64,000 nucleotides of DNA from Haliotis rubra (taxonomy: Eukaryota): the NCBI RefSeq assembly GCF_003918875.1, contig NW_025767743.1:124001-188000 (forward strand), written 5' to 3'. A program made the translations under genes and the position numbers. How positions within the stretch are numbered: the first letter of the stretch is position 1; every line of letters begins with the position of its first letter. Of the stretch, positions 1 to 64,000 are shown piece after piece. The notes beneath the pieces are model-generated. The model had not been told where the DNA came from. It searched no databases and worked only from the letters and a program-made list of their open reading frames with translations.

Positions 1-503
1 CTTGTTTTGGAGACGCTATCCACCCCCAGATGACGTAATCATTAGGACAGAACGTATTCTAATGTTTTCACTTACTCATACATGATGTCAGGGTTCAAAC
101 TAAATACTGGATGGTCACATAAGTGTCAGCTCAATATATTGTAAACAGTACCAGCTTGAATATCTGGACAATGTTTTGAAAGACTAAAATGTTTTGTCCT
201 TAAAAAATAGCCCCCTCTAAATATACATCAAGCAATCCAAATCTTTGACTGTTGATTATGACGGGAAGTCATCCAATACAATACTTAACATATTTCATAT
301 ATTATCTGAGGGCAAACCATTATCCAAGAGGTACCAAATGACTGATCGTTTTTCATTTTCTGCTTGTTTTAAAGAAATACTATACCCCAATGTGTTATGA
401 GAACTAATATCTTACAACATTACCCACATATGTGAACATCGAGAATATAACTAGGCCGACTAACTTTTGACCGACCCTCGTAAGTCGGGATTCTTAAAGA
501 TAG

Positions 504-858
504 GTGAGGTGAGGTGAAATTGGGTTTTACGTCGTGCTTGAGAATATTTCGCTCATATGACGACGTGCATGCGTGTGTATGTGTATGTGCGGCTGCTTGT
601 ACTAGCCCAGACTGAAGCTGGTTTTATAGTGCTAGCCCACTGAGATACCATGCCGCAGTGAAGCATGAATACCCCACTCAGACACATTATACTGACTCCG
701 AGCCGACCAGTCCTTGTTGTACCCATTAATGCCGAGCGCCAGACAGGGACCAACAAGTACCATATTTTAACGTCTTTTGGTATGACGCGGTCGGGGATCG
801 AACCCGCGACCTTCCGCTCTCCGGGCGGACGCTCTAACCACTACACCACGGAGGCGGT
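504..858 (-). mobile_element. tRNA-headed SINE family A (about 350 bp, Meta-core-like)
   Basis: On the minus strand: A box (GTGGTGTAGTGG), B box (GGTTCGATCCC), GTCATACCAAAAGAC core and a (CACCT)n tail. Near-identical copies at 22800, 38081 and 55806. Confidence 0.85.
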
Positions 859-2314
859 TTTAAAGATAGCAGTAACAACCATCTCTCTGCTTGACTGCTA
901 TTTTGACTTGTACCAGATGGTCCCGTGGTTTTGCTTTCAGGTTTTAGAGGTACACAACTGAATTTAATGTGTGTATGCGTGCGTGTGTGTCATGTCACAC
1001 CAGCAAGCGTGCAAATGGACACACACAAGAATGCCGTCTTGGTGGTCAAGGAGATTTGGACTAAGGTTCCTGCAATGGTTGTAAAATCTGAGAATCAACA
1101 ACATACGGAAATGTATATAAATACATGCCCAAATCAGTTGTGTTGGGATTCAGGGTCTTTGGTCTCGGATACCCAATACCGGTTGTGTGAATCTTAATTT
1201 GGATGAGATTTACAATGTATGACCTAAAGAGTGATAGCTTAACATTCTAGGTATCGTCCACCATCTGTCATTGAGCCCCTGAAGAGCCCCAGGTACTTTT
1301 GGTACCTGTGGCAATTCAAGGCAAACGTTTTCGTTACGTGGGTTGATTTCACAAACAAACCTTCATATAAATATCTATCTTCACCAGTGAAAATGTTCGG
1401 GTAAATCTCGAATATACCCAACCAAACACACTTTCGCTGATGTTGCAAGATTTTGGCACGAAATAACACAAGAAATTGATGTAAATGTTCCCTATACAAT
1501 CCTTCATATCATATAACATTCCAATGCCACTCAACCTTTTCGATGGTGGAAACTACTAGCGTCCAGGGAGCCTTAAGTTTCACCTCGTGTTCTTCAAGGA
1601 GAATACTTTGGAGGTGTTGGTTTTAGGATCCCAGCAAGAATGAGGGCTACACGAATGTTCAAATTATTCTGATTGGCGGGAACTTGAATGCTGCGAAATA
1701 TCTAGATTGTATTTAAAAAAACAAAAACGTTTTCGCAACAGAACTGATCTGGGGTGACATTCAAGTACAAAAATGCCTGACCGTGTGTTGATGGATTTGT
1801 GCTGCAGTATCTAAGAACAGTTGACGAAGAACAGTTGACGAAGAACAGTTGACGAAGAACAAAGGTAAGGCACCAGTCTAAGATGTCGGAGATGGTCCAA
1901 ATCATCCCTCAACAACCCTGCATGTACACTGAAATGTTTTCTCTTTCAGCCCCACAGGTTCATATATCATGTGAAACATGGCACTCAATTCCACTCTCAT
2001 CCTCTTCTCAGCCAAGGCAACCAATTTTTTCCGTTTTGATTATGTTCTAAATGCTGCAGCTGACTTTTAAAGAATGATACTTTATCACCCTCTACATGTA
2101 TAACAGGAGAACAGATACATGATGCAAATATAAATAATTTATAGACTGAAATATTCAGTAAAGATCAGATCTGGTTCCAAGAACCGGAACTCCCAAACAG
2201 TAACCGGAGCTTCCTCAACAAACAAAACCAAGCCTCACAGGCAGCTTGGGTTAACCATGGATAAACATGTCTGAGCTTTAAGCATAATTTGTCCCTGACG
2301 CCACTGAGCATCTC

Positions 2315-2487
2315 TGAGTGAGTGAGTGAGTGAGTTAGGTTTTATGCCGCTTTTAGCAATATTCCAGCAATATCACGGCGGGGGACACCAGAAATGGGCT
2401 TCACACATTGCACCCATGTGGGGAATTGAACCCGGGTCTTCGGCGTGACGAGCGAACACTTTAACCACTAGGCTACCCCACCACCAC
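2315..2487 (-). mobile_element. short tRNA-derived SINE family B (about 160 bp)
   Basis: GGGTAGCCTAGTGGTTAAAG...GGGTTCAATTCCC head, GCTGGAATATTGCTAAAAGCGGC tail and (ACTC)n. More than 12 copies in the window. Confidence 0.85.
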
Positions 2488-2515
2488 GAGCATCTTTGAG
2501 GTGGATATTAGAGCG

Positions 2516-2668
2516 NNNNNNNNNNNNNNNNNNNNNNNNNNNNNNNNNNNNNNNNNNNNNNNNNNNNNNNNNNNNNNNNNNNNNNNNNNNNNNNNNNNNN
2601 NNNNNNNNNNNNNNNNNNNNNNNNNNNNNNNNNNNNNNNNNNNNNNNNNNNNNNNNNNNNNNNNNNNA
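2516..2668. other. assembly gap (153 N)
   Basis: Run of N. Confidence 1.
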
Positions 2669-2929
2669 ACATACATATAACACAAGGGCAGGGTAACTCG
2701 GGTACCCAGGTCGAGAAGGTACTGAGCAGGATCCAGGTACCTGAAGGACTTCAACAATTGTTCCTAGTGACACCCTACTCTATATCACTGTATGTTCTTG
2801 GAAATAATGTGAGCCGTATACACAAAATCATGTTATTTATGATCTCAATGTAAATGAAATCTCGATGAATGTAACTGAAGGCTGGTGTGCCATGGGTACC
2901 CAGGTGGGTTTTGGGGTCAGATACAGGGT

Positions 2930-3165
2930 TTGTTGGTGAGTTTAATGCCACACCTCACCAAGATCAAGCTATATGACAGTGATCTGTAAACAATCAGGTC
3001 TGTAATAATCGGACCAAACAATCCAGTGATTGACATCATGAGCATCAACCAATGCTATGGAATACAATGACATGTGTCAACCAAGTCAACAACCCTGACC
3101 ACCCAATCCTGCTTGTCAACAAGCATAGGTTGCTGGAGACCAGTTCTAACCCGGGTCTTCACGGG
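2930..3165 (-). mobile_element. SINE family C (diverged copy)
   Basis: Matches the copies at 6147, 43748 and 56958 (GACTTGGTTGACACATGTC, CACTGGATTG). Confidence 0.7.
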
Positions 3166-3290
3166 TTTGGTACCTGGGTAAGAAATCCAGACTTATCCCC
3201 ATCCCCCACTAAATGTCTGACTTAGACAGAGACAATCACACACTGACCATTCAAAGTTTCTCTCATTCACATGCCTATATTACAGCGACG

Positions 3291-6200
3291 TCATCTAGAT
3301 GCTGATGGATCAGGTTTGATCACAGCTTCATCCCACGGACCGTAGATGTTACTGAAAACAACAAATTCTATGTTCAAACAAAGTATGATAATAAACTTTC
3401 TTTCTATATTGTCTGAAAACATTTGTTTCTCAAACATTACAGTTAAAGAAGTCATGCACAGCTGACAACTGGTAAGATAATTTGAGCATTAAATCAGCAC
3501 ATTTTTATACAGCTGTAGTCTGATGAGCAGGTTGAGTCATCAAAATCAGCATACTCACTTTTTTACAGGTGAAGTATGGTGAACTGATTGAATCATACTC
3601 AGTTTTTATACAGCTGAAGTATGGTGAACTGATTGAATCATACTCAGCTTTTATACAGCTGAAGTATGGTGAGCCTGATGAATCATACTCACTTTTTATA
3701 CAGCTGAAGTATGGTGAGCCTGATGAATCATACTCACTTCTTATACAGCTGAAGTATGGTGAACTGATTGAATCATACTCACTTTTTATACAGCTGTAGT
3801 CTGGTGAACTGATTGAATCATACTCAGTTTTTATACAGCTGAAGTATGGTGAACTGATTGAATCATACTCACTTTTTATACAGCTGAAGTATGGTGAACT
3901 GATTGAATCATACTCACTTTTTATACAGCTGAAGTATGGTGAACTGATTGAATCATACTCACTTTTATACAGCTGAAGTATGGTGAACTGATTGAATCAT
4001 ACTCACTTTTTATACAGCTGAAGTGTGGTGAACTGATTGAATCATACTCACTTTTATACAGCTGAAGTATGGTGAACTGATTGAATCATACTCACTTTTT
4101 ATACAGCTGAAGTATGGTGAACTGATTGAATCATACTCACTTTTTATACAGCTGAAGTATGGTGAACTGATTGAATCATACTCATACTCACTTTTATATA
4201 CAGCTGAAGTATGGTGAACTGATTGAATGACTCACTTTTATGAACTGGATGAATCATACTCACTTTTTATACAGCTGAAGTATGGTGAACTGATTGAATC
4301 ATACTCACTTTTTATACAGCTGAAGTATGGTGAACTGATTGAATCATACTCACTTTTTATACAGCTGAAGTCTGGTGAACTGATTGAATCATACTCACTT
4401 TTTATACAGCTGAAGTATGGTGAACTGATTGAATCATACTCACTTTTTATACAGCTGAAGTATGGTGAACTGATTGAATCATACTCACTTTTTATACAGC
4501 TGAAGTATGGTGAACTGATTGAATCATGCTCACTTTTTATACAGCTGAAGTATGGTGAACTGATTGAATCATACTCAGTTTTTATACAGCTGAAGTATGG
4601 TGAACTGATTGAATCATACTCACTTTTTATACAGCTGAAGTATGGTGAACTGATTGAATCATACTCACTTTTTATACAGCTGAAGTATGGTGAACTGATT
4701 GAATCATACTCACTTTTTATACAGCTGAAGTATGGTGAACTGATTGAATCATACTCACTTTTTATACAGCTGAAGTATGGTGAACTGATTGAATCATACT
4801 CACTTTTTATACAGCTGTAGTCTGGTGAGCCAGCAGGGGCAGATGAACGTGATGAACACGTGGAACACAGCAAACAACACAGCACCTGCTGTTGTGATGG
4901 ACAACAGCAACATGAATGCCCCGCCCCCCAGGAGAACAGTCAGTGGAACCTGGCTTTTGGGTGCATTAGTCTGAAAACACGTATATCACATAATGGGCCT
5001 TATCTTCTAATTCATGCTATAACCTGAAAGTATGTTTTTCTCTAATTAAAATTAAACCTGTAACACATTCTGTTGCTTTGAAATTCTTTGAAGTCAACTC
5101 ATCACTATACTGGCGCCAACTTTTAAGTATGCATGCATTATCCTTGGTGTTTTCCCAAAGATTTTCCACCAAAATAAACGAAATAGAGTCTCAAGGCTGT
5201 CAATTGACTCATGAAAAAATAATTTGATGACACTTTAACTGCATTCTCATACAAATATTGAAAGTGATTTAAAGAAAATTTGGTGCTAAAGATTCTGATG
5301 AAATCTAAAGGTTTGGTTTGTTGTTTAACACCACACACAGCAATATTCCAGCTACATAGCGACAGTCTGTAAATAATTGAGTCTGAATCAGATTATCCAG
5401 AGGTCAACAGCATGAGCATCAATCTACACAACTGGATAATATTCAAGTTTAAGACATGCTAAGGAAATCCCAAATTGCTCTGATTCAATGCATGCCTGGC
5501 ATGTATAGCAAATTTCATAGTCAAATACTGAACGGTTTCAGAGATGTTGACTGACTGACTGAGTTTGGTTTTACGCCGCTTTTAGCAATATTCAGCAACA
5601 TCACGGCAGGGGGACACCAGAAATGGGCTTCACACATTGTACCCATGTGGGGATTCGAACCCGGGTCTTCGGTGTGACGAGCCAAAGCTTTAACCACTAG
5701 GCTACCCCACCGCCCCTCAGAGATGTTGAACACAAAATAAACATGACAGACTGACAGAAAGATGGAAGCTGTTTCTGTATCTGCTGTGAAACTTTCTTGA
5801 GTCTGGGAACAGGCAAACAAACACATACCTTCAGTTTCCGCCTCAGGACTGGCCACAGAGCGAACAGCTCAAAAGCGAAGACAATGGTCGTGAAGGCATG
5901 CCAGGTGGTGTTCAGACGAGAAGCCAGGCACACAGATGCAAACGTCGCTGCGCTTTGAGCTTAGAGACAGAAGCAGCATAGTTCCTGACCTGACACACTG
6001 AAACATCAGCATAGTTCCTGACTGTAGGATAGGACAAGATGTGACATCATGCACTCAAACCAGCTTCATGTAGAAGAAACTTTATGGACAATTTCCTTTT
6101 GACCATAGTTACAATAGAAGTGATATTTTGTGTAGATCAACATCTTTGTGAGTGAGTTTAGTTTTACGCCGCACTCAGCAATATTCCAGCTATATGGCAG

Positions 6201-9200
6201 CGGTCTGTAAATAATTGAATCTAGACCAGACAATCCAGTGATCAACAGCATGAGCATCGATCTGCGCAATTGGGAACCAATGACATGTGTCAACCAAGTC
6301 AGCAAGCCTGACCACCCGATCCCGTTAGTGGCCTCTTACGACAAGCAGATCAACATCTTTGTCAAGCATGAGATGAAATTGACATTAGAAGCTGTCCATC
6401 AGCCTTGAGGTTGACATGAATTATTAACGTTGAGGGTACATCCCCTATGTATCCGAGGAATTGGTGCACACCTTTTATTAGAAACTTTTCTTACCTTACA
6501 CATAAATTTAATGCAGGTATGTTACACACATGATTTGGTCCAAATCAGTAAGAATACCAGTTTGGGATTTATACAAATTGTTCATTTTTTTCACAAACTG
6601 TAAACTCTGGTTCAATAACAATGAACTCAAGGGATTATCAATGTTAGTTATGACCAAAGTTCAGCTAACATATGCAGCAAGTGGCTTGGATTAAAATCCG
6701 TTCCTTATGTACTTCAGTTTGTTATAAGTGTGTTTGATAAAAATACAGTTTACTAAACATAGAAAACTAGCAGACCACTGAACAAACAAGAGTTACTTCC
6801 CTTAGACATATTTCAGTTGGAAAATATTGTAAATATCCAGACTGGAATCTTAACATGCTTACTTGGTATGTTGCGAATGTAATGCCAACCAGTCAGCTGT
6901 TTGAGCATTGAATGTTAAAAAAGTACCTTGAAAATAACAAAATGTCTCTCAAGCAATCAGAATCCAAGAATGAAAGACAATATGCCCTTGTCCATCACAT
7001 CAAGTTACCAATGCCACTCAAGGCAGCTTTAAGTACATATTCAGTGCAGTGACTGTGAAGATTTACTGGCCCAGCGAGATTTTTACTAGCCACGGGCTAG
7101 CGGGCCAGTGGCTCTTTTGCACTGATTCAGTGTATAAAATATAGCCCGTCCCACCGTCCTTGACAGTCTATTTCTGTTAAATAAGTAAGGCCATCCTTTG
7201 GTCGGGGGAAATATTTGAAAAATATAAACTTAACTTGGTTTCAATGCAGAGTTTTAGTTTTTTGGGACTGGCTGTATTTGTTCAGGACTGGTCACTTTTT
7301 TTGGACAGTTTGTCCTTGGACAGGCCACATTTCAAAACTATTTTATATGCTGACATATTCAAGTGGGAAATTCTCTGCTTTTCTAATTAAGGGACTGATT
7401 ACATGGATTTTGGTTTGCTTAGATCTTTACGGGTTCATCAGGGTTGGACCCCACTGGTATAATTAACTACTGTCTTATACCATTCCCTCCTGTAAAAGCC
7501 TGACACGCTACGGCAATTGGTCATGCTCATTCTTTTGTAAAACATTTACACCTACATGGCAGCACTTGTACCGTAGTCATGGAACAGGACATTGGCCAGC
7601 AACATGACAGTCGTCATGGCATAGATCGTGTCCGTGCTGACCGTCTCTGTCAGTGACACTAAGATCGGTGAGAGTCCAAAACTGAAGCCGGAGAACAGAA
7701 CGGCTGTCTTCAGATCGTCCATCACTGGAAAAGAAAGGAACATGTATATTTTTTCAATTTTTAATCATAATTATGATATCATTACATAAATTGCATATTT
7801 ATCTAATGCTACTAACATCAATATATTTCATATTGTATACTATATCAAAGAACATGACATGAAATTGCATCATAATATATCATTAATCATGTTAATCATC
7901 AATAATATTATCATGATAGTAAATTACTGATGTAAACATTTGGCTGACAGCACACTATCCACATTTTTCTGTCAGCTCTTGTAACCAGCATGTACAATGG
8001 GTCCTGGGAACTATTCTTCATCAAACTGACTGCATACTGAGCCAGGCATGCAAGGTTTTACCGAGCACAGAATAATGCATATGCATCAACAAATGCCACT
8101 GTACCATTGTTCAACACTTATCGACAAATATGGCCACTGCTGTCAGTATTGATATTGAATCAAATATTCCAAAATACTGAATCTCTCCATAATAAAAAGA
8201 GTGAGTGAGTGAGTGAGTTGGGTTTTACTCTGCTTTTAGCAATATTCCAGCAATATCACGGCGGGGGACACCAGAAATGGGCTTCACACATTGTGCCCAT
8301 GTGGGGAAACAAACCCAGGTCTTCGGCGTGACGACCAAACGCTTTAACCACTAGACTACCCCACCATATCAAAATTGGATTTGAACCTCTTGAACTCTGC
8401 TTCCAGGGCTCCAGATAAGGGCCGTATCGGTAGGTACGGATAAAAAATATACACAATACGGTAGGAAATAATTTAGAAAACGTAGCAGATACGCACCACA
8501 GCAATTCCGTACGGTCTTAAAATCATTTACAGATATATTTATCTGAAAAAGTATTGTTTAATTGTTTATTGACCGTTTACACCAGAGTAGCAATGCTGTC
8601 ATGCATATATGAAACGAAGCACAAGTTTAATGATACACCATTAAATTCCATTCAGTACTCTAAATGTACTCTTATTGTTTTCCAGTACTCATATATTGAA
8701 AAAATAAGGAGTACGTACTCCTGATGTTGATAAATTATCTGGAGCCCTGTGCTTCCATTATCATGATTATTGGTGGTAACAAGCAGTTTAAGTTTCACTG
8801 GTCCCAAGGAGATGATGTTTACAGTGCAAATAGTACTACTGGTTTTGTATCTTAGATACCGCCTACAAAGACAATAAGCTTACTTGTCCTCTTGGACTGA
8901 GACCGACTCTGTCCACCATCGATGACATCGTTGAGGAGGTATGCAATGACAGTCACCCCGGTTGACACAGCACAAAGACTCTCTGCCGACAACCACTTCT
9001 CATTCATGTACACAAACACTACCACAAACAAGCAGACGCTGAAACAACCAGAGCCAGAGGCAAAATGTAAAATAGCCCCATTAACATGAAGTGTGCCACA
9101 AGAGCACAAACTTAAAGGTGTACCATATAAGGTTTAAGTGTACCAATGAGAAGAAAGTGTCTCTCTCACAAATACAATTGAAGGTGTGTTTGTAAAGTTT

Positions 9201-10168
9201 ATGGTGGCTCCACATAATCAAGATATACATTACCACAAACTATTTTAATGAAAATTGGGATTTTAAAAGGTCTTAAAGAGACACAACATTTTTAGAGTCT
9301 ACACATCATCATTTCTGTCTTATGGTATATGTTTTGACAGATACTTATATGAACAGTATTTTTAATCCAAATTATAATGAATATAAATGAATCCCCACAT
9401 AACATGTGTAATGCTATGTTAGACTGCTGCTTATCAGCAAATTTTTCATGTTGTTCATGTTGTAGAAACTTACAACTTTTGTGAAGCGATAATAAATAAT
9501 TAATATTGGAAGACAGGGATTATTTTAGGATATTCATGGAATTGAAACCAGTGATCAGAAACTAAGCAAAGTAAAGCATCTGGCCAAAAAGCCACCTATG
9601 TACCCTCTGGAACTTGTGACACAGTGGTTTATGCTACTGGTACCTGCTAAGATGCTGAGTAATCACTCCTGACTCGTAAACCAGAGGTAGGTATTCATAC
9701 TTCCGGGTGTACACTGGTGGAAAAAAGGCTTTTATTAAATAGATTTACAGAACCACGAACACGTACGGTTTATTGAAATATTGCATATATCAAACACATA
9801 TACATTTGTCTTTGTTTGCGTCAGAGCAGAGATGAGTATTTCTAAGTTTTTAAAAGTCATTACTAAATTGAAATGACTTACTGCCATAATAATACAGTAA
9901 GTACATTTGCAACACATGGCAACTGCGATCATCACTTATCATAAGGACCTTCACAGATCGAACATTTAACCTCCTCATATCACCAGTCAGCATTGACAAA
10001 ACGCTTCATTCACGAGTCGTTCGAGTAAGACATTGACAATTTTTGTTAGAAGAAATACTCAAACATACAATTCTTCTTTAATTCATCCAAGAAACTAGCG
10101 TCGACGTAGTTATCAGGTACACCTTGATCTTCGTAGAGGATCTTTCGCCACTTGGGTTTGGCGGCCAT
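3291..10168 (-). CDS. PIGC: phosphatidylinositol N-acetylglucosaminyltransferase subunit C (GPI2/PIG-C)
   Basis: Exons 10069-10168, 9644-9713, 8884-9038, 7556-7724, 5829-5997, 4804-4970, 3291-3351, all GT-AG with consistent phases. Translation [33 protein letters not shown]...[19 protein letters not shown]...ASVCLASRL...NIYGPWDEA matches PIG-C motifs. The 5' part of exon 5 is scrambled and contains an in-frame TAA. Confidence 0.95.
3500..4826. repeat. 45-bp tandem array (about 28 units) made from the PIGC exon 6 end plus its 5' splice site
   Basis: Unit CAGCTGAAGTATGGTGAACTGATTGAATCATACTCACTTTTTATA. The minus strand reads CAGCTGTATAAAAA|GTGAGT, the same as the real donor at 4804/4803. Confidence 0.95.
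5548..5717 (-). mobile_element. SINE family B
   Basis: Full-length copy of the family at 2315. Confidence 0.85.
6147..6347 (-). mobile_element. SINE family C
   Basis: GCTTGTCGTAAGAGGC...ATAGCTGGAATATTGCTGAGTGCGGCGTAAAAC plus (ACTC)n. Flanking AGATCAACATCTTTGT is duplicated (about 6133 and 6347), TSD-like. Confidence 0.85.
8200..8366 (-). mobile_element. SINE family B
   Basis: Copy of the family at 2315. Confidence 0.85.
8404..8749. mobile_element. MITE with CAGGGCTCCAGATAA terminal inverted repeats
   Basis: 15-bp TIRs, flanking TGCTTC duplication, second copy at 46367-46715. Confidence 0.85.
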
Positions 10169-10500
10169 TTTGACGATCACGTGATGTGGTATACGAAAGT
10201 TATTGATGGGTTTAGTTTTATATTATGATTTTTTATGATAGCATAATTATTGTTAGATATGATCTGAATATACTTCATGAACATGTGTTTGTCAAAAAGT
10301 ATATTGACAAATTACTCGTTTCTATGGACATGACGTCACGGGTTATGACAACAAATATGGCGGACGGCTGATGAATTTATGTGAATGTGTAAACATTTAA
10401 ACGCCCATCATAAGTTGTAGATGTCAGTAATTACATACTGATAGTTATTGTTGATGGTTTGACAGTTAATAGTTTCATTGTCACACATAAGTAAACAGTC
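10169..10500. promoter_or_regulatory. putative bidirectional promoter PIGC/CFAP157
   Basis: 332 bp between divergent ATGs. Contains TCACGTGA (10177-10184), TGACGTCA (10331-10338), X-box-like GTTTCTATGGACA and GGTTATGACAAC, and YY1-like AATATGGCGG. Confidence 0.6.
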
Positions 10501-13500
10501 ATGCCGCCCAAGAAGAAGAAGAGCGGAAAGAAGAAGGGGAAAAAGAGTGGAAAGAAGTCTGGACGTGGATCTCCAGCCAAAGTTTCCACCGAACAGCTCA
10601 ACGAATTGTCCAAAGAATTTTTCCTGATACAAATCAGAGATCTTGAGAATAGACTCGTCAGGTTTGCTATTGTTTTCATATCATCAGTATTGTTATCATT
10701 TGTAGAATTTTGTAAATAAATTAGCAAAGTGGCGATGCAGTGTCAGACTCAAAGCATTGTCTGAATTTGTCATTAATATCAGGTATTGATTTATTAAAAA
10801 AGATTGTATACAAATTATTATGAGGACTTTTACATGAACACTCGTCGATTAGCAGTTGCCGTATCTATAATCCTATTTTTAAAATACTGATGATGAAGGG
10901 GTTGTTGTTGACTGTACAGAAATGTACCCTAGCCAAAATCTACAGAAACATACCCCAGGACGTGTCCATTCTACAGTCGGAACTGTCATACTATTGTATG
11001 AGATGCAATTTCAATTGTGTCATATAAGAAACAATCATTCACAAGCATTGCGGTTGCAATCCTGAGACACGGAACTATTTAACATGAGCCTGTTTACGTT
11101 TTTGGTTGAGGAATATGGAAGAGGTACATTTATGTATTTGACTTTGTTTAGGTATAGTAAGATACATATCCCAACCAGACAAGACCCTTCAGCCATTAAA
11201 TATTGCCATACTAATTGACTGAACTATGCAAACAAGTTAATTGTAACACGTTGAATACACATTAAAAGAAATATGTCAAGGGCATTTAAGGATGTCATTC
11301 ATTGTTTTGAAAGCAGAACCATCTATCTCCATCTTTTTACCGAATACCGAATAACAAATCCACATTCCCATAGAGATGTTGTCTATTTGAGCTTTTTAAA
11401 TAAAGACCGCTAACTTTTTTTTTTTCCAAAGATGAAAAAGTAACGACTGCTGACTAATCATCCTAAATATGCCAAATATAACCTGAAAACTGACACTTCT
11501 CCACATAAAATCTTTTGTAGCATAATGTGGAGGCCAGCCCCAGTTGTTATCAATGTACTTGACCAGATACAATACCTGAATCTAAACATTTGGGATACAA
11601 CTTAATCTAAACATGAACTAGCTAGAATAGTGGAACCAAAATTGAACACTGCCTGAAATGCCTAAAATTTATCTTTGCTTCCAGATGTTCAAGATAGACT
11701 GACCTTTAGACAGACTGTCTCATGCCAGTGAGCTATTGCCAATTGTGTTGCTGTAATGACTTACATGTATAATTCATTTTTAGGATTGGTCACTAGTGAC
11801 AAACTCTAGGTGAATTGGATAGGAAATGAAAACATTAATTATTCATGATCTGTTGGAGATTCATTTTGATTTTTATAAGACCTACAAATATAACAAACAC
11901 ATCTAGACCCCACAAATCACAACCTTTTTTCTTAGTCTTTTCTTTATGCCACTTGTGTAAATTTTGTTTCATTTTTCTATAAATAAACCGTTTATTATCG
12001 TTCTCTAAAGCAGACCTATACCAATCTGCTTTAAACAAATCAGAGCATGAGCATGTTTGTGACTCAAGATATATTCTTTTCTTAAATGTTTTTGTTGATG
12101 TCTGTCAAATACTTGACTCATATTCAAATATTATAAAAATTCTTATTATTGAAAACCAGTACTCAACTCATTTGAGACATTTCAGCCTTACCTATGTTAT
12201 AAGTCCCAGGGGCGGTGGGGTAGCAGTGGTCAAAGCGCTGCGTCATGCCAAGACCCGGTTCGAATCACATGGGTACAATGTGTGAAGCCCATTTTTGTCT
12301 CGTGATGTTGCTGGAATATTGCTAAAAGCGGCGTAAAACCAAACAACTCAGTCAGTCAGTATAAGTCCCAGACTTGCATTCATTGAAATAAACAAAGTCT
12401 TTTTCTTATTTATAGGACACATCCGATAACGAATATACTGACTTGAAAAATCTTGTACTCATCCCCACTGGCCTTTATAATGTTTAGAAGGTTGACATGA
12501 TGATTAGAAATTATCATATGCTAACTGAACTTTCTTGATCTGGTAAACCATGCTCTGATTGGTCAAGTGGAAGGTCATTCTGTCATAACACATAATGGAT
12601 TGTTAGAAGTGCGTTTAGCAGTAGCGAGAACTAAATAGTCAGTTGTTTGATTGGTCCCTGCTGCCATATAGCTGCCTGAGATACAGCACGTATTGTAGAT
12701 ACCACAGACTAATAGTTTTAGAACGACCTTCTTCCAGGTATCAGAAAAAGTGCGATGAGCTTGAAGTTGGAAATGCCCAGTTCCATGACAAGTTTGACCA
12801 GATGGACACAGATAAGAGGGAGATCGTGTCCTTCTGGAAACAACAAGTGGAGAAAAAGTGTAAGCATCTGGATTTGTTAACAAGCTGTAAAATCTTAAAC
12901 TATATAAACAATGCATAAGAGGCTTTAAGAAATTATTTATCAATTTTCCATCAAATTGTAATTTTAAATGTCAAGTTGGAAGCATTTTCTAAGTTGTGTT
13001 TTCTTAAACCTTATTTTCACCTTATACTTTGCATTTTAGCTGATGAGCTGGCAGACTTGAACGACCGTTTCATCGGCTTGCAACAGGCCAAAGATGCTGA
13101 GAAGGAAACGTATGAGAATCAGTTGCAGTCCTTGAGAAATGAATACCAGGAGATGAAGGATCAGCTGACATCGGAGAACATGATCTTAGGTGAGGGATAA
13201 ATAATGTTGGCAGTAGTGACAGCAGCTTCAGGCGTCTCATCCATGGTGTAAATATCAAGTCCATTGTTAAAAGATACGCGAAGTAATCTCCTGTCATTAT
13301 TTTGTTATGACATGCAGACAATGATATTTCTATATCATGTCATGCTGATCCATTGTCATCATTAGTTGTCATTTTCACATATTACTTTTGTAATTCTATA
13401 AATTCATACTTTCCCCCTCCCCATTGTAATGACATGGGTGGCCCAATGGTTTAATGCACCACATTTCACTGTGCATTGTCGGTGGGGTAGCTTAATGGTT

Positions 13501-16500
13501 AAAGCATTCGTTGGTCACACCGAAAACCCGGGTTCGATTCCCCACATGGGTACAATGTGTGAAGCCCATTTCTGATGTACCTCGCCGTGATATTGCTGGA
13601 ATATTGCTACAAGCGGCGTAAAGCCATACTCACTCACTGTGCAGAGTTGCCTCCCTTGTGCACACCTGAATCCTATGATCACTGGTTTGAATCTCGGTTC
13701 ACACTGATTATGCTTTTGACATTGCTTCAGGCTTTCTTCCGACAACCTTCTGATATAAATGAAATGTTCAAAGCATCATTGAACGTAACTCCTTCACTCT
13801 CCCTGTACTAGGTGGCAAGCTGGCGTCTCTAGAGGAGTTCAAGGTACAGAAGGAGGATTTGATGGCCAAATTTGCCATGATGGAGGAGGAGCTGGCCAAG
13901 AAGGATCAAGATCACAAGGAGGCTATCTATCTTGGAGAAGAAAGCTGTCATTGATAAGGACAGGTCAGTGACCATCAGCTTGTGGTGGTGGTATATAGTT
14001 ATACCTGGGGATGGGTAGCCCTGTCATCCAGGGTGCAATTTGTTGTGCAGAGCTGCATCACATGGGAGTTCCAGGAATCTATGATTGTGGTTTGATTCCA
14101 GATTTTTGCCTTGATTATGTTTGTGGTTTGTAAGCATTAAACTCACTCCCATAGGTTTCTCCAAGTGATCTAAGACGTGCATAGCCTCAGGTGTTCCTCC
14201 TGTATCAAGCTGACAAGATATGGTGTGACTTAGATAGTGTCATGAAAGGCAAAAATGTTTTAACTGGTCTAATATACAAACTCTTCAGGTAAGACAGGCC
14301 TTGTTACCATGTCGAATAAGAAAATGAGTTTGTTTTATGACATGTTTCAAAGTGCTAGGGATAGCCGAGTAGCTAAATCATTTCTTTGTCACACTGAAAA
14401 CCTGGGGCTCTTTTCACGAAGCAACCTTTACTAAGGTTAACCTTAACTCCCATTGCACTACGGTTACCTTAGTGACTTACAATCACCTTAGTGCTTTTTG
14501 AAAGGAGGCCCTGGCTTTGATGGAATATTGCGGAAAAAGCACCATACCACAACACTGACTCAGTCGTATGTATAATTGCTACTATATTATTGTACATGTA
14601 TTGCAGTAGTATCAGAATGGTGATGAAAACATGTTATATTATTAACAGTGAAAGAACTTCGAGAAACCTAGTATATAAATACCTAGATAACAGCCTTTTG
14701 ATCATGATGATTTGTGATTTCCCAATATATCTTCACAATGACAGTAAAACTATAGATTGCCCGGTGCATTTTAACCCTAATCTTTTCTTACTTGGAAAAA
14801 TTGAAAAACCGTCTCAATTTTAAAAATAAGTATCTTTGAAAAAGTCAAATACTTTCAATGCAAATCAGGTTTAACTAACCATTTTTGATAGCATTCCCTC
14901 CTCACACGATACATGTAAGTATTAACTGGGAGATGCATTTTGTGTATATATTTGATAGATTTGGAGGTTTACATATTTGTGTTGTCAGAATAGAAATTTA
15001 CAAGAGCATGTACTTGCCAAGATTGTGGCAGGACGGACCAAATGTTTGAAAATCTTCTAGCCCTGGGAATACCTTTAACATTTACCATACTTGTGGGAGC
15101 TAGTGGGCTTATCCTAATTTCCATCCCAGCAAAATTTCCTTTAAAAGGTTGATGCCATTGGTTAAAACTGTTTCTGTTATTGCATCCTGAATTGACAGGT
15201 TAAAGAAGGAGATGATCCTGAGAGTGAACCAAGTTGCTGCAGAGTTTAGGAAAGTTTCCAACAAACAAATGGCTGAGACAACCAAAAGGACAATACGTGA
15301 AAATGTGTCAATCAATGCACAGTTGGCAAAAATGTCTGACAAAACCATGGAACTGATTCAGGAGAACGATGAACTTCGTCAGCGGGAGAAGAAACAGAAA
15401 CAGCAGATTGAGCTGCTGGAAACAAATGAGAAGGAATTACTCAAGAAAAATCACAGCGGTCAAAAGGTACATGGTTTGATCTTTTGGTAGAAAATTTCAA
15501 CAAGTAATTTATTAGCGACTAATAGAAAATGGAGAGCAATTGACCTTTTTAGTTCGTTTTTGGTGTTTTGTTTTGTTCTTACCATGCTTATGATGTCTGT
15601 GGTAATAAATATATTGACATCAATGCGGCCATTTTGCAACCTTTATGACTGTGCAGTCAGATTTGTCAAATACTGAGGGCTAGCTGTAACTCTGTTCTGA
15701 TTACTTAACATCAAATTGTATTTGATATCAAACAGAAACTAATTTCACTATATTTGTGTTTTCTTGTATCGTTATAGTCCACAATTATGATCAAACAAAT
15801 ATCAAGATAGTCATTTTCATTATCTTTTGATTTTGCTATTAGTCATTCTGAACTATCCGAAAGCAATTTAAAAAATTAATCGCCTTATGTTGGTCATTAT
15901 GTCAGCATGAGATAAGTTTGGATGGCCAGAGTAAAATGTTTGGCACAAACTGTCCTTGTATCAAAAGGTACCACAAGAGAGCTTTTGTTTATGTTCAGAT
16001 GATTAAGATGTTCACGGAGAAGTGTCGGAACCAGGAAGCCATGATAGCAGAGTACGAGCTGAGGGAGGAGGAGTACAGAGAGCGGGATGCCGAATCAGAT
16101 CTCCTCCGCCAGCAGGTGGAGTCCACTCGTGAGGAGAACCAGCAGCTGTATAGTGAGAAAGACCAACAAGAAGAGCAGTTACGAGATGTCACAAGTCACC
16201 TGGAAAAGGAGAGGAAGGACAAGGCCAAGATTGACAGAGTTTTGGCGGACACTGCTTACTGTGTTCAGACTCTTGAGATGGCTCTCAGGGTAGATGTTCA
16301 GCAGGGTATGCTGTAATATTGTGTTCAGATTTTCAGATCTCAGGGTATGCTGTAATAATGTCAGATGGCTCTCAGGGTATTCAGACTCTCAGAGACTCTC
16401 TGATTCCATGCTGATTGGCAGGTGTTTATGTACAACCTCTGTACATGTACAACTTTTTCAGTTCTAAACATAATTTCAAATCTAACACTCAGAAACACTC

Positions 16501-19500
16501 AAAACTCTGACAACATAAGGGGCTTCTGATCACCTCAGCTCAGTATTTTAGCCATGACTGCAGTTTTTCAGACATGGTGCACTGATGTCTTTGTGTTGTT
16601 GGTGTTGTTATTGTTGTTCTCATGAATTGCTATTTTTGATTATAGCATTTGTTTCATAATAGGGGCCGTGGGGTAGCCTAATGGTTAAAGCGTTGGCTCG
16701 TCACTCCGAAGACCCGGGTTCGAATCCCCACATGGGCACAATGTGTGAAGCCCATTTCTGGTGTCCCCCGCCGTGATGTTGCTGGAATATTGCTAAAAGC
16801 GGCGTAAAACCAAACTCAGTCAGTCAGTCAGTCAGTTTCATAATAGTGATCTTAAATCCTATTTCGTCAATCTCCTAGAAAACTGATGCAGAGGAGGAGG
16901 AAGATGAGGAAGATTCTTTGAACGAGATGGAGAGCCGGGACCGCATGCTGGAGCAACTGCTCATCCTCCTTAACAGTGCTGCAGCAGTGGGCGCTGGCCC
17001 TCCCCCTGGGGAGCTGGGCAAGCAGTTCGAGGAGATGGAGAGAAGTGCCAGTAAAATACCTGGCAGTGGCAAGGGCATTAGGAGAGGGTAGGTTCTTGGA
17101 AATAGTGGCCTAACAATGGACAGACTCGTTGACTTGGTTGATACATGTCATCATATCCCTATTGCATAGATCGATGCTGTTGATCACTGGATTGTCTGGT
17201 CCAGACTCAATTATCTACAGACTGCAGTCATATAGCTGGAATATTCTTGTGTGCTGTATTGGACAACAAACAAACAAACAAGCAAACTCTTAATACAATA
17301 CGTAAGAAATACACTTCGCTCTACCACAATGTATAGTGTAATAAAACACACTTTTGCCCTGAACTATTATAGTTAAAGCACGAGGACGCTTATGTCCCGA
17401 AAGTGCTTTAACGCTATAATAGTTCAGGGCAAAAGTGTGTTTTATTACACTATACATGGTGGTAGGGCTAAGTGTATTTCTTTCTAAGATGCCAAATTTA
17501 ATACTTTCTAAAGATAATTACGATTAATTTAAGGCAGAAAACAAACAACGGTGTCGGTGACCTAAATTAAGAATCCTCGCGACAGGGCTAACTGGGCTTG
17601 TTCTATTGATGTGTCTGCCCCTACGCTAAGATCTAATGTTACCAGAAAAACAAATGATAACAGTTTGATGACGGTTTACGCTCGGATTAAATATCTTCTC
17701 TGAATTATTTTAATTACATCTGTCATTAACGTAAACCATATGGGACAATATGAACGTTGCATTTCTACTACCAGCGTAAGTTTAGATCAGTACATCCAGA
17801 GGAAGTTGAGTAGTCATAGCGACATTCCACAATTGCATTGTGGGAATGTAAACATTACTTAACGCTACTGTGTCGCTGAAAACTTGTGAGTCGAAATGAC
17901 ACATTTTAACAGTCGTGTAAAACATAAACGTAATGTTTCCACCAGTGATGTTAGCTGTGTGAAGCAACAGCAAACCAAGAAACTGGATGCAACGGTGTAG
18001 TTTACTGTAGGAGGCCGTACGATGACGATGGCGATGACAACTGACATGCATCGTGACGTCGCTTACATTGTGACGTAATGTAAAATGGTTCGATCACGAG
18101 GGGGCACACTAGAATGGCACAGTGACGGGAGAACGTCATTCAATTGTTACGTCATCAAAAAACTATACCTTATTGTCTGATAATGTATTTTTTTTCGATT
18201 GTTCTAACCGCTAGGCATCTTAGAAAGCAATTTACGACTACTTTGTACATATGATACATTACATTACAACTTATTTTGATGTTAAAACATTTGAATAATA
18301 ACAGCAACTCTTTAAGTACCAGTTTATGCAGATTCTATAGTATACCTGGTTAGCTATAAACAGCAGAATCTTCACAGTGACCTTTAGTTTATATGTTTCT
18401 CCACTGCAATATGTTGTTGCTAATCCTGTTGCTTATAATTTTATGATTTCTTTGCTATAGCACATGGGTACAATGTCTGATGCTCATTTCTGGTGTCCCC
18501 CACCATGATATTGCTGGAATATTGATAAAACCAAACTCACCCACTCACTCACTCTTTGCTATAGTATCTTTTGAGTTGTATTTCTCTGAAATGTGAACTT
18601 TTCCTGGTGGATGAGGAAATATGAGCTTGTATTGTTTTTCTGTTTATTTCCAAATAAAAAGCACTGAACATGTCACATCCCAGTCATCCAATGTGAATCA
18701 TTTCCTCTACATCTTTGTGGGATGTACAAGAATGTTTGTATTCCATTACAGACAGTTACCCTTGTCCCCAATCTCAACAGTGGAGGTACACTGCCTCACT
18801 ACAACCTGGGTGACCTCGGCCTCATCCCCCGCCCCAAGCAGCTAATCCCCACCAACCTTGACAAGATGAGGGTATTGTCGGCCACCACCAGACTCGGCAC
18901 CCTCAGGAAGGTCCTCACTCGCTCTGTGGGCATCCAGACAGTCAGCGTCCCCAAGGTGAGAACAGGAACCAATATTGAAACAATCTGAAACTTTGATGTT
19001 GGACATGAATGAATTAGGAGATAATCCTATTGTGTTTACATTTTGGAAGTGATTCTAGTTCGTTGAACGCTGCTAAATGTTTCATTTAAAACCTCACTCG
19101 TTAGCATACGCACCATGAAGAAAACGCGTTTTAAATATGCACTCATTACCCTTGCGTAGTGTTTTAACAGGCCTAGACTACGACGATTAGAAATTGGACA
19201 TTATGACATTTACATACTCATACCTTCGATACTTAGAGTTACTTTGGGTGATTGTTCAGTCATTTCATGTTGGAACCAGGCTGGGTCAATGTTTTCCTCC
19301 ATATCCGATCCAAACACAAAGAAATCACCAAGGTCAAACGTAACAGTTTCAGACGACATGTTTGTTTACCTTTGTGAGGGTTAATGAGGGTTAATGAGTG
19401 CATTGAACTGGCTCTCAGAAGTGGTTATTGAACATTTTTCACCTATAATTTTTTTAGTAACAGCCAATCAAAAATGAACATACTTAAATGGCATGGTAGA

Positions 19501-19906
19501 TTATCATATATTTTAAACATCTGAACATCCCAATGAATAATTGAATCTTGACCAGATAATCCAGTGATAATCATCATGAGCATCAATCTCAGCAATTGGT
19601 ACGTGATGACGTGTTAACCAAGTCAGCGAGCCTGACCAACCAAACCTGTAAGTCACCTCTTACAACAAGCATGGGTTGCTGAAGACCAATTCTAACCTTA
19701 TCTCCATCGTCTCGGTATAAATGTGTTGGTAACAGTTAGAACTACTTTTTCAGGCCATGTTTTATGCTGACCAACTGCTCACTCGGGTACCAGTGTCCAC
19801 TCAACATGTCGTCATGCAAGAGCTTCATTCATTGGATAAACCCAAGACACCAATCACTCTTGGACCAATTGCAACATCCAAGAGACTTTCCAGTAAAGTA
19901 TACTAA
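10501..19906 (+). CDS. CFAP157: cilia- and flagella-associated protein 157 (C9orf117), coiled-coil protein
   Basis: Exons 10501-10661, 12738-12859, 13040-13189, 13812-13963, 15199-15466, 15999-16289, 16879-17087, 18752-18955, 19754-19906. Motifs FFLIQIRDLENRL, KDQLTSENMILGGKLASLEEF and [46 protein letters not shown] match the CFAP157 family as I recall it. Exon 4 is 2 nt short and there is a probable frameshift at the start of exon 8. Confidence 0.9.
12207..12360 (+). mobile_element. SINE family B (many small deletions)
   Basis: Recognisable head and tail with multiple 1-3 nt deletions. Confidence 0.75.
13480..13638 (+). mobile_element. SINE family B
   Basis: Copy of the family at 2315. Confidence 0.85.
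14403..14512. mobile_element. short palindromic MITE (PIF/Harbinger-like)
   Basis: GGGGCTCTTTTCACGAAGCA...TGCTTTTTGAAAGGAGGCCC imperfect TIRs. A related element lies at 25818-25929. Confidence 0.5.
16661..16836 (+). mobile_element. SINE family B with target-site duplication
   Basis: Full-length copy; GTTTCATAATAG on both flanks. Confidence 0.88.
17105..17285 (+). mobile_element. SINE family C (5'-truncated)
   Basis: GACTTGGTTGATACATGTC...ATAGCTGGAATATT, (AAAC)n tail. Confidence 0.75.
17304..18226. mobile_element. non-autonomous element with an 80-bp-arm hairpin, class uncertain
   Basis: Inverted arms 17304-17381 and 17402-17482; a second inverted pair TTTCTAAGATGCC (about 17481) and GGCATCTTAGAAA (about 18214). 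Confidence 0.55.
19540..19700 (-). mobile_element. SINE family C (diverged)
   Basis: AACCAAGTCAGCGAGCCTGACC...CTCTTACAACAAGCATGGGTTGCTGAAGACCAATTCTAACC. Confidence 0.7.
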
Positions 19907-20685
19907 TGCTGTGTTTCTGACACTGAGCACATTGCATGGCTTGCCAATCAATGACATCTGTGATGAAATATACATCGTTCTGATCACGCAGCTCACTGTG
20001 AACACAGTCTTCACTTCTGGTATAGACATGCTATTCAGAGAATCGTGTCTATCCCATTTCACATTCACTTTCTACTTTGATGTCCAATTATCAAATAATT
20101 CTAATATGATTAAATTAAGTGAATTGAATGTACTGGTTACATGATTTTGTTAATTATCTTAATGGTTCCTATGTACTGTGTTCTTTGAATTTATTCAATC
20201 AAAAATTTAATTAGTTTTATGTTATTTATTCAGGTAAATTTGTGTTACAGGTAATAATATCTGTTTATATGACATTTTAATTTTAAGTCAAAATCATGAA
20301 CTTAAAGCCTTCAAAATTTAAAATTCATATTTCACCCATCTAAATATAATTCCGTCCAGTTCATTGGCAAATATATTTATGTACATAACAATTATGTATC
20401 TTATTTGTTCAAAGAATTAGCATATCTGTACATTTGTTAATTTAAGTAGTGAAACAAAATATTGATCATTGTATAAATTTATGACCAAAGTGATATTTAA
20501 ACTTGGATAGATTTTGTTAATGGTAAATCCATGTTTATATTGTTGTGTGTATATGTAAATTCTATTGATTGTGTGATACTGAAAGATATATTTTATTAAT
20601 GCACTGGTTCTTTTCTTTCTTTTTTGAGGAATAAACAACCTGCATCTTAGTCACAGCATCTTTCTTATCTTTTCACCATTTTGAA

Positions 20686-20885
20686 TATGTCATGTCACAT
20701 GTCATGCATCATGTCACATGTCATGCATCATGTCATCGCACATCATGTCACGTCATGTTGCACATTGTCACACGTCATGTCATGCATCATGTCATATGTC
20801 ATGTCACACGTCATGGCATGCATCATGTCACATGTCATGTTGCACATGATGTCACATGTCATGTCACCCATCTGAATGTCATGCA
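20686..20885. repeat. (CATGT/CACATGT)n low-complexity tandem repeat
   Basis: Repeated CATGTCAC/ATGTC motifs. Confidence 0.9.
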
Positions 20886-21761
20886 GGGTCAGTATGTAAC
20901 GAGTTAGTTTACAGAACATTCCGCCATCACCTTTGAATACAGTTATGAGTGGAGGTGTAGTAAAGGGGTATACCACAAATCCACTCGCACAATTATATGG
21001 ATTACACAACAATTTGACTACAGTTAAGGAAATTTATTTATACTATATACTAATAATAGTATTAATAGTAAACAAAATACTGGTTTACAAGTGTACATTA
21101 TGTAGAGGACATTCGATCAACAATAATTATGGGCAAAGCAATATGGCTTGTGAATCATAGTCACCTCATTTCCAAGTCTGTGGCCATCATGATTTGGTAA
21201 GACTTCCACCCGAATCCCCCCTTAAATCAAATCATTTTAGAAGATCCACATCATGGACTGGCAATGTCCAAGTATACAAGACCAGCTCAACACTGAGCTT
21301 CTGCAACAATCATTCAAGTTTATAATGCTTTGTCTATAAGCTGGTCACAAAGCAACTGGCCTGAATCCATCAAGTCCCAAGCTGTACATTCAGTTATGTA
21401 ACAATCCGTGCCCTCAAGTGAATGCCCCTCACCTCAAGCACCTCAATTCCATGTGATGTTTCAATTTTAATTGCATAAAAAAAGCTTACTCTTATTCATG
21501 TGGTTTTGAGAAAAACTGTCCCAAAATACTTGTCAGTCAGTGGATCATTTGAATCTTGGATGAAAATTCAATGTCTGCTGATGGTTTAGCGAATGATGTC
21601 TGGTGAGGGGTGAGAAATTCTTGTGAATTTTAATTTCTATGTGACTACTTGCCTGGGATGTAAAGGTACAGATGTAGTAACAAACGATGAGACGAAGCAG
21701 AGCAATGCCGAGTCATATTCTTGCAACTATTCCTCTTTATCCCATTAAGGTACTGTCCTTA

Positions 21762-21872
21762 GGCTCATGCTGTTGATCACTGGATTGTCTGGTCCAGACT
21801 CGATTATTTACAGACCGCCGCCATATAGCTGGAATATTGCTGAGTGCGGCGTAAAACTAAACTCACTCACAC
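21762..21872 (+). mobile_element. SINE family C 3' fragment with TSD
   Basis: Flanked by ACTGTCCTTAGGC on both sides (about 21752 and 21873). Confidence 0.85.
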
Positions 21873-22577
21873 ACTGTCCTTAGGCCTTTATCATTCTTGG
21901 AGCACATCAAAATACATGCACTCAAGTCTCACAAAACATACACCCTTATGTATATACTGTTATCAGTTTGCATGAACATTTTAAGTAAACAACACTTTTC
22001 AGCTTCCACACACACACAACCAGGGTACACATAAAGCTTAAGGCTCTTGCAGTTTAAAACAGCAGTGTTGTGTAACATGTACTTGTGTATTGGTTGAAGT
22101 ACAATAAGATATACTTGTACTGCATGGATACCAAAGAATGAACACTGATTTTATCAGATATCAGCTTGAACAGTACCCTAACTTAGATCACCTCTTGGGA
22201 TTTCAAGTGTTCCAGATAAACAGTACAAGTTTAACATCAGTGTAATGTTTGCTGGATCATTTTTTGGCAAGTGATCTTCGATGTGGGTTAGTTCTAGTGA
22301 AGAGCTACTCGTCAGTCTGGCTGATAATTGTAGTTATTTGGAACACTGGGGTTTGAAACAATACATAGGGTAAGAAAATGTTAAAGATACTTTGAAGAAA
22401 TACAGACATGAGAAAATAGTTAAAACCTTTCTAGTGGTCATCGCATGTCTTAGAGGCACAATGAATGACAAAAACTTGAAGAACATGCAGTGATCAATAA
22501 TTTGTTCAAAAAGAGCTTGACTTGATAAGTCCATGAAGATATGTGTAAAACACTAGGGAAGAGGCTGCTCCTTTCTA

Positions 22578-22718
22578 TGAGTGAGTGAGTGAGTTTAGTT
22601 TTACGCCACACTCAGCAATATTACAACTATATGGCGGCGGTCTGTAAATAATCGAGTCTGGACCAGACAATCCAGTGATCAACAGCTCATGAGCATCAAT
22701 CTGCGCAATTGGGAACCG
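22578..22718 (-). mobile_element. SINE family C 3' fragment with TSD
   Basis: Flanked by CCTTTCTATGAG on both sides. Confidence 0.85.
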
Positions 22719-22799
22719 CCTTTCTATGAGATCATTAAGAAGTGGGCAGCAGAGTAAAAATGAAGCAGAGAGGCTTGAAGATGACCCCTGTCACATCAG

Positions 22800-23153
22800 T
22801 GAGGTGAGGTGAGATGAAATGGGGTTTAACGTCGTGCTTGAGAATATTTCGGTCATATGATGACATGCATGAGTGTGTATGTGTATGTGCGGCTGCATGT
22901 ACTAGCCCAGATTGGGTCTGGTTTTATAGTGCTAGCCCACTGAGATACCATGCCGCAGTGAAGCATGAATACCCCACTCAGACACATTATACTGACTCCG
23001 AGCCGACCAGTCCTTGTTGTACCCATTAATGCCGAGCGCCAGGCAGGGACCAACAAGTACCATATTTTAACGTCTTTTGGTATGACGCGGTCGGGGATCG
23101 AACCCGCGATCTTCCGCTCTCCGGGTGGACGCTCTAACCACACCGGAGGCGGT
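22800..23153 (-). mobile_element. SINE family A with TSD
   Basis: Near-identical to 504-858; CTGTCACATCAGTGA duplicated on both flanks. Confidence 0.9.
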
Positions 23154-25448
23154 CTGTCACATCAGTGACGACAGAATATGGCGATGACCAACCAGTATAT
23201 GACTGAATGTCATGTTGCTAGTTCCGTACACATTTCCCATTAGAGAGTACATTCCATTATCACAGACAGGCAAGGAAGAAGTATTTGCTCATTGGGTTCT
23301 AAAGCTTTTGACTTTTTATCGAAATTGAACCAGTGGCATACCTCGTCATTATCTCTGTTTGACGCTGATCAAGAAAGGTTTTTGGCAATGATTCTTAACT
23401 AGATGAAACCTTTGTCTACCACTGAGTACAAACAACAATTTCAAACCGTGGAAGCACAGGATATCACCACAACAAAAGAAAACAAAGATGGTCCCATCAT
23501 CTGCCAAGGTTATGACCTTCATGTTCTTGGATGCAGAGGCCGTCATCGTGCTGAACAATCACAATAAACGGAGCATATTTTGATGATGCATGTTTGAGGC
23601 AATTACAGGATGAAATAAAGAGATGTGGGAAGCTGAGAAAATGAGTGCACTTCCATCACCACAATGCCTTACTACGTAAATCATCAGCCCAAGGCTACAA
23701 TCCACATGTGCGGCCGTGATCTCTTTCAGTTTGTTTATTCTGATGGAGCTCTGTGAGAATTCCACCTGTTATCCAAAATGGCATCATAGCAGCCGTTGAG
23801 AACGTTTTGGACAGTCAAGACGTAAACTTAAACAAAACTGGGATAAATCCCTCCATCTTTGGACAAAGTAAATTAATCTGGTAGCGTATAATGTTGAACG
23901 ATATATTATTTTAATGTCTTCAGGTCAAGTTTACCAAGGTGAGGCTCCACACCTATCAATCACCATATCACGATGCATTGATGTATGTTATAACCTTCTT
24001 ATTGTGTTCTCTTCTAAAATTATAGCAGGCTCAAAATGGACACCGTTGCCAGATTGAACTTTGGTACCAACTTGGTCAGCATCATTTCAGTTTTCTCTGA
24101 ATATTGAGTTGTGAAAATAATGATAAATGAACAGAGCACATCCTCATCCTCACATAAGAAAGATAATTTGGATCAAAACCTATTTTGTTACAGGTAGCAG
24201 CTACTTATGAAGCACTGAAAGAAAATCATCAACCATCCCATCTGAGGCCCAGGAACCTGGTACGACAGATACACCATAGTTGAAGCAGATTTCATTGTAA
24301 TAGGGTACCAGTCAGGGGTCTGTGCTCAATTGGTACACCAAATTTTCCAACATATCTTGATCCTTTTTTTCACCATAATCTCCCTCTGGATGAAGTGCTT
24401 CGATCTATGTCCTCTGGTATCCTTCCAATGTCAGCCATGCTTGAAATCAAGCTATCTATGTTCCCTATCTCATTTCACAATATTTTTTCCACCAAACACG
24501 AAAACGAATGTCGCACAAAAAGTCAAGTTATCAAAAGCTTTCATTTCAAGCTGACATGGTTATGATGGAAAAGAAATGACACATCCACTGATAGTTATAA
24601 CAGTTAGTTTTTACAATTAGTGAATGAAAGGTTGAGCAGGAGGAATCATTTTGAGCACTTGGCATTGTACAAAATCTACTGTCAAAACGATAGAAATATA
24701 TTCTATTCAAGGTGTGTCATTACATGTGTGAACAAGAAGAATATTTTGACCCATCTTTAAAATCAGTTCACCAACAACTTCATCTTGATGCAACAGAGTT
24801 ACCTGATGATACAAGAACAGTTTCCACTCTTGGCAAACCAGGCTGAAGTTCTGAGTAATGCTTTGGCAGGCCTGACAATTCTGTCCAACAAAATTAAAAA
24901 TATTCCAAAATTGACATCTTGTGTATAAACAACATGGTTATTGCTGTGCAGATTTACAGAGCAAATGACAACTGGACATCAAAATATAATTTCCTGATTT
25001 TTAATGTTTCTAATTAAGGAGCTCAAATGTTGTACTACAACACAGGTGTCTGTGAGCCAGGGTATGTCAAACATTCCTTCCAGTAACTTGATCACAACTT
25101 TGACTGCGAGTCACCATTTTGTTTGAACCAGATGCAGATAATATAATAGATGAATCTAATTGGTCCAAAGGTGGGAAATAAGACATACAACTAATAGCCA
25201 CTGGTGGCCCTTACTACCATAACATTTACGCCAACGTCGTCAAAAGTGGAAACGTTTATAATTAGTTATCTCCCTTCCCTCAGTAAGATTCCATGAACTT
25301 GACAATAGGTAATTTTTAGCTTGCTTCCTTCCTTTACATTGAGACTGATAATTGATAACGTTAAATTCAACGTTTGAATCACTTAGTTTACTTAATAACT
25401 CATACTGTGTATTAGAGTCATTATTGTTTTTCCAAGTTCCTTTTGCGT

Positions 25449-25617
25449 AGGGGCGGTGGGGTAGCCTCGTGGTTAAAGCGTTGGCTCGTCACGCCGAAGA
25501 CCCGGGTTCGAATCCCCACATGGGTACAATCTGTGAAGCCCATTTCTGGTGTCCCCCGCTGTGATGTTGCTAGAATATTGCTAAAAGCGGTGTAAAACCA
25601 AACTCAGTCAGTCAGTC
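25449..25617 (+). mobile_element. SINE family B
   Basis: Full-length copy; TCCTTTTG on both flanks. Confidence 0.85.
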
Positions 25618-25817
25618 CTTTTGTGTAATAGCATTATCAGTGGTTTGAAACCATACCTAATCGCATAATCTCATGTTGATAATAATGGAGCACGCTTCAG
25701 GAACCAGGTCACCCTCATATGAAGAATTTCAAACCCTGCTTTTCAAGTCAAAGCAGAACCATTGATGAAGCAGCATCATGCAAAACCAATGTTTACAGTG
25801 TTAACCTGATTAAAATC

Positions 25818-25929
25818 AGGGTGCCGTTGTACAAAACAACCTTAGCGCTAAGACTACCTTAAGTCTATGTTAAAGTATGGGAGTTACGGTCACCTTAGCG
25901 CTAAGATTGCTTTGTACAATGACACCCTG
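25818..25929. mobile_element. short palindromic MITE (PIF/Harbinger-like)
   Basis: GGGTGCCGTTGTACAAAACAACCTTAGCGCTAAG...CTTAGCGCTAAGATTGCTTTGTACAATGACACCC. Confidence 0.6.
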
Positions 25930-26394
25930 ATTAAAAACAGGGGAGATTCTTGTTTAGTTTACACGCAAACCAATAGATGTAGGATATCTGCAAGTCTACC
26001 AGACTTATTCAACTCTTTCTTTGATTTTACATCAGCTAAAGTCAGAACAAAAAACCCCGTCGGCATTGTGTAATTAATACACTAATTCACCAAATTTATA
26101 CTTAACAGTGGAAATAACAAAAACACATTATGCGATCACTATTTTCTCATAAAATACCTTAAATCTCATGAATGTTTTTAAATTAAATTTTAATTTTTTT
26201 CCAATTTTAGTCACAAGAAAATAATTTTCATAATTAATGTACATTTTTTATTTCTAATATACAGCAATTTCCTTCAATGACATCTCGCAATCAGTTTGAA
26301 AAGTAGCGACACCAATACTGACCCTTAACACCCCTGGGGTCAGCTGGCATTGATGGCCAGTAGATATTTCTCAGCTCCTCATATGAGAAGTATG

Positions 26395-26517
26395 TATACT
26401 CAACAAAAAAAGTTAAGGAATTATCAATATTTGAGTATCTAAGGGTTCATATTATGATCCATATAATACTTAAATATTGAATATTGGGGTGGCCCTGAAC
26501 TTTTTTAGTTGAGTATA
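26395..26517. mobile_element. short TA-flanked MITE
   Basis: TATACTCAACAAAAAAAGTTAAGG...CCTGAACTTTTTTAGTTGAGTATA inverted ends. Confidence 0.6.
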
Positions 26518-27164
26518 TTTGACACAAGTCGTCCATGTTGTCTAGTCAATAAGGCGGAAATAAGACTTGTTATTACATAGATGTATTTCTTGTGGAAACC
26601 ATGGGAACACTTACAATGTTGTAGAAAACACAGAAATAAATATTGAAAGAACAAATTTTGTTTGTATTTTATTGACGGAACAATGTTTCAGAGGTTGATA
26701 TCACAATCAGTCATTTTGTTCCTTGAGTCACAGAGAGAACTTGCTTCAAGGGAAGAGCTTAACATGTCTGTTACAACCTTCTATCAAACCATACAATCAT
26801 ATATACTATCCATCAAAAGTTTAGACTCACTAGTGTAAATGTAGCCGCTTACTTCAGTCAACTGTTCTAAACTAGATTTTGCGAAAATATTCCATACTGT
26901 TTAAAGATACCGTTTACGCATGAACTGATGTATTGTAAAACATATTCGTAACATTGAACATATTTTTGTCATGAGTTCAATAAATGATAAAACACAGTGA
27001 AAACTGACGAATTCTAACCAAAACGCAGCTGTTCACATGCACGATATTTGCACATGCTTTTCAGCAATTTGATGCATGATCCTTGTGCAATTCATCTGCA
27101 TAAGGTTTTCAGTTGGTTCCCCCAAGATAGTGCAGAAATTAATCTCCGATGTAACCATGTATAG

Positions 27165-27754
27165 ACACTGAGACCCCGGATATCCGGACGCATTCGTTTT
27201 TACATAAATCATCCGGATAACTGAATAGCCGGATATCTGGATTTCTACTATCATGGCTTACCGTATACTACCATCTATATGCCGAATTTTGAGGATAAAA
27301 AAAGCAGTGTGTAGAAGGGGGTCGTCTTATCTTCATGAGTTATGCTTTCGTCAAATTTTTTACCAGGGGTAAGAAAACAACATCGCATCACTTCGCGTGA
27401 ACAAACAACAGAAGACAACTTTGTCAGTAAAGACGTCAAATTTGCAATTAACATCACTAGACAAGATTATTTACCTTTTAAGTTCTAAGTTGTTTTTGTC
27501 TTGTGTCAAAACACGTGGGACAATCGCGCTTCACTTCACACGGTCAGCGGAAGATCAAAGCTTCGTGCGGATAAGTGAGTCAAATTTGTGTTGATTTAAC
27601 CGGTTGGTTTGTAAAATTTACCGTCCGGGAACGGAAACCGCATATCCGTTATAGACAGTCACTTTTATAACGTAAGAGATTGTTTTTTTTATGAAATTTG
27701 ACCGGAAGGCGAGGTTTCCGGATATTTGGGGTCCGGGTATCTGGGATCTCACTG
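27165..27754. mobile_element. pogo/Tigger-like MITE
   Basis: CACTGAGACCCCGGATATCCGGAC...GTCCGGGTATCTGGGATCTCACTG followed by TA; internal ATCCGG subterminal motifs. Confidence 0.65.
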
Positions 27755-28197
27755 TATACAAATATATAATGAGTGCTTTAAGTGAGTCTAAACTTTTGAT
27801 GGGTAGTATACAAGTCACTGATCAAACAACTAATACAACAGTATAGGGATTTATACTGACACTTTAACAGCCATTGCAGACATGGCCTCAGCAAAAGTAT
27901 CGACAAAAGACATAGTGGTCTCACTTGCAATGTATATCTATATTTATGATCATGATTATATGTGTTGGAATAAATAGATTCTTCAATAATCATGGTAATC
28001 ACAGTAATTTGTCTATCAAGGTTGGGGTGGGTACAATATGCATTGGTATTCTCAAACACACACATGAATATGCAAGACACAAATACACTGTAATGACTGT
28101 TTATTCAAAACTGGATAATGGATAACTTTTGGTGAGGAGCATATTTTAAGTTTTGAGAAGGTAGTCCAATAATTAATATCATTGATAACCAGGATAG

Positions 28198-28635
28198 CAT
28201 GGTGGTTGTCCGATTAGTTGATATAATCGAAGATTGGTCGCAATGACTAAACGACCAAGCATTCGATCATGTTTTCTAATAATCGAACACAAACAATATT
28301 GGAACACTTGTTTGCATTTTTCACAAGGTTGGTTTTGTCTGTTACATTTCATAAGCACCACAAGCTTGTTCCTTGTCATGACTGAATTTATCTTAAAAAC
28401 TCCAGGACATTTATGTTCCTAACATACTAGTCATCTTTTAAGATGTGAAATTTGTAATGCATTTTGTGCAATTTGCAGAAAAACCGAACGAACTACATGT
28501 TTTTCTATATTTTTTGTGCATCAACAAACATAACCAAGAGAATTTGATAAATTACGCTAACCAATTATTTTCGATGGCTGATCGGTTGTAATGAACCAAT
28601 CATCAATTGTGAGATTTTAACCAATTCCCAACATT
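28198..28635 (-). mobile_element. hAT-like MITE (inverted, older copy of 33365-33791)
   Basis: Reverse-complement similarity over about 430 bp to 33365-33791. Confidence 0.7.
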
Positions 28636-29769
28636 TGTTAGCATACGACAAATGTAATACCTAAACAATTTATTCATGTTAATACATACTTGTTCCATCT
28701 TGAAGGAAATAATAACTACAGACAAAGCAGGCTTTGAAAACTTGCTGATATCTTCAAAAATCCATTCAAAATCCAAACTTAGTAAACTTAGGCTCAGTAT
28801 TATTCGTTCCACTGCTATACTAAGTCTCACAAACCCAAGTAGAAGGTCATGTCAGCAAACCTTTGCGCGACCTATAACCGTCCAATCAAATGCGAGACGG
28901 CCGAACGGATTTAACCAATCAGACAACGACTACTTGTTAGGGTTCAGCGGGACTTACAAAACGGTTTTTGAATTGTCTCTTCCCTGGTCGCTGACACTGA
29001 TCTATCAACAAACAAAATCTGCATAAAACACAGATATTTGACTTGCAGTATATACACTTATGGGTTTCTGATGACATGGTTACTATTCAGAACAATATAA
29101 TTTAATCATAAACATGAAAAGAGAAAATATCTCACCCTTTTTCAGGTCGTTTCATGTTAAGAGATTTTTTCAGAGCAATCAAAACATTTCGGGGGTTTTA
29201 AAAAGAAATATCGATTTAGTACTAGTTTTTAGTTAGGACTTTAACCTTTAACCTAGTTAACCTTTAACCTTCTAGCGCTTCACAGGCAGCTTGGGTTATC
29301 CAGGGTAATAATAATCAGATTGTTTGGGCGCATCGAGCATGCATTGTGCATGGAGAAATGCGCATAATAAATGGACTATTATCATTATTAATATTATTAT
29401 TAAGATAACATGACATGACCTTCCATGATTGGATTGTGACATATTCCTCAAGCGATTCAAAAATCGACAGTCAGTAACTCCCATACTTTAACATAGACAG
29501 AACTGTCAGTTTACATCGATGAGGTGACACTTTACCACATTGATGAGGTGACCCTTTACCACTCGGCCACCCCACCGCCCCTCTGCTGATTTAATGAGAT
29601 TGGGATGTCAGCATACAGTTTAGAAAAAAAAATGTACTTTTATGGCACTGGCAAGAACCAAAATTGAAATAAGTCTGTGTAACAGTAGTCTCAAAGAAAA
29701 CCAAGAACCAATGTGCAGTGTACCCATTCCTGTCTGAACACCATGCACAATCCAACAAAATCAGCCATA

Positions 29770-32700
29770 TTAATAATATCTCTGAGAATCTCTCTCATTC
29801 CAAGAATCTTTCTCATTCCAAGAATCTCTGTCATTCCGAGAATTTCTCTGATTCCAGGAATTTCTTTCATTCCAAGATTCTCTCTCATTTCCATAATCTC
29901 TCCCATGCCAAGAATCTCTGTCATTCCGATGACCTCTCCGATAATCCTTGGAATATTTTGTCTTGGACAGTTTCTTCATTTTGGTCATATATTTGGAAAG
30001 GCCTTCATCTTTGACATGCAAGGGCCTAGATATCCTAATGTCAAACTCAATGTCATGTTTGTCTTCGATGTGTGTTATCAGTGTTTCCATGGCATCTTTG
30101 ATGGCGCCATCTATGTCACCATATTCCTCGTTTGTGAAATCGTCCCACACGTATTCGCCTGCTTCCTCGTCCTCAGGTGGACAGTCTATTCCGATGGCAA
30201 GACTGGTCATTTCCTGAAACACAACAACCGTGAAAACAAACAACCAAACAAACAACCAAAAGACAGTGAGATGCATCTCGTTCTGGATACTCTCAAAGGC
30301 ATGAAATGATAGGTATTCAGCAATACACTTGTCAAATTATACCTATTACAATATTTTTGTGTAAAAATATCAAGGCTCGTATATAGGTGGACATAGGTGG
30401 ATCCAGAGGGGAGGTGCAGGGGTGCGCACACCCCCTTTTGTCCTGAAAGATTATTAAATGACCATTAAAACTCTCGGGAAAATGAAGTGTGCACCCCCAC
30501 TTTCTCGAGGGTGTGCACCCCTCCTTTCTCAAAAAGCTGTACCCGTCCCTGGTGGAACACTAAAAAACATAAAGCCTTTTCAAGGCATCCATCTGCAATG
30601 TTCAAGGATTCTTTAGTTGGGTTATTAGCTTTAGTTTGTCAAATATAGTTTAAATACAACAAACAATAATTTAGTCATCAGTGAGTGAGTGAGTTTGGTT
30701 TTACGCCGCTTTTAGCATTACTCCAGCAACATCACGGCAGGGGAAACCAGAAATGAGCTTCACACATTGTACCCAGTGGGGAATCGAACCCAGGTCTTCG
30801 GCGTGACGAGCCAACGCTTTACCCACTAGGCTACCCCGCCCCCTTTAGACATCAGACGAAAAACTAGTAGTATGAACAAAACTATTTTAAAGCAGATATA
30901 TTTCACAACCAACAAACATAAATTATTAATGCAGGCTATTGCAAATGTCTTCCAGTGAATGTCAATGATTATCACTACCTGTTATTATCTGAACATCCGT
31001 TCATGTCTTACTTATGTGAAAATACTTCTGGATTTCAAAATTAAAACACAATACTTACATCTGATTTGAGTGTCTCCATCGTGGATGCCACGCCACTGTG
31101 GCTGAAACATCAACACATTCCCTATAATAATAATAATACACATTCATAAAGCGCAGCAATTCACAAATATGATGTGCTTTGTGTACTAGCTGAGAGTTCA
31201 TCGCTGGAACTTGTAGTCTTTTAAGTCTCGAGATTGTAAATCTTTCGATCGTAAATTACAATCGTGATCTTCTGCGCGAAAGTTAGAAATAATGAGTTTA
31301 CATTATTATGTAATGCCGAGAAGACCTTACTTCTGCCTTCTCGGCAACCCTGACGGTGAAAATCAAGGGGAGACTCTGGGAAGGTATTGCAGAGACGTGA
31401 GTGACTTATCAATAATTTCTGTTTGTTTACATAATATATAATGTGACTTGCGCTGCCAAAATTAATAACTACAACAAACGCTGCCATCTTGTTCATACAC
31501 AACAATCGATCGTAAGTAAGTCACAGACAGTCATAAGCAACTTAAGGAAGTGATTTTAACTTTCAACTAATGAACTATTGTAACTTACAATCGCTTTGAG
31601 GAACGGTGGAGTGCTTGTAAGTTAAAGTTACAATTTGATTGTAGTGGTTTACAGGGCCCTGTTCAAACAAGTACAGTCATCCCTCGCAATAATGCTCTTC
31701 GTGATACCGTGGTTTCAGGTAAACCATGGGGTAATCTGTGACTCCCATAACAAGGCGATTATAATCTTCATGTCATCGGTAATAGCAGATCACCAAATCC
31801 GCTGTTGTGCTCAAGTTAATGGTGTTAGAAACTACCGAAATTCAGTGAGGATCACGATAAATAAGTTTCCATTTTACACATCCTCATATTAAGGGTTTTC
31901 AGATGCTTTAGAAACATTCGTGGGGTTCATTATTAATTACACGAACAGCGGAACATCGTACTAACTTATAAAAGACAACTCTATCATAAAGACATAACAA
32001 TGTTTGCTGTGATGCAACACACCGCATTATAGGGTGAGCAAACACTGCCATCCGAAAACGTATGATGTCAGAAAACAAATGACAAAACAATTTTGTATGT
32101 CTTTAGTTCTGTTCTAACTATGTGATCAGTGAATGATGACCCTTTGTACTGTATTTCAGTTATATCACAGTCTGGTATCTAAACATAAATCTTTGGTAAT
32201 TAAGAAAACTGCTCTTCACTATTGACAAATAGGATTAGTCATCAAATTGTACAATGTGTCTCCTGTTCTTATATTCTATTGACCATTTTGACCACTGACT
32301 AGCCTCTTACCTGTCTATGTCCACTTTGGAGATGTCAAACTCCCCTTTGGCCATATCTGGCAGTGCATGTACCAAATACACATTCTCCGCTTTCACGTCA
32401 AAGAAGCGAGCTGGAACAGCAGAATTTTCATAGATTGTAAGAGTTGAAAATACACACTGAGTCACACATGATAAGTTATTATAACATTCCTCCAATCTTT
32501 GATGGTATATCATCATCATCATCATCATCATCTTGTCTGCTCAAAACTGGATTATTTACAGAGTACCACCAAAAATGCTTCAATATTGCTGAGTGCGGCT
32601 TTTAACAACAAGCATGCAGCAGCAGCAGCATTATGATCCTCCTCCACTTGATAGATACTAGTATCAGCTCAAAAGCAGAATAGTATTCCCCAACCCGTGT

Positions 32701-35403
32701 ACGCTTTCTAATTATCTGAACTCCCTGGGGAGTATATGCCCAAGCTGCCAAGTGTGACGCTAGAAAGTTCTAACATCAACCTAACATATCAAGTATCCAA
32801 TCCCTGCTTGAGGTACTAAGTCACTTGCCCAAGGTGACAATACAAGTCTTGGCACCTATATGGGTGAAGGTATGTATTCATGTTTCCATGATTTGGTCAT
32901 CTACTGGTAGTGGTGTCGTGTGGTATTGTGCATAGCGCTCAGGTCACAATCAGTTGAAGTTAAGCAACGTTGAGCGTGGAGAGTCCTTGGATGGGTGACC
33001 GTGTGTGACAGCTTGACTCCTGAGAGTTTCTAGGACTTCAGTCCTGCCCCACAACAAAGCACATGTGATACATGTGGTCTCACCTTAGGCAAGTGAGTTT
33101 GCTCAAAATTGCCTCTGTTCACCCAGCAGAAAATGGGTACCCGGTGAAATAAGTTGTGAGACTATTAACCTTCTAGCGTCTAACAGGCAGCTTGGGTTAT
33201 CCGGGGTAATAATGATCAGATTGTGCGCTTTGAGCAGGATATCTAGCCTGGAAAAGGCACATTATAAATATTCTCATTATTATTATAAATATTCTCATTA
33301 TTATAAATATTCTCATTACTGGTGCTTGAGGCCGTTGTTTTGAGAGCACATGGTGACTGTACAGTAGTGTTGGGAATTGGTTAAAATCCCATAATTGATG
33401 ATTGGTTCATTACAACCGATCAATCATCGAAAATAATTGGCTAGCGTCATTTATGAAATTTACCTGGTTATTTTCGTTTGCGCAAAAACAAAAAGAAAAA
33501 AAATGTACTTCTTTGATTTTTATGTTGCAAATAGCACATCTTTAAAAGATGACTAGTATGTTAGAAACATTAATTTCTTGGAGTCTTTAAGATAAACTCA
33601 ATCATGACTTGGAACGAGCTTGTAGTGCTTATGAAATGTAACAGACAAAACCAAACTTGTGAAATATCTTGTTAATGCAAAAAGTTTTCCTGAATTGTTT
33701 GTGTTTGATTATGAGAAAACATGGTCGATTGCTTGGTCGTTTAGTCACTGCGACCAATCTTTGATTATTTCAATTAATCGGATCCCCACTACTGTACAGT
33801 ACACTAGTGACAACACTACAATAACACTATTTTTGGTTCACAGGCTGAATAAAATCTTATCAGAAGCAGGATAGTGTGTACGCACATAGAGTGAGTTAGT
33901 TTAGTTTTTACACTGCTTTTAGCAATATTCCAGCAATATCACGGCGGGGGACACCAGAAATGGGCTTCACACATTGTACCCATGTGGGGTATCGAACCCA
34001 GATCTTCGATGTGACGAGCAAATGCCTTAACCACTAGGCTACCCCGCCACCCCCTACAGACCTAGAGCTTGCTACCATGCTGCTTTAGACCACTTCCCCA
34101 GTCCACCTTAAACATACCCTACCACAACCATCATAACATGGTTTCATAGTTTCATTTCGGAGATGATGTTGCTGTCTTCTTTTTTTACTTTCACAATTCA
34201 AGAACAGAGGTTTGTCTACACCATACCACCTGGTTAACCAAATGGATATCGAGACAAACCAAAATGTTCCAAGTAACTATGGTAACAAGTGTCTTCTGTA
34301 GTCAAAAACTCACTTGATTTTACTACACTTGCTCCATTGATATTCACTGGCAACCGTGGTTTGAGAAGATGCAACTCTGTGTAGTTGCCAATGTGCGCTG
34401 AAGCAGTGAATCCGGCTGTGTTGTTGAACATGTGTGCCGTCCATCGCAGTCGCATCTTCTTCGCCAGAACATTCACAAACTGCATTCCAACACTGTAACG
34501 ACTTGACTGCATTTCTGGGTTGCCCAGACCAACAATCTGAAAAAAATGATTCTGTGTCATAGCGAGTGGTCTTTGGATTAATTGGGTGATTGATATTAGG
34601 AGATCATATCACACTGTCTGGATAGGAAGCAACCATCCAGTCACCATGGTCACCAAGCCTTACCACCTGATACAATAATTTCATCAATCTTTACTGTTTG
34701 TATTCGATACAGCTACATTTTATATCCAGAATCCCAATGTTTTTCCAGCATCTGATAAAACAGTTACAGGTTCCATAAACATTTCGAAAAATCCAGAAAT
34801 ATCGCTTTTTTCTGATAAATGAATTTTGAACTTTGACCTTCAGGATCACGGAAAAAATCTCTCGGTTACAAAGTCAACTGTTCCGATTACCAACAGAGAG
34901 TGATGTGTTGGCGCCTACATTGCAGTACTTCAGTAGCTTACAAAAAGACAGAAACATTAGCATTAGGTAGACACAAATAATACTAATACCACCAACATTA
35001 ACGCATTTTTGTCAATGTCATTTCAGAGATGGTCCAGCTACCGACCGGTGCATGCATGAATGTTGAATAATGCCTATAATGAACCGCTCCCGACAAAATT
35101 TTATATTCCATATCTATAAATCTCCTACACATTGTTGTAATTCAGAACAAATTCAAAAGAAAGGGTTACCAGAAATTTGTTTGTGAGCGATCTTGTCTCT
35201 CCAACTTCTGCCTCCGAGTCGGATTCGGACTCGTCATCTCGAGATGTCAACTGCGGATTACTGGTGCTGGTACAGAATCTGGCTGCAACAACCCGGTTAA
35301 GACTTCGTCGGATGCACGACCTCTTCGCCAAAATACGGGTTTCAACTGTAAAAGACCTGATTACGCCAGAAATACAAGAACTTAGAACAACTGTAAGATT
35401 CAT
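29770..35403 (-). CDS. PTRH1: peptidyl-tRNA hydrolase (Pth/PTRH1)-family protein, 347 aa, catalytic residues substituted
   Basis: Exons 35170-35403, 34314-34536, 32311-32410, 31059-31101, 29770-30213, GT-AG and phases close. Motifs KFLIVGLGNP, LLKPRLPVNINGASV, VYLVH, HSGV, LAIGIDCP are colinear with Pth. The N-terminus is Arg/Ser-rich like a mitochondrial presequence. Ortholog versus paralog is not established. Confidence 0.85.
30680..30844 (-). mobile_element. SINE family B
   Basis: Full-length copy; TTTAG(T/A)CATCAG on both flanks. Confidence 0.85.
32908..33319 (+). mobile_element. SINE family D: tRNA-like start, 5S rRNA-derived segment, CORE-like domain and AT-rich tail
   Basis: GAAGTTAAGCAACG...GTCCTTGGATGGGTGACC resembles 5S boxes A/C. 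CCTTAGGCAAGT...CACCCAGCAGAAAATGGGTACC resembles CORE. The 3' part recurs at 29262-29403 and 43240-43390. Confidence 0.65.
33365..33791 (+). mobile_element. hAT-like MITE with 8-bp TSD
   Basis: TAGTG...CACTA termini flanked by a perfect CTGTACAG duplication (33357-33364 and 33792-33799). Confidence 0.85.
33889..34054 (-). mobile_element. SINE family B
   Basis: Full-length copy. Confidence 0.85.
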
Positions 35404-35599
35404 GATGAAACGATCACCATGTGCATTTAAGACCCAACACGAATGCAACAGAAATTCTAATTGGACCGCACGGAATTCTTTATTTGTAACACGTTTTCTG
35501 ATTGGTCAATCCTGTTATGGAAATAGAAAAGATCGAAATCCCCAAATCTAAAAATAAATTGCGTACGTGAACTTCCTGTGGCTATAAATAACAAGCAGC
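35404..35599. promoter_or_regulatory. putative bidirectional promoter PTRH1-like/HSD17B8
   Basis: 196 bp between divergent ATGs; two ATTGG (CCAAT) boxes (35460, 35501), ETS-like ACTTCCTG (35571) and TATAAA (35583). Confidence 0.6.
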
Positions 35600-38500
35600 A
35601 TGGCGTCGGGAGTCTTGGCAGGAAGATTAGCTATCGTGACTGGTATCTGGAAATTTTGGAACATTTTAGTTCTATTTTTATTCTAAAGTTGTTTTCTAAA
35701 GCTACAAAAGTTTATGCATCCGTATTTATGAATGCTTCCGACATTATCATGAATTTATCGTCGAAAACATTTCCTGTGTTATCAGCATTGGGTGTCGTCT
35801 GTTTTTCGACTCAAATGACATTGGCCGTCTTTGACCTCCACCCGATTTGATCGAATGAGGCGTGTCAGCGTGTCAAGTGTCCTCTGATCTCAGCGTTTTC
35901 CTTCACGACAGTGTTATCAAACAGTGTTGCAAACTTGAGACCAAACGTCACTGTGTGTTTTGAGTGTTTTGAAAACTTCTTTTAAACCCCACAAAATAAA
36001 AAAAAGTGATGTTGATATTATCGACCAGAAAACTCTTTTTACGTCTTTTCACATAGATTGAGCTCAGACCATGTCAAATATATTCCAGTTTTAGTCTCAG
36101 TAGTAGCTTTAAGTGCATGTTACCCTGAAATACAGTATCAGCATACGTTCTAAGGAAGTGAGTGACGTATCAATGTGTTATTACATATCATCAGCTCCTT
36201 GGTTGGCAACAGTCCCATCAAGAGCAATGACAGCTATTATCAATGATAATAGTTTTGTTTGTTCTGCGCTTTTTCAGCTTGGTCGTTTGTGCTCTAATGT
36301 TCAACTAGTTTGTGTGGGTTTGATCAATTTCAGTCTGTGAAAATCTCAAGTGTTTATGTTGACCCATAAAAAACTTTGCATCAAAACTCCATTGTCAGGT
36401 ATTCCTTTGTTTCCATGGTTACAGGAGGTGGAAGCGGCATAGGTAAAGCAATATGCCAGGTGTTTGCTCGAGAAGGGGCTATACTGGCGGTGGTGGACAT
36501 CGACAAGTCCAATGCTGAGGCAACTGTGTCAGGGCTTCCACAAGGCAGTGAGTAGCTCATGTTACAAGGATTGTACATGGTTTTCCAGACATCTTGGTAT
36601 TCAGCCAATAGTAGCAGATAACTTCCTGTCATTGTAACACCCAACAGTATATCATTCCATCAGCATCAGCAGTGTAGGAAAGATGTAGAAGATCTAGCCT
36701 GTCCACAGGACTGGCAGGTCAAATTTTTTACCAGTCCTGCCAAAATCTAGCCTGTCCTCCAAATATAAATAAAACACCTTCGGCAGTAAATATTCAAAAA
36801 GGTTATAATCATTATATATATGTCATTGGTTTGCTAAAATTGACCCGACATGAGGATGGACTAGATATTTTTTTAACCCGTCCTCCACAAAATTCATCCG
36901 TCTCGGACGTTGGGACGGGCTATCTTTCCTACACTGGCATCAGTAAAAGACCCCTATCTGTATGGCATCACCATCTCCAAATATCCCAACCAGTAAAATA
37001 TCTGTCAGTAAAATGTCCCCATCAGTAAAACATTTCCATCAGTAAAATATCTCACTGAGTAAAATATCCCCATCAGTAAAATATTCCATTGAATAAAATG
37101 TCCCCATCAGTAACATATCCCACTGAGTAAAACATCCCCCATCAATAAAATTTCTCACTGAGTAAAATGTCCCCATCAGTAAAATATCCCACTGAGTAAA
37201 ACATCCCCATCAGTAAAATATCCCACTGAGTAAAACATCCCCATCAGTAAAATATCTGTCAGTAAAACATCCCCATCTGTAAAATATCTGTCAGTAAAAC
37301 ATCCCCATCTGTAAAATATCTGTCAGTAAAACATCCCCATCTGTAAAATATCTCTGAGTAAAACATCCCCATCAGTAAAATATCCCACTGAGTAAAACAT
37401 CCCCATCAGTAAAATATCCCACTGAGTAAAACATCCCCATCTGTAAAATATCTGTCAGTAAAACATCCCCATCTGTAAAATATCTGTCAGTAAAACATCC
37501 CCATCTGTAAAATATCTGTCAGTAAAACATCCCCATCAGTAAAATATCTGTCAGTAAAACATCCCCATCTGTAAAATATCTGTCAGTAAAACATTCCCAT
37601 CGACAACCGACAACCCTCTATCAGTGAATGTAGAGCACTGTAAGTGGACACTTTCACTGGTAAAACCTATTTGTGATCAATACAAAACAGACTCTGAGTA
37701 TCTGTCAAACAAAACATTGTCAAACCAAGCAGGTTAGTTTGTGTTTCTGTTTCATAAACCATATATATGCTACATCTGTTATCAGGCTCATGTTTACTGA
37801 TTGTCTGAAAACAGAACTAGCAGGGTTGGTGTTGTATTGTTGCTCTGAATGCTTTTACTGATAGCATTTTCTTGTCTGCATATATATTATTCTTAATGAG
37901 GAATTGAGCAGTTTGTGTAATGTGTAGTTATTATTGTTGCCATACTCTAGGGTTGTTATGATTTACTTGCATATTCAGTGAATATGGACCTTATTAACAC
38001 GGTCAACCTGAACAAAACATGTCAAAGAATTAATTTTTTTATTGTTTCATTGAATATAGGGAATAATACATCAGCTACTGACCGCCTCCGTGGTGTAGTT
38101 GTTAGAGCGTCCGCCCGGAGTGCGGAAGGTCGCGGGTTCGATCCCCGACCGCGTCATACCAAAAGACGTTAAAATATGGTACTTGTTGGTCCCTGCTTCG
38201 GCATTAATGGGTACAATAAGGACTGGTCAGCTTGGAGTCAGTATAATGTGTCTGAGTGGGGTATTCATGCTTCACTGCGGCATGGTATCTCAGTGGGCTA
38301 GCGCTATAAAACCAGCTTCAGTATGGGCTAGTACAAGCAGCCGCACATACACATACACATGCATGCACGTCGTCATATGAGCGAAATATTCTCAAGCACA
38401 ACGTTAAACCTAATTCCACCACCACCACCACCACATCCACTACTGACCTGTTATGGTATTCATTTCCCATTGTTCATCATAACTATTATATTTGCCTTAT

Positions 38501-41500
38501 AGTTGATTCGTTGAAGCCCTTCATATACACTACTGACCTGAGAATTGACCCGTATTATCATGTATGAGTGCTGCCCACTGGCACTTGCCAATATAGCGAA
38601 GGGGTCCCAGGTTGTCTGCGATCAAGTGTAGTGCGATGGGTGAAGCAAGGTGCAAGGCATGTGCAGCTACGCGAGGAATCAATTTCAACGTCATGCAATG
38701 CATGTGCACTAGCCTACATCTGCTCCATCTTGAATATAGTTGCAATTGGTTTGACCTTTCACAAAGTTCCTTGTCTCTTCCAGACCAGAAGCACCAGGCC
38801 TTTACCGCCGACATTGCCTCCTCTGCAGATGTTAACGCCATGATGGCACAAATCAAGAACCAGTTTTCGGTGCTGCCATCAGTGGCTGTAAACTCTGCTG
38901 GAATAACACGAGACAACTTCCTCATGAAAATGGATGAGAAAAATTTCGACAAGGTCATAGATGTCAATTTGAAGGTTTGTAGATGAATTTGGAATCAAAA
39001 TATTTTTTGATTTTAAAGAAAGCCAAAAATGAAGAAAAGTTAAAAAATCATTCAATTTAGTCTTGGTTTGAATGAGAATGCTGAAAGTAGTGTTGTAATC
39101 AGGTTATGTTTGTGTGTGAGTCGAATCTGTTAGAATTTACTGTGGAATGTCAACATCTCAAAACAAGTGAGTTGTGTGGTAAGGGTTACTCTGTGACTGT
39201 CATGTTTCTTTTCTCCCTCCCCCTCCCCCCACAGCTGTTTCTTGGACAGTTTATGATGCTTATTTCTCCCTCACCAGGGCATGATGGAGGGAAGGTGGCA
39301 ATGGTTCTATCATGGTGAACCAGCATCGGCAAGGTCGGCAGATGCATGATGGAGGGGAAGGTGGACAATGGTTCTATCATCAATATATCCAGCATCGTTG
39401 GCAAGGTAACCATGGCATGGCTTCTGTTAAAGATGGGTAATATTGGGTGAAGGCTAGATGTATTTCCTCATGCTTCTGTTAAAGATGGGTAATATTGGGT
39501 GAAGTCTAGATGTATATCCCATGTTTCTGTAAAAGATGGGTAATACTTGGTGAAGCCTACAGTCCGTTTGAGTCAGAAACGGACCGATGAATTACAAATT
39601 TTATCATTGTACAAAATTGCCACATAAATATAAATAGTACATATGTTTATCATTTACTAATACCCAACAGATTTCTTATATTTGAAAATTTTCGGACTCC
39701 ACCAAAAAAGTTCTTTAAGAAACAAAGTTGTTATCTGTCAGCGGGCGGGGTGAAACCGCAGAAAGCGGAACAGCCAGTCATGGCGGGGACATCTCAAAAT
39801 CTATTCCGGGAGACCAGTCGGTTCCTCGCCTGTCGAGTGTCATAGTCCGACTGAAAGGGATGACAAGTGGTGCCACAGTTGCCTGTTGTAAGCCATCCGG
39901 AGACCAGTAACCTTGTTCAATGACGTTAGCTACCTTGTTGACACAGTTTTGCCAAGTTTCAGTCGCGTGATTTTGTTAAGGATTCCTTAACCAAAACCTC
40001 TCCGCCACGTAATCTAAAAGTTGTGTTTGATCTGGCAACATCTCCTTTGACAATACCCCATATCATTTCAATGGGCTTAAGGTCACAGTGATAGGGTGGA
40101 AGTCGCAGAATATCGTGACCCTTACTTTTATGTAACTGTCAACTTTGTAGAAAGGTTCACCTTTGTGGGTTTTTATGATCTCATATAGCTGAGCTTCGTT
40201 GCCTTTGAAGGCCGTGGGATCTGAAATTTGTCGAGCCATGATATCATATCACCTTTTCGACTGTTAGATGTCGGGCTTTACTGTCGGGTCCTGCGCTGTT
40301 GTATGGGGCATTGTCCATTACGATAAAAGACTTCTCTGGTAGAGCTGGTACCAACTTGTTTTTAACCCAATCGAGGGAAAACCGCACCATTCATCTCGGA
40401 ATGGTAGTCTCTGTTATCTGTGGACTTTGCCCTGAATACCAAGTCGCAGCCTGGGAGAAAGCCTTTGCTGGAGCAACCAGCATGGAGAATGATTAGTCTC
40501 TCTCCTTTCCCTAGAGGCAGCTTTAATCGTGACCCCTTATCACCCCATCGGGTACCCACTGACTGCTGGCAGTGTGCGCGAGGCATTGACCCAGGTCTCG
40601 TCCCAAGTACACTGGCTCGAACCCTTCCTCGCTTCTTCTTTATAACCCTGAGAAAATTATTTCTCAGCTTAACGATATCAGGCGTTCACAGAGTACTGAC
40701 CTATTCTCCCCGAAATTTTCTTATAACGATACCCAAAAAGAGTGTAAGAGTAAGCCAGAGTGTGTACTTTGATACTCTGAGGTTGTGTTCTTGCTTCAAA
40801 TGCTTTTTTAAAATTTTCAGCGACATGTATTTGTTTTCAGAATAGAGCTTGTTGATAGACTGCGTTACAAGGTTCTTTTGAAAGTTGTCCAAATGTTTTA
40901 ATTTGTGTGATTTTGACACGACCCCTACCTGCTTTGCATCACCCTCACAATGTTTGTGTTCCAGAACATTTGTCAGTACCCTTGCTGATACACCTAAAGC
41001 TTTTGCTGCCCGCTCACGGAATTTATTAATGGCATAAAATGGTTTGCCCCTTTCGGCTTCAGCACGGAAAAAATCATACCCTTTAATCATCAACTGTTTC
41101 ATGTCAGCATTCAACTTCATTTTTCATCAGGCATGTGTATCCCATGCATGAGGAGATAGTGGCTGTTCCGTTTCTGCAGTTACTCCCCCGCGACAGATAA
41201 CAACTTTTATGCGTTTTTCAATGATGATAGTTTCTTAAAGAACTTTTTGGTGGAGTCCAGAAAATTTTCAAATATAAGAAAGTTGTTGAGTATTTGTAAT
41301 GATAAACATGTAAACTATTTATATTTATGTGGCAATTTTGTACAATGATAAAATTTGCAATTCATCGGTCCGTTTCTGACCCCAAACAGACTGTAGATGT
41401 ATATCCCCTACTTCTGTTAAAGATGGGTAATATTGGTTGAAGTCTAGATGTATATCCCCTGATTCTGTTAAAGATGGGTAATATTGGGTGAAGTCTAGAT

Positions 41501-44253
41501 GTATATCCCCTGCTTCTGTTAAAGATGGGTAATATTGGGTGAAGCCAAGATGTGTATCCCCTGCGTCTGTTAAAGATGGGTAATATTGGGTGAAGCCAAG
41601 ATGTGTATCCCCTGCTTCTGTTAAAGATGGGTAATATTGGGTGAAGTCTAGATGTATATCCCCTGCGTCTGTTTCAGATGGGTAATATCGGACAGGGCAA
41701 CTATGCAGCATCCAAGGCAGGTGTTGTTGGACTAACAAAATCTGCTGCAAGAGAATTTGCAAGGTCTGAAACTGGTTGAATTTTATAGAATTGATTATTC
41801 ATGAATCATGAATCATGACAAATTACACTCAAGTTCACTCATCACGTCAAAGACTTCGGTTCGATGCCCCACATGGGCACAATGTGTGAAGCCCATATCT
41901 GGTGTCCCCGCTGTGATATTGCTGGAATATTGCCAAAAGCGACATAAAACTGATACTGAATAGTACTTGACACTGATACTTGAACATAATCCTGTTTTAT
42001 CTGAATGCATCTTGATTAGGTTACACATGTAATCATGGTTTGAACAGGTTCAACATTCGAGTGAATGCTGTCCTCCCTGGCTTCATCAATACTCCCATGA
42101 CGGCAGCAGTCCCAGAACACCTGCTGCAGAGGGCCATGTTCCTAGTTCCCATGATGAAGATGGGGAAGTCAGAGGGTGTGTTTAGATTGTGTTGTGTGTC
42201 AGTCAGCAGGGTTTCATCCACATCACATAATCATGGAAATAATATAATTATCCAGAGCCGCGATTTAGCTGGAATATTGTGTTAAACAACAACCAATGGT
42301 AAGTGGTTGATACCATGACCACCTATTCATGCCACTGATTCCATGCAGTCAGCCAGGGCATACATCACAGTAGTCGCATCTTGTGACCAGGGTTTGCACA
42401 GCCTTGAATTTCGAGGTCTGTCTTGATAGTCTTCAATTCCAAGGTCTGTCTTGACAAGGCCTTCAATTCCGAAGTCTGACTTGACAATGCCTTCAATTCC
42501 AAGGTTTGTCTTGACAAGGCGTTCAATTCCAAAATCTGTCTTGACAAGGCCTTCAATTCCTAGGCCTGTCTTGACAAGGCCTTCAATTCTCAGGTTTGTC
42601 TTGACAAGGCCTTCAATTCCCAGGGTTTGTCTTGACAAGGCCTTCAATTCCAAGGTTTGTCTGGACAAGGCCTTCAACTCCCAAGCCTGTCTGGACAAGG
42701 CCTTCAATTCCCAGGCCTGTCTTGACAAGGCCTTCAATTCCCAGGTTTGTCTTGACAAGGCCTTCAATTCCCCGGTCTGTCTTGACAAGGCCTTCAATTC
42801 CCAGGTTTGTCTTGACAAAGCCTTCAATTCCCAAGCCTGTCTGGACAAGGCCTTCAATTCCCAAGCCTGTCTGCACAAGGCCTTCAATTCCCAGGTCTGT
42901 CTTGACAAGGCCTTCAATTATTATTCAGCTAGAAGGATATGGTGCTCTGAACCTGGTTGTCATTCTTTCACCATCAAATCAGGCCATGGATAGCCAGATT
43001 CTATGACAAGTAATGAGAATGGTTTTGCAAGCAATGAAGAAAATTGCTGACATTTTGTGTTGTTACAGACGTAGCTGACGCTTGTGTGTTCCTGGCCAGT
43101 GACAGAAGCAAGTACATCACAGGGACAAGTCTGGAGGTCGCAGGTACGTTGTCCTTTAGGCACACTTCACCTGCACTAATTTAAGAACTATTAACCTTTC
43201 ACAGATCTTTTGTTAATATTCATGTTTTTGGTGAAATTATGCCTCTGTTTATCCAGCAGTGAATGGGTACCCGGTAGGATGAGGTTTTAATGTGACCCTA
43301 AACCTTCTAGTGTCTTACAGGCAGTTTGGTTGTCTATTCCCCAAGGAGCTGAGAAAGAATCATGTACACGCTCATCCATTGTCGGGGTAATGACAGTGTC
43401 AGAATTGTCAGGGTAATGACAGTGTCAGCATTGTCGGGGTAATGACAGTGTCAGCATTGTCGGGGTAATGACAGTGTCAGCATTGTCGGGGTAATGACAG
43501 TGTCAGCATTGTCGGGGTAATGACAGCGTCAGCATTGTCGGGGTAATGACAGCATCAGCATTGTCGGGGTAATGACAGCGTGAGCATTGTCGGGGTAATG
43601 ACAGTGTCAGCATTGTCAGGGTAATGACAGTGTCAGCATTGTCGGGGTAATGACAGTGTCAGCACTTCAAACTTGGACTGTAGCACATTACAAATCTAAC
43701 CTTTGTATGACCAAGTAACGAGTCTCCTCAGGAAGCTTCAGTGTTGCTCAGGATCGGGTGGTCAGGCTCACTGACTTGGTTGACACATGTCATCAGTTCC
43801 CAATTGCGCAGATCGATGCTCATGCTGTTGATCACTGGATTGTCTGGTCCAGACTCAATTATTTACAGACTGCCGCCATATAGCTGGAATATTGCTGAGT
43901 GTGGCCTAAAACTAAACTCACTCACTCAGAGTGTTGCTGATAATCTATTTGTGTTGCTACATTTCATTTGTAGCTCTAGCAAGCTACTGTCATCCACAAT
44001 GGAGAGCCCATCTGTCTAAGTGCAGTGCAGAGTGGCATACCTTTGTCATGCCAGAAACCTCTTATGGGTTTGAATCCCAAATTTGTCCTGGTCATGTTTC
44101 AAGGTTTGTCTGCACCAAACTTATGTTTCCTGGTAAATATCTAGAGCCTGCATGACTTCGAGTTTGGCGCCCATGCTGTGTGACATAACTGAAATGCTAT
44201 TCAAAACATTGTTGACAATCTTATTCTCTGTTGCAGGCGGCCTTGGCATATAA
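35600..44253 (+). CDS. HSD17B8: 17-beta-hydroxysteroid dehydrogenase 8 / 3-oxoacyl-ACP reductase alpha subunit (FabG-like SDR)
   Basis: Exons 35600-35642, 36425-36547, 38784-38974, 39278-39405 (scrambled), 41678-41763, 42048-42175, 43069-43143, 44237-44253. Motifs [61 protein letters not shown]. Confidence 0.92.
36670..36936. mobile_element. MITE with 7-bp TSD
   Basis: TIR CAGTGTAGGAAAGAT/ATCTTTCCTACACTG; GCATCAG duplicated at 36663-36669 and 36937-36943. Confidence 0.85.
36990..37602. repeat. minisatellite (17-19-bp subunits, about 35-37-bp dimer) in HSD17B8 intron 2
   Basis: CAGTAAAACATCCCCATCTGTAAAATATCTGT repeated. Confidence 0.92.
38081..38435 (+). mobile_element. SINE family A
   Basis: Plus-strand copy; CTACTGACC occurs at both ends; (CAC)n tail. 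Confidence 0.9.
39419..41690. repeat. 60-bp tandem array of the HSD17B8 exon 5 acceptor plus exon start, split by a transposon
   Basis: Unit CCCCTGCTTCTGTTAAAG|ATGGGTAATATTGGGTGAAGTCTAGATGTATAT versus real CCCTGCGTCTGTTTCAG|ATGGGTAATATCGG. About 3 units lie before 39560 and 5 after 41393. Confidence 0.93.
39560..41393 (-). mobile_element. decayed IS630-Tc1-mariner DNA transposon, Sailor-like (about DD81E)
   Basis: TA on both flanks (39558-9, 41394-5) and imperfect TIRs of about 220 bp starting CAGT. Frameshifted transposase fragments: HTH region 40701-41120, [11 protein letters not shown]...DYHSEMN, VMDNAPY (D at 40313-40315) and [17 protein letters not shown] (E at 40067-40069). Confidence 0.9.
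42410..42918. repeat. 30-bp minisatellite (about 17 units) in HSD17B8 intron 6
   Basis: TTGACAAGGCCTTCAATTCCCAGGTTTGTC repeated. Confidence 0.95.
43378..43663. repeat. 26-bp minisatellite (about 11 units)
   Basis: CATTGTCGGGGTAATGACAGTGTCAG repeated. Confidence 0.95.
43748..43927 (+). mobile_element. SINE family C (5'-truncated)
   Basis: GGATCGGGTGGTCAGGCTC...ATAGCTGGAATATTGCTGAGTG plus (ACTC)n; AGTGTTGCT on both flanks. Confidence 0.85.
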
Positions 44254-44437
44254 ACGATGAGGAGCCAGCCCTGTCCTATTCTGTGATACGGAGAGTTCCT
44301 TCCATAGCTTATATAGTTTTGATTGACTAAATAACAGCTTTTCTATGATGCCAACCGCTCAGTATACCTGCAGTGATTTCACAGCAGGTTCCATGTGATC
44401 AGTGTCCATTTGGAATAGGGGATGTTCTATTCACATC

Positions 44438-44580
44438 TGGGGCGGTGAGGTAGCCTAGTGGTTAAAGCGTTTGCTCGTCACGCTGAAGACCCGGGTTTGA
44501 TTCCCCACATGGGTAAATTACATTGTGTGAAGCCCATTTCTGGTGTCCCCCGCCATGATATTGCTGGAATATTGCTGAAA
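44438..44580 (+). mobile_element. SINE family B in the HSD17B8 3' region
   Basis: Head and body match family B. Confidence 0.8.
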
Positions 44581-44889
44581 TAAAACTGTCGTCAAATTGA
44601 TAAGTCAAGGTTTATGTGGTCACCACAAATAAGTTTCAAAACAAATTATTTTTATGTATGGTAAAAAATAGGGTGGCGTGTTTACTGTATCTATGCAGAT
44701 CTGTTTTGGGAGGCAATTGTTTCATGAATACAGCTTTTTTAATTTGCTCAATATTCAAGACCCACCAGCCTTTGTCTTTGATTTGTATGTCTCCTACTTT
44801 CATATTTGTACGTGCATGTATGCGATGTATGTTTGTCTCCTGTGTTGCTGTGCCACAATGCAGTCTTGATGCTATAAACTAAACTGTAA

Positions 44890-45078
44890 GCCACAAAGCT
44901 GTCTCGATACCACAAAGCAAATTTGATGCCACAAAGCAGTCTTCTTGCCACAAAGCAAATTCAATGCCACAAAGCAAATTCAATGCCACAAAGCAAATCA
45001 ATGCCAAAAAGCAAATTTGATGCCAAAAAGAACATATGATGCCACAGAGACGTCTTGATGCCAAACAGCAAATTTAAT
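44890..45078. repeat. about 19-bp degenerate tandem repeat
   Basis: GCCACAAAGCAAATT(T/C)(G/A)AT repeated. Confidence 0.85.
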
Positions 45079-45838
45079 GAATCTTTTATTATGAAGTCAA
45101 ATTGTAGGTTATTAATATTTATAAGTCTCTACTGCATTTTATCAATGTTATTTTTCACTATATTTTTATAGATTGTTTTTGTTGATAATCACATGAATAT
45201 AATACACAATTCATAAAAAGAGCATTGATGAATTCAGGTTTTGCTTTCACAGCTTAAAGAATAAGGGCAATCTGACTGCATTTTGGAACTGTGATGTATA
45301 ATCATGACAACTGTCTTTACCGTTTACTGGTACATGATTGTTTTGCATTGAACAATTTGTATTATTTATGAATGAATTGTTATGTATGATGCAACGATAA
45401 CAAAATGGCTGACAACAGTTTTGAAGGGATTGTCTAGTCTGACTATCTGACTCAGCTGATTGTGTCATGGTTCCCATGATATCAACCACTTGTTTGACTG
45501 GTCCAGAGCTGGTTATTTACAGCTGTGATGGAGCTGGAATATTGCAGAATGCTCACTGACTTCACTCACTTTAACCTCCTCTTTTCTATAATCATCTGTT
45601 CACTTAAAAAAAATTTGATTTGAATTTTCAAAGTTGACATTATTTTGATTTAAATCTATCGAGGTTATGAAATACCTACCTGGCATTATTAACATTCTGA
45701 CAATCATATTGCATCTATCCAACGTGATGTTTTGAAGCTTTTCACAATCACTGGAGCTATGTGAAGAAAAGCATTGATTTATTGGCTGGATATCATAAAA
45801 TAGAGGCAGTTATGGGAATGACTGCTACTAGCAGATTG

Positions 45839-46025
45839 GTTAGAGGAAGAACCCATTACTCCCACATAGTTTAGAGGAAGAACCATTACTAGAAGATTAG
45901 TTAGAGGAAGAACAGTTACTAGTACATAGGTTAGAGGAAGAACAGTTACTAGTACATAGGTTAGAGGAAGAACCATTACTAGAAGATTGGTTAGAGGAAG
46001 AACAGTTACTAGTACATATAGAGGG
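45839..46025. repeat. 30-bp minisatellite (about 6 units)
   Basis: TTAGAGGAAGAACAGTTACTAGTACATAGG repeated. Confidence 0.9.
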
Positions 46026-46366
46026 AAAAACAACACTGATACATTTCTGGTGACCCCCTGCCGTGATATTGCTGAAATATTTCAAAAGCGGCATAGACAA
46101 AACTGAACTCACTCACTTCTGAAAACTTTATGAACATCAGAGACCCCTGTAAAAGTTATCGACTTGTCTGTAATGTTTTTCTGTATTGAACAGTCGAGCA
46201 AGGAAGACATCTTTATGACAACATCAGCATCCTTGCCTTCAGTTCTTTGCTCATCCAAACATGCTCACTGACTTTAACCTCCTCTTTTCTACAATCATCT
46301 GTTCACTTACGATATTTTCAATTTGATTTTACAAAGCTGACACTCTTTTAATTTAAATCTATCCAG

Positions 46367-46715
46367 CAGGGCTCCAGATAAGGTCCGTATCGGCGTATGT
46401 ACGGATGAAAAATACGCACGATACGGTTGGAAATAATTTAGAAAATGTAACAGATACGCACCACAACAATGGTGTACGGTCTTAGAATCACTTACAGACG
46501 TATATATCTGAAAAAGTATTGTTTTATTGTTTACTGACCTGTTAACAGAATAGTAGCAATGTTGTGGTGCATATATGAAACGAAACACAAGATTACTGAT
46601 ACTCCATTAAATTCCATTCAGTACTCTAAATGTACACTTAAGGTTTTCCAGTACTCCTATGTTGAAACAATAAGGAGTATGTACTCCTGATCATGAAAAA
46701 TTATCTGGAGCCCTG
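46367..46715. mobile_element. MITE (same family as 8404-8749) with 7-bp TSD
   Basis: CAGGGCTCCAGATAA TIRs; TATCCAG duplicated; an empty paralogous site lies at about 45655. Confidence 0.9.
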
Positions 46716-47992
46716 TATCCAGCCAATGAAAACCCTACCTGGCATTATTACCATTCTGACAATCATATTGCATCTTTCTGACGTGATGTTTTGAAGCTTT
46801 TCACAATCACTGGATCTATGTTACCCTCAAGAAAAGCTTAGTTTGACTGGCTGGAAATATTAGAATATGCTCAACAATCGCTGGGGATAGTAACCTTTAT
46901 CGAGTTATTATAACCACACATTAGAGGTAATATTTTCATCAAGTTTCGCTCTGTATATTTGTAACTGAAAAACTGATGTTATATTGAAGAGTAATCAAAG
47001 TGTGGTCTTTGAGGAATGTGTAGATTCTCTTCTGAAGAAGATTAGCTTAAAATATGAGAGAACCCTGCAAAAGGTTTTACCTTGGCGATGTTCGTTCTGC
47101 TTTATCTGTCTTGAAATGAAGAGTTGATGACAATATACCATTTGAAACTGTATCTAGGTCGAGTTCTTGTCATCATTCAGTTTTTATTTTCGTCACGATT
47201 TAGCTGAACATGTGTAACTGAATTTTTTATTTGATTATATATCAAAGAGTAATCAAGAGGAACACTGTATCATTAGTCCGATTAGGTCCCCTGTATCCCT
47301 GTAACCACAAGAGATGACACCGTGACGGTGATTGTTAATCCGGAACTAATTGTACCGGTATATCTTAAACTTGAAATGTTTAAAATTTGAAGAGTTAGAT
47401 AAGTGTTAACTTTATGTATTCACCAGACAAGTGCATTACCTTTTCTTTTTCTTTCTTTTTCGGTCCGATCATGTAACATTTTAGGGAGAGTTTTCATGTA
47501 ATATACACGATTTTTTAGTCATCTTTTCGAGACATACAAACTTTTTCTCTGAAAGAATACAAAGAATATGGACTCAAACACAGTATTTTTCAGAACATCA
47601 GTTTTCTAGGGTGAATAATGAAACAAAATATTTTTCCCAGCATTTTTTAAAACGGATATCAATAGACAGCTCCTTTAGCATGCTAAATGTATTGATGACC
47701 TTGACCGAAAAGTGATCAAAGCTTTGCCATGACGCTGCCGGAATGTTAGCAATGGGAATATTGAGCTCACTAATATATGGAGTGTGTGCAATTATAGCAG
47801 GCTGAAGTATTCAAATATGTTTGTAAATATGTTGGATAATTCAAATATTTTCTTTTTGTACTGGACTTACTGGTAATAAACTGTTGAAATAATCATTGTC
47901 TGTCGTTGTGGTAATAGTTAGACATTTTAAGGGGGTGGCTTTATGACTGCTTGGAACAGTATTTGAGTCGGTTCCAGTGAGTCCGCTTAATA

Positions 47993-48836
47993 TACTAACC
48001 ACATAAAGAAACTGTGCACTCAGAAAATGCCTTCAGAATTGGAATACAGCACTGCAAAGACGAAATGATGTAGACACTTTATAAGCTGAAGTATCGGACC
48101 ACAAGAAAATGTCAAAAGAACATGAACAATATCCGTAACGATGACATAAGAAGTTCAAAATCGAGTTGGGGGTCACACGACGAAGTCACAAAATCAATAA
48201 CGGGTATGACCACCGTGTGCGTGAAGCACAGCAGTGCATCGAAGACGCATAGAGGCTACCAAATGAACATTGAAGGCCTGGGGAATGGTCTGGGGCGTGG
48301 TCACTGCTGTCTGGAACCTGTATCTGAGATGAGTCACCCGAATCCATCTGTCCTGTCTTGGCGTCGTTAAGTCGGGAATGCCCAGAACGTGGGTGGTCGG
48401 CGACGTCATTACTGTTTCGATAACGCCTGACCCATGCAGATATCGTGTTACGATGGCATTGGAAATGTGCTGCCACCTGTTGTTGGCTCATTCCTGCTCG
48501 AACCATTCCAATGGCTTCATGACGTTGAGTAGATGTTAATCTTGGCATGGTGTGCTAGTGACTTCTCATGTGGATTTGTGAACGTATGAATGACCAAAGA
48601 TCAAGCTTTCGACAGTGACAGCAATTTCAGAGTTTCACATGTTGTGTGCAGCTGTACGGGCTGCACGTGCAGTAACATATTGCAAGGCCTTAGGCCACCG
48701 TCAATGACGTCACGCCGCCTGGCACGTGCATGAGCGTTTGATTGTCTCCAATACTTGCTATGTTCACAAATGTATAAATACGCTGTGTGCCTATATTTAT
48801 ATTTTCTGTGTGCACAGTTTCTTTATGTGGCCAGTA
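47993..48836 (-). mobile_element. internally deleted Tc1-like transposon
   Basis: TA-flanked TIRs of about 35 bp (TACTAACCACATAAAGAAACTGTGCAC / GTGCACAGTTTCTTTATGTGGCCAGTA). N-terminal paired-type HTH MPRLTSTQRHEAIGMVRAGMSQQQVAAHF...RSG is joined to the Tc1 C-terminal motif SMRLRCTAVLHAHGGHTRY; the DDE core is absent. Confidence 0.9.
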
Positions 48837-49306
48837 TATGTGAAGAAATCCAGTTTAATGATATGATGGTGTTGGATGTTTACTACTTTGGGGAAACCCA
48901 CGAGGACAGGTATGATGCTGGCCAGTGTATGAAATAGCCACTTGCCCGCTAGCCCGTGGCCAGTAAATCTCCACTGTCACTGGCCCGACTGGCTAGTGAA
49001 TTTTCATGGGGTCATTTTATAAATATATCACTCTCTCTGACTTGTTAAGTTATAATACACTTTTAAATCATGAAAGATTATGGCCTGATAAAAATGTTCA
49101 TCATATTAGCAGTTTAATGATGAAACCTGTGTCTACATTCAATTTTGGGATAGTGAATTATGTTGTGGGCTAGTAACTTTCAGGCATAGCTAGCCTGACT
49201 GGCTCTTAAAATTTGGAAACTATTTAGCACACTGATGCTGACAAACCTCGGGATGATCTGAAATACCTATGTGACATACTCATGTGTACTAGGTCTTTTT
49301 TCATTA

Positions 49307-49470
49307 TGGGTAGTGGGGTAGCCTAGCGGTTAAAGCGTTTGCTTGTCACTTCGAAGACTTGAGTTCATTTGCCCACATGGGTACAATGTGTGAAGCCCAT
49401 TTCTGGTGTCCCCCGCAATGATATCGCTGGAATATTGCTAAGAGCGGCATTAAACCAAACTCATTCACCT
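49307..49470 (+). mobile_element. SINE family B
   Basis: Diverged full-length copy. Confidence 0.8.
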
Positions 49471-50208
49471 ACTTTTTTAAAAAGTTGCACCAAAGCTTTT
49501 TTCACCATCCTGCTAATCTTCGTAGTTGATGCCGCCAGTGTAAATGTATCGCACATCACTTTACAGAGTCAGAGCATTCAAAGATTCACAAGAAACTTAA
49601 TCAACATTTTAAAACAGGCTTTCACAAACACATTGCATGCTTATGTTTATTTATTACTTACATAAACATACATGACAAACCTACTCCATTTCAGGGTTGA
49701 TCAAAATAGAAAATACTGATATTTTCTTTAGACATTACTGTTCCACCATCCACCACTATGCTTCCATCACTGTTTCTATGGTGGGAAATATACCAAATAT
49801 CCTGTATGATAACTAACAAACCTGAAAGTCATCAAAGAATATGGAATGGATTTCTGTGGCAGTTCACGGTTTGACTGGCTGTCCGAGTAAGGTCTGGTTA
49901 TTGATGATCATAGAGATCATTAATTGGCAACTAAATAAATATTCTAGAAGTAATTATGAGCCAAACTAAAAGTAATGTCTTTTAAAAAATCCCATATATG
50001 ACATAAATGGTGAGTGGTGACACTTTTGTGAATGGATTTCTAACAAAAAGAACAGAACATTAGAGCAGTAGCCCATGAATGAACAAGTAACTTTGGGTAG
50101 TGTGTGTGTAAATTAAAATGTTTTTAATCACAATAGTTTAAGATATTATCGATGACACAATTTTTGATAATCCTTAATAATTCTTCCAACCCACGATAAT
50201 TTCAATTA

Positions 50209-50687
50209 CATTGAAACCTGTCTAATCCGGCACACTGTCAAAACCAGCATACAATTTTGGTCCCGCCATTTTACAACAATATTATGACCAGTAAAACATT
50301 GTCTAATCCAGCACCTGTCTATTCAGTATTCCGGCACGACTTTCCGGTCCCAACAAGCAATTTTAGCTGTAAGTAACACTGTCTAAACCGGCATGGGTAT
50401 GAGCAGTCCCAGCAAGGACCCATAATCCAATACACTAATTAATCCTCTTGGCATGCTAGATAATCAGGAAGTAGGTATAGCGCTGTAAATTAAACGCTCT
50501 AAGCCGGCATGGGTGTCAGCAGTCCAATCAAGGTCCCTTAATCCAATACCTTCTCATCACGCTCTGCATTATAGAAACAAAGAAATTGACGAGTGTAAAT
50601 GGCAGCCATGTTGAGAAATGATCGTCACTGTCTAATCCGGCACTTTATTTCGGTCCCGTGGAGTGTCGGTTTAGACAGGTTTCATTG
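50209..50687. mobile_element. pogo/Tigger-like MITE
   Basis: TA|CATTGAAACCTGTCTAATCCGGCAC...GTGTCGGTTTAGACAGGTTTCATTG|TA; internal TGTCTAATCCGGCAC repeats. Confidence 0.8.
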
Positions 50688-50873
50688 TATCTATCTTTGT
50701 AGCCATCCCTTGTCCAAGGCCAAGGACAAATAATGAAATAGACGACATGCATCCTTTCATATTTATTTGCTCTTCTATGGGTCTCTTTGTTACAACAACC
50801 AGTTCAGTATATATTTACATATATTTCCTCTTTCACAAGTCGAATATTTGCCCGAATAATGTCACTGTAGCTT

Positions 50874-53800
50874 TCACTTCCTCTTCTTCCTCTTTATTTT
50901 CGTAGTCCGGATGCCCTTATATGGCCCAAGCCCTTTTGCCTTGAGCTCTTGAACCTCAGCATATTTCCTTTTATTAAATCTGGAAAGAAACACATTAAAA
51001 ATAAACAAACAAGAAGACAAAGTCATCAATATCCCCCGCAATGGCAAAATACTCTTCATGATTATATATACGAGTTATGATTATGTCAAATATTTAGGTG
51101 TGTATATAGAAAAGTGGAAGGAGAGTATTGAAAGGTTTTTAAAGTTCTGCTCCAGAAAAGAGCACTATCACCAATTTCATTCTAAGTCAAACTTATTGCC
51201 ATGGAAATGCCAAAAATGTTTTATTCAGAAATTGAAAACTACCAAAAGGCACCAGTACACCACCAGATCTATCGATGTGCCAACTTTGGTGAAGAAATAG
51301 TGAACGGTTTTAGAGTTCAGTTCCGGAAAAGTGTACTACCACCAATTTCAGGCTAAGTCAAAACTTGTTGCCACGGAAACGCCAAAATGTTTTATTCAGA
51401 ATTCCAAAACTACCAAAAGGCACCAGTACACCACCAGATCTATCTATGCGCCAAGTTTGGTGAAGAAATAGTGAACGGTTTTAGAGTTCTGCTCTCGAAA
51501 AGACAAATGTGCACGGACAGACAGACGGACGGAGTCCATTTTAATACCCCCCGCAAAACGTGTTGCGGGGGATAAAAAGAAGCCATAATCAGTTTTGCAA
51601 CATAATCAATATATTTATGACAATTTCCTTAGTAATATATCCGTAAAGCATGTATTTATATATCTGGGTGAAGCCTATTTCTGGTGTCCCCCTGCCGTGA
51701 TGTTGGTGGAATATTGCTATAAGCGGTGTAAAACAAAACTCAGTCAGTTTATATATCTGGGCTCCATGTACTACTCAGCCTGTACAATATCGTGTGTGAG
51801 GGTTCGACCAATTAGTACTTTACAGGAGGGGGGAAGTTTGAGGGACCTGTGACTTTCATCAGAAAATAACTTTTCTGCTGCATAACAAGCAATACAAGAG
51901 GTGAGTCTGGTTTTACGCTGTTTTAAGAAACATTCCAATATCACGGCAGGAGACACCAGAAATTGGCTTCACACATTGTACCCATGTGGGGAATCAAACC
52001 CGTCTTCCAGCATGATGAGCAGACGCTTTAACCATTAGGCTACCCCACTGCCCCACAAGTAGTATGTCTGTGATGGAGACTTAAGAGACTTAAACCAGTT
52101 CCAGTCATTGTTCTAAAGGAAAGTCGGCTGGTCTCACTTTCTGAACTCGGCATCCGCCATCAGCTCCTCAACAATGGACGTCTTCTGCTGCTTCTTCGTG
52201 ATGCGAGAGCTGTAGAACTCACTTGGATCCTCAACCACGGTGCCAAACTGGAATACAAGAAAATAGGGGTACAGTCAGTCATTGTTTCTGGAACTGTGTT
52301 GCTTTGAACACACACATTAGTAATGTTCACAATCTGCTCAGTTCATTTGTTAACGCACTCAGCATTCTTTAAATATTAGTGTGGACCAGACAATCCAGTG
52401 ATTGGCATCACAAGTATTGATCTGCATATTTGAGATATGATGACATGTATCAACCAACTTCAGCACCTGGAAATACTTGGGCAATCCCTTGATGTCATCT
52501 CCTTTGTAAAACCTCTTGGGGTCAAGGGCTCGCCTCATTTTCAGGGCAATGAGGTCATTCTTCTTCTCTTCTGTCAGCTCACCTATCGGCATGTTGTACC
52601 ATCCTCGCCCCTTGGTCTGTTCTCGTGCTTTCTGAAAATATGATTAACACTGTTTGTTTTCTTCTTGTATGATGTTTAACATCACACACACCAGCTCCCA
52701 GTTATATACTAGCCACATAAAGAAACTGTGCACACAGAAAATGCCTTCATAATTGGAATACAACACAGCAAAGATGAAATGATGTAGACACCTTATAAGC
52801 TGACCACAAGAAAATGTCAAAAGAACATGAACAATATCCGTAACGATGACATAAGAAGTTCAAAATCGAGTGGGGGTCACACCATCGAAGTCACGAAGTC
52901 AATAACTGGTATGACCACTGTGTGCGTGAAGCACAGCAGTGCATCGAAGACGCATAGAGGCTACCAAATGAACATTGAAGGCCTGGGGAATGATCTGGGG
53001 CGTGGTCACTGCTGTCTGGAACCTGTATTTGAGATGAGTCACCCGAATCCATCTGTCCTGTCTTGGCGTCGTTACGTCGGGAACGCCCAGAACGTCGGTG
53101 GTCGGCGACGTCCGTTTCAATAACGCCTGACCCATGCAGATATCGTGTTACGATGGCATTGGAAATGTGCTGCCACCTGTTGTTGGCTCCTTCCTGCTTG
53201 AACGTATGAATGACCAAAGATCAAGCTTTCGACAGTGACAGCAATTTCAGAGTTTCACATGTTGTGTGCAGCTGTACGGGCTGCACGTGCAGTAACATAT
53301 TGCAAGGCCTTAGGCCACCGTCAATGACGTCACGTCGCCTGGCACGTGCATGAGTGTTTGATGTCTCCAATACTTGCTATGTTCACAAATGTATTTATGT
53401 ATAAATACGCTGTGTGCTTATATTTATATTTTCTGGGTGCAGTTTCTTTATGTGGCCAGTATATGACAATAAATCAAGTGGTATATATACTGTTTTGGTA
53501 TAATTTAACACTATATACCATTAATATAATCTTTGTATTACAAGTTGATTTGAATTTATACATAATAAACTGACAACAAAATAAACTTGTAAGCAAAGTT
53601 TTTTTTCGGCAACTACTATAATATGATGTCTTTCAGTGGCATTTAGAAGTTGTACAGTGATGTCCAAGATATTTTATGGATTAAACTTCTTTTTTTTTTT
53701 TTTTTTTTAATTTCTCTCACGTAGGGGTGTGAGAGAAATTAAAAAGAAGTTTAATCCATAAAATATCTTGGACATTACTATAATATGGTATTGTAATTGA

Positions 53801-55446
53801 GTGATGGTCGAACCTTTCTTTCTTTCTGCTTTCTTCTAAATCCTTCCTCATGGGAAGGAATGCTTTCTTTCTTTTCAAAGTCTGGTGTGATCACACTCTT
53901 GGCCATTATCTGAAACCATACAACCATCATCATGATTCTGACAAAGTGATAAGCATGATAAATCACTAATGTTACCATCAGTAATATATAATATTTCGAG
54001 CATGTTGAAGAAACATGTTGCCTGTAGTATCCTGTAGTATCTAATAGAAATAAGAATACTGATCAGCATGAAATACTTTGTGCTTTGTTTGGCCAAGCAG
54101 ACAACCTATTAGCAAAAACATTAAATGAAAGCTAAAAGATTTACATATACAGGTGTGACCCAGTATCTTCCAATATTTACACCATCATTTATAACCTATA
54201 AACCTCAAAATAGATACCTAAGAATATGATCTGCATAACATGTTCATTATGATACCAACCTCTTGAAGTTCTTTACTAACACGTTCAGTTGGAGCTTTGT
54301 ATTTTGGTTGCGGAGCATGAACGGAGTGAAAGTTTATATAAATATCTGAAGGGTCCGACTTGACTTGCAAAGAAGATGATAGTTCCATGCTGCAATAGAG
54401 ACAAAATACGTTGGTTGGTTGGTTGTTGATTAACGCCACACTCAGAATTATTCCAGCTATATGGCGATGGGCTGTAATTGTAAATAATCAAGTCTGGACC
54501 AGACAATCCAGTGATCAACCGCATGATCTACACAATTGGGATACGATGTGTCAACCGGGCCATTTATTTAAAAGTGATAATCATGACGGTACTATTCTTT
54601 GCATATGTCATTTTATTAACTATGTGAATGCAAGTTAGTGAGAAAGCTAATGCTGTTTTGATCTGTTGTCAACAATCACTGGGGTAGGGGGGTTGAGGTT
54701 TTGCACACCCCTACGTAATATTGTAATCTCCTGCATGATAGGCCAATACATGGAACTTTATTTTTTTACTCCACCCCATCCTCAATGCCAAATGAATAAA
54801 TGACCAGTTCCTAAACAATGTTTAAATGTGCCATTTTTCAAATGCTGTACCAGACCCACCCTTTCACAACATAATTTTTCCATAAAACCACTCCACCACA
54901 ACAAAACATCATTTAAATTCCTTAAAACAAGATGATACCAGGAATGTTTTTCTTATTATCTGACCTGCGGCTTTTGTCGAGTTTTCTTCTGTCATATTTA
55001 TTTTTATGTTTTGTACTTTTTCTTTTCTCCCTGTGTAGACTTTCGCCATCTTCACTGCAATCTTCTATAATGGTTCTCGAACCAGACGTACTGGCATCCT
55101 CAGCAGATGGCGTTTTATCTATAACGAAAAAAGACGACACTTCATCGCTCCCTTCCCCTAATTCAGAATTGTCACTGCGATTATGTGAGTCAGTATTTAA
55201 AACACTGGATTCCTTGACTTCAGATGTACTCGGGTGTTTCCGTATGGGTGTCTTGTCTATAACGAAAGGAACTTGATCATTCGAATCGGATTCTGAGTCC
55301 GAATTACTTCCATCAGTTTGATCTATGTCTCCTTTATTTGTTATCTTTTCTGGAGACAGTGACACGCTTGTTTTGCTCCAAGCTGATTCAAATATTTCAT
55401 CCAGTTCGCTATCTGATGTAAGTTCATCAGACGAGGAGCTAGCCAT
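50874..55446 (-). CDS. DNTTIP2: deoxynucleotidyltransferase terminal-interacting protein 2 (Fcf2 rRNA-processing domain), 362 aa
   Basis: Exons 54965-55446, 54260-54389, 53814-53909, 52467-52631, 52138-52247, 50874-50979; phases close. Fcf2 motifs TKGRGWYNM, LKMRRALDPKRFYK, PKYFQFGTVVEDPSEFYSSRI, SIVEELMADAEF; acidic N-terminus with two FVIDKTP motifs. Confidence 0.95.
51007..51578 (+). mobile_element. Helentron-associated (HINE/pearl-like) non-autonomous element
   Basis: AACAAG start, about 175-bp internal tandem units, (GACA/GACG)n microsatellite, terminal hairpin CCCCCGCAAAACGTGTTGCGGGGG, then ATAAAAA. Confidence 0.75.
51898..52054 (-). mobile_element. SINE family B
   Basis: Diverged full-length copy. 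Confidence 0.8.
52707..53461 (-). mobile_element. internally deleted Tc1-like transposon (second copy)
   Basis: Same TIRs and same internal deletion junction as 47993-48836, plus a further deletion that removes the start codon. Confidence 0.9.
54410..54556 (-). mobile_element. SINE family C fragment
   Basis: ATTCCAGCTATATGGCG...GTCTGGACCAGACAATCCAGTGATCAAC. Confidence 0.75.
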
Positions 55447-55516
55447 GGTACCGCGGTCAACACATCAACTTTACATACACAAAACACACGTGTTGACAGC
55501 TTCCATGAGCCGAAGA

Positions 55517-55543
55517 GCACTTCCGCCCCCTTTCCGGAAGTGC
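55517..55543. promoter_or_regulatory. inverted pair of ETS-type motifs upstream of DNTTIP2
   Basis: GCACTTCCG...CCGGAAGTGC, 70-100 bp upstream of the ATG. Confidence 0.5.
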
Positions 55544-55805
55544 ACAATGTCCTAATATAGTACGTTATACATTCAAGCTAAAGAGTAAAGAATATAAATA
55601 TCGATTACAAGACCGCGACACATGATTACATGTGTATGCTAAATATCTGTCAGCACATAAAAAAATATATTAAAATAAACTCAATTACGTTTTATCGTAA
55701 TATCACTGCGTAGAAATATGTTAGGCAAGTTTCCTTGCAGGGTCAAACGACTTAACGATGCAGGGAGTATTCAGATGCTATAAGTGAACGATTATACAGT
55801 ATGAT

Positions 55806-56155
55806 GTGGTGGTGGTGGAATTGAGTTTAACGTCGTGCTTGAGAATATTTCGCTCATATGACGACGTGCATGCGTATGTGTATGTGCGGCTGCTTGTACT
55901 AGCCCAGACTTAAGCTGGTTTTATAGTGCTAGCCCACTGTGATACCATGCCGCAGTGAAGCATGAATACCCCACTCAGACACATTATACTGACTCCGAGT
56001 CGACCAGTCTTTGATGTACCCATTAATGCCGAGCGCCAGGCAGGGACCAACAAGTACCACATTTTAACGTCTTTTGGTATGACGCAGTCGGGGATCGAAC
56101 CCGCGACCTTCCGCACTCCGGGCGGACGCTCTAACCACTACACCACGGAGGCGGT
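55806..56155 (-). mobile_element. SINE family A with TSD
   Basis: Near-identical to 504-858; ATACAGTATGA on both flanks. Confidence 0.9.
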
Positions 56156-56957
56156 CATACAGTATGAAAGCGGTAGTGGCCATTCCTCGTGCTGCGTCAC
56201 AAGCATGCCATTCTCCACCTCAAAGCCACATTTCTGTGATTGGGTTAAAAGTTAAATTATTTGACTAAAAAGACACGACGTTTTCATAATAAAATCCATA
56301 AAGACTAAAAGATAAAAAAAAAATCGGAATTAGCTTGGTCACTTTAAAAATATATTCTCCCGCCCAAATGACATGGAGACACAGATTATATCTTTTGTTG
56401 ACTTTTCCTTTCATAAAGGTTCACCAGCATACTTAAACGACATTCGACCAATATTCACCCGCCTTAACTGGAAAAATGTCATGACTATCAGCGCAACCGC
56501 CTCGAACGTCTGTTTCATACAGAGGCGTGCCCAGGATAGAAATGAAGTGTAGGTACACCTGGACGTACGAGTCTGTAGATCTGTAGACTAGTGCTAGTTA
56601 TAACGGCTGAAGCCAACTGTTGCATGCAATGTTGTGAATACATATTGAAAGCTAGAATGCTAGCTTCTGATTACTTTATATATATAAACATAATTTGAAC
56701 AAGTGACAATCTTGCCAGGAAAGCTTTCTTTTCCTGATCAGCCAAACCATTTCCATATAATTGACCGGATCTAAATATGCTGGTGCATCGGACTCTGTAA
56801 CGGACACTTTCTTTTCCTCTGTTTGAGGAGCAAGCTCATTAGTATCATCTTTCACGGACGACATCTTAAAATACTCCAGAAGCTCCAGCCATTACAGTTT
56901 ACAGTTTCCGAAGTACAATCGAGCGTGCGAAGATGCCAAAGAGCGACTTACCACTCG

Positions 56958-57188
56958 ACCCGTGAAGATCCCGGTTAGAACTGGCCTTCAGCAACCCATG
57001 CTTGTCGTTAAAGGCGACTACCGGGATTGGGTGGTCAGTCTCGCTGACTTGGTTGACACATGTCAGTGCGTAGATCGATGCTCATGCTGTTGACCTCTGG
57101 ATTGTATTATCCAGATTCGATTATTTACAGCCCGTCGCCATATAACTGGAATATTGCTAAGTGCGGCGTTAAACAACAACTAAACCAA
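56958..57188 (+). mobile_element. SINE family C (longest copy)
   Basis: ACCCGTGAAGATCCCGGTTAGAA...CATGCTTGTCGT...GAATATTGCTAAGTGCGGCGTTAAAC. Confidence 0.85.
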
Positions 57189-58407
57189 CGCCATACGTTG
57201 TTTGATGGTAACAACATTCCAGGTCAAACCAAAACATGAGTCTCATTAACTAATTCAGACAATGACCTACTTTTCAGCCGATCCGAATTTTCTCATGTGA
57301 AAGTGAAAAGAGACAACACAAACAACTATGGTTACACTGAATTTCAATTCCTTGTTTCATAAGAAAATGGTATTTACAAGTTAATTTTATTTTGAAACTT
57401 TAATAACTTCGTACTTCTATATTTTATGGCGAGGTGTAGGCAGCATGACCTTAACTAAGACGTCACAGGCTGCCCCTGTTTGATGAGGTCGTGAAATGAT
57501 TCACAAATCATCTGGCTCACTGGTTACACCTGATATGTGTTCACTGCGCTTATTCAGTGTAGTGTTGTAACGCACAATGTGATTGATATAATATCAAGTC
57601 TGTACCAGACCGCCAAACTTTTCTAGCGGCAGAGCCTCGTTTTGAGATTTCCACGATTTCCAGATTTCCGTTTGTCAGAGCACGCTGTACGACAGAGCAC
57701 GCTGCACGACGTGTTTGCAAGGATTAGAAGGCGCGTAGTGTTGCAATATACAGGTGCTTAGATGTATCAAATAATTCTGATTAATATTTATGTATCAAGT
57801 TGAATGAATCGGTCTCAAAATTCTGGACTGGTTATTGTACTAAGTTGCGCAACAGGACAGAACCCAGTCAGCAGGAAGCGAGACTGTTGTGTAATCAATG
57901 TTTTGACTTGCTCCGCACAGCTATCAAAATGTTTCACGCGGAGGGCATTTCCAGTAACAAAATGATGTCCGATGCAATTCCCTTTTCGACTTGTACCCCA
58001 TTAGTGCATGTGTGTTTTTCGGCAAAAAGAACCTAACTTGTCCTATCGGAAGGGTCACAAGAGTATAGTTCCGTCAACTGCTGCAACAGAGTCATTACAT
58101 ATGGATAATAATAAAATACACACTTTATTCAAGATTTTTACGGTTCTCTAAGTACAACAAATTCATATAGTAAAATTATGCAGACGGACCGGGCTTGCAA
58201 AGATAAAACACCAAAGCCAAATTCTATCCAGTATGAAATCGCTTTATTATTTTTGAATTCCCACGTGTAACCATTTATACACGACCTATCATTACTTATT
58301 TGCAGCCAGGTTGCGCGTCCTACCGGTTTCAAATTAACTGTTTCACAACCATATTCACCCCGAAAACAGGAAGACAGCAAAACATTGAACAAACTTGAAA
58401 ATATTCA

Positions 58408-59580
58408 TAAACAAGAAAACATTGTGTCCAGGGACACGGATGCCCCGCTGACATTCATAAGACATATAAAGATCAATAATTGAACAAAATTCACGAACAA
58501 GTTCAATAAACATCTATGCAACTATGAGATGCACACCTTTCGAGTCCCAATGAAACACATGTATAAGCTAACTCAATTCTGTTGAGCAGTTTTTGTGGAG
58601 AAGTGGAAGACTTCTTATTTCACTATCATCAGAGAGAAATTCAACAAAATTGATCTAAGTTCAAATGACTCTAAACATACACAAAACTATAAAATACAAA
58701 AACAAAACAACATGAGATGCACACCTTTAGAGTCTCTATAAAAGACACATGTAAGCTAAATGAGTTTTGTGTAATGGTTTTTGAGGAGAAGTGGATAAAG
58801 TACACCCCCTGTTGTATGAGACGAACAGGATGAATAGAACCAAACTCAACTAAGTTCAAACATCTGTAGAAGTGACAAAATTAAGAAACTGGAGGAACAA
58901 GGTATGAGATGCACACCTTTAGAGTTCCAATGAAACACACGTAGAAGCTCAATCAATTCTGTTGAGCAGCTTTTGTGGAGAAGTGGATAGACTTCATCCC
59001 CTACAACACTAAATTCAGAGAGAAATTCAACAAAATTTATGTAAGTTCAAACGGCATTAAAATTGGAAAAATAAATAAAATACAAAATCAAAATATGAGA
59101 TGCACACCTTTAGAGTCCCTATAAAGCACATGTGTAATGGAAATGAATTCCATAAAGTAGTTTTTGAGGAGAAGTGGATAACGTACACCCCCTGTTGGAT
59201 GGAACGAACACTGGCTGAATAGAACAAAATTCAACTAAGTTCAAACATCTGTAAAAGTGACAAAATAAAGAAATTGCATAAAAAATTATGAAATGCACAC
59301 CTTTAGAGTCCCTACAAAAGACATGTAGAAGTTAAAGAGCATGTGGAGAAGTGGATTGACTTCACCCCTATTACACTATCATCATAGAGAAATTCAGCAA
59401 AATGTACCTAAGTTCAAATGTGTGAGATGCACACCATTAGAGTCCCAAGAAAGCCCATGTATACGTTCATTGAATTCCACAGAGCGGTTATGGTGGAAAA
59501 GTGGGAATACATTCCCTGTTTTGACGGACGGACGGACACCCCCTATATGCCCCCAGCCATATATGGCGGGGCATAAAAAC
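58408..59580 (+). mobile_element. Helentron-associated (HINE/pearl-like) element with internal satellite
   Basis: AACAAG...GGACACGGATGCCCC start, about 190-bp tandem units marked by GAGATGCACACCTTTAGAGT, (GACG)n, hairpin CCCCAGCCATATATGGCGGGG, then ATAAAAA. Confidence 0.75.
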
Positions 59581-59616
59581 AACACTGTAGATTTTTGTTT
59601 TCAACCAACAATGGTA

Positions 59617-60607
59617 CCTGACATCACCACCTTCAACACCTGACAACGTCTCCATCAACACCTGACACCACCTCCATCAACACCTGACTGACACATCACC
59701 TCCATCAACACCTGACATCACCTCCATCACCACACCTGACACCACCTCCACCTGACCACCTCCACCTCCACGTCCATCAACACCTCCATCAACACCTGAC
59801 ATCAACACCTGACACCACCTCCACCCACCTGACATCACCTGACACCCATCATCAACACCTGACACCACCTCCACCAACACCTGACATCACCTCCATCAAC
59901 ACCTGACACCACATCAACTGACACCACCTCCATCAACACCTGACACCACCACCATCAACACCTGACACCATCCCCATCAACACCTGACACCACCTCCACT
60001 TGACATCACCCCCATCAACACCTGACATCACCTCCACCAACACCTGACATCCATCAACACCTGACACCTGACATCACCTCCATCAACACCTGACACCACC
60101 TCCACCAACACCTGACATCACCTCCATCAACACCTGACATCAACTACATTAACACCTGACACCACCTCACCGCCATCAACACCTGACATCATCTCCACCT
60201 GACATCACCTCCATCAACACCTGACACCACCTCCACCAACACCTGACATCACCTCCATCAACACCTAACATCACCTCCATCAACACCTGACACCACCTCC
60301 ACCATCAACACCTGACACCACCTCCACCAAGACCTGACATCACTTCCACCAACACCTGACATCACCTCCATCAACACCTGACATCACCTCCACTTGACAA
60401 CACCTCCATCAACACCTGACATGAACTCAATGAACACCTGACATCACTTCCATGAACACCTGACATCACATTCATCAACACCTGACATCACTTCCGCCTC
60501 CTTCAACACCTGACATCACCTCCATCAACACCTGACACCACCTCACCTCCACCAACATCCGACACCACCTCATCAACACCTGACACCATCTCATCAACAA
60601 CATCAAC
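59617..60607. repeat. about 22-bp degenerate minisatellite abutting the TRIM stop codon
   Basis: ACACCTGACATCACCTCCATCA repeated over about 1 kb. Confidence 0.93.
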
Positions 60608-62767
60608 CTACATCACACTATTTCGTAAACAGCAACAACGCCGCCTTTGTAGGAAACATACACTTTGCCACCTTGGCCAAAAAAGCACACAGCGTGGTTC
60701 AGACAGATTGTTCTGCATTGTATCAACAACACACAAAGTTCTCCCCTCAGGGGAAAAGATCAGGATCTCATTCCTATACATGTCACACGCTATGATACGT
60801 CCATTTGCACCAAAGATGGCGTCTGAAGGCCGCCACTTCATGCCGTTCCGTTTGTGTCCGTTGACCTTGAGGAAAAGGCCGTCTTTCTCCGACTCGAGAC
60901 ACACGGACCCCTGCCTTTGCCAAGAGCACACGATGACCACATCATCTGCTACGTACCGAAGGGATTTCATCTCACCTTTGACCTTACTGGTCCAGTTTCT
61001 GACCATCTTGCCTGTTGTCGTCATGACCCGCATCTCCTTATTTGGCAGATTGCCAACAATGATGTGGTCGCCGAAGTTGGCGACAATAGGATCACAAGTC
61101 ATCTCTCCGTTTCGTGCCAAGGGTATTTTGGACTGAACTTGCAGATGTTTTGTTAATATAACAAGGTAGTTTTCATAGATGGCGCAGATGGTACTGTCAT
61201 TATCAACACACACAAACCGTTTGAAAAGGTCACATTTTCCATTCTGATTTACCAAACCAATTATCTTACCATTATCATAGAAATCTTTCAGCTTTGCATT
61301 TGAGTCGTCTAAAATCAAAAGTCTACCTTTATCTTTAAAGGCAATAGAGCTAATATTAGGTTGTGATTTATCAGTGCCAATTTGTGTGCTGAACTGACTC
61401 ATGTATGATAAAACCCCTTCCTCTGTTGCGTCTATCCCGTGAAGGTTTATCTCAAGAAATTCTTTTGCTGCCCTGTCTTTAGACTGTGAAGCATCCTTAT
61501 CTCCAATCGCTTCACCCCCCTCATCATCGTTGGCTGATGTGTCCATTACCCATTCCTGTGGTGTGCTGGTGGGATGAGTGGTTTGTATCTTCGGTTCTTC
61601 CTTGAGTGATTTGGGTATGGAAGATTTCGGTGTAACCTGGGGATCTGCACAAGAACATGGTACATTTGGGCTTCCTTGGGCCATTGGAACTTCACGAAAA
61701 GTGATAACTTCTGCGTCAACTGGAAGGTTTATATTAACCTTATATGTAGTCAGAGTACCTGTAGATGACACGGCAGGTTCCTCTGCATATTCTTTCAGCC
61801 CCTGTTGAAGAGTCTGGGACAGCAACAGAAGAGTCAGCCCACCACCCTCTTCCACCTGCTGACATACTCGGACAACCTCCTCCCTTCTTTCAGACTCAGA
61901 GTTCACCAGCTCCAGCATCCTTTGCCTCCTACGCCTCTCGTCCTGAAAACTTCTCCTGCCCTTCTCCAACACCTCAGAACTCTTCTCAGTGATCTTCTCC
62001 ACCACAGCAGCAACTGACGAAGTCAGCTCACTCACAAATATTTCTTCCTCTTTGTTTAACTGACCCATCTCCGCTTGCAGTGTTTTGGCAGAGTCTTGAA
62101 TACTGGAAGACGTCGCTCCTACCATTGACAGTGCCTGTTTCAATGACTCACGCCTTTTGTCAGCTGCTTCGTCTACAGTGTCAAACTGATGTTTCTTGTG
62201 CTCAGCAAAGGCACATTGAATACATACTGCCTCAGAACATGTGTGACAGAAAATGCTCAATGTTTCGTGGTGTTTGTCACAAATCTGTTCCTCCTTCTCA
62301 AGAAAGTGTTTATCGTACTGACCTTGTCTGATGTCATCAAGGGAGACCACTCGATGTGTCGCTGTAAGAGTTGAAGAGTTATGTCTCATTGAGCAAGTTT
62401 CACAAAGTTTGTCGCCACAATCCAGGCAATGGTGAGTGGTTTCACAAAAATCGCCTTTCATTGAACAAACCACACAGTTAGAGGCCTGTGGTGTGCGACA
62501 AGCGTACACCCTCTGACGCCCCAGTATATAGAAGTTTGTCGTTAGAGAGCTCGCTGATTTCGTCTGTAGCCGAGTTTTATGTTTGCACAGAGGACACTGG
62601 AAGACATGCCCACCGCCCTCGGTAGTAAGCCGTTCTTCAATACAAAGCTGACAGAATGAATGGAGACACGTCAAAAGTTTGGGGGAGGAGAACGGCTGTT
62701 GGCACAGCCTACAAGTGATGTCTTCATGAGGTACCGGTATTTTTCCGGGTGTCGAAATTGACGCCAT
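60608..62767 (-). CDS. tripartite motif (TRIM) E3 ligase: RING, two B-boxes, coiled coil, NHL-like beta-propeller
   Basis: 719-aa ORF with RING CRLC...CLHSFCQLC...CPLC, B-box1 CVVC...CLDC...LCETC...H, B-box2 CDKH...FCHTC...VCIQC...H..H, a helical region and C-terminal NHL-like repeats. A splice acceptor just upstream of the ATG (about 62779) implies a non-coding first exon. Probable 1-nt frameshift near the C-terminus. Confidence 0.9.
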   Translation of the reverse strand: MASISTPGKIPVPHEDITCRLCQQPFSSPKLLTCLHSFCQLCIEERLTTEGGGHVFQCPLCKHKTRLQTKSASSLTTNFYILGRQRVYACRTPQASNCVVCSMKGDFCETTHHCLDCGDKLCETCSMRHNSSTLTATHRVVSLDDIRQGQYDKHFLEKEEQICDKHHETLSIFCHTCSEAVCIQCAFAEHKKHQFDTVDEAADKRRESLKQALSMVGATSSSIQDSAKTLQAEMGQLNKEEEIFVSELTSSVAAVVEKITEKSSEVLEKGRRSFQDERRRRQRMLELVNSESERREEVVRVCQQVEEGGGLTLLLLSQTLQQGLKEYAEEPAVSSTGTLTTYKVNINLPVDAEVITFREVPMAQGSPNVPCSCADPQVTPKSSIPKSLKEEPKIQTTHPTSTPQEWVMDTSANDDEGGEAIGDKDASQSKDRAAKEFLEINLHGIDATEEGVLSYMSQFSTQIGTDKSQPNISSIAFKDKGRLLILDDSNAKLKDFYDNGKIIGLVNQNGKCDLFKRFVCVDNDSTICAIYENYLVILTKHLQVQSKIPLARNGEMTCDPIVANFGDHIIVGNLPNKEMRVMTTTGKMVRNWTSKVKGEMKSLRYVADDVVIVCSWQRQGSVCLESEKDGLFLKVNGHKRNGMKWRPSDAIFGANGRIIACDMYRNEILIFSPEGRTLCVVDTMQNNLSEPRCVLFWPRWQSVCFLQRRRCCCLRNSVM

Positions 62768-64000
62768 ATTGCTTCACCTGGAACCAAAATGGACAACAGT
62801 TTAAGTTGTACCTATATGATTCAAGATACACGCCCAATTGACCCTCTGAGCAGACTTAAATTGTTTCTTTGGGTGGTGTTCACGTCCTACTTTATCACCT
62901 TTAATTATGAAGGACAATAGTGATCTGCACGTGGCGCATGCAAAAGGTTTGATTGGATAGTTTTCAAATATTGACCAGAACATATGCATGTATGATATAG
63001 ACGTACCTTTTATCTGAGTGTTTGACAACTACACTGCATCTATCTGTCTGTCTATCGTAAACCCAACACGATGTGTTTAAATAAATGTAGGTGTGGGTTT
63101 TTAAAAAATTATTCATTGGTATTCTTTGGTCATGTACTGAATCAAGAAATCATTGAAAAATATAATCTGACAGAAACTTTTGTTAACATGCTGAACTTTT
63201 GATTACATATTTTGGACAGCATTAGCACTGCCGTTGTACTAAATTAAATTTGAAATATGTTTAATATGTTTCACACACGTCCAGTGGATTTAAGCCATAA
63301 ATGATTAAAATAGCTTGCTTGTGGTAGAGCTTTAACTAATTTCGATCTACCTAAGCAAAACGTCAGAGAGTATATTTAATTGGGATTCTCTGGTCGTTAT
63401 GTTTATTTCCGTGGTCATTGCTGAAGTTTGCGGAACTGGCTTTTCATTCACCGGTGGCGTTTATTCAAGGATTTCCGGTAACCGTCTCTCGCGATAGTGT
63501 GCAGGGGACGTGTGAAATCTTACGGATCGCTACAGTACATGCAGCAAATATTTTCACTTTCATCGACAATTATAACAAGCGTGTCTCACAGTCCTTAGAT
63601 AATAACTAACATAGACATGTCACAAACCGAAACCTATATGTCATGTGTCATATAATCATATATGTCATGTGTTCATAACAGGCATTCCTTTAGCGCGGTA
63701 TAACGAGGATAATATCACTCTTCGTCAGTCTGTATCATTTTCATGGCAGGGGGCTGTATGATTTATGCATTAGTCTGAATGAACACAACATAATTACCTT
63801 ATGTAGAACGACGAATACTCTTTATCGAACTGGGAACTTCCTTCGTGGAAGCTAAAACTGTCTCCCAGTTTGTGAGACGCTTACACCATGCCTACTGTTA
63901 TGATTACACCGGCGGTGCAGATACAGAATGATACTTCTAATTTTCAGACATTAAAACATTTTTTCTATATGAGGACACTGATTTTATGAATATCAGTTTA

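Follow-up and report, generated by a model that had tools for sequence, protein, structure and literature searches.

A conserved abalone PTRH1 gene with replaced catalytic residues, a probable pseudoenzyme of the bacterial-type peptidyl-tRNA hydrolase family

Introduction

PTRH1 is the bacterial-type peptidyl-tRNA hydrolase (Pth) of animals, which frees tRNAs from aborted protein chains, and belongs to the most conserved enzymes of translation. In the abalone Haliotis rubra, a gene of this family has an intact reading frame, and other amino acids stand at the positions of its catalytic residues. This raises the question whether the gene is an artefact, a PTRH1 in decay, an extra copy or a protein that is maintained for another task. 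We analysed the locus in a window of 64,000 nucleotides (NCBI RefSeq assembly GCF_003918875.1, contig NW_025767743.1, positions 124,001 to 188,000), to which all coordinates refer and which contains a run of N at 2516-2667. No paper linking Haliotis and peptidyl-tRNA hydrolase was found in the literature searched.

Results

Gene structure and expression

The gene lies on the minus strand (35403-29770) and consists of five exons, separated by introns that all have GT-AG borders. The coding sequence of 1044 nt encodes 347 amino acids followed by a stop codon (Table 1). This reproduced exactly, splice sites included, the five-exon frame without frameshift that an earlier note on this DNA had described. 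The motifs listed there (GLGNP, SRYSVG, KPRLPVNING, VHALPD, KVDID, SHSGV and SLAIGIDCP) were all found in the translation.

Expression was read from low-depth assembled contigs of runs that we term RNA-like, a guess as to their nature that is backed by exon-only coverage. In contig X1 record 7, position 35170 is fused directly to 34536, which is the exon 1-exon 2 junction as modelled, and in exon 5 the X1 and X3 contigs break at 30212/30213 and continue into upstream exons. In the bin of exon 3, the depth of the RNA-like runs equals the contig depth times 100 nt, so that the exon alone is covered. Intron 1 has a depth of zero in these contigs compared to 2-4 in exons, whereas the DNA run spans everything. 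These low-depth contigs support that the gene is transcribed and correctly spliced. A mis-joined gene model was rejected; the contigs link the exons as modelled. ARAGORN detected no tRNA gene in the tRNA-like repeats of the introns.

The high identity of the 5' region to Haliotis asinina (Table 1) contrasts with a coding dS of 0.25-0.34 between the two species. At the other end of the gene, TRF resolved the tail repeat (repeat family D1) with a period of 18, 7.9 copies and 78% matches. H. asinina also carries a hexapeptide-repeat tail, and dN/dS in the tail is 0.39.

Table 1 Features of the abalone PTRH1 locus with their positions in the window.
Feature	Position	Strand	Content	Basis
Exon 1, aa 1-78	35170..35403	-	N-terminus basic and rich in Ser/Thr (possible mitochondrial presequence), followed by acidic stretch SRDDESESDSEAEVGE; predicted disordered	Start codon, translation, GT donor
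Exon 2, aa 79-153	34314..34536	-	First half of Pth fold; GLGNP (Asn10 kept), SRYSVG (His20 to Tyr92), KPRLPVNING (Asn68 kept, Met67 to Val)	Pfam match, PDB alignment, multiple alignment, X1 and X2 contigs
Exon 3, aa 153-186	32311..32410	-	VHALPD (Asp93 to Ala168); GEFDISKVDID where the basic loop GKxxxKxGGSxx is expected	
Exon 4, aa 186-200	31059..31101	-	SHSG replaces GHNG (Asn114 to Ser188; His113 kept)	
Exon 5, aa 201-347 and stop	29770..30213	-	SLAIGIDCP replaces RLRIGIGRP; final helices of the fold, then disordered tail	
Hexapeptide-repeat tail in exon 5	29785..29927	-	About 8 tandem 18-nt units, degenerate, WNERDS-like	
Conserved 5' region, shared with divergent SDR gene	35400..35560	-	About 165 nt	94% identity to H. 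asinina
Upstream ORF, 6 codons	35420-35400	-	Stop overlaps the main ATG	Read from sequence

Family membership and predicted fold

The window's exons were searched singly, and P0001, the ortholog from H. asinina with 91% identity, served as proxy in whole-family, PDB and structure comparisons. Exon 2 alone matched Pfam family PF01195 with 31.4 bits (cut-off 27, E 2e-7), exon 5 gave a weak match, and the H. asinina ortholog carries a precomputed match to the same family. In a phmmer search of exon 2 against PDB, Tyr92 was aligned to His20 of E. coli Pth (2pth), and 3v2i was also aligned. The H. asinina ortholog matched mycobacterial (Mtb) Pth over the whole domain (residues 73-243, E 4e-13). The abalone protein is a member of the bacterial-type Pth family, and the homology is real.

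AF2 gave a core pLDDT above 90, with an input alignment that was dominated by canonical homologs and from which the fold is partly inherited. Comparison with M. tuberculosis Pth using Foldseek resulted in a target-normalised TM of 0.89-0.90, an rmsd of 1.9 Å and an E of 2e-16. Retention of the Pth alpha/beta fold is thus predicted with confidence, and the structure prediction that the earlier note had suggested as a check returned an intact Pth fold.

Replaced catalytic and tRNA-binding residues

Residues His20, Asp93 and Asn114 are numbered as in E. coli Pth, and columns refer to an alignment with 28 canonical sequences from bacteria, sponges, cnidarians, molluscs and vertebrates. PMC11994314 counts His, Asp and Asn57/68 among the key residues of Pth catalysis, with strict conservation, and gives Asn or a basic residue for position 114. 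The His20 column is His in 28/28 canonical rows and Tyr in both abalones (Tyr92, codon TAC at 34497-34495 of the window). The Asp93 column holds Ala168, encoded by GCA (32366-32364) in the window and by GCT in H. asinina. In the Asn114 column stands Ser188 (AGT, 31097-31095), which is neither Asn nor basic, and Asn68 is kept as N143. The three replacements lie exactly where the earlier note had placed them. Each of the three columns agrees in at least 26 of the 28 canonical rows and is thus near-invariant; no rows other than those of the abalones depart from all three. Overall, the abalone protein has replaced 11 of 33 near-invariant columns compared to 0-5 in each canonical row, and the 11 replacements are the same in the H. 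rubra window and in H. asinina.

As the independent assembly of this second species (L001) encodes identical residues, sequencing or assembly error was rejected, in line with the earlier argument from the sequence. In the listed part of the differences found in four read sets, no variant falls on the three codons.

The conserved basic residues are affected as well. The abalone protein has lost eight of the 12 conserved basic columns, among them each of the four in its C-terminal half that are invariantly basic in canonical rows; the columns that are basic in 28/28 canonical rows read S180, S204, A206 and C211 in the abalone protein. The change from RLRIGIGRP to SLAIGIDCP removes three basic residues, and the net charge of the core is -13 compared to -5 to +10 in canonical rows, which bears out the proposal that the surface has turned acidic. 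We take some of the lost columns to be those of the Lys105/Arg133 tRNA clamp, a tentative equation made by motif context in an alignment without an E. coli row. In Fromant et al. 1999, as cited in PMC11994314, Lys105/Arg133 form a basic clamp on the tRNA 5'-phosphate and acceptor stem.

Orthology to canonical PTRH1

The upstream neighbour, an HSD17B8-like SDR gene in head-to-head orientation, and the downstream neighbour, a gene of about 560 aa, are common to Haliotis, the limpet Patella and the chiton Liolophura. The four intron positions are identical between the abalone gene and the limpet and chiton PTRH1 genes, which are catalytically intact. Because both synteny and intron positions match these intact genes, the abalone gene is the positional ortholog of canonical PTRH1 and not an extra paralog.

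No canonical PTRH1 under a Haliotis name was present among the 120 best matches to chiton PTRH1, a search that covered the annotated proteins of H. asinina and in which limpets and bivalves appeared at E 1e-47 to 1e-70. An exhaustive HMMER search returned a single abalone cluster and no intermediates between the abalone and canonical proteins, and no second PTRH1 copy was found within the 64-kb window. With respect to a second copy, the evidence consists of word-based searches and of the proteins annotated in a single abalone species. A word-based protein search with P0001 gave only P0001 itself and distant bacterial Pth, since P0001 has too few words in common with canonical animal PTRH1. The nearest non-abalone matches, P0002 and P0003 (ENA assemblies L004 and L005), were considered as intermediates and rejected, since both are canonical (TRH, HDELD, GH(N/K)G, RLRIGIDRP); they provide no dating of the abalone change.

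Selection and timing

Between the H. rubra window and H. asinina, dN/dS is 0.08 in the Pth core (dS 0.34, Fisher p 4e-14), 0.27 in exon 1 and 0.16 overall. The earlier note had named lack of expression together with a value near 1 as evidence against its reading; the core value is far from 1, and decay as a pseudogene was rejected on these grounds. Reads from 'organism A' differ from the window in the core by 4 synonymous and 0 nonsynonymous changes. Among the motif codons checked, synonymous differences between the two abalones occur at codons 142, 168 and 187, at which Val, Ala and His are unchanged, and codons 142 and 168 belong to replaced columns.

In the tree, the abalone stem branch is 2.86 substitutions/site long compared to a median tip of 0.31, about nine times a typical tip. 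The neighbouring SDR gene, used as a rate control with ORFs conserved in all three species, showed no acceleration. On this tree, the change falls into one burst along the abalone stem, with stasis afterwards; the two abalone species compared bracket its date loosely.

N-terminal region

The first 45 aa contain 8 K/R, 1 D/E and 10 S/T, and the region is predicted to be disordered (AF2). Its composition fits the mitochondrial presequence that the earlier note had proposed; the helical hydrophobic moment is matched by 38% of shuffles. Yeast Pth1 is located in the mitochondrial matrix (bioRxiv 10.1101/2024.11.20.624519), and mitochondrial targeting of the abalone protein is plausible.

Discussion

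A conserved pseudoenzyme and its alternatives

We consider it likely that abalone PTRH1 is a conserved pseudoenzyme, non-catalytic and with a new job. In the burst on the abalone stem, the protein lost the His and Asp of its catalytic pair, an Asn of the oxyanion site and the majority of the conserved basic residues, including the columns equated with the clamp on the tRNA 5'-phosphate and acceptor stem. The charge of the core shifted from roughly neutral or basic to -13, and an acidic linker and the hexapeptide-repeat tail were gained, with the fold, the GLGNP loop, Asn10, Asn68 and His113 retained. After the burst, purifying selection has kept the protein nearly constant. Judging from the residues, peptidyl-tRNA binding and hydrolysis would have been lost, and some residual or altered hydrolytic activity may exist, given that Asn10, Asn68 and His113 persist. 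The present role would be binding; the most likely partner is a protein or a peptide, which would sit in the surviving cleft or on the newly acidic surface. A possible site of action is the mitochondrion, as for yeast Pth1. Every computational test run agrees with the earlier proposal of an intact gene, lost Pth catalysis and a repurposed protein, the loss of activity being a deduction from the residues. A more far-reaching reading, to which we give even chances, is that abalones live without any working bacterial-type Pth, their sole PTRH1 having been converted in one stem burst into an acidic non-catalytic protein with a different selected function. In organellar translation or quality control, for example, it might serve as an adaptor that binds peptides or basic proteins, or might mimic a nucleic acid.

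An alternative is that the protein is still an enzyme, whose cleft (Asn10, Asn68, His113 and the new Tyr92 and Ser188) hydrolyses another ester or amide, or peptidyl-tRNA by an altered mechanism. This would be in line with the retention of Asn10, Asn68 and His113 and with the strong purifying selection that acts on the core and its cleft residues. Moreover, Arg at the Asn114 position is tolerated in Thermus Pth (PMC11994314), so that this position is not absolutely fixed. However, both His20, the general base, and the Asp93 that assists it have disappeared, and these are strictly conserved catalytic residues (PMC11994314). The lost basic columns and the acidic surface argue against a tRNA-linked substrate. 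To our knowledge, no Pth-fold enzyme works without the His, and we regard a retained enzymatic function as unlikely.

Comparably unlikely is that a canonical, intact PTRH1 exists elsewhere, for instance as a relocated or retro-copied gene, and left this locus free to drift after duplication. Pseudoenzymes usually arise when a gene duplicates and one copy diverges, and the search for a canonical abalone gene covered the annotated proteins of H. asinina; yet it is the changed locus that has kept the ancestral gene neighbours and introns at all four ancestral positions, and neither the HMMER cluster, the 120 best matches to chiton PTRH1 nor the remainder of the window contained another abalone PTRH1. 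The gene might also be on its way out, as a relaxed or recently inactivated PTRH1 that has not yet acquired a stop codon. Its catalytic residues are gone and expression in the available contigs is low. Animals have further peptidyl-tRNA hydrolases besides PTRH1, which may therefore be dispensable; Pth2 and Vms1 are discussed as such enzymes (bioRxiv 10.1101/2024.11.20.624519). Nevertheless, two species at a dS of about 0.25-0.34 both have an unbroken frame and intact splice sites, the new residues are kept through synonymous change, promoter and 5'UTR are conserved, and the core is under significant constraint, which renders such a transitional state highly improbable.

Comparison with known systems

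Canonical PTRH1, yeast Pth1 and bacterial Pth have the same fold as the abalone protein, and limpet and chiton PTRH1 are the same gene by position and introns. Compared to canonical Pth, the abalone protein keeps GLGNP, Asn10, Asn68, His113 and the core glycines, and its N-terminal extension resembles that of other animal proteins. It differs by Tyr, Ala and Ser for His20, Asp93 and Asn114, by the loss of the putative Lys105/Arg133 clamp and six other basic columns, and by the additional acidic linker and repeat tail of about 95 aa (347 aa compared to about 200-260). The H. asinina annotation 'probable peptidyl-tRNA hydrolase' probably misstates the activity, and annotators should be aware that a Pth name on the abalone protein may mislead in this respect.

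A whole animal lineage has rewritten the active site and the greater part of the conserved basic surface of a positional ortholog, and yet the core evolves under strong constraint. This constitutes a natural experiment that asks whether PTRH1 catalysis is dispensable in animals, presumably being covered by PTRH2, ICT1 or ANKZF1, and what else the Pth fold can do. Candidates for taking over the lost activity are Pth2/PTRH2, ICT1/MRPL58 and Vms1/ANKZF1, whose folds are unrelated to that of Pth and which share no homology with the abalone gene. Yeast Pth1 and Pth2 are each able to replace bacterial Pth (bioRxiv 10.1101/2024.11.20.624519).

The precedent that the earlier note had drawn on is plant CRS2, a Pth-fold protein that lost its activity by substitutions and was recruited to a non-hydrolytic organelle role as a chloroplast group II intron splicing factor, acting via the CRM-domain partners CAF1/CAF2 (review PMC9275481). 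CRS2 structures (PDB 1ryb, 1ryn, 1rym) rank among the top matches to the abalone protein both by structure and by sequence, although identity is only 21%. The precedent is apt as an analogy of function and does not extend to closer kinship: the origins are independent, the abalone gene being an animal PTRH1 ortholog and CRS2 a plant clade. We know of no requirement of animal mitochondria for group II intron splicing of the CAF1/CAF2 type. CRS2 arose beside retained plant Pth genes, that is from a spare copy, whereas in abalones the ancestral locus itself has changed. If our reading is correct, abalone PTRH1 would be the second known non-hydrolytic recruitment of the Pth fold after CRS2 and the first in animals, and thus an animal counterpart of CRS2 that came about when the ancestral locus itself, and not a spare copy, was converted.

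Gene structure and transcription

The abalone PTRH1 gene occupies the minus strand of the window with a frame of 1044 nt (347 codons plus stop) in five exons, and all introns are of the GT..AG type. Translation across these junctions reproduced the clean five-exon, 347-aa frame described in the earlier note, and the codon positions reported there for three altered residues are exact (Tyr92, TAC, 34497-34495; Ala168, GCA, 32366-32364; Ser188, AGT, 31097-31095). No second Pth-like segment was found within the 64-kb window.

Table. Coordinates of the abalone PTRH1 gene and associated features. Positions refer to the window unless a locus is named.
Feature	Position	Strand
Upstream ORF, 6 codons ATGGTGATCGTTTCATCATGA, TGA overlapping main ATG	35400-35420	minus
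Exon 1	35403-35170	minus
Exon 2	34536-34314	minus
Exon 3	32410-32311	minus
Exon 4	31101-31059	minus
Exon 5	30213-29770	minus
18-nt tandem array, ~8 units, coding for hexapeptide tail	29785-29927	
SINE copy, intron 2	33901-34051	
SINE copy, intron 4	30694-30843	
Triplet runs, intron 2	32500-32542	
Microsynteny block, window	~36376 onward	plus
Microsynteny block, locus L001 (H. asinina)	1588-9801	
Microsynteny block, locus L002	225-9800	
Microsynteny block, locus L003	1-8411	

Transcription was assessed with read runs from a source designated organism A. Run X5 covered exons and unique intron sequence evenly at ~12x and is a DNA run. Runs X1-X3, all small, had a depth of zero over intron 1 (34625-35022) and of 2-4 on the exons; that they are RNA runs is a presumption supported solely by this exon-only coverage pattern. 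Their depth in the exon 3 bin equalled contig depth times 100 nt, which means that only the exon is covered. One X1 contig (record 7) abuts 34314-34536 to 35170-35404, the exact exon 1/2 junction, while matches in X1 record 3, X3 records 18 and 23 and X2 record 14 end at 30212/30213, 35170 and 34536, with overhangs of lengths compatible with the adjacent exons. As observed in these low-depth assembled contigs from presumed RNA runs, the gene is transcribed and spliced as modelled.

Introns 2 and 4 each carry a copy of a tRNA-derived SINE of ~150 nt, both in one orientation and 87-88% alike; ARAGORN called no tRNA gene in these copies. Their read depth reached 10^5 to 10^6 times contig units in all runs, so the SINE family is extremely abundant in this abalone. 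Intron 2 also contains a (CAT)n/(ATC)n-type triplet run beside a (CAG)n run.

Family membership, orthology and gene neighbourhood

Exon 2 alone matched the Pth profile PF01195 with 31.4 bits over profile positions 2-71 (Pfam gathering score 27), and exon 5 matched positions 126-173 weakly. In a phmmer search of exon 2 against PDB sequences, SRYSVG was placed opposite TRHNAG of E. coli Pth (2pth), so that Tyr92 sits on His20 (E. coli numbering). When exon 2 served as query for an exhaustive HMMER search of 1.84 billion representatives, one close relative emerged, the H. asinina protein P0001 (E 7e-40, 96% identity over exon 2); the matches next in rank, of 45-48% identity, were all canonical, i.e. 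catalytically intact, PTRH1. P0001 is named ‘probable peptidyl-tRNA hydrolase [Haliotis asinina]’ at NCBI and is 91% identical to the window protein; the exons at its locus L001 measure 234, 223, 100, 43 and 441 nt, those in the window 234, 223, 100, 43 and 444 nt. Residues 73-243 of P0001 aligned end to end with mycobacterial Pth (E 4e-13), and plant CRS2 was also matched. On sequence comparison, abalone PTRH1 is a Pth-family gene by descent.

In H. asinina, PTRH1 and a short-chain dehydrogenase (SDR) gene of ~250 aa are arranged head to head, the SDR gene being the one that had been called HSD17B8 in the window, and a gene of ~567 aa follows downstream on the opposite strand. The limpet Patella vulgata (P0004) and the chiton Liolophura sinensis (P0005) possess a catalytically normal PTRH1 that has both neighbours and their orientations in common with the abalone gene, as well as five exons with four matching intron positions (before IVGLGN, after KT/KS of helix 2, before GHNG and after (K/R)(S/T)D). 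The block of PTRH1, head-to-head SDR and an opposite-strand ~560-aa gene without Pfam match is conserved in chiton, limpet and abalone. Judged by gene order and intron positions, the PTRH1-SDR block is an old molluscan microsynteny and abalone PTRH1 the ortholog, not a side copy. An animal contig (ENA ERZ25069853, L005 10001-10321) encodes a canonical PTRH1 with exons 2 and 3 fused into one frame; the second intron is absent and the SDR neighbour present.

A search with the chiton protein in a database that includes the H. asinina annotation retrieved canonical PTRH1 from chiton, limpets (E 1e-47 to 1e-55 among the listed matches), bivalves, pulmonate snails and many more animals. No Haliotis-named canonical PTRH1 was among the best 120 matches. 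Covering the annotated proteins of one abalone species, this search provides good, albeit not conclusive, evidence that abalones do not possess a canonical copy.

Active site, surface and predicted fold

The two abalone proteins were compared in one alignment with 28 canonical rows, of which 17 come from molluscs and relatives, 8 from further animals ranging from sponge to mammal, and 3 from bacteria other than E. coli. Twenty-two of the 33 near-invariant canonical columns are retained in the abalones, including G81, L82, G83, N84 (Asn10), R91, K137, P138, N143 (Asn68), H187 (His113) and core glycines. The GLGNP loop and the structural motif residues K137, P138 and N143, reported earlier to persist, are all present. 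The other 11 are replaced identically in both species: H to Y92 (His20), M to V142, D to A168 (Asp93), K to S180, G to V182, S to D183, G to S186, N to S188 (Asn114), R to S204, R to C211 and L to W223. When canonical rows were left out one at a time, each violated 0-5 columns, animal rows 0-3. The proposed replacement of catalytic residues was confirmed against the 28 canonical rows. His, Asp and Asn57/68 are key catalytic, strictly conserved residues of Pth, and at the position of Asn114 the oxyanion is stabilised by Asn or by a basic residue (PMC11994314). Ser188 is neither.

The acidic surface suggested in the earlier note was likewise recovered. The net charge of the core is -13 in the abalones and -5 to +10 in canonical proteins, nine positions are acidic where canonical proteins hardly ever are, and of the 12 columns with a basic residue in 80% or more of the canonical rows, 8 have been lost. 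Among those lost are all four columns in the C-terminal half that are basic without exception (S180, S204, A206 and C211). By motif context, S180 and A206 probably correspond to E. coli Lys105 and Arg133, which receive the 5'-phosphate of the tRNA (Fromant et al. 1999, cited in PMC11994314).

An AlphaFold2 model of P0001 reached pLDDT values >90 over approximately residues 75-255, with predicted disorder at the N-terminus (1-70) and in the tail (from ~285). In Foldseek, it matched M. tuberculosis Pth with E 2e-16, a target-normalised TM of 0.89-0.90 and an rmsd of 1.9 A, and CRS2 (1ryb) ranked fifth. The Pth fold is therefore predicted to be intact, but the model is supportive rather than independent because its 36-sequence input alignment consisted mostly of canonical homologs.

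Selection and tempo of change

Replacements of this kind could belong to a decaying pseudogene, for which the congener comparison proposed in the earlier note would give a dN/dS near 1. Between the window species and H. asinina, the overall dN/dS (Nei-Gojobori) was 0.16. For the Pth core (aa 79-250) the ratio is 0.08 (dS 0.34, dN 0.026, Fisher p 4e-14), compared to 0.27 for the first 78 residues and 0.39 for the tail at the C-terminus. This regional pattern is mirrored in the synonymous/nonsynonymous differences between window and organism A reads (core 4/0, N-terminus 2/4, tail 0/2). Furthermore, the species differ by synonymous changes at codon 142 (Val), codon 168 (Ala) and codon 187 (His), with the residue unchanged, which indicates that the new Val142 and Ala168, like the retained His187, are being preserved in their own right. 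The core dN/dS, the synonymous-only codon changes and the core read differences rule out a decaying pseudogene.

A maximum-likelihood tree was computed for the core (LG+C20+F+G4). Its terminal branches have a median length of 0.31 substitutions per site, compared to 2.86 for the stem of the abalone pair and 0-0.07 for the branches inside that pair. The adjoining SDR gene shows no acceleration: its identity is ~55% for abalone-limpet, ~58% for abalone-chiton and ~58% for limpet-chiton, the respective values for PTRH1 being 31%, 30% and 46%. The long stem, the short tips and the unaccelerated neighbour together show a gene-specific burst that took place before the window species and H. asinina diverged and was followed by stasis, which is the usual signature of functional change.

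Terminal extensions and 5' region

The N-terminal extension comprises 78 aa (~38-58 aa in other molluscs), with a basic Ser/Thr-rich start followed by the acidic run SRDDESESDSEAEVGE. The C-terminal 95 residues form a short predicted basic helix and then ~8 degenerate WNERDS-like hexapeptide repeats. This less constrained repeat tail occurs in both abalones as a coding minisatellite with one 3-nt length difference at its extreme end. Canonical PTRH1 of scallops and Physella (P0079, P0080, P0018, P0083) have long, unrelated C-terminal extensions (299-420 aa in total), and tail gain on PTRH1 may be recurrent in molluscs. Together with the 160 nt around it, the upstream ORF has 94% identity to the H. 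asinina sequence, which suggests that a bidirectional promoter/5'UTR in common with the SDR gene has been conserved; the upstream ORF is perhaps involved in translational control.

Possible function and comparison with known systems

The abalone PTRH1 product can hardly be a peptidyl-tRNA hydrolase, because it lacks the general base, the Asp that partners it and one ligand of the oxyanion, and because the surface that should grip the acceptor end of the tRNA has been stripped of most conserved basic residues and is now acidic. The cleft for the peptide moiety is partly kept (GLGNP loop, Asn10, Asn68 and His113), and in Pth crystals this cleft readily takes up C-terminal peptides of neighbouring molecules (PMC11994314). 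Our best guess is therefore a binding protein. A protein partner might be held by the former peptide cleft, by the newly acidic face or by the two together, and the disordered repeat tail could provide a further site of interaction. The protein may plausibly reside in mitochondria, since Pth1 of yeast occurs in soluble form in the matrix (bioRxiv 10.1101/2024.11.20.624519) and the N-terminus is suitably composed, but a test of its amphipathicity gave no significant result, and mammalian Ptrh1 has been linked to cytosolic ribosome quality control (bioRxiv 10.1101/2024.11.20.624519).

At the residue level, the abalone protein does not qualify in any respect as a Pth/PTRH1 enzyme. Residue losses, dN/dS, fold prediction, splicing and orthology support the earlier suggestion of a repurposed, non-catalytic Pth, and the comparative evidence is unusually clean. 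Our literature search found no paper linking Haliotis with peptidyl-tRNA hydrolase. The abalone protein is most likely a pseudoenzyme that descends from a translation-recycling hydrolase. The closest functional analogy is plant CRS2, a Pth homolog that lost its activity through substitutions and acts with CAF1/CAF2 in splicing group II introns of the chloroplast (PMC9275481). The abalone protein represents an independent case: it is just 21% identical to CRS2 and orthologous to animal PTRH1, and in abalone it was the ancestral locus itself that was converted.
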